Assembly: GCA_951406725.2 (NCBI GenBank)
Contig: OX597835.1
Coordinates: forward strand, 11,284,001 to 11,348,000
Length of the DNA stretch: 64,000 nucleotides
Source: Octopus vulgaris
Lineage: Eukaryota
Direction: 5' to 3'
Position 1 is the stretch's first letter; every line of letters begins with the position of its first letter. Under the pieces are notes generated by a model. That model did not search any database, was not told the DNA's origin, and worked only from the letters and a program-made list of their open reading frames with translations. The position numbers and the translations under genes were made by a program. This document shows positions 1-64,000 of the stretch, piece after piece.

Positions 1-807
1 GTTGGGTTGATTTCCAAAAGAAAGGTTTGGATATCGTTGTCAAAATTCTTCAAACTAATTCAAAATAAATTGTGGGAGGCCTTTAAACTTTTCGATGTTA
101 AGGTTATGTTATGTAAATCTAGATGTGGTTCTGTTTGATTAATTCGTTCCAAAGTCTAAATTTTACTCTGCGTTATTATTCTTGGATACCTTTGCATTTT
201 GGAACTGAAAACTGCTTCATCTCAACACAAAGCTGTAGAATATGATACTTTATTGGTTCTATAATCATTGCAGAGATCCAAAATGTTAGACCACTTACCT
301 CATCAATCACATTGAATGATAGTAATGTATCAACAACTTTAACATTCAAATCATTTATTTTGTGGATTTCTGAAAGTTCCATTGACAATATGGACAGTTT
401 CCCTTAAACAACCTGTTTTTAGTGGTGAATTTTGCAACAATGGTCCAACCACTTCACATCTAATTCCACAAGTAATCCTGCAATATAACAGAATTATTCA
501 CTTGGTGATACAAAACCAGAGCTCCACATTTTTGTGTTGCATCTGTAAAGTTGTGGGTTTCAGCTTTTCCATTTTCTTCATTTCAAAAGTTTCTCCACAA
601 ATTATGTCACGGAATATGCTGGAATCTATGAAGCTGAATTTTAATTCGACTTGATCAATTATTGAGTGAGGAAACCATTCATTATGGAACATTGTGAATA
701 AAAATTCCTTGGCATAATTAGATTCTTCACCTTCGTGTGGGAGAAGAATGTTCAGTTTTGAAATAGCTTTTCTTATGCGAGTAAATACTGATCTCCAAAT
801 ACATATA

Positions 808-1615
808 CAGGGTGTGGATGGTATCCATTTGCATGATGACTGTCCCAGGAAAAATGAAACAGTGTTTTTATTTTTTGAGGTATATTTGCCAAATTTGGGT
901 CAGTTTGTCTTCGTGACATCTTCCATCAATCTCACTCAACAATCTTGCCTTTGACCTCAATGACAGTCTCCACGTGACCTCAGAACCTGCCACAAGCTTT
1001 TGTCTCTGTCTCCTGTTTTAGGCCCCTGAAGGCCCTGGTAATCCTGGCTTTCTGCTTTTCCTTGCTGTAGCTAGATTTGTTGGTCTCTCATTCCACCATT
1101 CCCCACACAATAAAGTCAAAGGGTTTGTAATCAAGTAAGTTGGGAAGCCAAACGTTAGGTGCAACGTGATTAAAAAAAATTTCTCCAACAGCTGGGCCTG
1201 GGTCTTCCAGTTGGTGTGGCAGGGCTCAGAGTCTTGCTGCCACATGTTCTGCCTCCCTACCTGGTCAGTCTAGGGTTTCACTAACTCACTCAGAACATGG
1301 GTGTAGCCATTGGCGTTCAGCCTGAGGCTCTCAGGCTCTCAGGGAAGAAGTGAGGTGGCTTGGCATCACCTTCAGTGCTGACAACACCAAAGACCATGGC
1401 TGTTGGTGGAAATTTCACCTACATGACAGTGGGCATGTCTTTGGGTGGACAGCAAACCACCTGCTGTTCTGAGAGTTAATCTTCTGGACTTAGCAGAAAT
1501 TCTTCTCCTCAAAGAACCACAGCATGTCTAGTTCCAGCAAGTGTTTCAACTTGTCGATCAACTTCTTGGTGTGCTTGAATCACTTTTCTTGCATTGCCTT
1601 GAACAGAAATTATCC
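808..1615 (-). mobile_element. Decayed Tc1/mariner-superfamily (DD37D/maT-like) transposon, 3' part
   Basis: Minus-strand broken frames give KLKHLLELDMLWFF.EKNFC, KFPPTAMVFGVVSTEGDAKPPHFF, WQQDSEPCHT..KTQ and ACGRF.GHVETVIEVKGKIVE*; terminus TA-CAGGGTGT at 806-815. Confidence 0.8.
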
Positions 1616-1904
1616 TTTACTCTTTACTCTTTTACTTGTTTCAGTCATTTGACTGCAGCCATGCTGGAGCACCGCCTTTAGTCGAGCACATCAGTCCTAG
1701 GACTTTGGCCACAGTCAAAACGACTGAAGCAAATATAGAAATAAAGGAATGTGTGTGTGTGTGTGTGTGTGTGTTTACTACAGAAAATAGTGGAATTTTT
1801 GAATGCAGGATCACCGTGAAGACAGCTTAGAAAATCTGGTAAATGCCTTTTAGAAGATAGAAAAGTGGCAAAGAAGTCTCTGCAGAGAATCGAACCTTGT
1901 ACCT

Positions 1905-2515
1905 CTCAGAACGTAGCGGCAGACGAAATACCTATTTCTTTACTACCCACAAGGGGTTAAACACAGAGAGGACAAACAAGGACAGACAAACGGATTAAGT
2001 CGATTATATTGACCCCAGTGCATAACTGGTACTTATTTAATTGACCCCGAAAGGATGAAAGGCAACGTCGACCTCCGCGGAATTTGAACTCAGAACGTAG
2101 CAGCAGACGAAATACCTATTTCTTTACTACCCACAAGGGGCTAAACACAGAGAGGACAAACGGATTAAGTCGATTATATCAACCCCAGTGCATAACTGGT
2201 ACTTATTTAATCGACTCCGAAAGGATGAAAGGCAAAGTCGACCTCGGCTGAATTTGAACTCAGAACGTAGTGGCAGACGAAATACCTATTTCTTTACTAC
2301 CCACAAGGGGTTACACACAGAGAGGACAAACAAGGACAGACAAACGGATTAAGTCGATTATATAGACCCCAGTGCATAACTGGTACTTATTTAATCGACC
2401 CTGAAAGGATGAAAGGCAAAGTTAACCTCGGCAGAATTTAAACTCAGAACGTAGCAGCAGACAAAATACCGCTAAGCATTTCGCCCAGCGTGCTAACGTT
2501 TCTGCCAGCTCGCCG
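1905..2515 (-). mobile_element. tRNA-derived SINE (family B) with the body repeated three times in tandem
   Basis: One head (ggcgagctggcagaaacgttagcacg) followed by ~170-185 bp units containing gagttcaaattc, gtcgactttgcctttcatcctttcggggtcgat and tail aaagaaatag. Confidence 0.85.
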
Positions 2516-3217
2516 TTCTCTATACCATTAAGCTAATAGATCTCTGAGTGTTTGTCGTTAGAATGACATTGTAGAATAGGTGCAAAAGGCCAGATCTGGT
2601 CTGTTTTTAGAATATTTGGCCCAGGTATGACTGATTTAAATGCTGAAGGATTAAGAGACTCTTTAATTAGTAATGCAGTGATTAAAATAAACATTTTTCT
2701 TGCCCCTTAAGAGATTCCCCGTTTAATAATGAGGTTATCAAAATAAACATTGTTTTGTCCCTTAGAAGACTTCCTAATTATCAACGAAGCTAGTAAAATG
2801 AATCTCGCTTCTGCTCCTTGAATGTCTCCTTATAAAAATGGTGAAGCTGGAAGAGAGGAAAATAAATTTCCCTACAGTGATCTTCAGAAATATTTTGATT
2901 GAGAAATTTAACATGTCTCAATAATTGTGTTAACGAGTTATCTGAGTCTCACTCAAAGACAACAGTCACATCTAAGCCATTACCACTGTGTTCTTGTACA
3001 TATTGGCACATATGCGTTTGTTAGTGTGCGTATACACATGTGCATCACTTTGAGCATGCGTGTGGTGGTGGTGGTGGTGGTGATTGCTTTAATTGTTTTC
3101 TTAATTTTTTAATATTTATTTGTATTTATTTTACCATTCTGGTAAAGAATTCTTTAACATAGTCTTGGCAAACCAATTTTGCTAGTACATCCAAATTTAT
3201 TGACAAAAACGATAACA

Positions 3218-3286
<69 letters not shown>

Positions 3287-3510
3287 GAAATGAGGTAATC
3301 AGATCGGATGGTTCATATTTATAGATATTTATTTATATATTACACTTTTTACACATATATATCATATCATTCAGATCATATCATTCGGATTATTAGCGCT
3401 TTCTCCCATTCCAGTGGGGTTTTCAAATCAAATTGTATATATATATGTATATATACATATATATATATATGTATATATGTATATATGTATATGTATATAT
3501 ATATATGTAT

Positions 3511-3546
<36 letters not shown>

Positions 3547-4521
3547 CTTTATTGGCCACACAGGGCTGAACACAGAGGGGATACATAGATAGATAGATAG
3601 ATATGTAGAAGGTTGCAAAGGAACACACGAGTTGATATATATGGATAACGCACCATAAAGGTTCATACATATGTTTGTATGTACATATACACAAGAAAAA
3701 ACAGGGCTAAAAGCAAAAATACAGGAAAATGTGAAAAAACACTGAGAAAAATACGTCTATATACACACGTACTCGCATGCACGCACACACGTACACTTCT
3801 ATATACACACATACCTGCACAGATGCGCACATTCACACGCACACACAAAAGATTCCATATACGCATCTATATACGCCCAGGGAAAAATGCAGGGTGGAAG
3901 GTAGAATACAGAAAAAATTATGTGTAAAAAATATATAAGCAATTAACCTATAAATCAATATCCTTATAAATATGTAAGAAATATATGTATAAAAAATATA
4001 AATAAAAATATATAAGAAATATATATAAATATATAAGAAATATATGTATAAAAAATATAAATAAAAATATATAAGAAATATAAGTGAAAGGTATAAAGAG
4101 ATAAAAAGCTTGAGCGTGGACACAATATAGAAAGCAAGTTCTATCTGTAGTCCCGGGGGTGGGGGCAAAAACGTAACAAATATTTGGCCACATGTGCACG
4201 TGCAAGCTTTGCACATTCCGTACATGAATTATAGAGGTGGGAAAGAGGTAATGTAAGAAGGAAAATATACTCAGACATGCACACACACCCACACACACAT
4301 ATGCACACACACACACACGCACACACACACACACGCACACATACATACACACACGCCCACACACGTGCACACACACGCACACATACATACACACACGCAC
4401 ACACACAAACATGCGCACACCCAGACACACACACAGACACACACACATACACACACGCACACACACAAACATGCACACACCCAGACACACACACAGACAC
4501 ACACACACACACAGATACACA

Positions 4522-4558
<37 letters not shown>

Positions 4559-4671
4559 AGACACACACACACACATGTCTCTAAACTTCTGCTGGGGTTT
4601 TGGGTGTCCTGTTTCAAGTAGTATTTTAAAATGTGAAGCCCTCCTCTGACCAGATCTCAGAAAGCCAATTC

Positions 4672-5090
4672 ATACCTATTTCTTTACTACCCACAAGGGG
4701 CTAAACATAGAGTGGACAAACAAGGACAGACAAAAGGATTAAGTCGATTACATCGACCCCAGTGCATGACTGGTACTTAATTTATCGACCCCGAAAGGAT
4801 GAAAGGCAAAGTTGACCTCGGCTGAATTTGAACTCAGAACGTAGTGGCAGACAAAATACCTATTTCTTTACTACCCACAAGGGGCTAAACACAGAGAGGA
4901 CAAACAAGGACAGACAAACGGATTAAGTCGATTATATCAACCCCAGTGCATAACTGGTACTTATTTAATCGACCCCGAAAGGATGAAAGGCAAAGTCGAC
5001 CTCGGTGGAATTTGAACTCACAACGTAACGGCAGAAGAAATCCCGCTAAGCATTTCGCCCAGCGTGCTAACGTTTCTGCCAGCTCGCCAA
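4672..5090 (-). mobile_element. SINE family B with two tandem body units
   Basis: Same head and ~185 bp unit as 1905-2515. Confidence 0.85.
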
Positions 5091-5447
5091 GGGGACAGGA
5101 GAAAGAGAGGGATGGCTTTGGGCTCATTCATTCATTCATTCATTTATAAAATTTCTGTCTACCAAATTCACTCAGTAGGCTTTGGTCTGCCTGGGGCTAT
5201 AATACATGAAACCCCAAGATGCCAAGCAGTGGAGCTGAACCCAAGCCCTAATGGTTGAGAAGTGAGCTTTTGAACCACCACAGCTATGCCTGCACCTAAA
5301 TTGTACAAGTGTGAGTGAGAACTGAAACGATCATGTCTCTAAGTTACCAGATGCCAGGACCAGTGTGAAGATTTTGGCCAAACAGATACAAATAATACGA
5401 TTAGTGAATAGGTTCACAATTCTTCTATCGAAATTACAACACTGCCA

Positions 5448-5482
5448 TTATTATTATTATCATTCTTCTTCTTCTTCTTCTT

Positions 5483-5571
<89 letters not shown>

Positions 5572-5609
5572 CATCATCATCATCATCATCATCATTATTA
5601 TTATTATTA

Positions 5610-5679
<70 letters not shown>

Positions 5680-5732
5680 CATCATCATCATCATTATTAT
5701 TATTTTTATTATCATTATTATTAATATTATTA

Positions 5733-5767
<35 letters not shown>

Positions 5768-5810
5768 GTTATCATCATCATCATCATTATTATTATTATT
5801 ATTTTTATTA

Positions 5811-5868
<58 letters not shown>

Positions 5869-5910
5869 CATCATTATTATTATTATTATTATTATTATTA
5901 CTACTATTAT
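5448..5910. repeat. Compound (TAT)n/(TCT)n/(CAT)n microsatellite
   Basis: Directly visible. Confidence 0.95.
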
Positions 5911-6292
5911 TTCAGAGCTAGTTTCATTGGATCATCTCTTCAATATAGAATGCCTTAATTCAATATAGTTCTGCTGCTTCTATAGGAAATAAATATAAAT
6001 TTCACTTAAGCTGATATCAAAAGTTCTAAGTACCAATTTGCAAGAGGTCCACTAACATAACTGACCGATTGAACACATTGTTACTTCTGATACGGAACAC
6101 CTGTAGAACCGATAAGATGATTGGTCAGTAAACTGATAGGTAAAGAGCCTGTTACTCTTTACTGTTTGAAATTCTTATGTTTTTTTTTTTTTACTTGTTT
6201 CAGTCATTGGACTGTGGCCATGCTGGGGCACCATGTTACAGGGTTTAATCATACAAACTGATCCTTTTTTTTTTTCTGAGCCTGATACTTTT

Positions 6293-6353
<61 letters not shown>

Positions 6354-6429
6354 ATCAGCTGTGAATTTTCTTTGTACTATGGTTTTGTTAAATGATTCCA
6401 TTTGTTGTATTCTTTTTATTTAATCCTTG

Positions 6430-6478
<49 letters not shown>

Positions 6479-6815
6479 CATATTTATACATATACACACA
6501 TACAGACATGCACACACACACAGAGCGTTAGCATACACAAAGAAGAGAAAAACAAATTTTGGTATCATATGCAATATATGTTTTGTTTTGTTTTTGTTTG
6601 TTTTTTACTTGTTTCAGTCATCAGACTGTGGCCATGCTAGGGCACCACGTTACAGGGTTTTAGTCAAACAAACTGATCTTAGTACTTTTTCTTTCTTTTT
6701 TTTTTTCTGAGCCTTGTACTTTTTCTATTGGTCAGTTTTTGCCTCGAGACATTTTGTGTTGATGCAACAGCATAAAGCTTTACATTTGAATGAGAAATAT
6801 GTCATCGCCATCATC

Positions 6816-6860
<45 letters not shown>

Positions 6861-8487
6861 GTCATCATTGTCATATACCTGTTAACCAGCACTGTAGTAA
6901 CAGGAAAAACAATTAATCTTTTAACAACAGCAAAACAGAAAGTTAGGATAACTCAGTGAGAGATCCTGTATGTAGTAGTTTGATCTGCTAGAAACAACAG
7001 CAAAATCCCCCTCCAAATTTTGGAGAACGGAATGCTTACAGCTGGAGCATCTTTGATCAAAGACCTGCTCAGTCATGATTCATCTGGGATTCAATGATCA
7101 CAATATGACAATAAGCCATCATCTCACAGGTATGAAGATTTGACTTATTAAGGGATCGTTATTGCCCGTTATATCAAAGACATCACTGTCATCAAAGCAA
7201 TGGAGTGAGACCAGGTCTTAATGACAACTGTGAATAATATAACGGTCGTTTGTTCTCTCCATTCCAACACTGAACAAAAACGGCTGGCTGGTACTAATGG
7301 GATTTGGCCTCTATAGAATATGGAGTAAAATCTGAACTTGGGTATGTGCCAATAAATCGAAGGAAAATGATCTATCAATGTCATGATTGGAAGCGAATTG
7401 CATTTAAATACCAGCAACAGAAATAAGGAATTATTGCCTCTATTACGCGACTTTTTCAGGAAACAAAAATAAGAATAGCTGAGGGAATCAGTTGTGTTAT
7501 TGTTCCAAAATCATTGATGCTAAATAGATGTTTGTTTCAGAACATGTAGCATCGGTCATGGTAAAAACACAAACACATATCTTTCCTCAACTGTCAACCG
7601 TCACTGTTGAGAGCATGGAACCATATAATGCTATTAAATTACTGTTTGGCAGGTATCGAAATAATTATATCTAGATTGGTAGAGACAGAAAACCTTGCTG
7701 GTAATAACAGGTAAAATAATCTGGTTAGAAGAGGAAACCATTATTCTTTGTATATTAATGTTTCAGCTTCTTCAAATACAGCCTTGTGCTGGATTGAAGT
7801 GATTGGTTCATATTTTCAATAAAAGGCAAATAAATCTTTGTCCATCTAATGCGATATTAACATTTTCCTGGTTCAGAGACAATATCCTCTCACAAATAAT
7901 ACATGTGCATGTAATTGAGAAATCTAATCAGGCAAAAATGAGAGGAGAGAGAGAGAGAGAGAGGACACTATTTCCCCAATGTCGCCCAATTTTTGGTAAG
8001 ATTCTAAAGATATTTGCAATGACTTATATTGTTTTGTTCCTGTACGAGATATAGATTAGTGCCAAAATAAACTGAATAGCTTCTTGAAGAACGTACGTCT
8101 ATTTTTAACCATTCGGCTATAAAAACAGAAAGGCCACATGGCATATGAATGAAGGAAGGAGTCTGTTAATAAAAGCTGCCAAATTCCCTCAAAATATCGC
8201 CTACCATTTTGAAGAAGGAAAGTGTATGTTGGATAAGGTAGATGTCGATATACGTAAAATAATGTTCACGGCTGGAATGCTTTGATCACAAGGTCTGCCT
8301 TATGATGGCTGACCTCAGAATATGCAATAATGACAAGGACAGCAGCAGCAACAGCAACAGCAGCATTATGTAATCCTAAGAATTCTTAAAGCTTATTCAA
8401 ATCAAAAAAGAATGAAACCAGTCAAGCTATCATCCTTCCATGCCTGGAGTAAGAATTTTGCTGCTCCATTTATTAGACATATACAGA

Positions 8488-8898
8488 GGCATAGGAGTGG
8501 CTGTGTGGTAAGTAGCTTGTTTACCAACCACATGGTTCCGGGTTCAGTCCCACTGCGTGGCACCTTGGGCAAGTGTCTTCTACTATAGCCTCAGGGCCGA
8601 CCAAAGCCTTGTGAATGGATTTGGTAGACGGAAACTGAAAGAAGCCCGTCGTATATATGTATATATATATATGTGTGTGTGTGCATTTGTGTGTCTGTGT
8701 TTGTCCCCCTAGCATTGCTTGACAACTGATGCTGGTGTGTTTATGTCCCCGTTACTTAGCGGTTCGGCAAAAGAGGCCGATAGAATAAGTACTGGGCTTA
8801 CAAAAGAATAAGTCCCGGGGTCGAGTTGCTCGATTAAAGGTGGTGCTCCATCATGGCCGCAGTCAAATGACTGAAAGAAGTAAAAAAAAAAAAAAGAG
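8488..8898 (+). mobile_element. tRNA-derived SINE (family A), full length
   Basis: Head ggc.caggagtggctgtgtggtaag...ggttcagtccc (A/B-box like), internal (TA)/(TG) tract, tail gactgaaa.aagtaaaa; many further copies in the window. Confidence 0.9.
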
Positions 8899-9157
8899 TC
8901 CACCAAAAATTGTACACACACTTCAAGAAAGGAAAAATCTGTATAAATATTTGTATTCGGTGTTATTGCAGTTTATTCAGTGTTATCACAATTTGATAAA
9001 ACATTGAAAGAGGTACCTACATTTATAGGGGGTACTTAAACAAGATAAATATTTTTATACATTACGGAGATGTACTTGCATAGCGAGTGACATGATCTGA
9101 GATCGTGTGCTGGAACAAAAACAATTACAGCATGGAAGGTGTTTATAAGCCATTTAA

Positions 9158-9378
9158 CCCTTTAGTGTTCAGATTATTCTGTCAAATGTGATGTTTGTTT
9201 ATTTAAAATGGTTTGAATTAATCATGCATTATCTTGTAGTTTAGAGATTTCAGTGATGTGATGTTTTTAGTTTTAGAATGACATGGTAGTGCTGAGGTGA
9301 GAGGCAAGATCTGGCCAGTTTCAATATAAAACAGGTTAAATATTTCGGCCAGATATGACCGGTTTGAATGCTAAAGGG
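9158..9378. mobile_element. piggyBac-like MITE
   Basis: TTAA|CCCTTTAG...CTAAAGGG|TTAA; second copy at 20796-21014. Confidence 0.85.
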
Positions 9379-9929
9379 TTAAGAAACACACAAAAACCGT
9401 TAGATTCACTTCAACATTTAAATTTAATTTGTCGAAATATTTTCACCGCTTTGAGACTGCGACCTGTTCACTGACAAAACTTTGTGCTGCATCTCAGATT
9501 TATACAGATTTCTCCTTTCCTGAACTGCGTATGCATGTTTTTGGTGGAATCTGTACATGGCTAATCGTGTGATGTTGTCCTTCTAATCATGGGGTTCTCT
9601 TTGTTGGGAGATAAACTTTTGAGGAGGCATCGTTTTTAACAAATAAAACATTTGTTTTATAAAGTGCTCTCATTAAACTAACACAGCAAAATCCATCATA
9701 AATCCTCATCTAATGCTTATTGCTTCTAATACTGTTTGATTTATTAATGAACATTATTGATCTGTTTGTAAATAGTTTGTTTCTATTTTAATCTGGTTTG
9801 TTTTGTTTTGTTTTTGTTGTTTTGCTTCAGTTCCTTGCTTACCATTATTTTAACATGTGGTATATGTTATTGAAACCATATATTCTGTTTGTAACAATGA
9901 GATAGGCACAGACATGGCTGTGTGGTTAG

Positions 9930-10232
9930 CGTCATCCAACCAAAATGCAAATATATGGGAAACTACCACCTGTATCATATCTTGTGAAAGGTAGGAAAGT
10001 CCAGTTTGCTGGACATTCTTGTAGAGCTGAAAAAGAGGTAATTTCTACTCTTCTCCTCTGGAAGCCATCTACTCGCAATACCAGAGGGTGCACACTCTCC
10101 TACCCTGATGTAATCTCCAGGGATACAGGCATCCAGCAACAGGACCTCCGTAATGCCATGATGGACCGTGAAGTTTGGCGTAGCATGGTAAATTCCATTG
10201 TCTCGACCATGGTTGAACAATGATGATGATGA
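9930..10232 (+). mobile_element. 5'-truncated RTE/RTE-X-like LINE 3' end inserted in a SINE head
   Basis: Open frame HPTKMQIYGKLPPVS...QFAGHSCRAEKE...LLLWKP...AMMDREVWR, (TGA)n tail, flanked by TSD tgtggttag (9921-9929 and 10233-10241). Confidence 0.85.
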
Positions 10233-10556
10233 TGTGGTTAGGAAATTCACTTTGGAACCACAAAGTTTTGAGTTCAGTTCCACGGTGTGGCATCTTGGGC
10301 AAGTATCTTCTACTGCAGCCCTAGACCAAATAAATTTTTGTGTATAGATTCATTAAATGGAAACAAAAAGAGGCCTGTTATCCACACACACACACACACA
10401 CACATTCACACATGTCATGGGTTGATGATGCAGAAGTAATGCATAGGTTTTGTTTAGGCCAAGAGGGATTTAAGCAAGAGGGATTTGCTGGGATTTAAGC
10501 AACCGAAATAAATTTTGTAATTTAAATTTTTAACCCCACCTCATCGCACATCAAAT

Positions 10557-10610
<54 letters not shown>

Positions 10611-11038
10611 GGAAAATCATTATTTACTAACAGAAAAGTATATGTATCTTTTTGTCTTGACATCACACAGAAGTTGTAAATGAGTGTCACTGTTATATAA
10701 GCAGTTCTGTTTGATTCCGATTTTTCCCCCAAAAATAAAAAAACATGTTAAGGCATGAGGAAATCATACCATACTTAAAAATAAGTAAATGTTTGCCACA
10801 GAAAGGGTATCTGGCTGTAGAATATCAGTCTCAAAGAATCCCATTGACCCCATGCAAGCGTGGAAAAGGGAACATTAAAATGGCAGCAGTATATAGAAAA
10901 TAATTGTTTTTACTTACTAAGGTTCTCTAAGGCATCATTTTACTTCTTTTTTTTTTTCCATTAATTTTGTTTTTGGGACTTTGCAATGTGATTGGACATG
11001 ACAAGTTGTGGTGCACCTGAGCACTGTGTACAATAATT

Positions 11039-11097
<59 letters not shown>

Positions 11098-11111
11098 GTT
11101 ATTATTATTAT

Positions 11112-11585
11112 TACTTTTTTTTTCTTCTTTCAAATTTGCTTCCATTTCTTGCCGAGTGTCTTCCCGACTCCTAGGGCAAAGAAACTCATAGCATACATTG
11201 GTAGGCCATTAAACTAAACTCAATAGTTCATTCATTTTTAAAAAATTTTTTTAAGTTAAAATACATGGGTAGTAATAATTCTCACATCGACAATGCTCTT
11301 CTCAACATGTGTGATGTACCAGTTAAGACAATCTTTTGCACTTCTTGCAGAGATGGTAAGCCAGGGATCATTCTCATATAATTTTCGGTTCCCTTCTTGA
11401 TCATTCCTAGTGCTCCTACAATCACTGGTATTGTAACTGCCTTGAGATGCCACATTTTCTCAATTTCAATGAGTAGGTCTTTATATTTTCTGAGCTTGTC
11501 AAACTCTTTCGCTGAGATATTATGATCACAGGGGATGCTCATGTCGATCAATAAGCAAACTTTATTGTTTTGGTCTTTCACAACA

Positions 11586-11587
<2 letters not shown>
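11112..11587 (-). mobile_element. R4/Dong-type non-LTR retrotransposon 3' end (restriction-like endonuclease domain) within (TAA)n
   Basis: ORF 11282-11581 CLLIDMSIPCDHNISAKEFDKLRKYKDLLIEIEKMW...IPVIVGALG; (TAA)n arrays on both sides, the known Dong target. Confidence 0.88.
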
Positions 11588-11668
<81 letters not shown>

Positions 11669-11691
11669 CATTATTATTATTATTATCATTA

Positions 11692-11742
<51 letters not shown>

Positions 11743-12384
11743 CATCATCATCATCATCATCATTATTATCATTATTATTATTATTATATCTGTTTATTGT
11801 ATCTTTTTCTGATCTTGATGCTTGCATAAGTTCGATTTTTTTCCATTTTGACTGCAATTTTTCTAAATATTTTTTTCACCATGGTCTTGGAAATAATGGT
11901 GGGAAGCTTTTTATGAAAACCAATTTTGGAAAATTTTTTTTTTTTTCGCCCACATCCCCTTTACTTCATTCCCTACAGATTTTTGGCCTTTTTTTTTTTT
12001 TTTCCATTTCACACTTAAAAATGAAGTGAGAAGCTTTTTGTGATAAAAAAAAAAATTGAAAATATTTTCTGATGAAAGGTATGTGATTTAAGGGAGTTTT
12101 AGCTATTGTTTCTAGCACACCCCATGAACATCTGGTACCTTCCTCATTTCTTTGTCACTCTGACATGCATTGAGGTTTTTCAATGTGTGTATGTGTGTGT
12201 GTGTATAAGAAAAATGTTTACTAATAGAAAACTATGATATTAAAAAATTATTAAGAATTTGTAATTTTTTAATCCTGCTCCCATCATTTCAGTTTGTAAT
12301 TTTAAAATATTAGAGGCGTAAAGGTGATGCTCCAGCATGGTCGCAGTCAAAATGACTGAAACAAGTAAAAGAGTAAAAGAAAGA

Positions 12385-12546
12385 GTAGGAGTGGCTGTGT
12401 GGCAAGTAGCTTGCTTACAAATCATGTGGTTTCGGGTTCAGACCCACTGCGTGGCACCTTGGGTTAGTGTCTTCTACTATAGTCTTGGGCTGACCAAAGC
12501 CTTGTGAATGGATTTGGTAGATGGAAACTGAAAGAAGCCTGTCGTA

Positions 12547-12602
<56 letters not shown>

Positions 12603-12818
12603 TGTGTGTATATGTTTGTGTGTCTGTGTTTGTCCCCCCAACATCGCTTGACAACCGATGCTGGTGTGTTTATGTCCCCGTAACTTAGCGGTTCAGCAAA
12701 AGAGACCGATAGAATAAGTACTAGGATTACAAAGAATAAATGCTGGGGTCAATTTGCTCGACTAAAGGTGGTGATCCAGCATGGCCACAGCCAAATGACT
12801 GAAACAAGTAAAAGAGAG
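12385..12818 (+). mobile_element. SINE family A
   Basis: Colinear with 8488-8898. Confidence 0.9.
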
Positions 12819-12996
12819 TAGAATGAATGCTACTGTTCGGCAGTCAAAAGCAAAAATGAGACAAACATTGTGAATGGGTGGAAATATGAGGGTCTGGCTT
12901 GATATGAAAGTGTCAGATTTTGATCAAAAGTATATTGAGAAGAAAGTTCACACCCAGAACTTTCAAACAATATAAACTATCTGCAGAAAGAATGTA

Positions 12997-13422
12997 TTGG
13001 ATTGTCCGGAAAGTTTGTGCCAATTTTTAAAGGAAAGAAAAAGGTCAATAAATACTTGCTATGACATTTTTAATCAACCAAATATGAACCATTTTGTTGC
13101 ACAATGCATCTCCATCTTTCCTTTAACTTGAAAATACCCTCTTCCCAGAATTGAGGTTGTTTCATGGCAAAGAATTCATCAACGTATCTTTTTACGTCAT
13201 CCAAGGAATTGAAATTTTTACCATTAATACTATTCTGCAGAGACCTGAATAAGTGGAAATCCGAAAGAGCAATATCTGGTGAATATGGAGGTGGGGTAAC
13301 ACATCCCAGCCGAGCTGCAACAATTTTTGGTCTGGTTCCCAATGCATCAAATGCCAAAAATGAACTTTCTTATCTTCCATTTTAAAGGGTTACAGAATTA
13401 ACACAATTTCACAAAAAGATAG
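12997..13422 (-). mobile_element. Internally deleted mariner (DD34D) element
   Basis: N-terminus MEDKKVHFWHLM joined directly to the C-terminus QKLLQLGWDVLPH/PPYSPDIALSDFHLFRSLQN...KLKERWRCIVQQNGSY; TA then TIR-like ttggattgtccggaaag. Confidence 0.88.
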
Positions 13423-13600
13423 CTTAACCCTTTAGTGTTCGCATTATTCTGACAATTATTGGTACTACTACCACCTTTTTCAGCGACCACAACTGCTTAA
13501 CTTCCCAAGCTAACCTGTCATATCTCTTGACTTTTCTTTCTTCTTTATCGCATACTTTGATCCAACATCGTTTGGTTTCTTTCTCAATTAACAACGATTG
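13423..13600 (-). mobile_element. Second R4/Dong-like endonuclease fragment (diverged family)
   Basis: LIEKETKRCWI..CDKEERKVKRYDRLAWEVKQLWSLKKVVVVPIIV. Confidence 0.7.
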
Positions 13601-13793
13601 AGATATATTCAAATATATATATATATATACGACAGGCTTCTTTCAGTTTCTGTCTTCCATATCCACTCACAAGGCTTTGGTCAGCCCAAGGCTATAGTAG
13701 AAGACACTTGCTCAAGGTGCCACACAGTGGAACTGAACCCGGAAACATGTAGTTGAGAAGCAAGCTTCTTACCACACAGCTATACCTGCACCT

Positions 13794-13855
<62 letters not shown>

Positions 13856-14148
13856 TGTTTCGTTCATCATGTTTTCCTACCAGTATTTGATTAGTATCCT
13901 TCCATTGAAAGCATCTAGCACTTTCCCTATTGTCCTTGCTGTGCCAAGGAAACCAGGATTTCTGTAGACACAGGAAATTGGGAATTTAGCAGGATAATGG
14001 GATTATAAATACAGGATGCTGCTGCAAATTGAGATTAAGTGTGTGGGTGTGTGTGGCATTGAGCTCTTGACGAGGTCTGATCCCTGTTATTGGATCCTCT
14101 CAATTTTCAAGACCTTCATGATATTAAGTATGCAACTGTATGTATCAT

Positions 14149-14224
<76 letters not shown>

Positions 14225-14411
14225 TGTGTGTGTGTGTGTGAAGGTGCTGGTAGAGTACAAGATATATTCATACACCATAATTTTTATGTTTCTACACCTG
14301 ATATCAGAATGGGTGTATATGTATTTTGGTATCTTTTCTTCAAATTCTATTCCTTGATATGTGTGTGTGTGTGCGTGTATGTATGTATCACTTGTTTGCA
14401 CTCTCTTTCTC

Positions 14412-14495
<84 letters not shown>

Positions 14496-15038
14496 GTGGT
14501 ATGTGTTTCTCTAAGTAATATATATATGTATGTGTGTGTATATAATTGAATATATATATATATTATACATATATATATAGAGAGAGAGGGAGGGAGAGAG
14601 TGGAGAGGCAAAAAGAGAGCATGGGGAGGGGCTGTTGAATTCACTGTGTGTGAATAATTAACTTTTTCTGTATATATTTCCCATCTAACTATACACATTA
14701 CATATGTGTGTGTGTGTGTGTGTAACTGTATGATAGCATGAATATATTTGTGTATATTATTGTGTTTTGTGTTTATAATGTGTGCATATACCTAAGTATA
14801 CATAAGAATATATGTGTGTGTATTTTGTGTGTGTGTGTGTGTGTGTGTATGCATACATATACACTTGAGCACATTAATTCTTTATTTGGTTTTTGTGTCT
14901 GTATTTAATTCTTTTCCAATATACCATATTGATATATATATATATATGTTTCGTTTCGTTCTTTCCTTTCTCCCAGTATATATATATACACACACACATA
15001 TACACACACATATATATACTCATACATATATATATATA

Positions 15039-15101
<63 letters not shown>

Positions 15102-16152
15102 TATACATGTATATGCATATTTTTATCTATATATGTGTAGGTGTCTTTGTATATTCATATATATGTATATAGGTACATTTATATGTGTATATAGATGTGT
15201 TTATATATGTATTTATATATTTGCATATTTGCTTATAAATCTGATTATATGCCTATATATGTGTGTATATATACATATGTATGTATGTATATTTATATGT
15301 GTGTATGCATATGCACTCACACACAAACATACACACTCACACACTCACTCACACACACACACACACTCACACAAACATATACAAACACACATGTATGTAT
15401 GTAAGTAGGTATATACGTGAGCAGTTAAGCTTTTTATTCCGTCATCGATTTTAAATAACTTTTCTTCTGGTCACTGATTTTCGGTTAGCATATTTCTCTG
15501 GAATATTTGCAGAATGAATTAAATATTAAATCAGTGAGGCATGCATATTCAAAGAAGTTTTTCTGCCCATACCATACATCGGTCAAGCAGTTATTGAGTG
15601 TGGTCTGTATTTTGGGTAAACACGAACTCCGTCTTTTACGATTCCTTTTCTCCAATTGACTCTTTCTGACATTCTGTGGTTTGTGAGTTTAAAACTTAAT
15701 TGTTTTCGATTCTAGTTACTGTTGTTTTAGGGAATATGGGGGTGGGGGAGCAGCAGGAAGTGATATCGAACCAGTGTGTGTGTTCATTATTTTTGGTATA
15801 ATGACCCTCCCAAAATTCAACAAAAATACTAACCATGCAATGAGGAAGTTGATGCTGTGCTGTGTTATCCAGCTCTTAAATGTTCAGTTCAAATATATTG
15901 GGAGGTTGGTCTTTAAGTTTGCTTCCCAACCAATGTGGTTTCAGGTTCAAACCCACTCAAGCCTAGTGAGTGGGTTTAATTGATGGAAGCAAAAATAAGC
16001 CCATCGTCTTTTTTTTTGTGTGTGTGTGTGTATGTGTGCATATGTGTAAGTATATGTTTTAAGAAGGTTGATGGTATTCGAGAGAGATTTGACTGCTATT
16101 TTTAGCAATTACGTAGGACCTAGATGATCTGCCCTCATGTATCTTCATGTTG

Positions 16153-16622
16153 TAAGGTATAAAAGATGGGCTATAGAAAATATTCTGCTCAATACCACAG
16201 ATTTACTTGTCAGTTGTTTGACCTTAACCAGTTGAGCATGTCTCTTGGTGGCTGACGATATGTGCATCTCTGATCACGAGCAGAAGTAGTGGGAGAGCAT
16301 CATAGCCATGTGTTGAAAGGAATTCTTGGAGGTTTGGATAATTCACCTTTGGAAACATGGGTGGTTCGTTCAACATCCTTAAACAATCCTTATTCAGGGA
16401 CCTTTTGAGTAGGATGGGCTACTCGACCAGAAGAACATCCTAACTGGGCCCCACCTGCAAGGTCATGTGATATTTATCTTGATATGAGATCACTGTGTCG
16501 CACACACATGGTTGTGATGCATGTGCCTGGTGGACCCTTATCAGACGGGTAGTCCTGATGGGTATACTGGGCTTCGTATATTTTACCCTAGTCTCACTTT
16601 GATAGCATGCTCTACTCTCTCA
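16153..16622 (-). mobile_element. Interspersed non-coding retroelement-like repeat
   Basis: GC-richer island resembling a repeat I recall from octopus genomes; only one copy in the window, family not assigned. Confidence 0.45.
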
Positions 16623-17098
16623 CCCAACAACAACAACAATAAAAAAAATTTTTTGAATAATAATAATAATAAGAAGAAGAATAATGGTTTCAAATTTTTT
16701 GGCACAAAGCCAACAATTTCAATAATATGATGAAGAACCACAACAACAACAACAAAGATTGACTTTGTTTATTGAATTTTGCAATTTTTTCAACAATGTC
16801 TGTCTTCCTCGGATTCAAAAATTACAATGCAGAAATATAAAAATTAAAAGTAATTTGAACAGAAATATCCTACATTCCATTTTTTTTTTTTATACTAAAC
16901 AATGTCAGGAATTTTTGCTTTTACATAAATGGTACCAAGGTTAAAAAAAAAAGAAGAAGAAAAAATGTAATCAGGAAAGAGAACACTTAGTCAGAGAGTT
17001 TTGTATAAATTTGATGGAATTCTCTTATCATTTTGTTCATTCGTCTAGGACATGACATTTGTAATTCAGAAATATATTTACCCTAATATCTTTTGAGC

Positions 17099-17145
<47 letters not shown>

Positions 17146-17292
17146 TAATAATAATAACAATAATAATAATGCACCTAGACATAACACCAACATGAACTTC
17201 TAACTTGTTGTCTCTTGAGGACTTTGGGTGAGACTTGGAGGCAACTTGTGTACAAATGCAAAGCAAAAGTCAAACATAAAATAATAATAATA

Positions 17293-17347
<55 letters not shown>

Positions 17348-17516
17348 TATCACTTAACGGTTCGGCAAAAGAGACCGATAGAATAAGTACTGTGCTTACA
17401 AAGAATAAGTCCCGGGGTCGAGTTGCTTGACTAAAGCCGGTGCTCCAGCATGGCCACAGTCAACTGACTGAAACAAGTAAAAGAGTAAAAGAGTAAAGAG
17501 TATAATTAGTATAAGA

Positions 17517-17900
17517 TTAGTAAATATAAAGACCTGCTAATAGAAATTGAAAAAATGTGGCATCTCAAGGCGACTACAGTACCAGTGATTGTAGGATCTC
17601 TAGGAATGATAAAAAATGGCACTGAAACCTATTTGAAAATGATTCCAGGCTTACCATTCCTACAGGAAGTGCAGAAAATCATATTCACTGGAACGGCTCA
17701 TGTACTGAGAAGAGCACTATCGCTGTGAAAATAACATCTATCCATGAATTTATTTATTTATTAATTTTTAAATACATATTTTATCTGTGAATTTGCACGT
17801 GTAATCTGGAAATGCATATAATGCCCTTCTCTGCCCTAGGTGTATGGAAAACACTCGGCGAGAAACGGAAGAAAATTTGAAGAAAGAAGGAAAAAAACAT
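17517..17900 (+). mobile_element. R4/Dong-type LINE 3' end followed by (TAA)n
   Basis: SKYKDLLIEIEKMWHLKATTVPVIVGSLGMIK...LQEVQKIIFTGTAHVLRRALSL*; homologous to 11112-11587. Confidence 0.88.
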
Positions 17901-17903
17901 AGC

Positions 17904-17953
<50 letters not shown>

Positions 17954-18301
17954 TAATCCTTTCTGTTATAGGCACAAGGCCTGGAATTTTGTGGGCAGGG
18001 GTCAAGTCAATTAGATCAATCCTAGGGATGCAACTGACACTTATTTTATCAACCCCAAAAGGATGAAAGGCAAAATTAATCTCAACAGAATTTGAACTCA
18101 GAACGTAAAGACATACAAAATGCCATGAAGCATTTTGCCCAGCATGCCAACAATTCTGCCAGTTTGCTGCCTTAGCAATAATAATAATGGTTTCAAATTT
18201 TGGTGCTAAGCCAGCAATTTTGGATAAGGGCATAAGTCAATATCGACTCCGGTGCCCAACTGGTGCTTACTTTATTGACCTCAAAGAGATAATAATAAAT
18301 C

Positions 18302-18351
<50 letters not shown>

Positions 18352-19273
18352 CACTGCGTGGCACTTTGGGCAGGTGTCTTCCGCTATAGCCCTGAGTCGA
18401 CCGAAGCTTTGTGATTGAATTCGGTAGGCGGAAGTTACTGCCGTGTGTGTATGTGTGCGTGTAGGTGCTCAGTGCCTCTCCGAAAGGGAGAGAGGGTTTC
18501 TACTATAGGCACAAGGCCTGAAATTTGGGGGTAGGGGACTAGTCGATTGCATTGACCTAGTGTTTCACTGGTACTTAATTTATTGACCCCGAAAGGATGA
18601 AAGAGAAGTCGTCCCTGGTGGAATTTGAACTTAGAATGTAAAGATGGATGAAAAGCCATGGAGCACTTCATCCAGCATGCTAACGATTCTGTAAATCCTA
18701 CTTAACATGGATGTACTGTAAGACTGCCAGTTAACTATGGTATTCATATTCCAACAGCATCCTGTACAGACATATACTCTCTTTTACTCTTTTATTTGTT
18801 TCAGTCATTTGACTGTGGCCATGCTGGAGCACCGCCTTTATAGAGCTAAAAAGCAGAGCATTATAAGCAGCAGACAAAAAATATCCAACACCAGGGATGA
18901 AACTGCTCGAGCACATGATTTCTGCATGTTTGCACATCATCATCAGCAGGTATCCTCTATCATCTCCTGTTAGTACGTCCACATTAAGTAGCATATGCAG
19001 ATTGCTATTCAGTGCTAATGCTGCTCCCGTTGCTAATATCTAAATTTTCCCAAACGCGAATGATATCCACATTCTTGAGTTCACACACACGCACATATAC
19101 ACAAACATGTGTGCACATTCACCAAGCTGATGTGCACATATGCATGAACATATGTGCACTGTCACAAATTGGTGTGAATTTTCTGAATCCATTTGTGAAA
19201 ACCATAAACTAAAACCATAAATGTATTGTGTGTTATAGGGAAAACAATGAGAGAGTTTATATAATTAATGTTA

Positions 19274-19675
19274 GGAGTGGCTGTGTGGTAAGTAGCTTGC
19301 TAACCAACCACATGGTTCTGGGTTCAGTCCCACTGCATGGCATCTTGGGCAAGTGTCTTCTGCTATAGCCCCGGGCCGACCAATGCCTTGTGAGTGGATT
19401 TGGTAGACGGAAACTGAAAGAAGCCTGTCGTATATATGTATATATATGTGTATGTGTGTGTGTGTTTGTGTGTCTGTGTTTGTCCCCCTAGCATTGCTTG
19501 ACAGCCGATGCTGGTGTGTTTGCGTCCCCATCACTTGGCGGTTCAGCCAAAGAGACAGATGGAGTGGGTGCTGGGCTTGCAGGGAATAAGTCCCGGTGTC
19601 GATTTTCTCGACTAAAGGCGGTGCTCCAGCATGGCCGCAGTCGGGTGACTGAAACAAGTAAAAGAGTAAAGGAGT
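19274..19675 (+). mobile_element. SINE family A flanked by an ~75 bp direct duplication
   Basis: Colinear with other family A copies; flanks 19186-19273 and 19676-19750 match each other. Confidence 0.9.
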
Positions 19676-20034
19676 AATCCATTTGTGAAAACCATAAATG
19701 TATTGTGTGTTATAGGGAAAACAACGAGAGAGTTTATATAATTAATGTTAAATATATGGTGTATTATGGAGGAAGCAATGATAAAATTAATATAATTATG
19801 TTAAATCGTGATTAGAGTGTTAAATGGTGTTATGCACAAACTTGATTTCCACACAATTCTATCGGCTTGGAACATGGTCGATTTTGGCATCAGTTCCTGC
19901 TCGTAGTCAGGTAACTGAATTAATGTGACTAAATGAGAGAAGCATCTATTTAAATGATTGATCTTTATTCATAAATTTATTCTCAGCCAGCAATGTAGTC
20001 ACATGACTTGTTTGATGTAGGCAAATATTTATTG

Positions 20035-20378
20035 GTAACCTCGCCTTTCTGGCATCCATGCCGGTGGCACGTAAAAAACACCATTCGAGCATGATCGTTA
20101 CCAGCATCGCCTTACTGGCACCCGCGTCAGTGGCATGTGTAAAAGATTCGAGCAAGGTCGTTGCCAGTACCGCCTGTCTGGCTCCATGCCGGTGGCACGT
20201 AAAAGCACCCACAACACTCTAGGAGTGGTTGGCGTTAGGAAGGGCATCCAGCTGTAGAAACTCTGCCAGATCAAGATTGAAGCCTGGTGCAGCCATCTGG
20301 TTCGCCAGCCCTCAGTCATTCGTCCAACCCATGCTAGCATGGAAAGCAGACGTTAACCGACGATGACGATGATGATGA
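20035..20378 (+). mobile_element. SINE-like family C (internal minisatellite, (GAT)n tail)
   Basis: gccggtggcacgtaaaa repeats, ggcgttaggaagggcatccagctgtagaaa, ccatgctagcatggaaagc.gacgttaa, (gat)n. Confidence 0.85.
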
Positions 20379-20499
20379 TTACCCTGCTCCACTTCCACTC
20401 CAGGGTAAGGCACTTGTCTCTTACTAGATGTTCTCAGTTCATTCACAAAACATCTGGTTTCCATTTCCCTACCATTCCAAAACCTAGGTTAACAAAAAG

Positions 20500-20745
20500 A
20501 AATTCTTAGTCGACCGAGACATCAACTGCCACGGCTGCAGCGTCGTTGCTTTTGAGACTTCTGGGTTCCTGTAATTATGCAAAGCAAGAATCCAACCTCA
20601 GTGAAGGTGTCTGCAGCCCAATGGATATCTGATGGATATGCCATGCCCCTTTTTCTCACCAAAGCTAGTTTTAATATCAACATGGTGGAGTATTTCAACA
20701 TCTTTCGTAAAGTCCTCATGCTGTGGATTAATAAACATTTTGTTT
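20500..20745 (+). mobile_element. DD37D/maT-like transposase fragment
   Basis: SKNPTSVKVSAA..SDGYAMPLFLTKASFNINMVEYFNIFRKVLMLWINKHF resembles the K.P.SVMV.A.V.SDG..MPP.F....KIN...Y..IL...L.PWI block. Confidence 0.65.
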
Positions 20746-20795
20746 CCATATCTGAGTTGGAATATATTGCCTTTGTTTCAATTATTTTTTTTTAA

Positions 20796-21014
20796 CCCTT
20801 TAGTGTTCTGATTATTCTATCAAACATAATGCTTATTGATTCACATTGATTTGAATTAATCATGCATTATCTCATATCTTCAAGATCTTGATGGTGTAAT
20901 TACTTAATGTAGAATGACATTGTAGGGTAGGTGCGAGAGCCTGGATCTGGTCAGTTTGAACATAAAACAGAATAAAATATTTTGGCCGGATATGGCGGTT
21001 TAAATACTAAAGGG
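20796..21014. mobile_element. piggyBac-like MITE
   Basis: TTAA|CCCTTTAGT...ACTAAAGGG|TTAA; homologous to 9158-9378. Confidence 0.85.
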
Positions 21015-21227
21015 TTAAATAATCAAGGTGATTCATAGGCGCAGGGGTGGCTTTGTGGAAAGTAGCTTGCTTACCAACCACATGGTTCCAGGTTCAGTCC
21101 CATTCCGGAAACTGAAAGAAGCCTTTCTCCATGATGCTTGGCTTCCTGCTAATGATTCCCAATTTCCATATCTATCTCCAAATTGTGAAGATTACCTTCT
21201 ACAGCATAGACAGACAGACAGATAGAT

Positions 21228-21298
<71 letters not shown>

Positions 21299-21493
21299 GC
21301 TATACACATGCACATACACTCACCAGTACACATATAGAGACTTAAATAGATGGACCGACACTTATATTGTTTAAACTGCTCAGCATCATAATGTGTTTCA
21401 TGGCAAGTTAGAATATTCATTAGTTAAAGCAATTGTCAAATAAACCCTTTTATCTCCCTTTAATTACTCCTTAGCACACATGAAATGGAGCTG

Positions 21494-21598
21494 TGAAATT
21501 TCAGAACTTAATACATTAGTAAATGTATCAGCTTTACCTCCTGGATTGAGTGCGTCACTCTTTTGGTCAATATTCTGTATTAACAGTCTGTTAAAAAT

Positions 21599-21630
<32 letters not shown>

Positions 21631-22849
21631 TTGCATGTGTGTGTATCTTTCTTTCTCCCAAATGAGTGTGTATGTATATGTGGTGGATATCTGACATAAA
21701 CACACACACACACACACACACACATGCATACATGTTATACATGAAATTTCAGACCTTACTACATTAGTAAATATATCAGCTTTACCTCCTGGATTGAGTG
21801 CGTCACTCTTTTGGTCAATATTCTGTATTAACAGTCTGCTAAAAATGTGTGTTTGTGTGTGTGTGTGTGTGTTTGCATGTGTGTGTATCTTTCTTTCTCC
21901 AAAATGAGTGTGTATGTATATGTGGTGGATATCTGACATACACACACACACAACACACACACACACACATGCTACATGTTATACATGCATTCCTTCTACT
22001 TGACACATGATGACACACACACACACACACACACATGCATACATGTTATACATGCATTCACTTTCACTTGTTTAAGTAATAAATCCCTTTTTACAGCAAG
22101 AACCGCAATAAAACCTAAGTGTTAATGGGACTTGGAAGCTAAATTAGCAATTGTTTAATAGGTGGTAATTTTGGGGTGTTATATCTGTTCCATAGTTTTA
22201 GAGACGCACACACACATGATGACACACACACACACACATGCATACATGTTATACATGAAATTTCAGAACTTAATACATTAGTAAATATATCAGCTTTACC
22301 TCCTGGATTGAGTGCATCACTACTTTTCCATTTCAATTTCGTATTTTCTTTTCAAATATTCTCCTTCATCGTGTAGTGTTGATTGACTTGGTACTTAAGG
22401 TTTTGGCATTACTTGCTGTTAATCTGTTGAGGCTTTTCAACACCTCTCATCTGTAATTTCTTCTTCATATGCTGGCAAATAAGAACAAAATAATTAAATG
22501 ACAAAATTAAAATGAGTTGAAAATTGTTTTTACTCCATGATGGCTAAGTGTCTGTATTAACAGTCTGTTAAAAATGTGTGTTTGTGTGTGTGTGTGTGTG
22601 TGTGTTTGCATGTGTGTGTACCTTTATTTCTCCCAAATGAGTGTGTATGTATATGTGGTGGATATCTGACATAAACACGCACAGGATTACACACACACAC
22701 ACACATGCATACATGTTATACATGAAATTTCAGACCTTACTGACAGCTTAGATTCCAAATTTGAATATTGAGGGGCATTCTGTGACCATCAGCCACAATG
22801 ATTGAGTGCGTCACTCTTTTGGTCAATATTCTGTATTAACAGTCTGTTA
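21494..22849. repeat. Local mosaic duplication of an ~248 bp unit (two full copies and three partial copies)
   Basis: Unit tgaaatttcaga.ctta.tacattagtaaat...ctgacata at 21494 and 21742; fragments at ~22256, ~22551 and ~22800. Confidence 0.9.
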
Positions 22850-22955
22850 TGCTTTCAGTGAAATGGTGGCTTATTAGAGGATTCTTTGAATCTTATTTTT
22901 AGCAACGCTGTTACCTTGTGTACCCTCACTTTTAATTTCAGTAAATTATAAAATT

Positions 22956-23011
<56 letters not shown>

Positions 23012-23013
<2 letters not shown>

Positions 23014-23176
23014 CGCAGGAGTGGCTGTGTGGTAAGTAGTTTGTTTCCCAACCACATGGTTCTGGGTTCAGTCCCACTGCATGGCACCTTGGGCAAGTGT
23101 CTTCTACTATAGCTTTGGGCTGACCAAAGCCTTGTGAGTGGATTTGGTAGACAGAAACTGAAAGAAGCCCGTCGTA

Positions 23177-23222
<46 letters not shown>

Positions 23223-23450
23223 TGTGTGTGTTTGTGTGTCTGTATTTGTCCCCCTAGCATTGCTTGACAACCGATGCTGGTGTGTTTATGTCCCCATTAC
23301 TTAGTGGTTTGGCAAAAAGAGACCGATAGAATAAGTACTGGGCTTACAAAAGAATAAGTCCTGGGGTCGAGTTGGTTGATTAAAGGCGGTGCTCCAGCAT
23401 GGCCGCAGTCAAATGACTGAAACAAGTAAAAGAGTAAAAGAGTAAAGAGT
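23012..23450 (+). mobile_element. SINE family A
   Basis: Full head to tail, inserted after (TA)n. Confidence 0.9.
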
Positions 23451-24145
23451 AATATATATGTTATATATCTAGCCATATATATATATATATCCATATAACA
23501 TATATATTATATACAAAAGACGTGTGTGTGCACATGTGTGTCTGTGTGTCAGTTGGTATTTGCATTCCACCTAAAACCACAAGTGCCATTTGTTCTGGCC
23601 ATTTTCTCTTATCAACAAATCATGCTCTTACTTTTCATGTGCTTTGAAGATTTGCAAAATAAGAGTCTTCTTAGCAACACGAAAGGCATCAGACTCCTGT
23701 CAAACAATGTCTCACATAGAGATCCATCTAACTCAGACTAGCATGGCAAAACAGACATAAAAACACATAAATGAACTCACTATGTCTATTATTGCTTCCT
23801 GCCCATAGCTGTTGTTTAGCTTCAGGCCAGCTCTTGACTGAGTAAACCTAAGAATTTGAATGTTCTCACTTTCACTATCTTATATTTTTACATATGAAGT
23901 ACCATGTTCTTCAATAGATATGAACTGACGTAGAATTGGTTACCGTTTCTGGGGAGTAATATAATCACATACAAGTTCTCTCTCTCTCTCTGTATAGTTT
24001 GTATTTTGCTTTGATGTTGTCTGCTGTGAAATTCTAATTCTCCAAAATTTGTTTTGGCTCCAGTCATCAGTATATAATCCTTGTGTAGAACATTTCTCCA
24101 GGGTCTGATTTCTCAAACGTTTAATACATATATACATATATATAC

Positions 24146-24270
<125 letters not shown>

Positions 24271-24271
24271 A

Positions 24272-24468
24272 TTGAGAAAAAAATAGTTGGCAGAATTTTG
24301 GAAAAAATTCTTTTTATTTCTTCATTATTATTAGTGCTTCCGTTCCTTTCTAGAACTTGTCAAATAGAATTTTATTTGACAAGTTCTAAAAAGGAATGAA
24401 AAGTGCTTATACTAATGAAGAAATAAAAGGAATTTTTTCCAAAATTCTGCCGACGTTTTTCTTCTCAA
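24272..24468. repeat. ~197 bp loop-less imperfect palindrome
   Basis: ttgagaa...ggcagaattttggaaaaaattc...agaacttgtcaaata-gaattt-tatttgacaagttct...gaattttttccaaaattctgcc...ttctcaa. Confidence 0.9.
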
Positions 24469-24515
24469 AATTCACTTTCTGTACATCACACCTAACACTC
24501 TATACACACACACAC

Positions 24516-24566
<51 letters not shown>

Positions 24567-24599
24567 AATTGAGATAGGGGTTATATATATATATATATA

Positions 24600-25000
24600 G
24601 GCGCAGGAGTGGCTGTGTGGTAAGTAGCTTGCTTACTAACCACATGGTTCCGGGTTCAGTCCCACTGCGTGGCATCTTGGGCAAGTGTCTTCTGCTATAG
24701 CCCCGGGCCGACCAATGCCTTGTGAGTGGATTTGGTAGACGGAAACTGAAAGAAGCCTGTCGTATATATGTATATATATATATGTGTGTGTGTGTTTGTG
24801 TGTCTGTGTTTGTCCCCCTTGCATTGCTTGACAACCGATGCTGGTGTGTTTATGTCCTCGTCACTTAGCGGTTCGGCAAAAGAGACCGATAGAATAAGTA
24901 CTGGGCTTACAAAGAATAAGTCCCGGGGTCGATGTGCTCGACTAAAGGCAGTGCTCCAGCATGACTGAAACAAGTAAAATAGTAAAAGAGTAAAAAGAGT
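24600..25000 (+). mobile_element. SINE family A
   Basis: Full head to tail, inserted after (TA)n. Confidence 0.9.
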
Positions 25001-25128
25001 ATATATACACACATACTTACATACATACATATAGAGTAATGGGGTCGATATAATTGACTTAGCTGTTCCCCCAAAATTTCAGACCCTGCGCCTATAATAC
25101 AAAGGATTTACTATTATTATTATTATTA

Positions 25129-25177
<49 letters not shown>

Positions 25178-25611
25178 CATTATTATCATTGTTATTATTA
25201 ATATTATTATTATTATTATTATTATTATCTTATTAACTTGATGTATTTATTAATACCTTTATTATTTTCTCCCCGAAATTAATTTAACTTTTCATTTACT
25301 ATTTTGAGTAAAATTATTGGTGAAAACATGACTGGAAAAAGATTTTCAAAATAACCCCTGTATACACATCAATTCACAACAACAACAACAACAATAAAAA
25401 TAATAACGACAATAATAATTTTTAAAGTAAAATAAGAATTATAATATTGGGTGATTGGAAATTTTTTTCCTGTGTTTTCTTGTTTTTGTGTTTTTCTGTT
25501 CATATTTTGCTAAGTGATATAAAATCTTTCTTACTTGTGCAATAAAGCAATTATGAAAAAACACACAACCACAGATTTGTCAACCAATATCTTAATATTT
25601 CCTTTTCTTTG

Positions 25612-25669
<58 letters not shown>

Positions 25670-25713
25670 TCACATATATGTACACTTATACACATACTTA
25701 CACACTCACAGAG

Positions 25714-25751
<38 letters not shown>

Positions 25752-26495
25752 TCACATATATGTACACTTATACACATACTTACACACTCACAGAGATATA
25801 TCCACACACTGACACACTCAGACACGCACACATCCACATTCTCACAAAGACACACATACACATATATACACATTCGTACACACACATAAACTTACACATA
25901 CATATACATAGACACTCACACATATGCACATACATATGCACACGTGTATTCTTACACTCACACTCATACATACACACATACACTTATATTCGCACTCACA
26001 TACTTACACATTCAGACTTATAAACATTCATACACACACACACACATGTCCACACACTCAGACAGTCATACACACACAAAGACATACACACACCTGCAGA
26101 CACACACACACACACATGTACACACATGTAGACACACACACACATATTTACACACACATGTAGACACACACACACACACACACACATTTTTCCCTCTCCC
26201 CCACCTTCCCTCATCCTTCCAATCATAATCTTGATTTTGCACTCATTTTTCTTCTAAATTTCTTCCTTTTCTTTTTCTGTCTGCATCACCACCACCACCT
26301 CTATCCTCCTCTTTTGTGGATTTTTCTTTGCCATCTTTTTTGATAAATCTTTTTCTTTTTGCTTTTCTCATTTTTCCTCTTTTTCCCTTTTTACTCTCCC
26401 CCTCCTCCCTTCTCACTTTTTCAATCCCCTTCTTGGAGACTGTCAACCAATATGAAATCCTCTGTTTTTTTATTATATACACACACATACATACG

Positions 26496-26526
<31 letters not shown>

Positions 26527-26536
26527 GTATGTATGT

Positions 26537-26582
<46 letters not shown>

Positions 26583-26596
26583 ATATATATGTATGT

Positions 26597-26640
<44 letters not shown>

Positions 26641-27721
26641 ATACACACACACTAGGATACATACATACACATACATATATATATAATCATATACATATAT
26701 ATATATTCATATATATATATTCATATATATGTATATATATACACATACACCAGGATATCTCTTTCTCTCACTCTATGGGTGTGTGTGTGTACACACATAC
26801 ACACACTCACATAAATGTATATACATATACACACACACACAATCCAGGATATTAGTATGTGTATGTGTGTGTGTGTGTTTGTGTGTGTGCATGCGTGTGT
26901 GTCTTTAATTAACTAGAAAGTTCTTCTGAATAATTTTTTATGTCAACAGTAAAACCATAAGTATGTGTGTGGATGAATATAGCTGTATGGATATGTGGTG
27001 GTATGTATGTGTGAATCAGTGCCGATGTTGCATGTGTATGTGTGTGTGTGTGCGTGAATATTGTAGTTACAATATCAGTGTATGTGTGCATGTGTGTGTG
27101 TATATATATATATGAGTGTGTGTGTGTATTTATTTCTGTCTGAGTACACGATTGTTGTAGTAAGCAGAGATAGAAAAATATAAAGCTACAAATACTCTGA
27201 GATTTTTGGTAATATTTAGTAGAACTTTTTCCTTTTTGTGGAGGAAATTAACCAAAAAAAAAAAAAGAAAAAAAGAGAAAAACAGTAAGCAAAAAAGAAC
27301 ATTTTTGTTTCAGTTGTCATGGTTACTATTAGGTGGGAATAAATAGTTTGGAGTTTTGTGAAAATCCTGACCATCTTCCCTCTCTCAGCATCTTTGAATT
27401 TTCTTGGAAGAATTCCACCTGTATCTTTTCAATCTTTAGAAATGTTACCTTTCCATTTATCAGATTTATTGTCATCGTCATCACCAACACCATAAGCTAA
27501 TGATAGAGCCTCCTTGGAGTAGCTGGACCTGCTAGAAATAGGAGCTTATTCTCTTTTCAACCCCACTGTATTGTCTTAAGAAAGAGAAGATATGTTTGAT
27601 GATGTATGTCTAAACACATTGTCTGAAAAGAAAAGATTTAGAAAAAGGCAGGAGTGTTATGGTTTATATACCTGGATCAGAGTTTGACCTGTGGTTAAAC
27701 AACAGTTACAAGTTTGTCACC

Positions 27722-28581
27722 ATTTCATCATCATCATCAGCAGCAGCATCAGCATCACTGTTATCATTATCATCCTAATTATCATCATCATCATCATCAT
27801 GACTTGATATCACTCAACATCTTTTATCACTACTACAACCACCACTTCTACTACAATCACCACCACTACCACCACCACCATCACATCATCATCATCATCA
27901 TCATCACTACCATCATCATCATTATCACCACCACCACCACCATCATCATCACTGTACCACCACCACCATCTCCATCACCATCATTACCACCACCATCACC
28001 ACCACCATCACCACCATCGTCACTACCATCATCATCATCATCACAACCACTACCATCAGATTCACTGTACCACCACCACCATCTCCATCACCATCATTAC
28101 CCACCACCACCATCATCACTGTACCACCACCACCATCACCACTACCATCATCATCACTATCACCACCACCACCACCTCCATTACCATCACCATCATCATC
28201 ATCATCACTGTACCACTACCACTATCTCCATCACCATCATTATCATCACAATCATTACCACCACCATCACCACTATCGTCACTACCATCATCATCATCAT
28301 CACCACCACTACCATCAGATTCACTGTACCACCATCTCCATCACCATCATTACCCCCTACCATCATCATTGTATCACCACCACCATCACCACCACCACCA
28401 TCATCACTACCACCACCATCACCACCACTACCATCACCACCACCACCATCATCACTACCACCACCATCACCACCACTACCATCACCACCACCATCATCAT
28501 CACTATCACCACCACCACCACCTCCATTACCATCACCACCATCACCATCATCATCACCACCACCACCATCATCATCATCAT
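27722..28581. repeat. (CAC/CAT)n low-complexity tract
   Basis: Directly visible; source of the spurious poly-H/P/T ORFs. Confidence 0.9.
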
Positions 28582-29145
28582 TCTTTATACAGCATTCACT
28601 GTTACTTATATAGTACTGACCTGTCGGTCTCTTAATTGTCAAATGACCTCACAATGAGTCCACATTTGTCTTAGAAACCAGCAAGTGGTTTATCTTGGTG
28701 TTCTGTCAGGGTTGTTTACAATCTACCATTATTCTATTGTTCATCTTGTCTGCAACTTGGCTTGGTTCCAATACTGGTAAATTTCACCTCAATGCTAAAT
28801 ACATATGTTTTAATAAAGAACCATATTCTAAGGTTCTTTTCCAATATACAATGGTTTCACTTGTTTATTTTTCGTTGGCACCAAATCTTTATCCACTCAA
28901 TGGAAATGACAACATCCTCATCCAGCTGTGGCTGCTACTGTTTGTATCTGATATTATCCAAGAGCTTTGGCTGTACAGATTCCAAAATTGGAACAATACA
29001 GAGAAGATATTATTGAATGTTTATTTATCATTGTGTTTTTGTTTGTTAAAATCCTTAATTATTATTGTTCCACATTTTCGTTTTCATTTTTACATTTTTG
29101 TTTATAAGGGTTTAAAAAATTATTTAAAAAAATCTTTTAAAAATA

Positions 29146-29525
29146 TATTTGTCCTCATCTTGTCTGTTGTTAACACAACCTTTCGGCTGATATACCCTCC
29201 AGCCTTCATCAGGTGTCTTGAGGAAAATTCAAACCTGGATCCTCATTCCTAAGGTATTTTTCGATATTATTATTAATATTATTATTCAGGTCACTACCTG
29301 GAATCAAACTCTGAATCTTGGTCAGTGACCTGAATAATAATAATAATAATAACATCGAAATATACCTTAGGAATGAGAACCCAGGTTTGAAATTTCCCCA
29401 AGACACCTGATGAAGGCTAGAAGGTATTTCAGCCAAAATATTGTGTTAGCAACAAACAAGATGAGGACAAATATTCGTTAAATGTAAATAATGTAAATAA
29501 TGTACATAATTCCTCATCTCTTAAG
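29146..29525. mobile_element. Fold-back Penelope-type (inverted pLTR-like) non-autonomous element with a hammerhead motif in each arm
   Basis: ~140 bp inverted arms, each with gacac-CTGATGA-a-ggctg..cagcc-GAAA-..tt-gtgtt (right arm mutated); second copy at 55581-55956. Confidence 0.75.
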
Positions 29526-30116
29526 TATAAATATGTACATATTTACATACTTTGTATATGAAAACCAATATGTTTATCTGCATAATTACCTCCATATCTG
29601 TTTGACTTGATTCCTCTGATAGCAACTCCTTACTCTGCAGAATTGGTTCCTTGTAAAGACATTGGAATTTAAGGTGGAATCATTTGTGTGCTGCAAAATG
29701 TTTTTTAATCTGAGAATCTCAGGATCTCATCTGACTATATGTATAAATAACAGACTCACCTATCGAAGGTGAAGTATAAGCGTTCATCTTTTGCCAAATG
29801 ATCTTCAAGAATGATTTGTTTATAGGGATCAAGTGTTCATGCTGTACGTTACCTAACTCTCACCATCGAATTGATGTTGTCTGAACAGGTGCACAGGTGT
29901 GCCACACGTCAGGTGTCAAAGTCATCGCAGAGCAATGGGAGATGAAGTATTTTTTCTCAAGAACACTATGTACCACCCAGTCTAGGAATTGAAATCACGA
30001 TCCCTCTCTATATATAAAGGGAGAGAGGAAGTGAAAATTTAAAATCTTATTAATGTGATGTCTCAGGTATTTCAGACATTTTAATAGTCATTTTTTTTTT
30101 GGTTTTTGTTTTGCAG

Positions 30117-30245
30117 TGTCGGAAACTTGGTTTGCTTCCTCCTGATGAAACGCTACCACAAAGTTGTCGAGTGGCATTTCAGCTGATATGGGCCAATAAT
30201 GGTGATGCCATCAGTCATCAATATGCAGGAACTGCTGCATTAAAG
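30117..30245 (+). CDS. INPP5F: Internal coding exon of phosphatidylinositide phosphatase SAC2/INPP5F (C-terminal part of the SAC domain)
   Basis: Polypyrimidine tract and ttgcag acceptor, 129 nt (phase 0/0), aag|gtaatt donor. Translates CRKLGLLPPDETLPQSCRVAFQLIWANNGDAISHQYAGTAALK, containing the SAC-family W(A)NNGD.IS.QYAGT.ALK motif; KLG..PP...LP is as I recall it in SAC2. Confidence 0.95.
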
Positions 30246-33196
30246 GTAATTTCATTGATTCTCGTTATTAGTATTAGTAGTATTTCTCTTCAGACAGAAG
30301 GCAGTGGAATGGCACGAGCCTTAATTCCCTTCAGTACCAACTCATCTGAGACTGTCCCTGATCTAAATTAAAATCTTCCATTAAAATTCCATATTAATTT
30401 ACGCCCCAGACACCAGTTTAATTATGAGGACGTTGTTTTACTAATTTCTCTATTAATTTGAAAATCAATTGAAATGAAGTCAGTGTATTTTGAACTGAAA
30501 TATGGTCACAAAAGAATTAAAGTCTCCAAATTAAAACCCTCTATCAAAATTTCATGTTAATTTAAGTTACAAATGCCAACTTAATAATGACTAAGTTATT
30601 TTATTAATTTTTTAAAATTGTTTTCAAAATTTATTGAAACAAGGTTAACGTATTTCAACAAATATACGGTAATGCAAAAAAAACTTTTAAGGAAGCAGTG
30701 TCTGCTATTTAGTGACTTAGATTCTGAGTTCTAAAAGACTATAAGAAGTGAATTTAACTGGAGTTCTGGGGCCTGAAGAACCACGTGGAATTGCATGGAT
30801 TTCTAACAAACTCCTTGATATTGATCTCTCAAAAACAACAAAAAGCAAAGCAAATTTTTTGCATTATTTTTTACTAAGGTTGGCAATCAACAGGTCTGTA
30901 GATTTTTGTGCAATTTCTCTTTTTTCTAAATTTCCTCTCCATTTTAGTAGCAGCAGCAGCAGTTAATTTTTCATTTTAGTTTTGTAATTTCTAAAAAAAA
31001 ATACATTGTCTATATTCTTTTAGTGCCAACCCACCTGTGTGTGAATTCACTTGCTTCTCTGATACAATATTACAGTTTAAAGTGATCCAAATTAAAACCA
31101 CTATTCGAAAATTTCATGTTAATTCTTGTTCCAAACACCAGCATAATAATAATAATAATAATAATAATGCCAAAGTTATTTTATTCCATTCTTCATTATT
31201 TTCGAAATTAATTGAAACCAAAACAGTGAATTTCAATAAAAATATGGTAATGAAAAGTTTTAAAAAAATAACAAAAAAACAAACAAAAAAAATACTAGTG
31301 ATTTTTATGAATGAAAGTTTTCAATTATGACTGAAGCATAAGGCTGAACAAACATTGAGTCCAGGTGCATAATTCGTTAATCAATGCAGCTTTATTAACA
31401 GTCATTAACCACTATTTGGATTCACAATATCATGTACCGTTACTATTAGTGTTATAGCTTAAGGAAACAATTTACAGCACTCAATTATTAATAAAGATTA
31501 TAATTATTAACAATTATGTATTGTTTGAGAAGACAATGTAATATTATTGATAATGATTATGCACTGATTGGATTTACAGTGCCGTGTGGTTGGTTATTAG
31601 TAGGAGTAAAGAAGATTTTTAATTTTACCAAATTAAATCAAGGAATTCACCGAACTTCGGCAGGGTGGTCTTTTAGCAAAAATTATTTACATCCTCTTAT
31701 TATCAGTCATTGGATTGTGGCTATGCTGGAGCACTGCCTTAATATGTTTACTCAAATAAATCAATCCTAGTTCTTGCTTTTTTAAAGCCTGATGCTTATT
31801 TTATCCGTCTCTTTTTGCCTAGCCACTAAGTTACAGGCACAATGACAAACCAACACTGGCTGTCAAGTAGAAAAGACACAAAGACACATGCACACACGTG
31901 CACGCACACACATCATATACATACACATATACACATTGGGATTCTTTCAGTTTCTGCTTTCAAATCTACTCATGAGGCTTTGCTTGTCCCAGGGCTATAG
32001 TAGAGGATGCTTGCCGATGGTGCCACACAGTGAGACTGAACCCAGAACTGTGTGGTTGGGAAGCAAAGATCATACCACACAGCCACACCTGTGCCTATTA
32101 GGCTTTTCATTTTAATATAGTTTTTTTCTTTTACATACCCCACAACCATGTGTCGTATATTAAACACTCAGATTTAGGCTTTTAGCGCAATTAAAAACAA
32201 ATTATTTCATGTTCCCTCGAAGTTTCTAAATTCTTATGACATTCTTTCTTGTACTCTTTTACTTGTTTCAATCATTTGGCTGTGGCCATGCTAGAGCACT
32301 GCCTTGAAGTGTTTTAGTTGAACAAATTGACCCCAGGACGTTTATTAATATATAGAGAAAGGCAATGAGGAGGCAGGATTCTTATTGCATCACAAAAGCT
32401 GCTTTGTAAAATTTCTTGCAGTTCTTGCTGCTCTGAGTTCAAATCTTGCTGTAGTCGACTTCACCTTTCATAACTTTGAGGTTGAGAAAATACCAATCAA
32501 ATACTGGAATTGATGTTATCAACTAACCCCTAACATTGCTGGCTTTGCGCTGAAACTTGAACCTCTTAAGGGAGCAAGCTGGCAGAATTGTTAGCACATT
32601 GGACAAAATGCTTAGCAGCATTTCTTTTGGCTTTTTATGTTCTGAGTTCAAACCCCCACCTAGGCCGACTCTGCCCTTTATCTTTTCAGGTAGCATGGCT
32701 GTGTGATAAGAAATTTCTTTTCCAGCCACGTGGTTCCAGGTTCAGTCCCACTGCATTGCTTGTTGGGCAAGTTTCTTCTATTATAGCCTCTGACCAACCA
32801 AAGCCACGTGAGTGGAATTAGTAGATGGAAACTGAAAGAAGTTCATCTTATATGTATGTGTGTGTGTGTGTGTGTGTCTTTGTATCTGTGCTTGTCCCCC
32901 ATAATCACTTGATCACCGGTATTGGTGTCTTTAAATCCTCATAACTTAGCGGTCTGGCAAAAGAGATTGATAGAGTAAGTACCAGGCTTTTAAAAAAAGT
33001 AAATATTGAGGTCGATTCATTTGACTAAAATCTTCAAGGCAGAGCTCCAGCATGGCCGCAGTCCAATGACTGAAACAAGTAAAAGATTAAAAGATAACCA
33101 GTCAAGTACTTGGGTTAATTTAATCGACTGACCCCCCCCACTCTTCCTCCCAGAATTGCTGGCCTTGTGCCAAATATTTGAAACAGTTATTAATAT

Positions 33197-33617
33197 AGAC
33201 GCAGGTGTGGTAAGAAGCTTGCTTTACAACTTCATGGTTCTGGGTTCAGTCCCCCTGCATGGCACCTCAGGCAAGTGTCTTCTACTGTTGCCTCAGGCCG
33301 ACCAAAACCTTGTGAGTGGATTTGGTCAATGGAAACTGAAAGAAGCCCGTCATATATATTTATATATGTGTGTGTATATGCATGTATGTGTGTGTCTTTG
33401 TGTCTATGCTTTCCCCCACCCCACCCCCACCATTGCTTGACATCCGATGTTGGTGTATTTATGTCTCCGTAACTTAGCAGTTCAGTAAAAGAGAATGATA
33501 GGCTTGCAAAGAATAAGTCCCGGAGTTGATTTATTTCACTAAAACCCTTTAAGGCGGCGCTCCAGCATGGCCACAGTCGAGTGACTGAAACAAGAAAAAG
33601 AAAAAGAATAAAAGAGA
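33197..33617 (+). mobile_element. SINE family A (diverged)
   Basis: Colinear with other copies; further diverged copies at ~31700-32097 (-), ~32690-33095 (+) and ~36095-36525 (-). Confidence 0.85.
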
Positions 33618-33992
33618 AATTTATTTGAAATATAAATTCTTTGACTATTTTCATAAACAAACTAATCTTGTCTAACGTAACTCATCCTTAGATTAGGTTT
33701 CATTAGATTAAATTAGTTTTTTTTTTTCTGAAAATGCAGTCATGATAATGTGTCTCAGTAGACATTTTCTAAGTAAATTAAACAATTATTTATATTGATT
33801 GGTTAATCGGTTATTTCTACAACAAACACAAAGGTTTTATTTTCAAAACAAAATTAATTTTAAATCATTTTTAATGGTTGAAGTTGAAATAAATAAATAG
33901 AACTATAAATAATTTTTTCTATGAAAGTCACGTAGGCTGACATTTTGAGGGAAGGGGACCAGTTGATTACATTGATCCCAGTTCCCTGCTGA

Positions 33993-34240
33993 TAAGGCAG
34001 CGAGCTGGCAGAAACGTTAGCACGCCGGGCGAAATGCGTAGCTGTATTTCATCTGCCGTTACGTTCTGAGTTCAAATCCCGCCAAGGTCGACTTTGCCTT
34101 TCATCCTTTCGGGGTCGATAAATTAAGTACCAGTAATTAAGTACCAGTTACGCACTGGGCTCGATGTAATCGACTCAATCTGTTAGTCTGTCCTTGTTTG
34201 TCCCCTCTATGTTCAGCCCCTTGTGGGTAATAAAGAAACA
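33993..34240 (+). mobile_element. SINE family B monomer nested in an oppositely oriented relative
   Basis: aaggcagcgagctggcagaaacgttagcacg...taataaagaaac. Confidence 0.85.
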
Positions 34241-34363
34241 GATACATTTTGACCCTGATAGGATGAAAGACAAAGATGACCTCAGTGGTATTTGAACTCA
34301 GAATAAGAGGAAAGCTGCTAAGCATTTCATTCAGCATACTAATGACTCTGCCAGCTCACCATC

Positions 34364-34394
<31 letters not shown>

Positions 34395-35089
34395 GAAGAA
34401 GAAGAAGAAGAAGAAGAAGGTGGGTGTGTGGGTTATGTTTCTAAAACTGTGTGTGTGTCATCTGCAGAGGGAACAGGGACAGTTTTCACTATGAAGGCCT
34501 TTTTTAGTCTTATCCACTGATATAGTATCTTTACGACCATTAAGGTCTATAATGAAAAATCTATCCAGGCAAGGAAGAAAACGGAAAGGACCTGCATGTG
34601 GTGCTATTAACAGAGGTTTAATATCGTTGCACATAAAAATATGAGTCCAAGAAGTAATGCTTCCTTCAAGGTAGAGCTAGAAATGCAATTGTCAAGTAGG
34701 TAAGAGGTTTTAAACAGGAGCAAAATATTCAAAATTGGTAAAATTAAAAATTGTTGAGGATAAATTAAATTTATTATTGCTACTAAATATGTTGGTGTTA
34801 TTTAATTTCTGAATGGTTTTGCTTCCTTCTGTTTATATAGTGTGATTTCTTTATCCATCAATTTCTACTAAGATAGAGATGCACGTAAAATTGATAATAG
34901 AGAAATGAAATGCCGCCATAACTTATATGGAAACCATGAGTGTGCTTTTAAGGGAGATGATCAGAGAAAGACTTGAAAGTCAACATAAGATCATAATACT
35001 TCATGTAAAGTAAAGTAAAGCGGTGAGTTGGCAGAATCGTTAGCATGCCGGATGAAATGCTTATAACAGCATTTCTACCTACTTTAATA

Positions 35090-35498
35090 GGCGCAGGAGT
35101 GGCTGTGTGGTAAGTAGCTTGCTAACCAACCACATGGTTCCGGGTTCAATCCCACTGCATGGCACCTTGGGCAAGTGTCTTCTGCTATAGCCCTGGGCCG
35201 ACCAATGCCTTGTGAGTGGATTTGGTAGACGGAAACTGAAAGAAGCCTGTCGTATATATGTATATATATATATATGTGTGTGTGTGTGTCTGTGTTTGTC
35301 CCCCTAGCATTGCTTGACAACCGATGCAGGTGTGTTTACGTCCTCATCACTTAGCGGTTCGGGAAAAGAGACCGATAGAATAAGTACTGGGCTTACAAAC
35401 ACTAAGTCCTGTGGTCGATTTGCTCGACTAAAGGCGGTGCTCCAGCATGGCCGCAGTCAAATGACTGAAACAAGTAAAAGAGTAAAAGAGTAAAGAGT
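35090..35498 (+). mobile_element. SINE family A
   Basis: Full head to (aagagta)n tail. Confidence 0.9.
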
Positions 35499-36956
35499 AT
35501 AACAATTAATCCACAATTCTTGTCTGGTACCGAATCAATCCCAAAACCTAATCAGTCTGTGCCAGTTATGAGGCCAACAATGCTTGAAGATTTCTTTTGA
35601 ATCCATCCAGTGGTTCTTGAGATATCTTGTCCACAGACAAACAAACAAACACAACTGAAAACAACACCTCCACATTCACTAAGGCACAGATAATAATGAT
35701 GATGATGATAATGACAATGATAATATTTGTGGTCATCATAGAACTTGGTGGAATGTAACCATGCCTTTATTTTCTGATGGTCAATATTTTCTCTGTTTAT
35801 GTGACTACTAAGTCCGTTACTACTTTTCTAAAATTGCTACAGTGTTGGGTAAAATATCTTGACACATTCAGTTATGTACATTTAGATTCTGAGTTCAAAT
35901 CATGCCAAGTTCAACTTTACTGCTGACCCTTGTTGCTGATTGTGAAAACTTATGATCTAAGGAAGCCTTCAATTTTTCCATCTAAAGGGGTTTTCAAACT
36001 ATTGCTTATAGCTTCATCTACTTTAAGTTCTGCAATTGAAAACAAATTATTTCATGTTCTCTCAAAGTTTCTAAATTCGTATGACATTCTTTCTTGTACT
36101 CTTTTACTTGTTTCAATCATTTGACTGTGGCCATGCTAGAGCACTGCCTTGAAGTGTTTTAGTTGAACAAATTGACCCCAGGACTTTTATTACTTTTCTT
36201 TTAGCCTGCTGCTTACCTTATCAGTCTCTCTTTGCCAAACCACTAAGTTATGGGGATGTAAATACATTATACTGGTCGTCAAGTAGGGTGGAGTGGGGTG
36301 GTAACAAACACAGATATAAGGACTCACACATACACACACACACACACATACATACATACACACACACATATATACGTATATATAAACACACACACACAGA
36401 ATGGGCTTTTTTGAGTTTCTGTCTACCAAATCCACTCACAAGGCTTTGGTCAACCCAAGGAAATAGTAGAAGACACTTGCCCAAGGTGCCACACAGTGGG
36501 ACTGAACTCCGGAACTACATGGTTGTGAGAGAGCGGTGAAATCATCTTTAATTTGGAGTCAAATTCATTTGAAATGAAAGTAAAAATTAGGGATACTTTT
36601 TGAGGTTATATTTTGGCTTAATCAATATAAACTGTATCACAGTATGTTATGAGGCTCAAAACACCCAGTAACCCTAAGATACAACACTAACAATTGATCC
36701 CAGTATTTCAGTTATAAATACATGTTGAAATTTATATATATTTTTTTAAAGCTCTACCTTGTGTGTGTCCTGTTCTTTAATTAGGTGGAGAAAAAAAATA
36801 CCCTTTAATTATAAAATCAGCATTCCCTTAAAGTAAACTTTAATCTTATTAATACCTTTTCTTAATGGGAAAGAAGAATACTAATGATGTCAGAGAAGAT
36901 AATAAAGATTAAGGAAGCCAGATTAAGTGGATTATGTGGATAAATAATTATGCAGT

Positions 36957-37339
36957 CTAGGAGCACTCCGTCGGTTGCGACGATGAGGGTCCCAGCTGAT
37001 ACGATCAACGGAACAGCTTGCTCGTGGAATTAACGTGCAAGTGGCTGAGCACTCCACAGACACGTGTACCCTTAACGTAGTTCTCGGGGATATTCAGCGT
37101 GACACAGAGAGTGACAAGGCCGGCCCTTTGAAATACAGGTACAACAGAAACAGGAAGTAAGGGTGAGAGAAAGTTGTGGTGAAAGAGTACAGCAGGGATC
37201 ACCACCATCCCCTGCCGGAGCCTCGTGGAGCTTTTAGGTGTTTTCGCTCAATAAACACTCACAACGCCCAGTCTGGGAATCGAAACCACAATCCTATGAC
37301 CGCGAGTCCGCTGCCCTAACCACTGGGCCATTGCGCCTC
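36957..37339 (-). mobile_element. tRNA-derived SINE (family D), full length with TSD
   Basis: Head gaggcgcaatggcccagtggttagggcagcggactcgcggtc...ggtttcgattccc (A and B boxes); 11 bp TSD aattatgcagt at 36946-36956 and 37340-37350. Confidence 0.9.
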
Positions 37340-37462
37340 AATTATGCAGTAAACAAGTATTATTATGTAGTTCTGTTTTAAGTGATTGTGAATAATCAGT
37401 AAAACATAGAATGAACAGAAAGGATAATTGTGCAAAGAAAATCTGATATGAGATATATTTTT

Positions 37463-37787
37463 GAAATGGGAAAGTGGAAAAACAATTTGGAATTGAATAT
37501 TATTTACAAACAGAATATTATTGCAGGTGTTTCATAGGTAGATCTGGCTTCATGTTTTCTAATAACAAGTTACGGTAAAAGTAGAATATTTTAAGAAGTT
37601 TAAGTTATGCTGAACAAACATACTATTATTCCTCAGCTGTCTTACTGAGGATTCTTGCAGTTTTGACACCTTGAGCAGGTGTCTTCTGCAATATCCCTCA
37701 GTCAACCAAGGCCTTGTGAATAGATTTGGCTGATAAAATTTGTGGTTGAAAATGTACCTAAATATATATATACATATACACGCACGC

Positions 37788-37818
<31 letters not shown>

Positions 37819-38378
37819 TAAATTAGAGATAAAACCACTATTAGGCAAATCATGCAATGAAAAATTTAAGCCAATACATAAGATTAATTAATTTATATTA
37901 TTTTAAATATATATCAAAATTATTAAAAAAAGGGATATTGCAGAAGATACCTGGTTAAGGTGTGAAAACTGCAAGAATCCTCAGTAAGACAGCTGAGGAA
38001 TAATAGTATATTTGTTCAGCATAACTTAAACTTCTTAAATATTCTACTTTTACTGTAACTTGTTATTAGAAAACACGAAGCCAGATCTACCTATGAAACA
38101 CCTGCAATAATATTCTGTTTGTAAATAATATTCAATTCCAAATGGTTTTTCCACTTTCCCATTTCTTTTTTTAATAATTTTGATATATATTTAAAATAAT
38201 ATAAATTAATTAATCTTATGTATTGGCTTACATTTTTCATTGTATGATTTGCCTAATAGTGGTTTTATCTCTAATTTAATATAATATAATATTTTACTAT
38301 AAAATTAGATTCAATCCTAAATCTGATTTTTCCCTGTAAGTTTGGATTTATTCCCTAATATTTTATTATTAATTTATA

Positions 38379-38425
<47 letters not shown>

Positions 38426-38493
38426 GCATATATATACATACACACACATACATATATATAGGAAAATTTGTGGTTGAAAATGCACCTAAATAT
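37463..38493. repeat. Interleaved double inverted repeat with an ~31 bp flanking direct repeat
   Basis: 37463-37698 is the reverse complement of 37931-38165; ~37811-37930 is the reverse complement of 38166-38288; direct repeat 37735-37765 / 38463-38493. Confidence 0.9.
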
Positions 38494-38784
38494 GAGAAAC
38501 TTGTAATCGTTTTTAAATAAATTTATTTACATACACCCCAAACTAGTTTCAACAATATTATTTGTTTATCAATGACAAAAATTTTGTTTATCAATGTTTA
38601 TCAAATTTTGTTTATTTGTTTATCAATGGCAAAAATTTTAAATTAGATAAACTTGTTTAAAAGATTCAATGTTTACAAGTTTCAATAATATCAAATATGA
38701 TTTAAATGTTCATAACTCTCAATTATATAAAAATGTGGCTCATCTTGTTTAACTACACAAAATTCAATAGTGTTAGAAGTGATC

Positions 38785-39241
38785 TATTCTACTCTAGGCA
38801 CAAGGGCCAAACTTTTTGGGGAGGGGGCCAGTTGATAAGATCAACCCCAGTGCACAACTGGTACTTAATTTAAGGCGGCGAACTGGCAGAAACGTTTAGG
38901 CACTGGGCAAAATGCTTAGCGGTATTTCGTCTGTCGAAACATTGTGAGTTCAAATTCCACCGAGGTCGACTTTGCCGTTCATCCTTTCGGGGTCGATAAA
39001 TTAAGTACCAGTTACGCACTGGGGTCGATGTAATCAACTTAATACCTATGTCTGTCCTTGTTTGTCCCCTCTATGTTTAGCCCCTTGTGGGTAATAAAGA
39101 AATAGGTACTTAATTTACCAACCCTGAAAGGATGAAAGGTAAAGTTGACCTCAGTGGAATTTGAACTCAGAACACAAAGACAGTTGAAATGCCATTAAGA
39201 ATTTCGCCCAGTGTGCTAACGTTTCTGACAGCTCGCTGCCT
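38785..39241. mobile_element. SINE B (+, 38873-39104) nested inside a related SINE (-)
   Basis: 13 bp TSD ggtacttaattta at 38860-38872 and 39105-39117. Confidence 0.88.
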
Positions 39242-39825
39242 GAGTATTAGAAGTGATCGATAAGAAATGTGAATCACCAAAGGTTCAGTCATACTGAGTT
39301 GAGAGGGAGAAAAACAAGGGAGAAATGAAGAAAGTAAAAAGAGTGATTTGTTTACACTTTCTGTGATTCTTTTGCCATCGTGTGCAGGGACTTTTGCTTG
39401 TCATGGCGTTTTTTTATTGTTTTTTTTTTTTAATCTGGTGTATGTATAATTTTTTCCATGAATGGATTTGATTTTTGATTTGTTAAAGCCCTGGTAATGT
39501 CTTATTTTTCTGGTGGTCAAGTTTGTTGTTCTGCCTGGTTGGCTTCCTCGTGGGGGATGGCCATCAGCCATTCCCATTGGTTGATTCTCTTAAAAGGTTA
39601 TTTTGTTGTATTTACTGAAGTTCAGTTTTGATCGGAAGTAAAATTTCATTGGTCTAGAATTAGGTGATGTCAGTAACTGGTGTTTGTAAAATTTCATTGG
39701 TCTAGAGAGTTTGTATGGGGATTTGGAGTTGTGGTTTCAAAATCTGTCTGGAAGACTATTACCAAAGTTTTTTCTGTGGAGAAATTGGGTCTTTTTCTTT
39801 TTTCTCTTTAGTGTTTTTCTTCTTT

Positions 39826-40125
39826 CTAAAGGATGTTCAGCTGTGGTTTATATTTTTCAATGAGCATCTTTTCCTTATTCAAACAGAATTGGGTTGAAGT
39901 ATTTCTGGTACATTGATAGAGAGGGAAGATTTGGTATTTCAGGTTTATGTTTGTGGGGCATTGGTCTAGGTATTTACTTACAGGAAATTTCTTAATTGTG
40001 GGGGTCCCTGATTTGTTGCCTGTGTACTGTTAGTCTGTCCCTCAAGGTCAAATTAGTTTGACCTATGTAGTCTCCACCACACCACATTTGAGAACATAGG
40101 TTAAGTTCTTCGAAGCACAGGTGAA
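39826..40125 (-). mobile_element. Penelope-like element GIY-YIG endonuclease remnant
   Basis: Frameshifted FTCASKNLTYVLKC..CGGDYIGQTNLTLRDRLTVHRQQIRDP...IFPLYQC...NKEKMLIEKYKPQLNIL*. Confidence 0.85.
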
Positions 40126-40503
40126 GTGGCTGTGTGGTAAGAAGCTTGCTACCCACCACCTAGGACAAGTGTCATCTACTATGACTTTGGGCCAACCAAA
40201 GCCTTGTGAGTGGATTTGGTAGACAGAAACTGAAAGAAGCCCATCATATGTATATGTGTGCGTGTCTTTGTGTCTGTGTTTGTTCCCCACTACTACCACC
40301 ACCATCACTAGGCAACTGATGTTGGTGTGTTTACATCCTGTAATATAGCAGTTCTGCAAAAGAGATTGATTGAATAAGTACCAGGCTTAAAAAGAATAAG
40401 TCCAGGAGTTGATTTCTTTGACTAAAAGGTGGTGCTCCAGCATGGCCCCAGTCAAATGACTGAAACAAGTAAAAGAAATGCATGATATATATATATATAC
40501 ATA

Positions 40504-40930
40504 CATCATCATCATCATCATCATCATCATTTAGCGTCCGCTTTCCATGCTAGCATGGGTTGGACGGTTCAACTGGGGTCTGTGAAACCAGAAGGCAGCA
40601 TCAGGCCCAGTCTGATCTGGCAGTGTTTCTACGGCTGGATGCCCTTCCTAACGCCAACCACTCCGTGAGTGTAGTGTGTGCTTTTTACGTGCTACCCACA
40701 CAGGTGCCAGACAGAGCTGGCAAACGGCCACGGACGGATGGTGCTTTTTATGTGCCAACGGCACGGGGGCCAGGCGAGGCTGGCAACAGCCACAATCGGA
40801 TGGTGCTACGAAGGCCAGGCCAGGCTGGCAACGGCCACGAACGGATGGTGCTATGTGCCACCGGCATGGGGGCCAGGTGAGGCTGGCAATGGCCACGAAC
40901 GGATGGTGCTTTTTACGTGCCACCAGCACA
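40504..40930 (-). mobile_element. SINE-like family C
   Basis: Reverse complement of the 49290-49913 family. Confidence 0.85.
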
Positions 40931-40974
40931 TATTACAGACAAGAAAGTAAATTTATATATATATATATATATAT

Positions 40975-41009
40975 CTGATGAAAACCTAATAGGGTTTGAA
41001 AATCGATTA
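40975..41009 (+). ncRNA. Minimal (PLE-type) hammerhead ribozyme core, 5' strand of stem I lost
   Basis: CTGATGA-aaacct(aata)gggttt-GAAA-a-tcga-t-TA: both conserved boxes, stem II, 2 bp stem III with palindromic loop, UUA cleavage triplet. Confidence 0.6.
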
Positions 41010-41210
41010 AGGTTGTTAATCATTTTTTTCAATCTGCATAGAAATGGCTTCAATTTGCCCTGTTTATGATTATACCATATGCTACATATATATTATTGTG
41101 TCTGGGAAGAGTTATTCTGTTTTAATGCCTTATTAATTAACACACTCACCAGTTCAATTTCCACTCATTTATTTTGTTTTCCAAAATTTTTATTGCTTCT
41201 TGCAACACAC

Positions 41211-41242
<32 letters not shown>

Positions 41243-41819
41243 ATGTTTATGCGTCTGTGTTTGTCCCCCTAGCATTGCTTAACAACCGATGCTGGTGTGT
41301 TTACGTCCCCATCAATTAGCGGTTCGGCAAAAGAGACTGATAGAATAAGTACTAGGCTTACAAAGGAAAAAGTCCCAGGGTCAATTTATTCGACTAAAGG
41401 CGGTGCTCCAGCATGGCCGCAGTCAAATGACTGAAACAAGTAACAGAGTAAAAGAGTACACTGCTGCCCACCACAACCATTACCGTTATCATCTTGTGCA
41501 AAACCAAGGTTAACGTGCTGCAAAGTTATTACAATTACCATTCCTCACAAAGTTTGTATTCCTTGCCATTGTTTATCTTATTAAACACTCAAAACATGAC
41601 AACAAAAAAGCCTTAAAATAACCCAAAATACCTCTGGCCTTTATTATTTCTTTCACTGCAAAATTATTTTTAGAATTACTTTTTGTTCTTGCTGTTGTTT
41701 ATTTTATTTTTCCGAGAGAGGAATGAAGTGAAATTTCATTATTACAATATCTATTATTTATTCTACGTTTGCTGATAACTATAGATATTATGAAGGATTT
41801 TTCTGTTCTTTTTTTTTTT

Positions 41820-41880
<61 letters not shown>

Positions 41881-42879
41881 CTTCCCTTTTGGCTGTTGGC
41901 TTCTGAAATTCATTATTAAAAGATCTGTTTTCTGTATTGTGGGGCTTTCCTTTTTGTTTTTATAAGATTTCTGCAGAAATTGCAAACTCATTCACTTCAT
42001 TTGAAAAACAAAAACAAAACAGAACAAAACAAAATAAACTAGAATAAAATAAAATAAAAATACAAAAAAAAAACCACCAAGTGAAGTAGTGAAACCATTT
42101 TTGTGGAGTGAAGTTGGATTCAACTTAATAACTCCTCAAGGTGTTTGTACTAAAAACACAAAACACCATAATTTGTGGAATTCTATGATGGCGGCTGTAC
42201 TGAATGGGTTTTGGATATGTTATTATCTTTCATGTTTGTTCTTTTGTTTTGGCATTTATTTGTTGTTTTTATATATATATTTTTTTTCTTTCTCGTAGTG
42301 GATAGAAATATTCAATGTGTGTAATTGTAAATAAGATAAGAAACATTTGTGAGGCACTGATCCGATATTCTGATAAAACATATTGGATTTGCCAATGTCT
42401 AAACAACGTCTAAACAAGTTGCTAATAGTGACTGGTCCTTGTAACGGCTGCATGCAAGAGTGAAGGTTGTTGTTGTTGTTATTGCTGTTGTTGTCACTGT
42501 GGCTACTAATGTTGTAAGTGTTGTTGTTGTAAATTAAGGTCAGCCATTCTTTACCATAATTTGGCAAGAAGAATATTCATAGCATTTACCAGGTTGTTTC
42601 AAAAGAAGTGATTCGTTAATTTAGTTGCTTTTAATTTGTTGTTGTTGTTTTTGTTGTTGTTGATTGAAGCTGAAGAATTGCACGGTTGGTAGAATGGTAG
42701 ACAAAATGTCTTATGATATTTAGTGGCAATCTTTTACATTCTTTGTTCAAATCCTCCTGGAGCCAACTTTTCCTTCTCTCTGGTGTCCATAAAACAAAGT
42801 GCCAATCAAGTATTTTGGAATTAGTTAAGTTGGCTGCATGTAATCTTTATCCAAAAAGTGTGTGCTCATGTCAGAAATC

Positions 42880-42951
<72 letters not shown>

Positions 42952-43079
42952 CTGTTTATTTATTTATTTATTTTTTATTATTATTATTATTATTGTTATT
43001 ATTATTATTATTATTATTACTACTACTATTATTATTATTATTATCTCTTTATTTATTTATTTATTTTTTATTATTATTA

Positions 43080-43124
<45 letters not shown>

Positions 43125-43454
43125 TATGTTTGACTTTTGCTTTATGTCTGTACAAGTTGGCTCCAAGTCTCACCCAGAGACCTCAAGAGACAACAGGTTG
43201 GAAGTTTACTATTATTATTATTATTATTATTATTATTATCATTAAGGTGGCAAATTGGCAGAATTGTTAATACTCTAGGCAAAATGCTTAGCGGCATTTC
43301 ATCCATCTTCATGTTCTGGGTTCTAATTCCACCTAGGTCGAATTTGCCTTTCATTCGGTGTCAGTAAAATAAGTACCAGTTACGCACCGGGGTTGATGTT
43401 ATCAACTTACCCCTTCCCTGAAATTGCTGGCCTTGTGCCAAAATTTGAAATTAC

Positions 43455-43940
43455 CATTCAATAGTCTTATTTTTATCCCATGCTTTCTGAGTGCAGCTCT
43501 GTGTGCCTTGGGTGTGTACTGTTGTTTGTTGTGGTGCTCTTATTTTCACTGTATTGAAAGTGTTTTATGTGGGATGTTTGCGGTGCCTAGTGGTGCTATT
43601 TTCTGTATGTTGTATATACTTGTTAGTCTTGGTATTGTTGTTATGTATTTGTATGTTTGTAATTGTATCTAATGCACCTATTTATTATAAGGATTGTTTC
43701 TGTTTTTAGGTTCAACATTTGGGTTACCTCTATTTCGAGATCTTTGTATTTTGAGAGTTTTATTCATTTTCTTTAGAAATAAATTGTTATTGGTTGAGAT
43801 TGTTACATCAAGGTGAAGGTCTTTTTTTTGCGTTGGTGTGTATTGGTATATCCCTGAGTATAATTGCTTTGTTATTCTCCGGGACTTTCTCTGGGATATG
43901 CCTACATCATCTTTTTTTCTGTTATCATTCCATAGTGTTG
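43455..43940 (-). mobile_element. Decayed R4/Dong-type endonuclease fragment
   Basis: Broken frames KLSKYKDLEIEVTQMLNLKTETILII.IGAL...IQKIAPLGTANIPHKTLSIQ*. Confidence 0.75.
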
Positions 43941-44679
43941 GCCTAGCTTCAAGTGTATATAGGTCCCAATTCAGTCTGGGCAGCTAGAGACAATGCAAAT
44001 TATTGTTTCTTCCCCACCAGCACTATTCCTGGGTGGTTTGTGAGGGTAGAACCCTCAGGCAACTCTTTGATAGGACCCTACTAGAAGCAGACATCATTAG
44101 ACTTTCTGGATGGATTCTCAAGTATAACTAACAGAAGCTTCCTCATTCTTGCTCTACCTGTAGGTTTTGTACCAATCGGCTTGGCTTGAAGAATCAATCT
44201 TGCCATTCTTTCCAGAGGTACTCTAATAATATGTCCAGAGTACAAGAGCTGTGGCCTCTCAATGCAGAAAAGTGGCAGCTCAAACCAAATCGATTCTCTG
44301 ATCTCTGAGTCATGTGTCTCCAGAGATCAAGACACACACACACAAAAAGTGGCCAGCTTCTGTAATATAAAAGACCCAAACACATTTCCTATGCAGTTCT
44401 TCTTATTCTCCAGAATATTCTTGGACAGTTTGATTCAATGAAATTTTCATTAGGCAGTAATTACACTGGAGTTGGAATTGGTAAAAGACCTCAATCTTTT
44501 CCCCATTTACATTAATCCTTTACCAAAATATAAAATTGCTCTTGATTTAAAATCCTGCCAATAACTAAATCATTCCTTCCTTTCTGTAGAAACTGCAAAA
44601 CAGTTAAGCATGTGTGTGTATGTGTGTGTGTGTGTATTTGTATTTGTGTAGATTTATATGTTTGTGTATTATGTGTGTT

Positions 44680-44735
<56 letters not shown>

Positions 44736-46637
44736 ATTGTATGTGTGTGTTTGTGTATTTGTTTAAAACAGATCTGTACGTTTTCACATTATATTGTATA
44801 TGTATTTGTGTGTGTATGTATAGAAGTTTGTCTGTTATGTGTGTATATATTTGTTTTTCATGGATGTATACATTTCTGTGTTGCATGCATGTATATATGT
44901 GTTACATGCACATATATATGTGCTTGTATGGATGGATGTGTGTGTATATATATAAATGTGTGTGTGTGTATATACACACATATATAGTTGCATGTTTGTA
45001 CATGTGCGCATGTGCATTTGTATTCATTTGTATTACATATATACACCTATATATGCATGTATGTTTGTGTAATTTCATGTGTATGTGTATGCTTGTAAGG
45101 ACGTGTGTTGGTTTACTGAGGAATCTGTATAATTTTCCTTCTTACTGTATGTGTCATATTCAAAGTGAATATTAAGACGAGTAGAATTAAAGTGTGTGTA
45201 CATGTGTATATGTTGGAGGTGGGGTTGCATGTGTATATATGTGCAGTGTTGTGTGTGTATGTGGTTGTTAGAGTTTGTATGTAAAATGGCAGGTATTCAA
45301 TAGAAATGTGTAAGTTTTGTGTTGGGTTAATGAATGAAAAGAAATATATATTCGACAGAAGTTTGTAGAATTTACCATATACATACCATTTTGTTGCTGG
45401 TGGTATGCACATTATGGCTAGATAGTTAAGAATGTTTCTACACAATCATGGGATCCTGGTTCCCATCCCACCATGGGACATCTTATGCAAATGTTATTTT
45501 ATATAATCTTAAGTCAAATCTTTGCTTTGTGAGTGAAATTGGTTGGAAGGAAACTGTACAGAAGCCTATTATGTCTTTCTATAACAATATAAATAATGGG
45601 ACACCTGAGTGGTTAATAAGGTCACTTCATAGGCAGAGGGTCCTGGGTTCAATTCCACTGTGTGGCATCTTGGTCTAATGTCATTTTCTTTAGCCTCAGA
45701 TCAACCTATACCTTATGAGTGAGATTGGAAATATGGAAACTGCATTGAATCATGTCAGGTGATTTGTACCTGTAATTCAAAAGGTACAGCTTTGTCACAC
45801 ACTGTGCCACATTAATTCTTCAAACCTTCTCTAATCTTTCACAACTATTACCTACCTCCTTCTTCCTCTTTCCCTAACTCTTCCTTCACCCCATTCTCTT
45901 GCAAACGTCCATTCTCAAGGCTATTGTTGGGCTGAGGCTTGTGGAGAAGTCATTCGTCCAAGGTGCCAAGCAGTGGGACTGAACCTGGAACCATATGGTT
46001 GGGAAGTAAATTTCTTATCACACAGCCAGGCCTGCCCCTATATGTGTATGTGTACAATAAAAATGTATACAAAACAACATTGCTTCTTGAAGAATATCAA
46101 AAAATAGCACATAATTGCCAAAGAGAAGAAGATTTTTTCTTTTTTTGATATAAAGAATCTACAGTGTGTTGCTATTAATGGTAATCTGTTCTATATATTA
46201 GACTGTATGTAATAAAAACATTTACTGTTGTTGTTGTTTTTTTTTACTAATTATAGACAATAATTGCTTCAGAACATTTCTGATTCCACCTAAAAGTTAT
46301 TCCTTAAAAAAGAACTTGATTTCTGAAACAAAACACTAAACTGTACTTTCTTTAAAAGTACAACATTTTAATGAAAAATGAATTTTTTTCAATGGCCTTT
46401 GTTGTGCTGGGATTGCTACAGGCCTCCAATGTACCAAAAATTTTAATTATGATTTGGTTATATCCAAGACAACAGAGATAAGAGTTGTTATTTTCTTAAA
46501 AATAGATTTAATTTTGGGGTTTAGTAGGGAAAATATTTTTTCTATTTATCTATTTATTGTCTTATATTTATTTTTATATTTATTAGAAAAATCATTTTTG
46601 GAATTATTCATATGATTATTTATATTTCTTCAATATT

Positions 46638-47998
46638 TCAGGTTGAGTAAAAAGTAAGCAACGTTTTGAACCATGAAGAATTTGTAAGCAGATTTTTGCA
46701 GAGTTTTGAATTTTTTAAACATTTTTTTGTTTTTGCAATTGTCTGATAATACGGACATAGACTTGCCCAAATGCATCAGTAAATTAACACTGATGTTTTT
46801 TTACCGTTGTTACAATCATCTAAAATGGAACGGTCAAGGCTCGATATTCAAGTAATTTTGCTATTCAACTTCAAAAATGGATGTAAAGCAGCTGAAACTG
46901 CTCATGATGTCAACAAAACATTTGGTGAGGAAATGACCAGTGAGTGGTCATCTTGAAAATGGTTTAAATGATTTCACATACCCATCTGTCATCGATGACG
47001 GTCAATTAAAGACCGTCATTGAGAAGGATCCATGTAAAACCACTCAAGAACTGGCAAAAGAACTTCACGTTAGCCAGAAAACTGCCTGCAACCATTTGCA
47101 TGTGATTGGAAGATCAAAAAAGCTCGACAAATGGGTACTACACGATTTGAATGAAAATCAGAAAATGCACGGAGATGAAATTTGCTTGTCGCTTCTTTGT
47201 AACCAGGCCAGTCAATTTCTTGACCGTATTGTAACTTGCGATGAAAAGTGGATTCTTAACAATAATAAAAAACGTTTTCCACTGTGGTTGGACCAAAATG
47301 AAGCACTGTAAACTTTCCCTAAATCTGAGCTCTTTAAAAAGAAGGTTATGGTGACTGTTTGGTGGTGTACTGCTGGACTCAGCCACTATAACTTCTTAAG
47401 CCCGGAAAAACCATTACTGCAGAAATATATTGCCATGAAACTGCCAAAAAGAACAAAAAACTGCTACTCCTCCGTCTCAAACTGGTCGAACAGAAGAGAG
47501 TCAATCACTCTTCATGATAATACTTGACTACATGTTTCACTAATGATGCTCCAGAAGTTGAGGGAACTTGTCTAAGAAAGAGACAATGTTGTTGTTGACA
47601 GAGAAATAGAGTAAGAGAGAAAGAGAGAGAGAGTGTGTATGTGTGATAGATAAATAGATAGGTAGTGTTGTCACTGAAGTAACTGACAAGTTCTTCCCCA
47701 CCCAGCTTATTCTCCAGACCTTTCTCCAACCAGTTACCACTTTTTCAAGCACCTTGATGGTTTCCTGCAAGAGAAGAAGTTCAAAAATCAAACTGGTGCT
47801 GAAAGTATGTTCAAAGAGTTCATCAGCCCCAGAACTCCAGACTTTTATGTTACTGGAATAAATAAAAACTTGTAACTCGTTGGAGAAAATGTTTTGATTG
47901 TGATGGTACAGACTTTGATGAATAAAATTTCTGCATCATTGAAGAAATTGTGATGAATTTAATGTTTCAAAACGTTGCTTACTTTTTACTCAGCTTGG
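46638..47998 (+). mobile_element. Near full-length defective mariner (Mos1/Hsmar1-like DD34D) transposon
   Basis: ~33 bp TIRs (tgagtaaaaagtaagcaacgttttgaa); ATG 46825 to TAA 47925 with stops and frameshifts; motifs WVLHDL, RIVTCDEKW, KKVMVTVWW, LHDN, HPAYSPDLSPT.YHFF. Confidence 0.93.
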
Positions 47999-48096
47999 TA
48001 CAGAGATAGTTTAACAAGTGATTTTATATTTTAGTTCATTCACACACACACACACACATACTCACACACACACACACATATACATGCATACATATA

Positions 48097-48227
48097 CAGG
48101 GTGTCCCAAAAAAATGTATACACATAGTGGTTCGGCAAAAGAGAACGATAGAATAAGTACTAGGCTTACAAAGAAGAACAAATTTACAATTATTTAAGGT
48201 GTGTATACATTTTTTGGGGACACCCTG
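48097..48227. mobile_element. Tc1/mariner-type MITE containing a SINE A fragment
   Basis: TA|CAGGGTGTCCCAAAAAAATGTATACAC ... GTGTATACATTTTTTGGGGACACCCTG; interior ggttcggcaaaagagaacgatagaataagtactaggcttacaaag. Confidence 0.8.
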
Positions 48228-48530
48228 TTTATACATGAATGCAGGCAAACTCTCATGCATATATACGTTGATAGTAATGAATATGAGAGAAAATGGTAAT
48301 TGCCAATCTTCCAGAATTTGCTAGTGAAACATGTGTAAAGATTATGTATTTTTTTAATTTTATACTATAAAAGAGAAGCAAATCTCAGTCCGTTTGTTCA
48401 TCACAACATTGATTAAAGGAAAGGAAAGAAGGGAGGAATCAAAATATACATAGCAATGTATTTTTAGAAGAAAGAGACAATGTTGTTGTTGACAGAGAAA
48501 TAGAGTAAGAGAGAAAGAGAGAGTGTGTAT

Positions 48531-48568
<38 letters not shown>

Positions 48569-48610
48569 GGGAGGGAGAGATAGATAGATAGATAGATAGA
48601 GGGAGAGATG

Positions 48611-48660
<50 letters not shown>

Positions 48661-49109
48661 GATAGATAGATAGATAGATAGATAGGTAGTGTTGTCACTG
48701 AAGTAACTGACAAGTTTTGATTTAAAACACATGAATTTTATGTGCAAGTCTGTCAACACAATGCAAAACATTTCAAAAAAGACTACATGTAGTCTTTATA
48801 TATTTATATATTATATATAATTATTTGGGGGGATTATTTATGTGTGTATATTTCTGTGTGTGTGCACATGTGTGCATGCTCATGCATGTGTTTCAATGTC
48901 TTTCAACATATAGACAATACAACACAGACTTTAAAAAGACTTTCACTGAACAATTTATGAAGGTACGTGCATAAATAACAAATATTTTTACTGGCAGCAC
49001 AGTGACAGGTAACGACTTAGTCATAATAAAAAAATAAACTAAATCTATTTTATTCAGCTCTTGTGTGTATTTGTGTTTATATATATATATTCACTTTGTG
49101 TATTTTTAG

Positions 49110-49180
49110 GGCGATTTCACACGAACTGGAGAACGCAAGCTGTCAGGTCTAATGAAAGATGGCGTCAATTCTGCCAACAG
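49110..49180 (+). CDS. INPP5F: Next coding exon of SAC2/INPP5F
   Basis: tatttttag acceptor, 71 nt, ag|gtaaac donor. Translates GDFTRTGERKLSGLMKDGVNSAN(R), the direct in-frame continuation of ...AGTAALK in SAC2 proteins. Too short to appear in the ORF track. Confidence 0.95.
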
Positions 49181-49289
49181 GTAAACAATATTCTTTCATC
49201 TCTTAAACTGTAAATATTCTTTATCTTTTACTTGTTCCAAAATAAAGAATTCATTTCTAACCATTTACCAAAATCAAATCAGATATCAG

Positions 49290-49913
49290 AAAGCAGAACC
49301 AAAATCGAAGTCGATCAACATCAATGGAAATTGTGGCTGTGATACCAGTGCCGGTGACAAGTAAGCGAACCATCCGATTGTGGCCAGCGCCGCCCCGACT
49401 GGCCTCCGTGCCGGTGGCACGTAAAAGCACCATCCGTTCGTGTCCGTTGCCAGCCTCGCCTGGCCCCCGTGCCGGTGGCACGTAAAAGCACCATCCGTTC
49501 ATGGCCATTGCCAGCCTCGCCTGGCCCCCCTGCCGGTGGCACATAAAAAGCACCATCCATTCGTGGCCGTTGCCAGCTCCGCCCCGACTGGCCCCCATGC
49601 CGGTGGCACGTAAAAGCACCATCCGTTCGTGTCCGTTGCCAGCCTCGCCTGGCCCACGTGCCGGTGGCACTTTAAAAGCACCAACCGTTCGTGGCCATTT
49701 GCCAGCACCGTCTGGCGTCTGTGCGGGTGGCACGTAAAAAGCACCCACTACACTCGTAGAGTGGTTGGTGTTAGGAAGGGCATCCAGCCGTAGAAACATT
49801 GCCAGATCAGACTGGGCCTGGTACAGCCTTCTGGCTTCTCAGACCCCAGTTGAACCGTCCAACCCATGCTAGCATGGAAAGCGGACACTAAACGATGATG
49901 ATGATGATGATGA
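49290..49913 (+). mobile_element. SINE-like family C with ~6-7 internal ~60 bp repeats
   Basis: Repeated gccggtggcacgtaaaagcaccatccgttcgt..ccgttgccagc; (GAT)n tail. Confidence 0.88.
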
Positions 49914-50299
49914 TTTACATTTATCATTTAAACACCACTTGATTCTTCTGCTATAGAATCAAGCACTACTTGCTCAAAGTAGACGTGGATTGTAGTATTG
50001 GAAACATTATCCACATGCACGCATGCATGCACACACACACACACACACACATTTTAGTAGAATACCAGGTATTGTCTTATTTGATGATTTTCTTGCTGTG
50101 ATGTAAATATATCAATAATGTGGTAGGGGGGGACATGTGGTATAGTGGTTAAGCTGCTGGACTTATGATCATAATGATTGCAGGTTCAATTCCTGGACTT
50201 GGCAGTGCATTATGGCCTTAAAGAACGTGTTTCATTTCATGTTGTTCCCATGCCATTATCATCTGGTTGAACTTGCTCAGACATTTTTAACCTGCTCAT

Positions 50300-50880
50300 G
50301 CCATCTATCTCAGTCCTGCATTAGTTGAGGCAGGTCTTTGAGGAGGCGTCCACTGTCTCTGGTAACTTGATCTACATACATTGTGTTCAGACAATCTACA
50401 TATATTATGTTCAGACATCGTGTTCATTTCAGTTATTCTTTGGCAACCATAGCTGTAGGTCACATTCCAGCTCCTGTTTAGCTCACCAGCAATGTCCTGC
50501 AAAGTGCAAGTGGAATCAGGCGGGAGATCTCTAAACAGCTGTTTCTTGGAAGGAGGAGTTCTCCAAGATATATTTAATACTGCTCTTAACACTCAGGTAT
50601 AACTTCCATCCAACTTGAATTCCAGTTTTTTGCTAAACTTCCAAGTTGTTGCTCCTTTTAAAAGGACTGACCCTACCATTGTATGCAAAAAAATTCCTCA
50701 TAAGGTCGTCTGACAGGTTGACGTCCAGACAATCTCCAGTTTACTTTGGCTGTCCAAGTTTTTATGTCCTTTTCAGTTGAGGCTGTCTCTGAATCAAGGT
50801 ATGTCACATCATTAACTTGATTGATGGGGGTCTTTGCTGATGTTGGTGATGGATCCTTTTTGATTGTAATCGGTTGAAAA
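50300..50880 (-). mobile_element. Decayed RTE-X-like LINE RT fragment
   Basis: KLDGSYT.VLRAVLNISWRTPPSKKQLFRDLPP, related to 9930-10232. Confidence 0.7.
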
Positions 50881-51612
50881 TATCTACTAATTTAGTACCA
50901 ATTTCCTTCTTCCAGCTGTTATATCGTTAATGTCCTATCAGGGAATAAGACGGCAGAGTTAAGTGGGTGTCTAAATCTACCTCAATTACACAGGTACCTA
51001 AAACATAAAGTACGGTACACATTACCAAATCATACTGTTATTCAATGGTTGTTAGATGAACAACAACTGACTGGAATGGTAGACTTTCTCATTGAATATT
51101 TCCGTGTTTCTCTTGCGTCTTTGAAGTTCAACCGAAGCTGCTACTGACTTTTATTGACTTTTATTCTTGAAGGATCAATAATGTAAAGATTGATTAAGCT
51201 TCACACATCATCTGCTAAATCTGACATCATAGATTAACAAAATGCATATTTTTTTATCTTTTATTTATTTCTATCATCAAATTGCTGTCATGCAGGGGGT
51301 GCCACCTTGAAGAACTTTTTCTTAAACGAATCAACCCCAGTCCTTTTTTTTTAAGCCTGATATATATTGTATTGATCTTTAACTTAAGGGGACATAAACA
51401 CATATTGTATTGATCTCTAACTTAAGGGGACATAAACACATATTGTATTGATCTCTAACCTAAGGGGACACAAACACACTAAGATCGGTTGTCAAGCAGT
51501 GGTGGGAGATAAACACAAACACAAAACACACACAAACACACATAACAGGCTTCTTTCAGTTTCCATCTACCAATTTCATTCACAAATTCTTCGTCAGCCT
51601 GAGGCTATAGAA

Positions 51613-51831
51613 CAGTGCTTTACAAACTTTTTGCTGGAGCGGAACCCCAAGGAAACATTCCACTGGCTCGAGGAACCCCTGTGCAATAATTTAATAGTTT
51701 TATGCACACATATCTGCACAGGAGAATTAAAAATTACTGCCGATTTTAGTAGTTTTGTAATGTCTTGCGGAACCCCCAGACTGTACTGGCAGAACCCTAA
51801 GGTTCTGCGGAACCCTGGTTGAAAACCACTG
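51613..51831. mobile_element. hAT-type MITE inserted into a minus-strand SINE A
   Basis: TIRs CAGTGCTTTACAA / TTGAAAACCACTG; 8 bp TSD ctatagaa at 51605-51612 and 51832-51839. Confidence 0.9.
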
Positions 51832-52756
51832 CTATAGAAGAAGACATTTGCTCAAGACACCATGAAGTGGAACTGAGTTTCTGATAATCTCTGCAACTTA
51901 ATAATTGAAGGAATTAAGAAAGACACATCCAACAAATAGCTTCCTCCTCTTCACAACATCTTCCCTTCACAGACTTTCCATAACTTCTTTGTGACCTTCA
52001 CTCTCCAGGAAATTCTCTGTATTATTCTTCAGCAGCGTCTATGAAAGACATTGAGTTTGTTTCAAAAGCCCGTTGGACTTCTCTTTGTCTCCCTAACACA
52101 ATCATCTATTTGTTCCATAATGGTCATGTGGAAATATAATCTCACCTCGAAGACAAACGTTTTGAACCAAACAGGATGAAGTTGCTGGATAATTGCTACA
52201 GCCTCCCCCCAGTGTCATCCACACACAAACACACCAACTTCTGCATCACCATTATCAGAAATATTCTAAGACAAAAGTTTTGTGATGTCCTCTAAATTCT
52301 TATTTTCCAATTTTGTTAAGAGTGTGTGGGGTAAATTCGAGGACTGAATTAATTTTGGTTTCTTTCATAGTTTATACAAAGACCAACATCGTTCAAATTT
52401 GCCTTTCAAGGAGGTATTATTTCTCATACAACCACTATCCATTACTTAAACAATGCTTTCCCATTAGCAGAATGCAAGAATCCCAGTTTGCCTTCTTTCT
52501 ATTTCATTGCATTCTGTGGATTACTCATGGCCTTCATAATCATGTCAACACAGATGAGAAATCGGAAAAAGGTTAAGAGAATAGAGAACTGACAGTAACT
52601 TACCAAACAATTCTGTGTTCCTATTTTGTGTTTTGATGTGATAGAAATGAGGATCATTCTGGAATTTGAAGATGTTACTAAATTTCTGGCATAAGTTGTG
52701 CACTCTTCCACTGAGAATTCTTGTAAATATCACTAAAGACTTATGTGCTAACCTTG

Positions 52757-53114
52757 GATCGTAGAGTGACCCGCTGGTCTTGAGGAGACCTATTGAGTCA
52801 AGTACGTTAACACCAACATCAAAATGAAAATCAAATGGAAATTGTAGTTAAGATACCTGTGCCGGTGACACGTTAAAAGCAGCATCCAAACGTGGCCGTT
52901 GCCAGCGCCGTCTGACTGGCGTCCATGTCGGTGACACGTAAAAGCACCAACCGATCGTGGCCGTTTGCCAGCCTCATCTGGCCCCTGTGCCAGTGGCACT
53001 TAAAAAGCAGCCACTATACTCACAGAGTGGTTGGTGTTAGGAAGGGCATCCAGCTGTAGAAACACTGCCAGATCAGACTAGGGCCTGGTGCAGCCTCCTG
53101 GCTTCCCAGACCCC
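52757..53114 (+). mobile_element. SINE-like family C (3'-truncated)
   Basis: Homologous to 49290-49913. Confidence 0.8.
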
Positions 53115-53433
53115 TTTACACAGGGCAGTGGTTGCATTTTATTATGTTGCCATTGCCTTGTATCCTGCATGACAAAAGCATCTTCACCCCTCGATGTTGT
53201 CATCATTTGTGTTTGGCAATTTGTGATTAATAAAAAGAGTAGAAAAGAAACCAATGCGACATTTGCAGAATGTGAAGTGAGATAAGAAGGAGAAAAAGAT
53301 GCAAGCATTGAAAGGGTGGGTAGACTTGTAGTGTAATGGATGAAGAGGACAACAGAAGGAGAAGGAGAAAGAAATACAAACAGGTCTTACCTCGGTGAAG
53401 ATCAGAGGTCTCTTACGAATTCAACACGTCCTG

Positions 53434-53513
53434 TCGCTTCCTCGTCTATGCTCGAACTGCCTGCTTCCTCGTCTATGCTCGAACTGCCTGCTTCCTCGTC
53501 TATGCTCGAACCT
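53434..53513. repeat. 27 bp tandem repeat x3
   Basis: gcttcctcgtctatgctcgaac(tgcct) repeated. Confidence 0.9.
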
Positions 53514-53519
53514 CGATCA

Positions 53520-54210
53520 CCACACGTGTGTCCAGCTTGACCGCTTCCGCTTCCCCCCACACATGCACCCTCCAGTCTTCCACCGGCCCCTGCAAGCCCT
53601 ACTTCCGCCCACCTCATCTGTCGTCCTCTCCACCGACACCACAAGCTCCCATAACACCAACTGCCAACACCACATGACTAAAGATGGGGAAGAGGTGCAA
53701 TAGAATGGAAGAGAACAGAGAGGGTGATAAGAAGGACAAAGAGAGAAAGAGATACGAGGGAGTGATGGAGGGTTGAGAAAATGACGAAAGGTGAAAAGTG
53801 TGATGGTTGTCAATAATGTGTGAACTGGAAGAAAGGGATGGAGAAACTGGTAAGCTAAAAGAATGGTGCAGTGATGCTCAGTGGTGAGGGAGGGGCCAAA
53901 TGGTTGCTAATTGTGATGTTGACAGAGGGGATGTCAATGAGGGAGTGGCCTAACAAGGGGTAATTCCTGGCAAGCCGTGAAAGGGAGTCGATCAGATGCC
54001 AGCTGATATGAAGCAATAAAATCCGATTCAGACTGTGATGACTTCTCTGACTCTTGCAAGATATTGATGAGTAAGAACAACGAAAAAATGTCATATTGAA
54101 ACTCTGGAAAGGTGACCATGGAAACAGAACTTATATCACTTTGATGATGAGAGAGGAGTGAAAACTGGTTTCTGTCATGAAGAGAAATTTAAGAGAGAAT
54201 ATAACTTGAA
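53520..54210 (-). mobile_element. Probable old APE-endonuclease LINE remnant
   Basis: LKFLFMTETSF resembles an APE motif; GC-richer island; remainder heavily decayed. Confidence 0.35.
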
Positions 54211-54480
54211 CAACACATTCGTAATGGAAATTAACAAAGAAAATCCATATGCGAAAGCATTGCAACAATCAGATATGAATTAAAAATACCGAAGACACAA
54301 ACCATTGTTTAATTCTTTAAAAATAAACAGAAACAATAACAGAATAGCGAAGACATTCAAAAATTGTGGACAATTATTTTTTTTTCAACAAATTAAATTT
54401 CCTGAAAAATACAGAAACAATTGTGTTTAAGAAACCCCTCAAGATTCAGAAAATCTATGTCTAAGAAATGTGAAATTCAA

Positions 54481-54867
54481 GTGTGGTAAGTAGCTTGTTT
54501 ACCAACCACATGGTTCCGGGTTCAGTCCCACTGCGTGGCACCTTGGGCAAGTGTCTTCTACTAAGCCTCGGGCCGACCAAAGCCTTGTGAGTGGATTTGG
54601 TAGACGGAAACTGAAAGAAACCTGTTGTATATATGTATATATATATATGTATGTGTGTGTGTTTGTGTGTCTGTGTTTGTTCCCCCTAGCATTGCTTGAC
54701 AACCGATGCTGGTGTGTTTATGTCCCCGTTACTTAGCGGTTCGGCAAAAGAGCCCGATAGAATAAGTACTGGGCTTACAAAAGAATAAGTCCCGGGGTCG
54801 AGTTTCTCGATTAAAGGCGGTGCTCCAGCATGGCCGCAGTCAAATGACTGAAACAAGTAAAAGAGTA
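54481..54867 (+). mobile_element. SINE family A
   Basis: Colinear with other copies. Confidence 0.9.
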
Positions 54868-54869
54868 TA

Positions 54870-55780
54870 TATCAGAACAATTGTACCAAAAAATTCTTGG
54901 AACAAAGTAGCTTTACAATAAAATGTCTGATAGATTTGATAAAGAAACTCAGAATAGAAGAACAATTAATGCCACAGATGAGCAAAATGGTACATCTTTC
55001 TTTTAGATGAAACTCAGAGATAGCAAGGCATAATATGCTTACCAATCAAGAGAAACTGAAGATTAATAACTTCCCAATGAGGACAAAAGATTAATTGATA
55101 TTCAAATTAGCACAAACGGAACGAGGGACTGAAATATCCACTCTTCAAAAGTCTGACTTTTCCAAATGAAAAATGGTCTCCCAGGATTCTTCTGAAAATT
55201 AAATCTCACTGAACAATTTTTTGCAAAAGAGGATAACAATGATGGTGAGTCTCTGATAAGAAATAAATGTGATTTTTGTCCAAAGAAAGCAAGGAATGAA
55301 GCACTTGACTCTTCCTGTAAACATCTCATGAATTCTCCATTGAAATGATTGAAAATAAGAATATAGAACAGGAAATATTTAAATTATCTACAATAAGATA
55401 TCAAAGCAGCAGTTGAAGAAACTGGTGAAAGTTGTTCTGTTGTCATGGTTACAAATTATCATGAACAAGTTGTACTTAAAATGTTAGAAAATAATACTTA
55501 CTATGTAAAAATAAATAACAATGAAAATATCTTTAAAAAAATGGTAAATCTACTGATTTCACTGAACATGACCCATACATACAGTTCTATATTTAAGAGA
55601 TGAGGAATTATGTACTTATTTACATTATTTACATTTGATGGATATTTGTCTTCATCTTGTTTGTTGTTAATACAACGTTTCGACTGATATACCCTCCAGC
55701 CTTCATCAGGTGTCTTGGGGGAAATTTCGAACCTGGGTTCTCATTCCCAAGGTATTTTTCAATGTTGTTATTATCAGTGG

Positions 55781-55815
<35 letters not shown>

Positions 55816-56460
55816 TCGAAAAATACCTTAGGAATGAGAACCCAGGTTCGAAATTTCCCCCAAGACACCTGATGAAGGCTGGAGTGTATATCAGCCGAAA
55901 TGTTGTGTTAGCAACAAACAAGATGAGGACAAATATTCGTCAAATGTAAATAATGTATGACCCATACATGTTTGACCACTGAATATTTTGATTACATCAG
56001 CAACTTCAGATACAAAAATAACAACAAAAAATAATAATTCTATGGCCTATCTAAAATACACAAAAAATAAGTTATAAAATCTTTGAAAGCAACTATACCA
56101 AAATGTCATCTGCAGATGATTTGGATTAGTCTTACTTAAATCAGTTACAGAGTTTTATTTGCTATGATCCAGAAATGCTTAATCGCTTACTGAAAAGTTT
56201 TAACCAAAATACTATTTTTTTTTCCCCATTGATGTTGTAATGTTATGCACCAAAACCACTGATGCCAAAGGAATCACATTAAATATTGATATGTTATCAA
56301 TTTGAATTACCAGAACATAGAAATAAAAATTTATCATTGATGGACACATTCATATTACAAAACACTTATTTAATATTTGATCAATCAGCCTACCAACAAA
56401 TATCTGGAACCATGATGGGAACTAAAGTACTCCCAATTTAGACCAATTTACTGATGTGAT
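54870..56460 (+). mobile_element. Decayed Penelope-like reverse transcriptase ORF
   Basis: IKAAVEETGESCSVVMVTNYHEQVVLKMLENNTYY (ADKG..VV.M-like block) near 55400-55510 and QQISGTMMGTKVLPI*TNLLM (Q..GT.MG...AP.YANLFM) at 56395-56457; interrupted by the fold-back element. Confidence 0.7.
55581..55956. mobile_element. Fold-back hammerhead-bearing element, second copy, opposite orientation, with TSD
   Basis: ~170 bp inverted arms; hammerhead motifs at 55669-55714 (-) and 55864-55909 (+); 13 bp TSD atgacccatacat at 55568-55580 and 55957-55969. Confidence 0.8.
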
Positions 56461-57753
56461 AGCATGAAATGAAAATGTATGTTGAATCGATATGCTCTGG
56501 TGGTATTTGATCAGTTGTTAAGGATGGATGAGAATTAATTCTGTAATGCAATCATTCTGTTATTCCAGTCCTAAGTTGAACTCCAACTGTTGGCCAATTT
56601 GTCCCAAAGTTCTTATCTTGACGTAAAATTAATGAAGGGAATGTCATTTATCTCCCTCTTGATCTCTGATGTTATCTGACTGACACCAGCAAAATGGTGT
56701 GAATCTGCCAAGCTTACCTGCTAGAAATAACAACCTAAATGCTTTAAAATCAGATCCCGATGCTGGACGTTCAAGAACCAAATGCTGGGTAGATTTAAAA
56801 TCCCAGAATCATCCTGATTCCACAACGGTGTAATACGTCTATGTAGACCAAACATAGACTGAGATACAGGGGTCCCGGATGGACGGACAGACAGAATTTG
56901 CTTTTATTATCATAGATGTACACACATATAGATGCATGCATACATCCTCATACAAACACAATCACACATACATGCACACATATATTCACATACACACACT
57001 CATACATACATGTGTATAGGCACCAGCACACACATGCAAACGCATACACAACTACATGCTCACACCCACATTCCCACATATACATACACACACATACACT
57101 CACACCTGCAATTATTTGTAAAATGGAACTAGATACACCCAAAATCCATGATTGCAACAGAGGTTCCATTCTTTGTTTAACCATTTCCCTTTATCTCCTC
57201 CTGGTGTTTCTGGTTTCTTGTCATTGTGAATGGCAGAAACTGGAATCGGATTTACCAAACTAACTTTATCTTGGAACTCTGCGAGGAATGTAATATATTT
57301 GCATATTTAGTAATTCTATTGTGGCCCTTTTAGTTCTACTTGTGTGTGTGTGTGTGTGGGGAGGGCTAATTCATGTATGGCATTTCTCTTTTCCGTATCC
57401 ATTCATGCACGAACACTTCATAAATATATTTCTTGGATACATATCTAATTTATAGTACATCATCTGCATGTGTGTGTGTGTGTGTGTACTTACATATAAA
57501 CATAGTTATTCAAAAGAATATAGACCCCCGCAGAAGAATGCATGGAAGGATTTATTGAATTGGTAACGCATATAAGCCCAACATTTCAATGTAAAATTCT
57601 ATCTGAGGCATAATTGTTCTATGAATATTGCTATGATATATACGTACATAAATGTGCACATATATACATATATATATAGATAGATAGACACACACACACA
57701 TACACACAAATATGTATATACTGTAGCAATATTCATAGAATAATTGTCTCATA

Positions 57754-57827
<74 letters not shown>

Positions 57828-57874
57828 TATATACATATATACATATATATATACATATATACATATATACATAT

Positions 57875-57905
<31 letters not shown>

Positions 57906-59262
57906 GATAGATAGACACACACACATACACACAAACATGTGTGTATACTGTAGCAATATTCTTAGAATAATTGTCTCACAGATACTATATATATATGTAT
58001 ATTATATATATATATATTATATATATATGTATGTATGTATATGTATGTATTTATGCTTGTATATATGTATATACATGTGTATATATGTATTATGAAATCA
58101 GTGTGTGTATGTACCATTTGAGCTGGAAAAACCAATTAGACTGCATGAGCAACTGAGGAAAAGTTTCCATCATTTTGTAGCATGACTGAGGACTTTGTTA
58201 GCTTGAGTTATCTTCAAATTTCGTACCAGAAGGGCACACGGCATTGAAACCCATTACTACACCATTTATTTCCAGCCATAGATTCAATCAGTTCCTTCTG
58301 TTAATCTAATGCCTGATTTCTCAGACGTCGATTCACATGCTCATGCTTCCATAATTCTAAATATGGTAGCGCCATCGAAATCGAATTAAACCAAGCAAAA
58401 AGATAGAAAAACGAATTTCGTTTCATTGGCAAAGTGTTCATTTGATCTGCGTCGGCGAGATAACTTTGTTGATTTTATCTCCTGTTGACTCGGAGTTTCA
58501 GTTTGATGTTGATATTGGTATCAAGTATGAAGTCTGCTGACCTGATGTCATAACCCATATTTCCTCTCTAGATTACTGGGTTAGACAGGGTCATGTGACA
58601 GCCACCTACAGACACACCCACTCACATGATGTACATACATACATATCTGTGTAGACACACACACATATATATATATATACGCGATTCTTGATACTGTAGC
58701 TGATTGAGCAAGCAATCAGTTAATCTCTTCATTAGCTTCAGCCTGTTGTTCATGATGTTGTTGTTGTTGTTGTTGTAGCAGTAGTAGTAGTAGTAGTAGT
58801 AGTAGAACTGTATTTTGCTCTGCTTGAGGAAACTTGCAATATTAAAGTGGTTGATTTGAAAACAAAAGATTAAAAAAAAAATATTCTCTAAGTGTTATTT
58901 TCCATGACCATCAAGCCTCAAAATTCAGGACTCAAACATCGTGCCTTACCCCCACCCATCCATCCGTCTGCCCAACTTCAAATAAAGATTCAACAGAAAC
59001 TGTAAACTCAATTATTTGGAGATTTGGTTACAACTTTAAGAAGGAGGTTGGTTTTTGTTCTTTAACCCTAGTATAATCCTAACTGAGCAGATGTATGATC
59101 AAAGGTGTTCCAGCCATGACTTTCTCATATTGTTTTTTCGGCATAGTGTACCTGTGACTACATCATCCACTTTGTTCCTTTACAATTTAAGACAACAGGG
59201 TGGAATTTGTGGGATGTATGGTTGATTGAATGATATCTTTTCCTCCTGGTACTCAGAGTTAG

Positions 59263-59301
<39 letters not shown>

Positions 59302-59516
59302 TGTGTACAGTGCTCAGGTGCACTACAACTCATCTAAAGTGTATATATAATCAGGTGTATATAACTACATCAAAACTGCTGCTGAGCCTAATCAATTCAA
59401 AGCTGTGCTTTCCAGCTGTACTTAATTGCTTGAAGATGGATAAACCTCCAACTTAACTTACTCTTGACTCGGTGTGCACAAAGATAAAAAATAAGGTGTT
59501 AACTTAATCACTTTAA

Positions 59517-59990
59517 CCCTTTCGTTACTGTATTTCTTTTGAGATGCTCTGTGTTTCTTTCAGTTATTTTAAATATAACAAAGAATTTAGTAAAATAACT
59601 TAGTTATCATTCAGCTAGTGTTAGGAAGATAAATTGTAACTAAGGTTTGGTAGAAGACTTTAATTCAAAACTTATGAAAACAAGACATTTGTACTCAGAG
59701 CCAGAGCTGGTTTCAGCCGGGTTGGTATCAAAAGGGCTAAGAATTGTTTCTCTATTATATATTTTAACTCTTTTGTTACCATATTGCTGTTGAGATGCTC
59801 TGTGTTTCTTTCAATTAATTTTAAATATAACAAAGAATTTAGTAAAATAACTTAGTTATCATTAAGCTAGTATTAGGAGCATAAATTGTGACTAAGGTTT
59901 GGTGGAAGATTTTAATTCAAAACTTACGAAAACAAAACATTTTACTGCAGAGCCAGAGCGCCGGTTTTGGCCGGGTTAGTAACAAAAGGG
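59517..59990. mobile_element. Two adjacent piggyBac-like MITEs (59517-59736, 59768-59990)
   Basis: TTAA|CCCTTT...AAAGGG|(C/T)TAA ends; the two copies are homologous; diverged reverse copies near 30330-30690 and 31080-31260. Confidence 0.8.
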
Positions 59991-60264
59991 TTAATATCGC
60001 TTTAACCCTTTGAACTTCTAAGTATGCTTTAGTGGGTGTGGTTTTGTTTTACTACAACCCCTGGAAGATATAAAAGAGGCCACAATATGGTTTTGTGTTT
60101 CTGGTTCATTAATTAGCAAAAACATCGTTATTTTCAGGCATACACATAAAACTCAATGGCTACCCATTTTTGCGCAAACTGAAATCATACCTGCTAAGGC
60201 ATATTTATGGGCTCAGAGTTTGTCAACTGTTGCAAGACTCAAGAATGAATATATATATATATAT

Positions 60265-60780
60265 CATATATGATAAGAAATCGGAATCGAAATTGAACCA
60301 ATCCTATGACTGGCACCCGGCAGTTGCCAGTATCGCTGGACTGACTTCTGTACAGGTGGAAAGTAAAGAAACACCGTTTTGACCCTGTACTTGAGGAGAC
60401 CTATTGAGTCAAGTACATCAACATCAAAAATCAATGGAAATTGTAGTTGTGATCCCTGTGCTGGTGGCACATAAAAAACACCATCCGAACGTGGCCGATG
60501 CCAGTGCTGCCTTGACTGGCTTCCTTGCCGGTGGCACATAAAAAGCACCAACCAATCGTGGCTGTTGCCAGCCTCGCCTGGTACCTGTGCTGGTGGCACG
60601 TAAAAAGCACCCACTACACTCACGGAGTGGTTGGCGTTAGGAAGGGCATCCAGCTGTAGAAACACTGCCAGATCAGACTGGAGCCTGGTGCAACCGTCTG
60701 GCTTCCCAGACCCCAGTCGAACCGTCCAACCCATGCTAGCATGGAAAACGGACGTTAAACGATGATGATGATGATGATGA
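60265..60780 (+). mobile_element. SINE-like family C
   Basis: Homologous to 49290-49913, (GAT)n tail. Confidence 0.85.
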
Positions 60781-61166
60781 CAAGATCTTAAGAAGTTAAA
60801 CCTAGCTAGGGACCAAGGCTCCTGGCATTTTGCTGTGCTTGAAGGACACATCAAGCTAAATAAAATCGTAGTTGTCCTTGCATACAGGCATGGCCCCTGC
60901 ATCCCTCTTCAGGTGAGCATTCCTAATGATGTGGGTTCATGGGTGTTGGTGCCTTGTAAAAAGCACCTGTACTGGCTCCATGTAAATGCACTTGTGGTGG
61001 TGATGCTGCATAAGTGCACCCAATACATTCTGTAAAATGGTTAGGAAGGGCATCAAGTTATAAAAACTATGCCAAAACAGACAATTGGAGCCTGGTACAA
61101 CTCTTCGGATGGACAACTCCTGTCAAAACATCCAACAACCCATACTAGCATGGAAAACGGATGTTA

Positions 61167-61197
<31 letters not shown>

Positions 61198-61358
61198 GTG
61201 GTAGTGGTGGTGGTGGTGGTGATGATGATGATGATGATGATGGTGGTAGTGGTGGTGGTGGTGGTGGTGGTGGTGGTGATGATGATGATGATGATGGTGA
61301 TGGTGGGTGGTGGTGATGATGATGATGATGATGGTGGTAGTGGTGGTGGTGGTGGTAG

Positions 61359-61393
<35 letters not shown>

Positions 61394-61436
61394 GTGGTAG
61401 TGGTGGTGATGGTGATGATGATGATGGTGGTAGTGG

Positions 61437-61479
<43 letters not shown>

Positions 61480-61570
61480 AGTGATGATAATGATGATGAT
61501 GATGATGATAGTGATGATAATGATGATGATGATGATGATAGTGATGATAATGATGATGATGATGATGATG
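61167..61570. repeat. (GAT/GGT)n tract expanded from the tail of a diverged family C element
   Basis: Follows ctagcatggaaaacggatgttag directly. Confidence 0.85.
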
Positions 61571-62310
61571 AACCAGTGTTTGACAAGATTCTGCCTGCAT
61601 TTAAACTAGAAGTCATAAGCAATCACATCAGCTAGAAATCAATGACCATAGCTTTTGTATTGGGTCCTTTTTTTTTTGCTGACTTTGTAGCTGTATCTCT
61701 CGTGTAGCTATTATTATTGATCTGTCTGGCAACCGATATTTGCTTTTATAGACTTGGCTTATCTCTTTACTTCCCAATAATGTAACAATTGTGTTAATTA
61801 AAATGTATGTTTGTTAAAGATTAAGATGTTATTTAACTAACCAAACAAAGAATAAGAATTGCACTCATTTGATGCTGAAAAATCTATTAATTTGATCTTG
61901 GATGGCAATATTCTTTGAATCGCTAAAGCAATGGAAGAATTAAGAAGCAAAAAAAAAAAAATTAAAAAAATAAAGAAATCCAAGATAAAAAGAAAATATA
62001 ATCGTAACTAATGAAAAGAGATAAATTTGATTGTGCTTAAAACTTCGTCAGTCATTTAGATTGAGTGGTGTTTTTTGTTTATTTGCTTTTTGTTTTTTTT
62101 TTTGTTGTTTTTTTTGTATTGAAAGGGATTATGGGAATAGAAGTGATTGTAACAAAGATATTACAGAATCGGTTCTATTTTAGCACAGACTTACTCATAA
62201 CAGGACTGGAATTCAGAAAATTGATAAAAATAAAATATATCAGTCACTTGCATAATGTTTCCACTACTTACTGCAGGCGGGGTTGGTTCTGTTTACGGCT
62301 AGATGGACTG

Positions 62311-62500
62311 AGACAATATGAGTTAGTATTCATAGAAGGTGATGGGTCCTATTTACAACCTGGTGGACAGAGACAATATGAGTTAGTATTCATAGAAGGT
62401 GATGGGTCCTATTTACAACCTGGTGGACAGAGACAATATGAGTTAGTATTCATAGAAGGTGATGGGTCCTATTTACAACCTGGTGGACTGATCCAATATG
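62311..62500. repeat. 60 bp minisatellite, three near-identical copies
   Basis: agacaatatgagttagtattcatagaaggtgatgggtcctatttacaacctggtggac(a/t)g. Confidence 0.95.
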
Positions 62501-63044
62501 ACTGATGAACACTCTTTACAGCTAGGTGGACTGATCCAATATTGTCTCAGTCCATATAATATTGCTGGCATTGTGCCAAAATGTGAAACCAATTTTATCA
62601 CAACTTGAATCAAGTTTGTCCCACTGCGTGGCATCTTAAAAGCTGAAGCCTTTTGCATTTTCTCTGATTTTCTGCTTATTTGGTTAATATCCAGAATGGA
62701 TACCAAGCCATCAAGAAACATTGTCCTTGTAGTATGTAGTTAGTTACTAAACCTCATGAAATTAAAGTTAAATTCTGAAACCTTTAGGATTTTAGAAATC
62801 ATTTGGTAATGATATAAAGAAAACAAGATAAGGGTAAAGCATGTGTGAGCTCTTGTGTTACTGAGCTCATGTGACACAATGTGTGGTCTTAAAATATACG
62901 TTTTCTCTTTGTAACAGGATGATAGCAAATTACTTAAAACATTTCACATATTTCTCGTTTGAATATAAATCTCTTGACTGTAAAGTTCATAGGCTAACCA
63001 AGATATTCTCATGGGATGTGATTAAATGAGGTTCAGTTATTAAT

Positions 63045-63343
63045 ATAGTCCCCTTGTAGTCATCCTGAAATGTAGCAACCATGTCAGCTTGAATGTCCTC
63101 GGAGGCTAAGCCATTTATCTGCAGGTACTTGATGACACCACGATGCCAAATTTTGTCAGTTTGTTAGACGAATCGATAGTAATTTGTCTTGAAGTTTTCT
63201 TTGAACAATCAGATTTCAGTTTGGCTGGAAAGAAACAATGCAGTTATTAATAAGGAGAGTTGAAATTAATGCACGCAAGATTTCACAGCCCTAGCGTCAC
63301 TCCTTCATAGTCAACCTATAAACTTTTCAGCCCCACCTCATGT
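63045..63343 (-). mobile_element. Mariner 5' fragment
   Basis: TIR-like tgaggtggggctgaaaagttt and N-terminal DKIWHRGVIKYLQINGLASEDIQADMVATFQDD. Confidence 0.75.
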
Positions 63344-64000
63344 ATGTATGTGTATACACCCCAACACACACACGCACAATTCTGAGCCTGATCAAACAAA
63401 AAAAAATGACACTCTGGAGCACTTTTCACTCACCTTCTTTAGAAGATATGTCAGTCTTTTATATTCTTCTACAGAAGGCCCACCACCACCACTACCACCA
63501 TCACCACCACCACCACCTCCTAGCATTTTCACATTACAATTCTTTACAAATATTTCCTATCAAGTATATGTAGTGATGGACATGAATATCAATTTATAAT
63601 GCTACAAAAGTTTAGGGTTTTCCAGTTGCTCACTATAAACGTCTCCTTATCCGCAATGATTTGCCAATCTCTACAGCCTCTCCACTGAATTGCTTTTGTG
63701 TCTTGTCTCTAACGATGACACACACACTCTCTCTCTCTCTCTTCTATCCGTTCTCGATTCATGATGATAATGCTGTTGCTATGTTTGTTTCAAGAATATT
63801 CTTTTACTTTTATAAAGGCATTGATTTATTCCATCTCCATTGTCTGTCAAGATATTCTTTCCCACAGATACCATTGTCGTTTGCTGACAATGTTGTGTCC
63901 TGTAGGAAAGGTAGAATCACCGAACGGACATTTTTAGGTTTCTGCTGCTGCTGTTTCTCAAATGAGGTCAGTTATTGATATAGTCCCCTCATCCTGAAAT

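Follow-up and report, generated by a model that had tools for sequence, protein, structure and literature searches.

The analyzed window, a 64,000-nucleotide stretch of an Octopus vulgaris contig (OX597835.1), contains a 376-bp insert (55581-55956) that is devoid of any ORF, is flanked on both sides by an identical 13-bp duplication and interrupts an ORF that probably corresponds to a decayed reverse transcriptase (RT) of a Penelope-like element (PLE). A second copy of the same family is found 26 kb away. The features of the locus and of this second copy are the following:

54860..55567, plus strand: decayed host ORF upstream of the insert, probable PLE RT (motif likeness)
55568..55580, no strand: left target-site duplication (TSD), 13 bp (identity to the right copy; host frame restored on excision)
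55581..55620, minus strand: 40-bp PLE-type tail, on the left arm only, whose terminus is the long 3′ end of the family (alignment; read ends at the equivalent position)
55621..55774, minus strand: left arm, pLTR-like, sense on the minus strand (arm alignment)
55669..55714, minus strand: minimal type I hammerhead motif of the left arm, core from 55709 (descriptor scan and sequence reading)
55774..55803, no strand: inversion junction and (AAT)n run (sequence comparison of centres)
55804..55956, plus strand: right arm, tail-less, ending at the short 3′ end of the family (arm alignment; family reads)
55864..55909, plus strand: minimal type I hammerhead motif of the right arm, core from 55869 (descriptor scan)
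55957..55969, no strand: right TSD, 13 bp (identity to the left copy)
55970..56560, plus strand: continuation of the host ORF, frameshifted, with RT-like motifs (sequence reading; Atlas lead)
29145..29536, no strand: copy 2 of the family, with an eroded tail-less left arm, a 28-bp central spacer and a right arm with tail

The 13-bp duplication is the longest direct repeat flanking the insert; when the left 61-bp flank was shuffled 2000 times in dinucleotide blocks, this length was attained once. Furthermore, in-silico excision of the insert and of one copy of the duplication renders the host frame continuous and, therefore, the TSD can be considered as real. This confirms the non-coding insertion of about 375 bp with a clean 13-bp TSD that was proposed by the initial annotation. 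Its two arms are arranged head to head (55621-55774 on the minus strand and 55804-55957 on the plus strand) and are identical in 142 of 154 aligned columns (12 mismatches, 92%); the arm length of about 170 bp initially given is reached if the pairing of the central AAT run in the fold is included. The inverted arms were thus correctly recognized from the start, but the outer tail carried by the minus arm had been overlooked. It can also be observed that a weak stem-loop can form between the tail and the body located before the short 3′ end (55581-55670 on the minus strand, 29458-29521 on the plus strand). The loop includes this short 3′ end together with two or three copies of a 9-bp unit; by analogy, this might be an RT-start structure like that of the Anolis element.

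The insert is flanked on both sides by motifs that we take to be PLE-RT-like and Neptune-like. The host ORF also gives a weak Atlas lead, its nearest named clusters being RVT_1 at 0.87 and 0.80. A Pfam search did not confirm its identity as a PLE RT, and a protein search with this ORF returned 391 candidates, none of them at E ≤ 0.001. The decayed PLE RT host that had been claimed is thus probable, on the basis of motif likeness and of the Atlas lead. No link was found between the host ORF and the inserted family. Elsewhere in the window, a stop-free stretch (46937-47311, plus strand) resembles what we take to be a fragment of Tc1/mariner transposase, and a frame at 62065-62505 (plus strand) encodes a three-fold repeat of 23 residues, i.e. 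a tandem unit of about 69 bp.

Each arm of the insert carries a minimal type I hammerhead motif. A scan of the 64-kb window with a minimal-hammerhead descriptor identified cores at +55869, -55709 and -29212 only. When a palindromic stem III and a stem I of at least 2 bp were added, one match was obtained in the window compared to none in each of 100 shuffled windows; with a stem I of 3 bp, the window gave no match. Rfam did not match any hammerhead in the whole window, nor in the minus arm searched separately. In the plus arm, stems I and II are intact and stem III carries a C>T change at a CpG, the predicted cut being located between 55904 and 55905. In the minus arm (predicted cut between 55674 and 55673), the stem III palindrome is intact, stem II includes a G-U wobble and stem I one C-A mismatch. 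The initial description of stem III (AACGUU, intact in the minus arm and altered by C>T in the plus arm) is therefore exact, and that of stems I and II, given as present in both arms, holds for the plus arm and fails for the minus arm on account of the mismatch and the wobble. Neither motif is thus fully intact.

Copy 2 is the sole other copy of the family inside the window. The claim that it shares the architecture of the insert (29146-29525) holds for the family and the inverted arms, but its centre is different and its tail is carried by the opposite arm. Its plus-arm hammerhead is degraded and no TSD was found at its ends; an AT-rich 16-bp palindrome (29529-29544) lies at its right end, at the position expected for a TSD. 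About 140 bp upstream of copy 2, the 5′ half of a U6 snRNA is found on the plus strand (28962-29008), matching positions 1-49 of the Rfam model with 25.5 bits, below the gathering score of 44; it is likely a decayed U6 retrocopy or a U6-headed repeat. The centres of the two copies differ, and the alignment of these centres scores 38 in the same orientation and 33 in the opposite one. A single 36-bp deletion between two TCAG motifs would convert the centre of copy 2 into that of the insert, and the right arm of the insert starts with a short motif that also opens the right arm of copy 2. The inner ends of both copies all fall either in the AAT run or in the approximately 45 bp that precede it, a shared zone that hints at a short template or at a stalling site. 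In addition, the two right arms (55815-55956 and 29353-29494), although 26 kb apart, have in common two alleles that are rare in the DNA of the family (at most 6% and 3% in the DNA set X1, 4% and 2.5% in X2), and the left arm of the insert carries the majority letters at both sites. A common master, nearby gene conversion or the use of two RNA templates per insertion all fit this allele sharing.

In public data, 14 of the 24 runs listed, across four organism labels, contain at least half of the words of the insert. Four runs (two RNA read sets and two DNA contig sets, X1 and X2) were aligned to 299 bases of copy 2, and run X20, which had a small share, was left out. These data cover the arm and tail of copy 2, not its centre, and are family-wide, under organism label B, with no assignment of reads to a locus. 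The aligned RNA reads amount to 7397 of 12,895,792 and 5901 of 11,974,664, and the aligned DNA contigs to 21,165 and 13,198, which indicates a very abundant repeat family, the summed contig depth not being taken as a copy number. Loose read ends whose flanks are mixed accumulate at two positions, 29494-29504 (among the rows listed, at least 98+84 contigs in X1 and at least 73+75+94 in X2) and the tail end near 29536 (at least 366+107 in X1 and at least 333 in X2). The family therefore has two 3′ ends, with and without tail, which are the equivalents of both termini of the insert. RNA depth over the tail is 0.5-0.6 of that of the body, and the depth profile indicates that most arms reach the AAT end of the readable region. 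Among the 15 of 55 joints listed, two involve a strand change: the joint 29415/29470 is supported by 116 and 79 RNA reads and by no DNA contig, and the joint 29451/29490 by 65 and 51 RNA reads and one DNA contig; an RNA-only joint of this kind could be a reverse-transcription artefact. No back-joint corresponding to a unit-length circular RNA was found among the same 15 joints. RNA ends do not pile up at any position, which is a weak test of cleavage as the libraries are fragmented.

The majority letters of the family, obtained from these public runs, retain the hammerhead core, whose loss would have spoken against the initial reading, and, at the damaged positions of copy 2, re-establish stem II and the GAAAC-GUU core. 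The conserved core, stem II, the extra base 9/10.1 and the palindromic 15.2-16.2 are present in the minus arm and in the family majority. The stem III palindrome shows CpG decay in the family reads, its C being retained in 42-62%, a figure inflated by reference bias. The minimal type I hammerheads of metazoan PLEs share this core, a 6-bp stem II starting with G-C, the extra base 9/10.1, a 5-bp stem I and a palindromic minimal stem III, as described in the accessible part of PMC4209133; the motifs reported here belong to a different sequence family.

Related repeats were also encountered in public protein collections, where the predicted proteins P0001-P0009 are apparently spurious translations of a related hammerhead repeat. 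Seven of them (P0001-P0007) correspond to a related family, known from translations alone, which is organized as head-to-tail repeats of about 129 nt in a retrozyme-like way. These translations cease matching at the position equivalent to the tail end of the insert. Two of their reading frames imply that a U-A pair of stem II is replaced by C-G and that the variable position 7 is altered. Of the searches with arm translations, one gave no candidate and two gave 6 and 3 protein matches, which were rejected as a link to PLEs: they are apparently spurious repeat translations and none includes an RT. These searches thus revealed no RT-bearing protein that could be an autonomous PLE partner. A 20-nt arm pattern had no match in genome and viral contigs, and the four metagenome loci matching it were discarded as chance matches of 22-26 nt in unrelated sequences.

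Four features of a PLE insertion unit are present at this locus: a hammerhead-bearing pLTR-like repeat, an inverted partner, a one-sided 40-bp tail and a 13-bp TSD. According to the accessible parts of previous reports, an inverted 5′-truncated copy is typical of PLE insertions, as is a one-sided tail of 30-40 bp (PMC8557442); inverted pLTRs, a 31-bp tail and 8-10-bp TSDs have been found, head-to-head being the commonest arrangement (PMC3846280), and the tail corresponds to the sequence that separates two start sites of the RT (PMC11167929). We consider it probable that the insert was laid down by a PLE RT/endonuclease and that, at integration, one and the same short 3′ segment of the RNA was copied two times; the ribozymes are predicted to be buried as a result. 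By analogy with published work on PLEs, the enzyme would nick AT-rich DNA on both strands, 13 bp apart. Each strand would then have its own start site of reverse transcription, the two sites being separated by about 40 nt, and a microhomology of a few bases would allow the resulting short cDNAs to be joined by their 5′ ends. As for the template, a heavily truncated autonomous PLE is less likely than a short non-coding RNA terminated by a PLE pLTR, since the breaks of the two copies fall in one common zone of about 45 bp before the AAT run.

The initial annotation had proposed a fold-back element as the replicating unit. This reading appears rather unlikely; it supposes a non-autonomous master whose centre is fixed, which is transcribed from one strand or the other and whose entire length is retrotransposed by a PLE RT. 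The tail would then be found on whichever arm was copied first, and the centres would have diverged by later microhomology deletions. Such a master would account for the common start of the right arms, for the 36-bp TCAG-bounded deletion that connects the two centres and for the two rare alleles shared by the right arms; the same observations count against a formation at insertion, and two arms copied from a single RNA would not be expected to differ at such alleles. Furthermore, 40-50% of the arms are tail-less, so that inverted pairs may be the main form of the family, and the arms mostly run as far as the AAT end of the readable region. However, the comparison of centres and alleles involves two copies only, and nearby gene conversion or two RNA templates per insertion would also explain the shared alleles. 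We favour an inversion at each insertion over a fixed master because the centres differ and because two more inversion joints are found in reads. As regards a centre common to all copies, the two copies of the window do differ, yet one 36-bp deletion can link them. A hairpin RNA template is also disfavoured because RNA of the family is apparently heavily edited (see below) and the DNA copies do not carry the A>G/T>C load expected from an edited hairpin (0.06-2.7% at 15 sites), although germline editing may be lower. Finally, PLEs need no master to acquire such an anatomy, as described in the accessible parts of PMC8557442 and PMC3846280. The first reading therefore stands as a PLE-derived, hammerhead-bearing, non-coding insertion from an abundant family that was likely mobilized by a PLE RT; the fold-back as replicating unit is not borne out by the different centres, the two additional joints, the one-sided tail and the two 3′ ends.

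A DNA-level fold-back or MITE-like element with a captured PLE end, moving by cut-and-paste, would also show long inverted arms, the lack of ORF and a clean TSD. It is very unlikely, since the inverted repeats fall short of one end (the 40-bp tail is carried by one arm) and the two 3′ ends of the family in reads are the signature of a PLE tail. Long palindromes can be assembly artefacts and no read is tied to the locus, but the probability of a fold-back chimera is negligible given that the arms differ at 12 of 154 sites, that a 13-bp TSD is present and that excision restores the host frame.

Formation at insertion by a PLE enzyme, the reading that we favour, has consequences for the two ribozymes. 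The whole insert is predicted to fold as one hairpin (-247 and -225 kcal/mol). The probability of stem II is 0.44 for the plus arm alone and 0.05 for the minus arm alone, and it falls to 0.000 in the whole insert on either strand. Each strand includes one sense core, and the antisense arm is always transcribed before it. It is formally true, as was first stated, that a hammerhead is present whichever strand is transcribed, but the antisense arm comes first and stem II is not expected to form in the whole insert. Whichever strand is read through, the RNA is predicted to trap its single sense hammerhead in a duplex of about 155 bp and to lack the second sense copy that a dimer needs. The ribozymes are thus predicted to be buried and inactive in the hairpin and, given this drop of the stem II probability, the opposed hammerheads are best read, on the basis of these models, as passengers. 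In the accessible part of PMC4209133, minimal hammerheads show no cleavage as monomers and low cleavage as dimers, and in that of PMC11167929, hammerhead mutants of a PLE still insert in vitro. A function of the two opposed ribozymes in this place, such as the cutting of host read-through RNA of either strand, in trans or with the assistance of a protein, is highly improbable. Cores are indeed present on both strands, and a PLE hammerhead was protein-assisted in vitro (accessible part of PMC11167929); however, each arm carries a lesion, stem II does not form in the modelled insert, the stem III palindrome undergoes CpG decay in the family and the pile-up of RNA ends that cleavage would leave is absent, the latter argument being weak for fragmented libraries.

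The duplexes formed by such inserts would be edited by ADAR, as the reads suggest. The editing comparison concerned 26 of the 40 sites listed (140 in total), 14 having been dropped where copy 2 holds the minority letter, and RNA and DNA came from different individuals and data types (raw reads versus contigs). At 15 A>G/T>C sites, the change reaches 5-25% in RNA, compared to DNA medians of about 0.4% (X1) and 0.5% (X2); these sites show 0.06-2.7% of A>G/T>C in the family DNA, mostly under 1%. The median RNA/DNA ratio is 24 for these 15 sites versus 2.3 for the 11 others (p = 0.002). A>G or T>C is found at 57 and 61 places in RNA versus 16 and 14 in DNA, and C>T plus G>A at 32 and 32 places in RNA versus 27 and 34 in DNA; the excess of A>G/T>C over C>T/G>A in RNA is significant (p = 0.005 and 7e-5). 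A 5′ G precedes none of the 15 edited-type sites versus 14 of 89 background sites, a difference that is not significant (p = 0.08). Two transversions are likewise enriched in RNA (79x and 24x), and single expressed copies can skew RNA in this manner. Neither mate direction shows more A>G than T>C, or the reverse, and the libraries are therefore likely unstranded. Overall, the A>G/T>C changes in RNA of the family likely result from A-to-I editing by ADAR. Nearby inverted copies could supply the required duplex instead of the fold-back. Independently of this family, the window includes a 300-bp inverted pair with 90% identity (40508-40807 and 49615-49914) and SINE-like repeats present in at least 8-11 copies (families D18-D20, 12372-54683), which are possible further sources of dsRNA. 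The accessible part of PMC5625713 reports a very high hyper-editing rate and many near-perfect dsRNA-forming loci in octopus, and heavy editing of Penelope in lizard and of palindromic Harbinger in Xenopus; these repeat-derived hairpins resemble the present family as ADAR substrates. The repeat-class analysis of that study excluded octopus, and no octopus family is named in the part available.

Taken alone, this locus is mostly ordinary and does not represent a new kind of element. Like the insertion units of EN+ PLEs (Penelope/Poseidon, Neptune), the insert has head-to-head arms, a tail on one arm, a TSD, an AT-rich target, a hammerhead repeat and a palindrome or microhomology at the junction (accessible parts of PMC3846280, PMC8557442 and PMC11167929). 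Unlike these units, it has no ORF and its TSD is 13 bp long compared to 8-10 bp in Adineta (same part of PMC3846280); in addition, both copies of the window stop in the same short zone near a B-box-like piece, and no autonomous partner was found in protein searches. The layout of opposed hammerheads is already described for PLEs: dual minimal hammerheads on opposite strands, 100-700 bp apart, were noted in Schistosoma mansoni in 2014 (accessible part of PMC4209133). Non-LTR retrozymes, as presented in the accessible parts of PMC7229834 and bioRxiv 10.64898/2026.07.22.740005, share with this family their non-coding nature, a type I hammerhead and a kinship to PLE pLTRs. Unlike retrozymes, the copies found here are inverted and not tandem, so that neither unit-length RNA nor circle could be excised; the window contains inverted pairs only, without head-to-tail units, and the retrozyme-like label initially given does not match the definition of these elements.

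Another reading of the family comes from the spacer of copy 2, where a B-box-like motif is found on the minus strand (29300-29309); this motif, chosen after viewing the spacer, occurs three times in the window compared to 2.4 expected. Rfam matched no tRNA on the same spacer, and ARAGORN predicted no gene. In octopus repeats, a tRNA-like head may precede this arm body. The B-box-like piece located upstream hints at a tRNA-headed SINE mobilized by a PLE. The family could tentatively be a tRNA-headed polymerase III SINE with a 3′ end made of a PLE pLTR and hammerhead. PLE-style integration or a fixed fold-back master would then convert a large share of its numerous copies into near-perfect hairpins of more than 150 bp, which would constitute a major source of the exceptional ADAR hyper-editing of the octopus transcriptome. 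If the B-box lead holds, it would resemble the SINE-like elements SM-alpha and Sj-alpha of Schistosoma, in which a polymerase III promoter is followed by a hammerhead; these are tandem repeats, and a PLE-style tail and inversion are unmentioned in the accessible part of PMC6765202. In the literature covered (most subscription journals, Repbase and Dfam being outside its scope), the available texts mention no SINE-PLE partnership and no tRNA-headed PLE-dependent SINE. They do not describe this family either, including the part of PMC10886601 that was accessible, and repeat libraries may already hold it. PLEs amount to 6.83% of the O. vulgaris genome, with 190 families, according to the accessible part of PMC13282606, whose supplement, in the small text file available, mentions neither hammerhead nor palindrome.

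The interest of these results lies in the family rather than in the single insert. It offers many natural PLE integration products on which the formation of the inversion and of the tail can be tested, a mechanism still given as open in the accessible parts of PMC8557442 and PMC11167929, and it could show whether the two arms stem from one RNA or from two. It is also a specific candidate for supplying octopus with self-folding substrates of ADAR. Finally, if its head proves to be tRNA-derived, the family would reveal a SINE-PLE partnership, in which a SINE parasitizes a PLE rather than a LINE.
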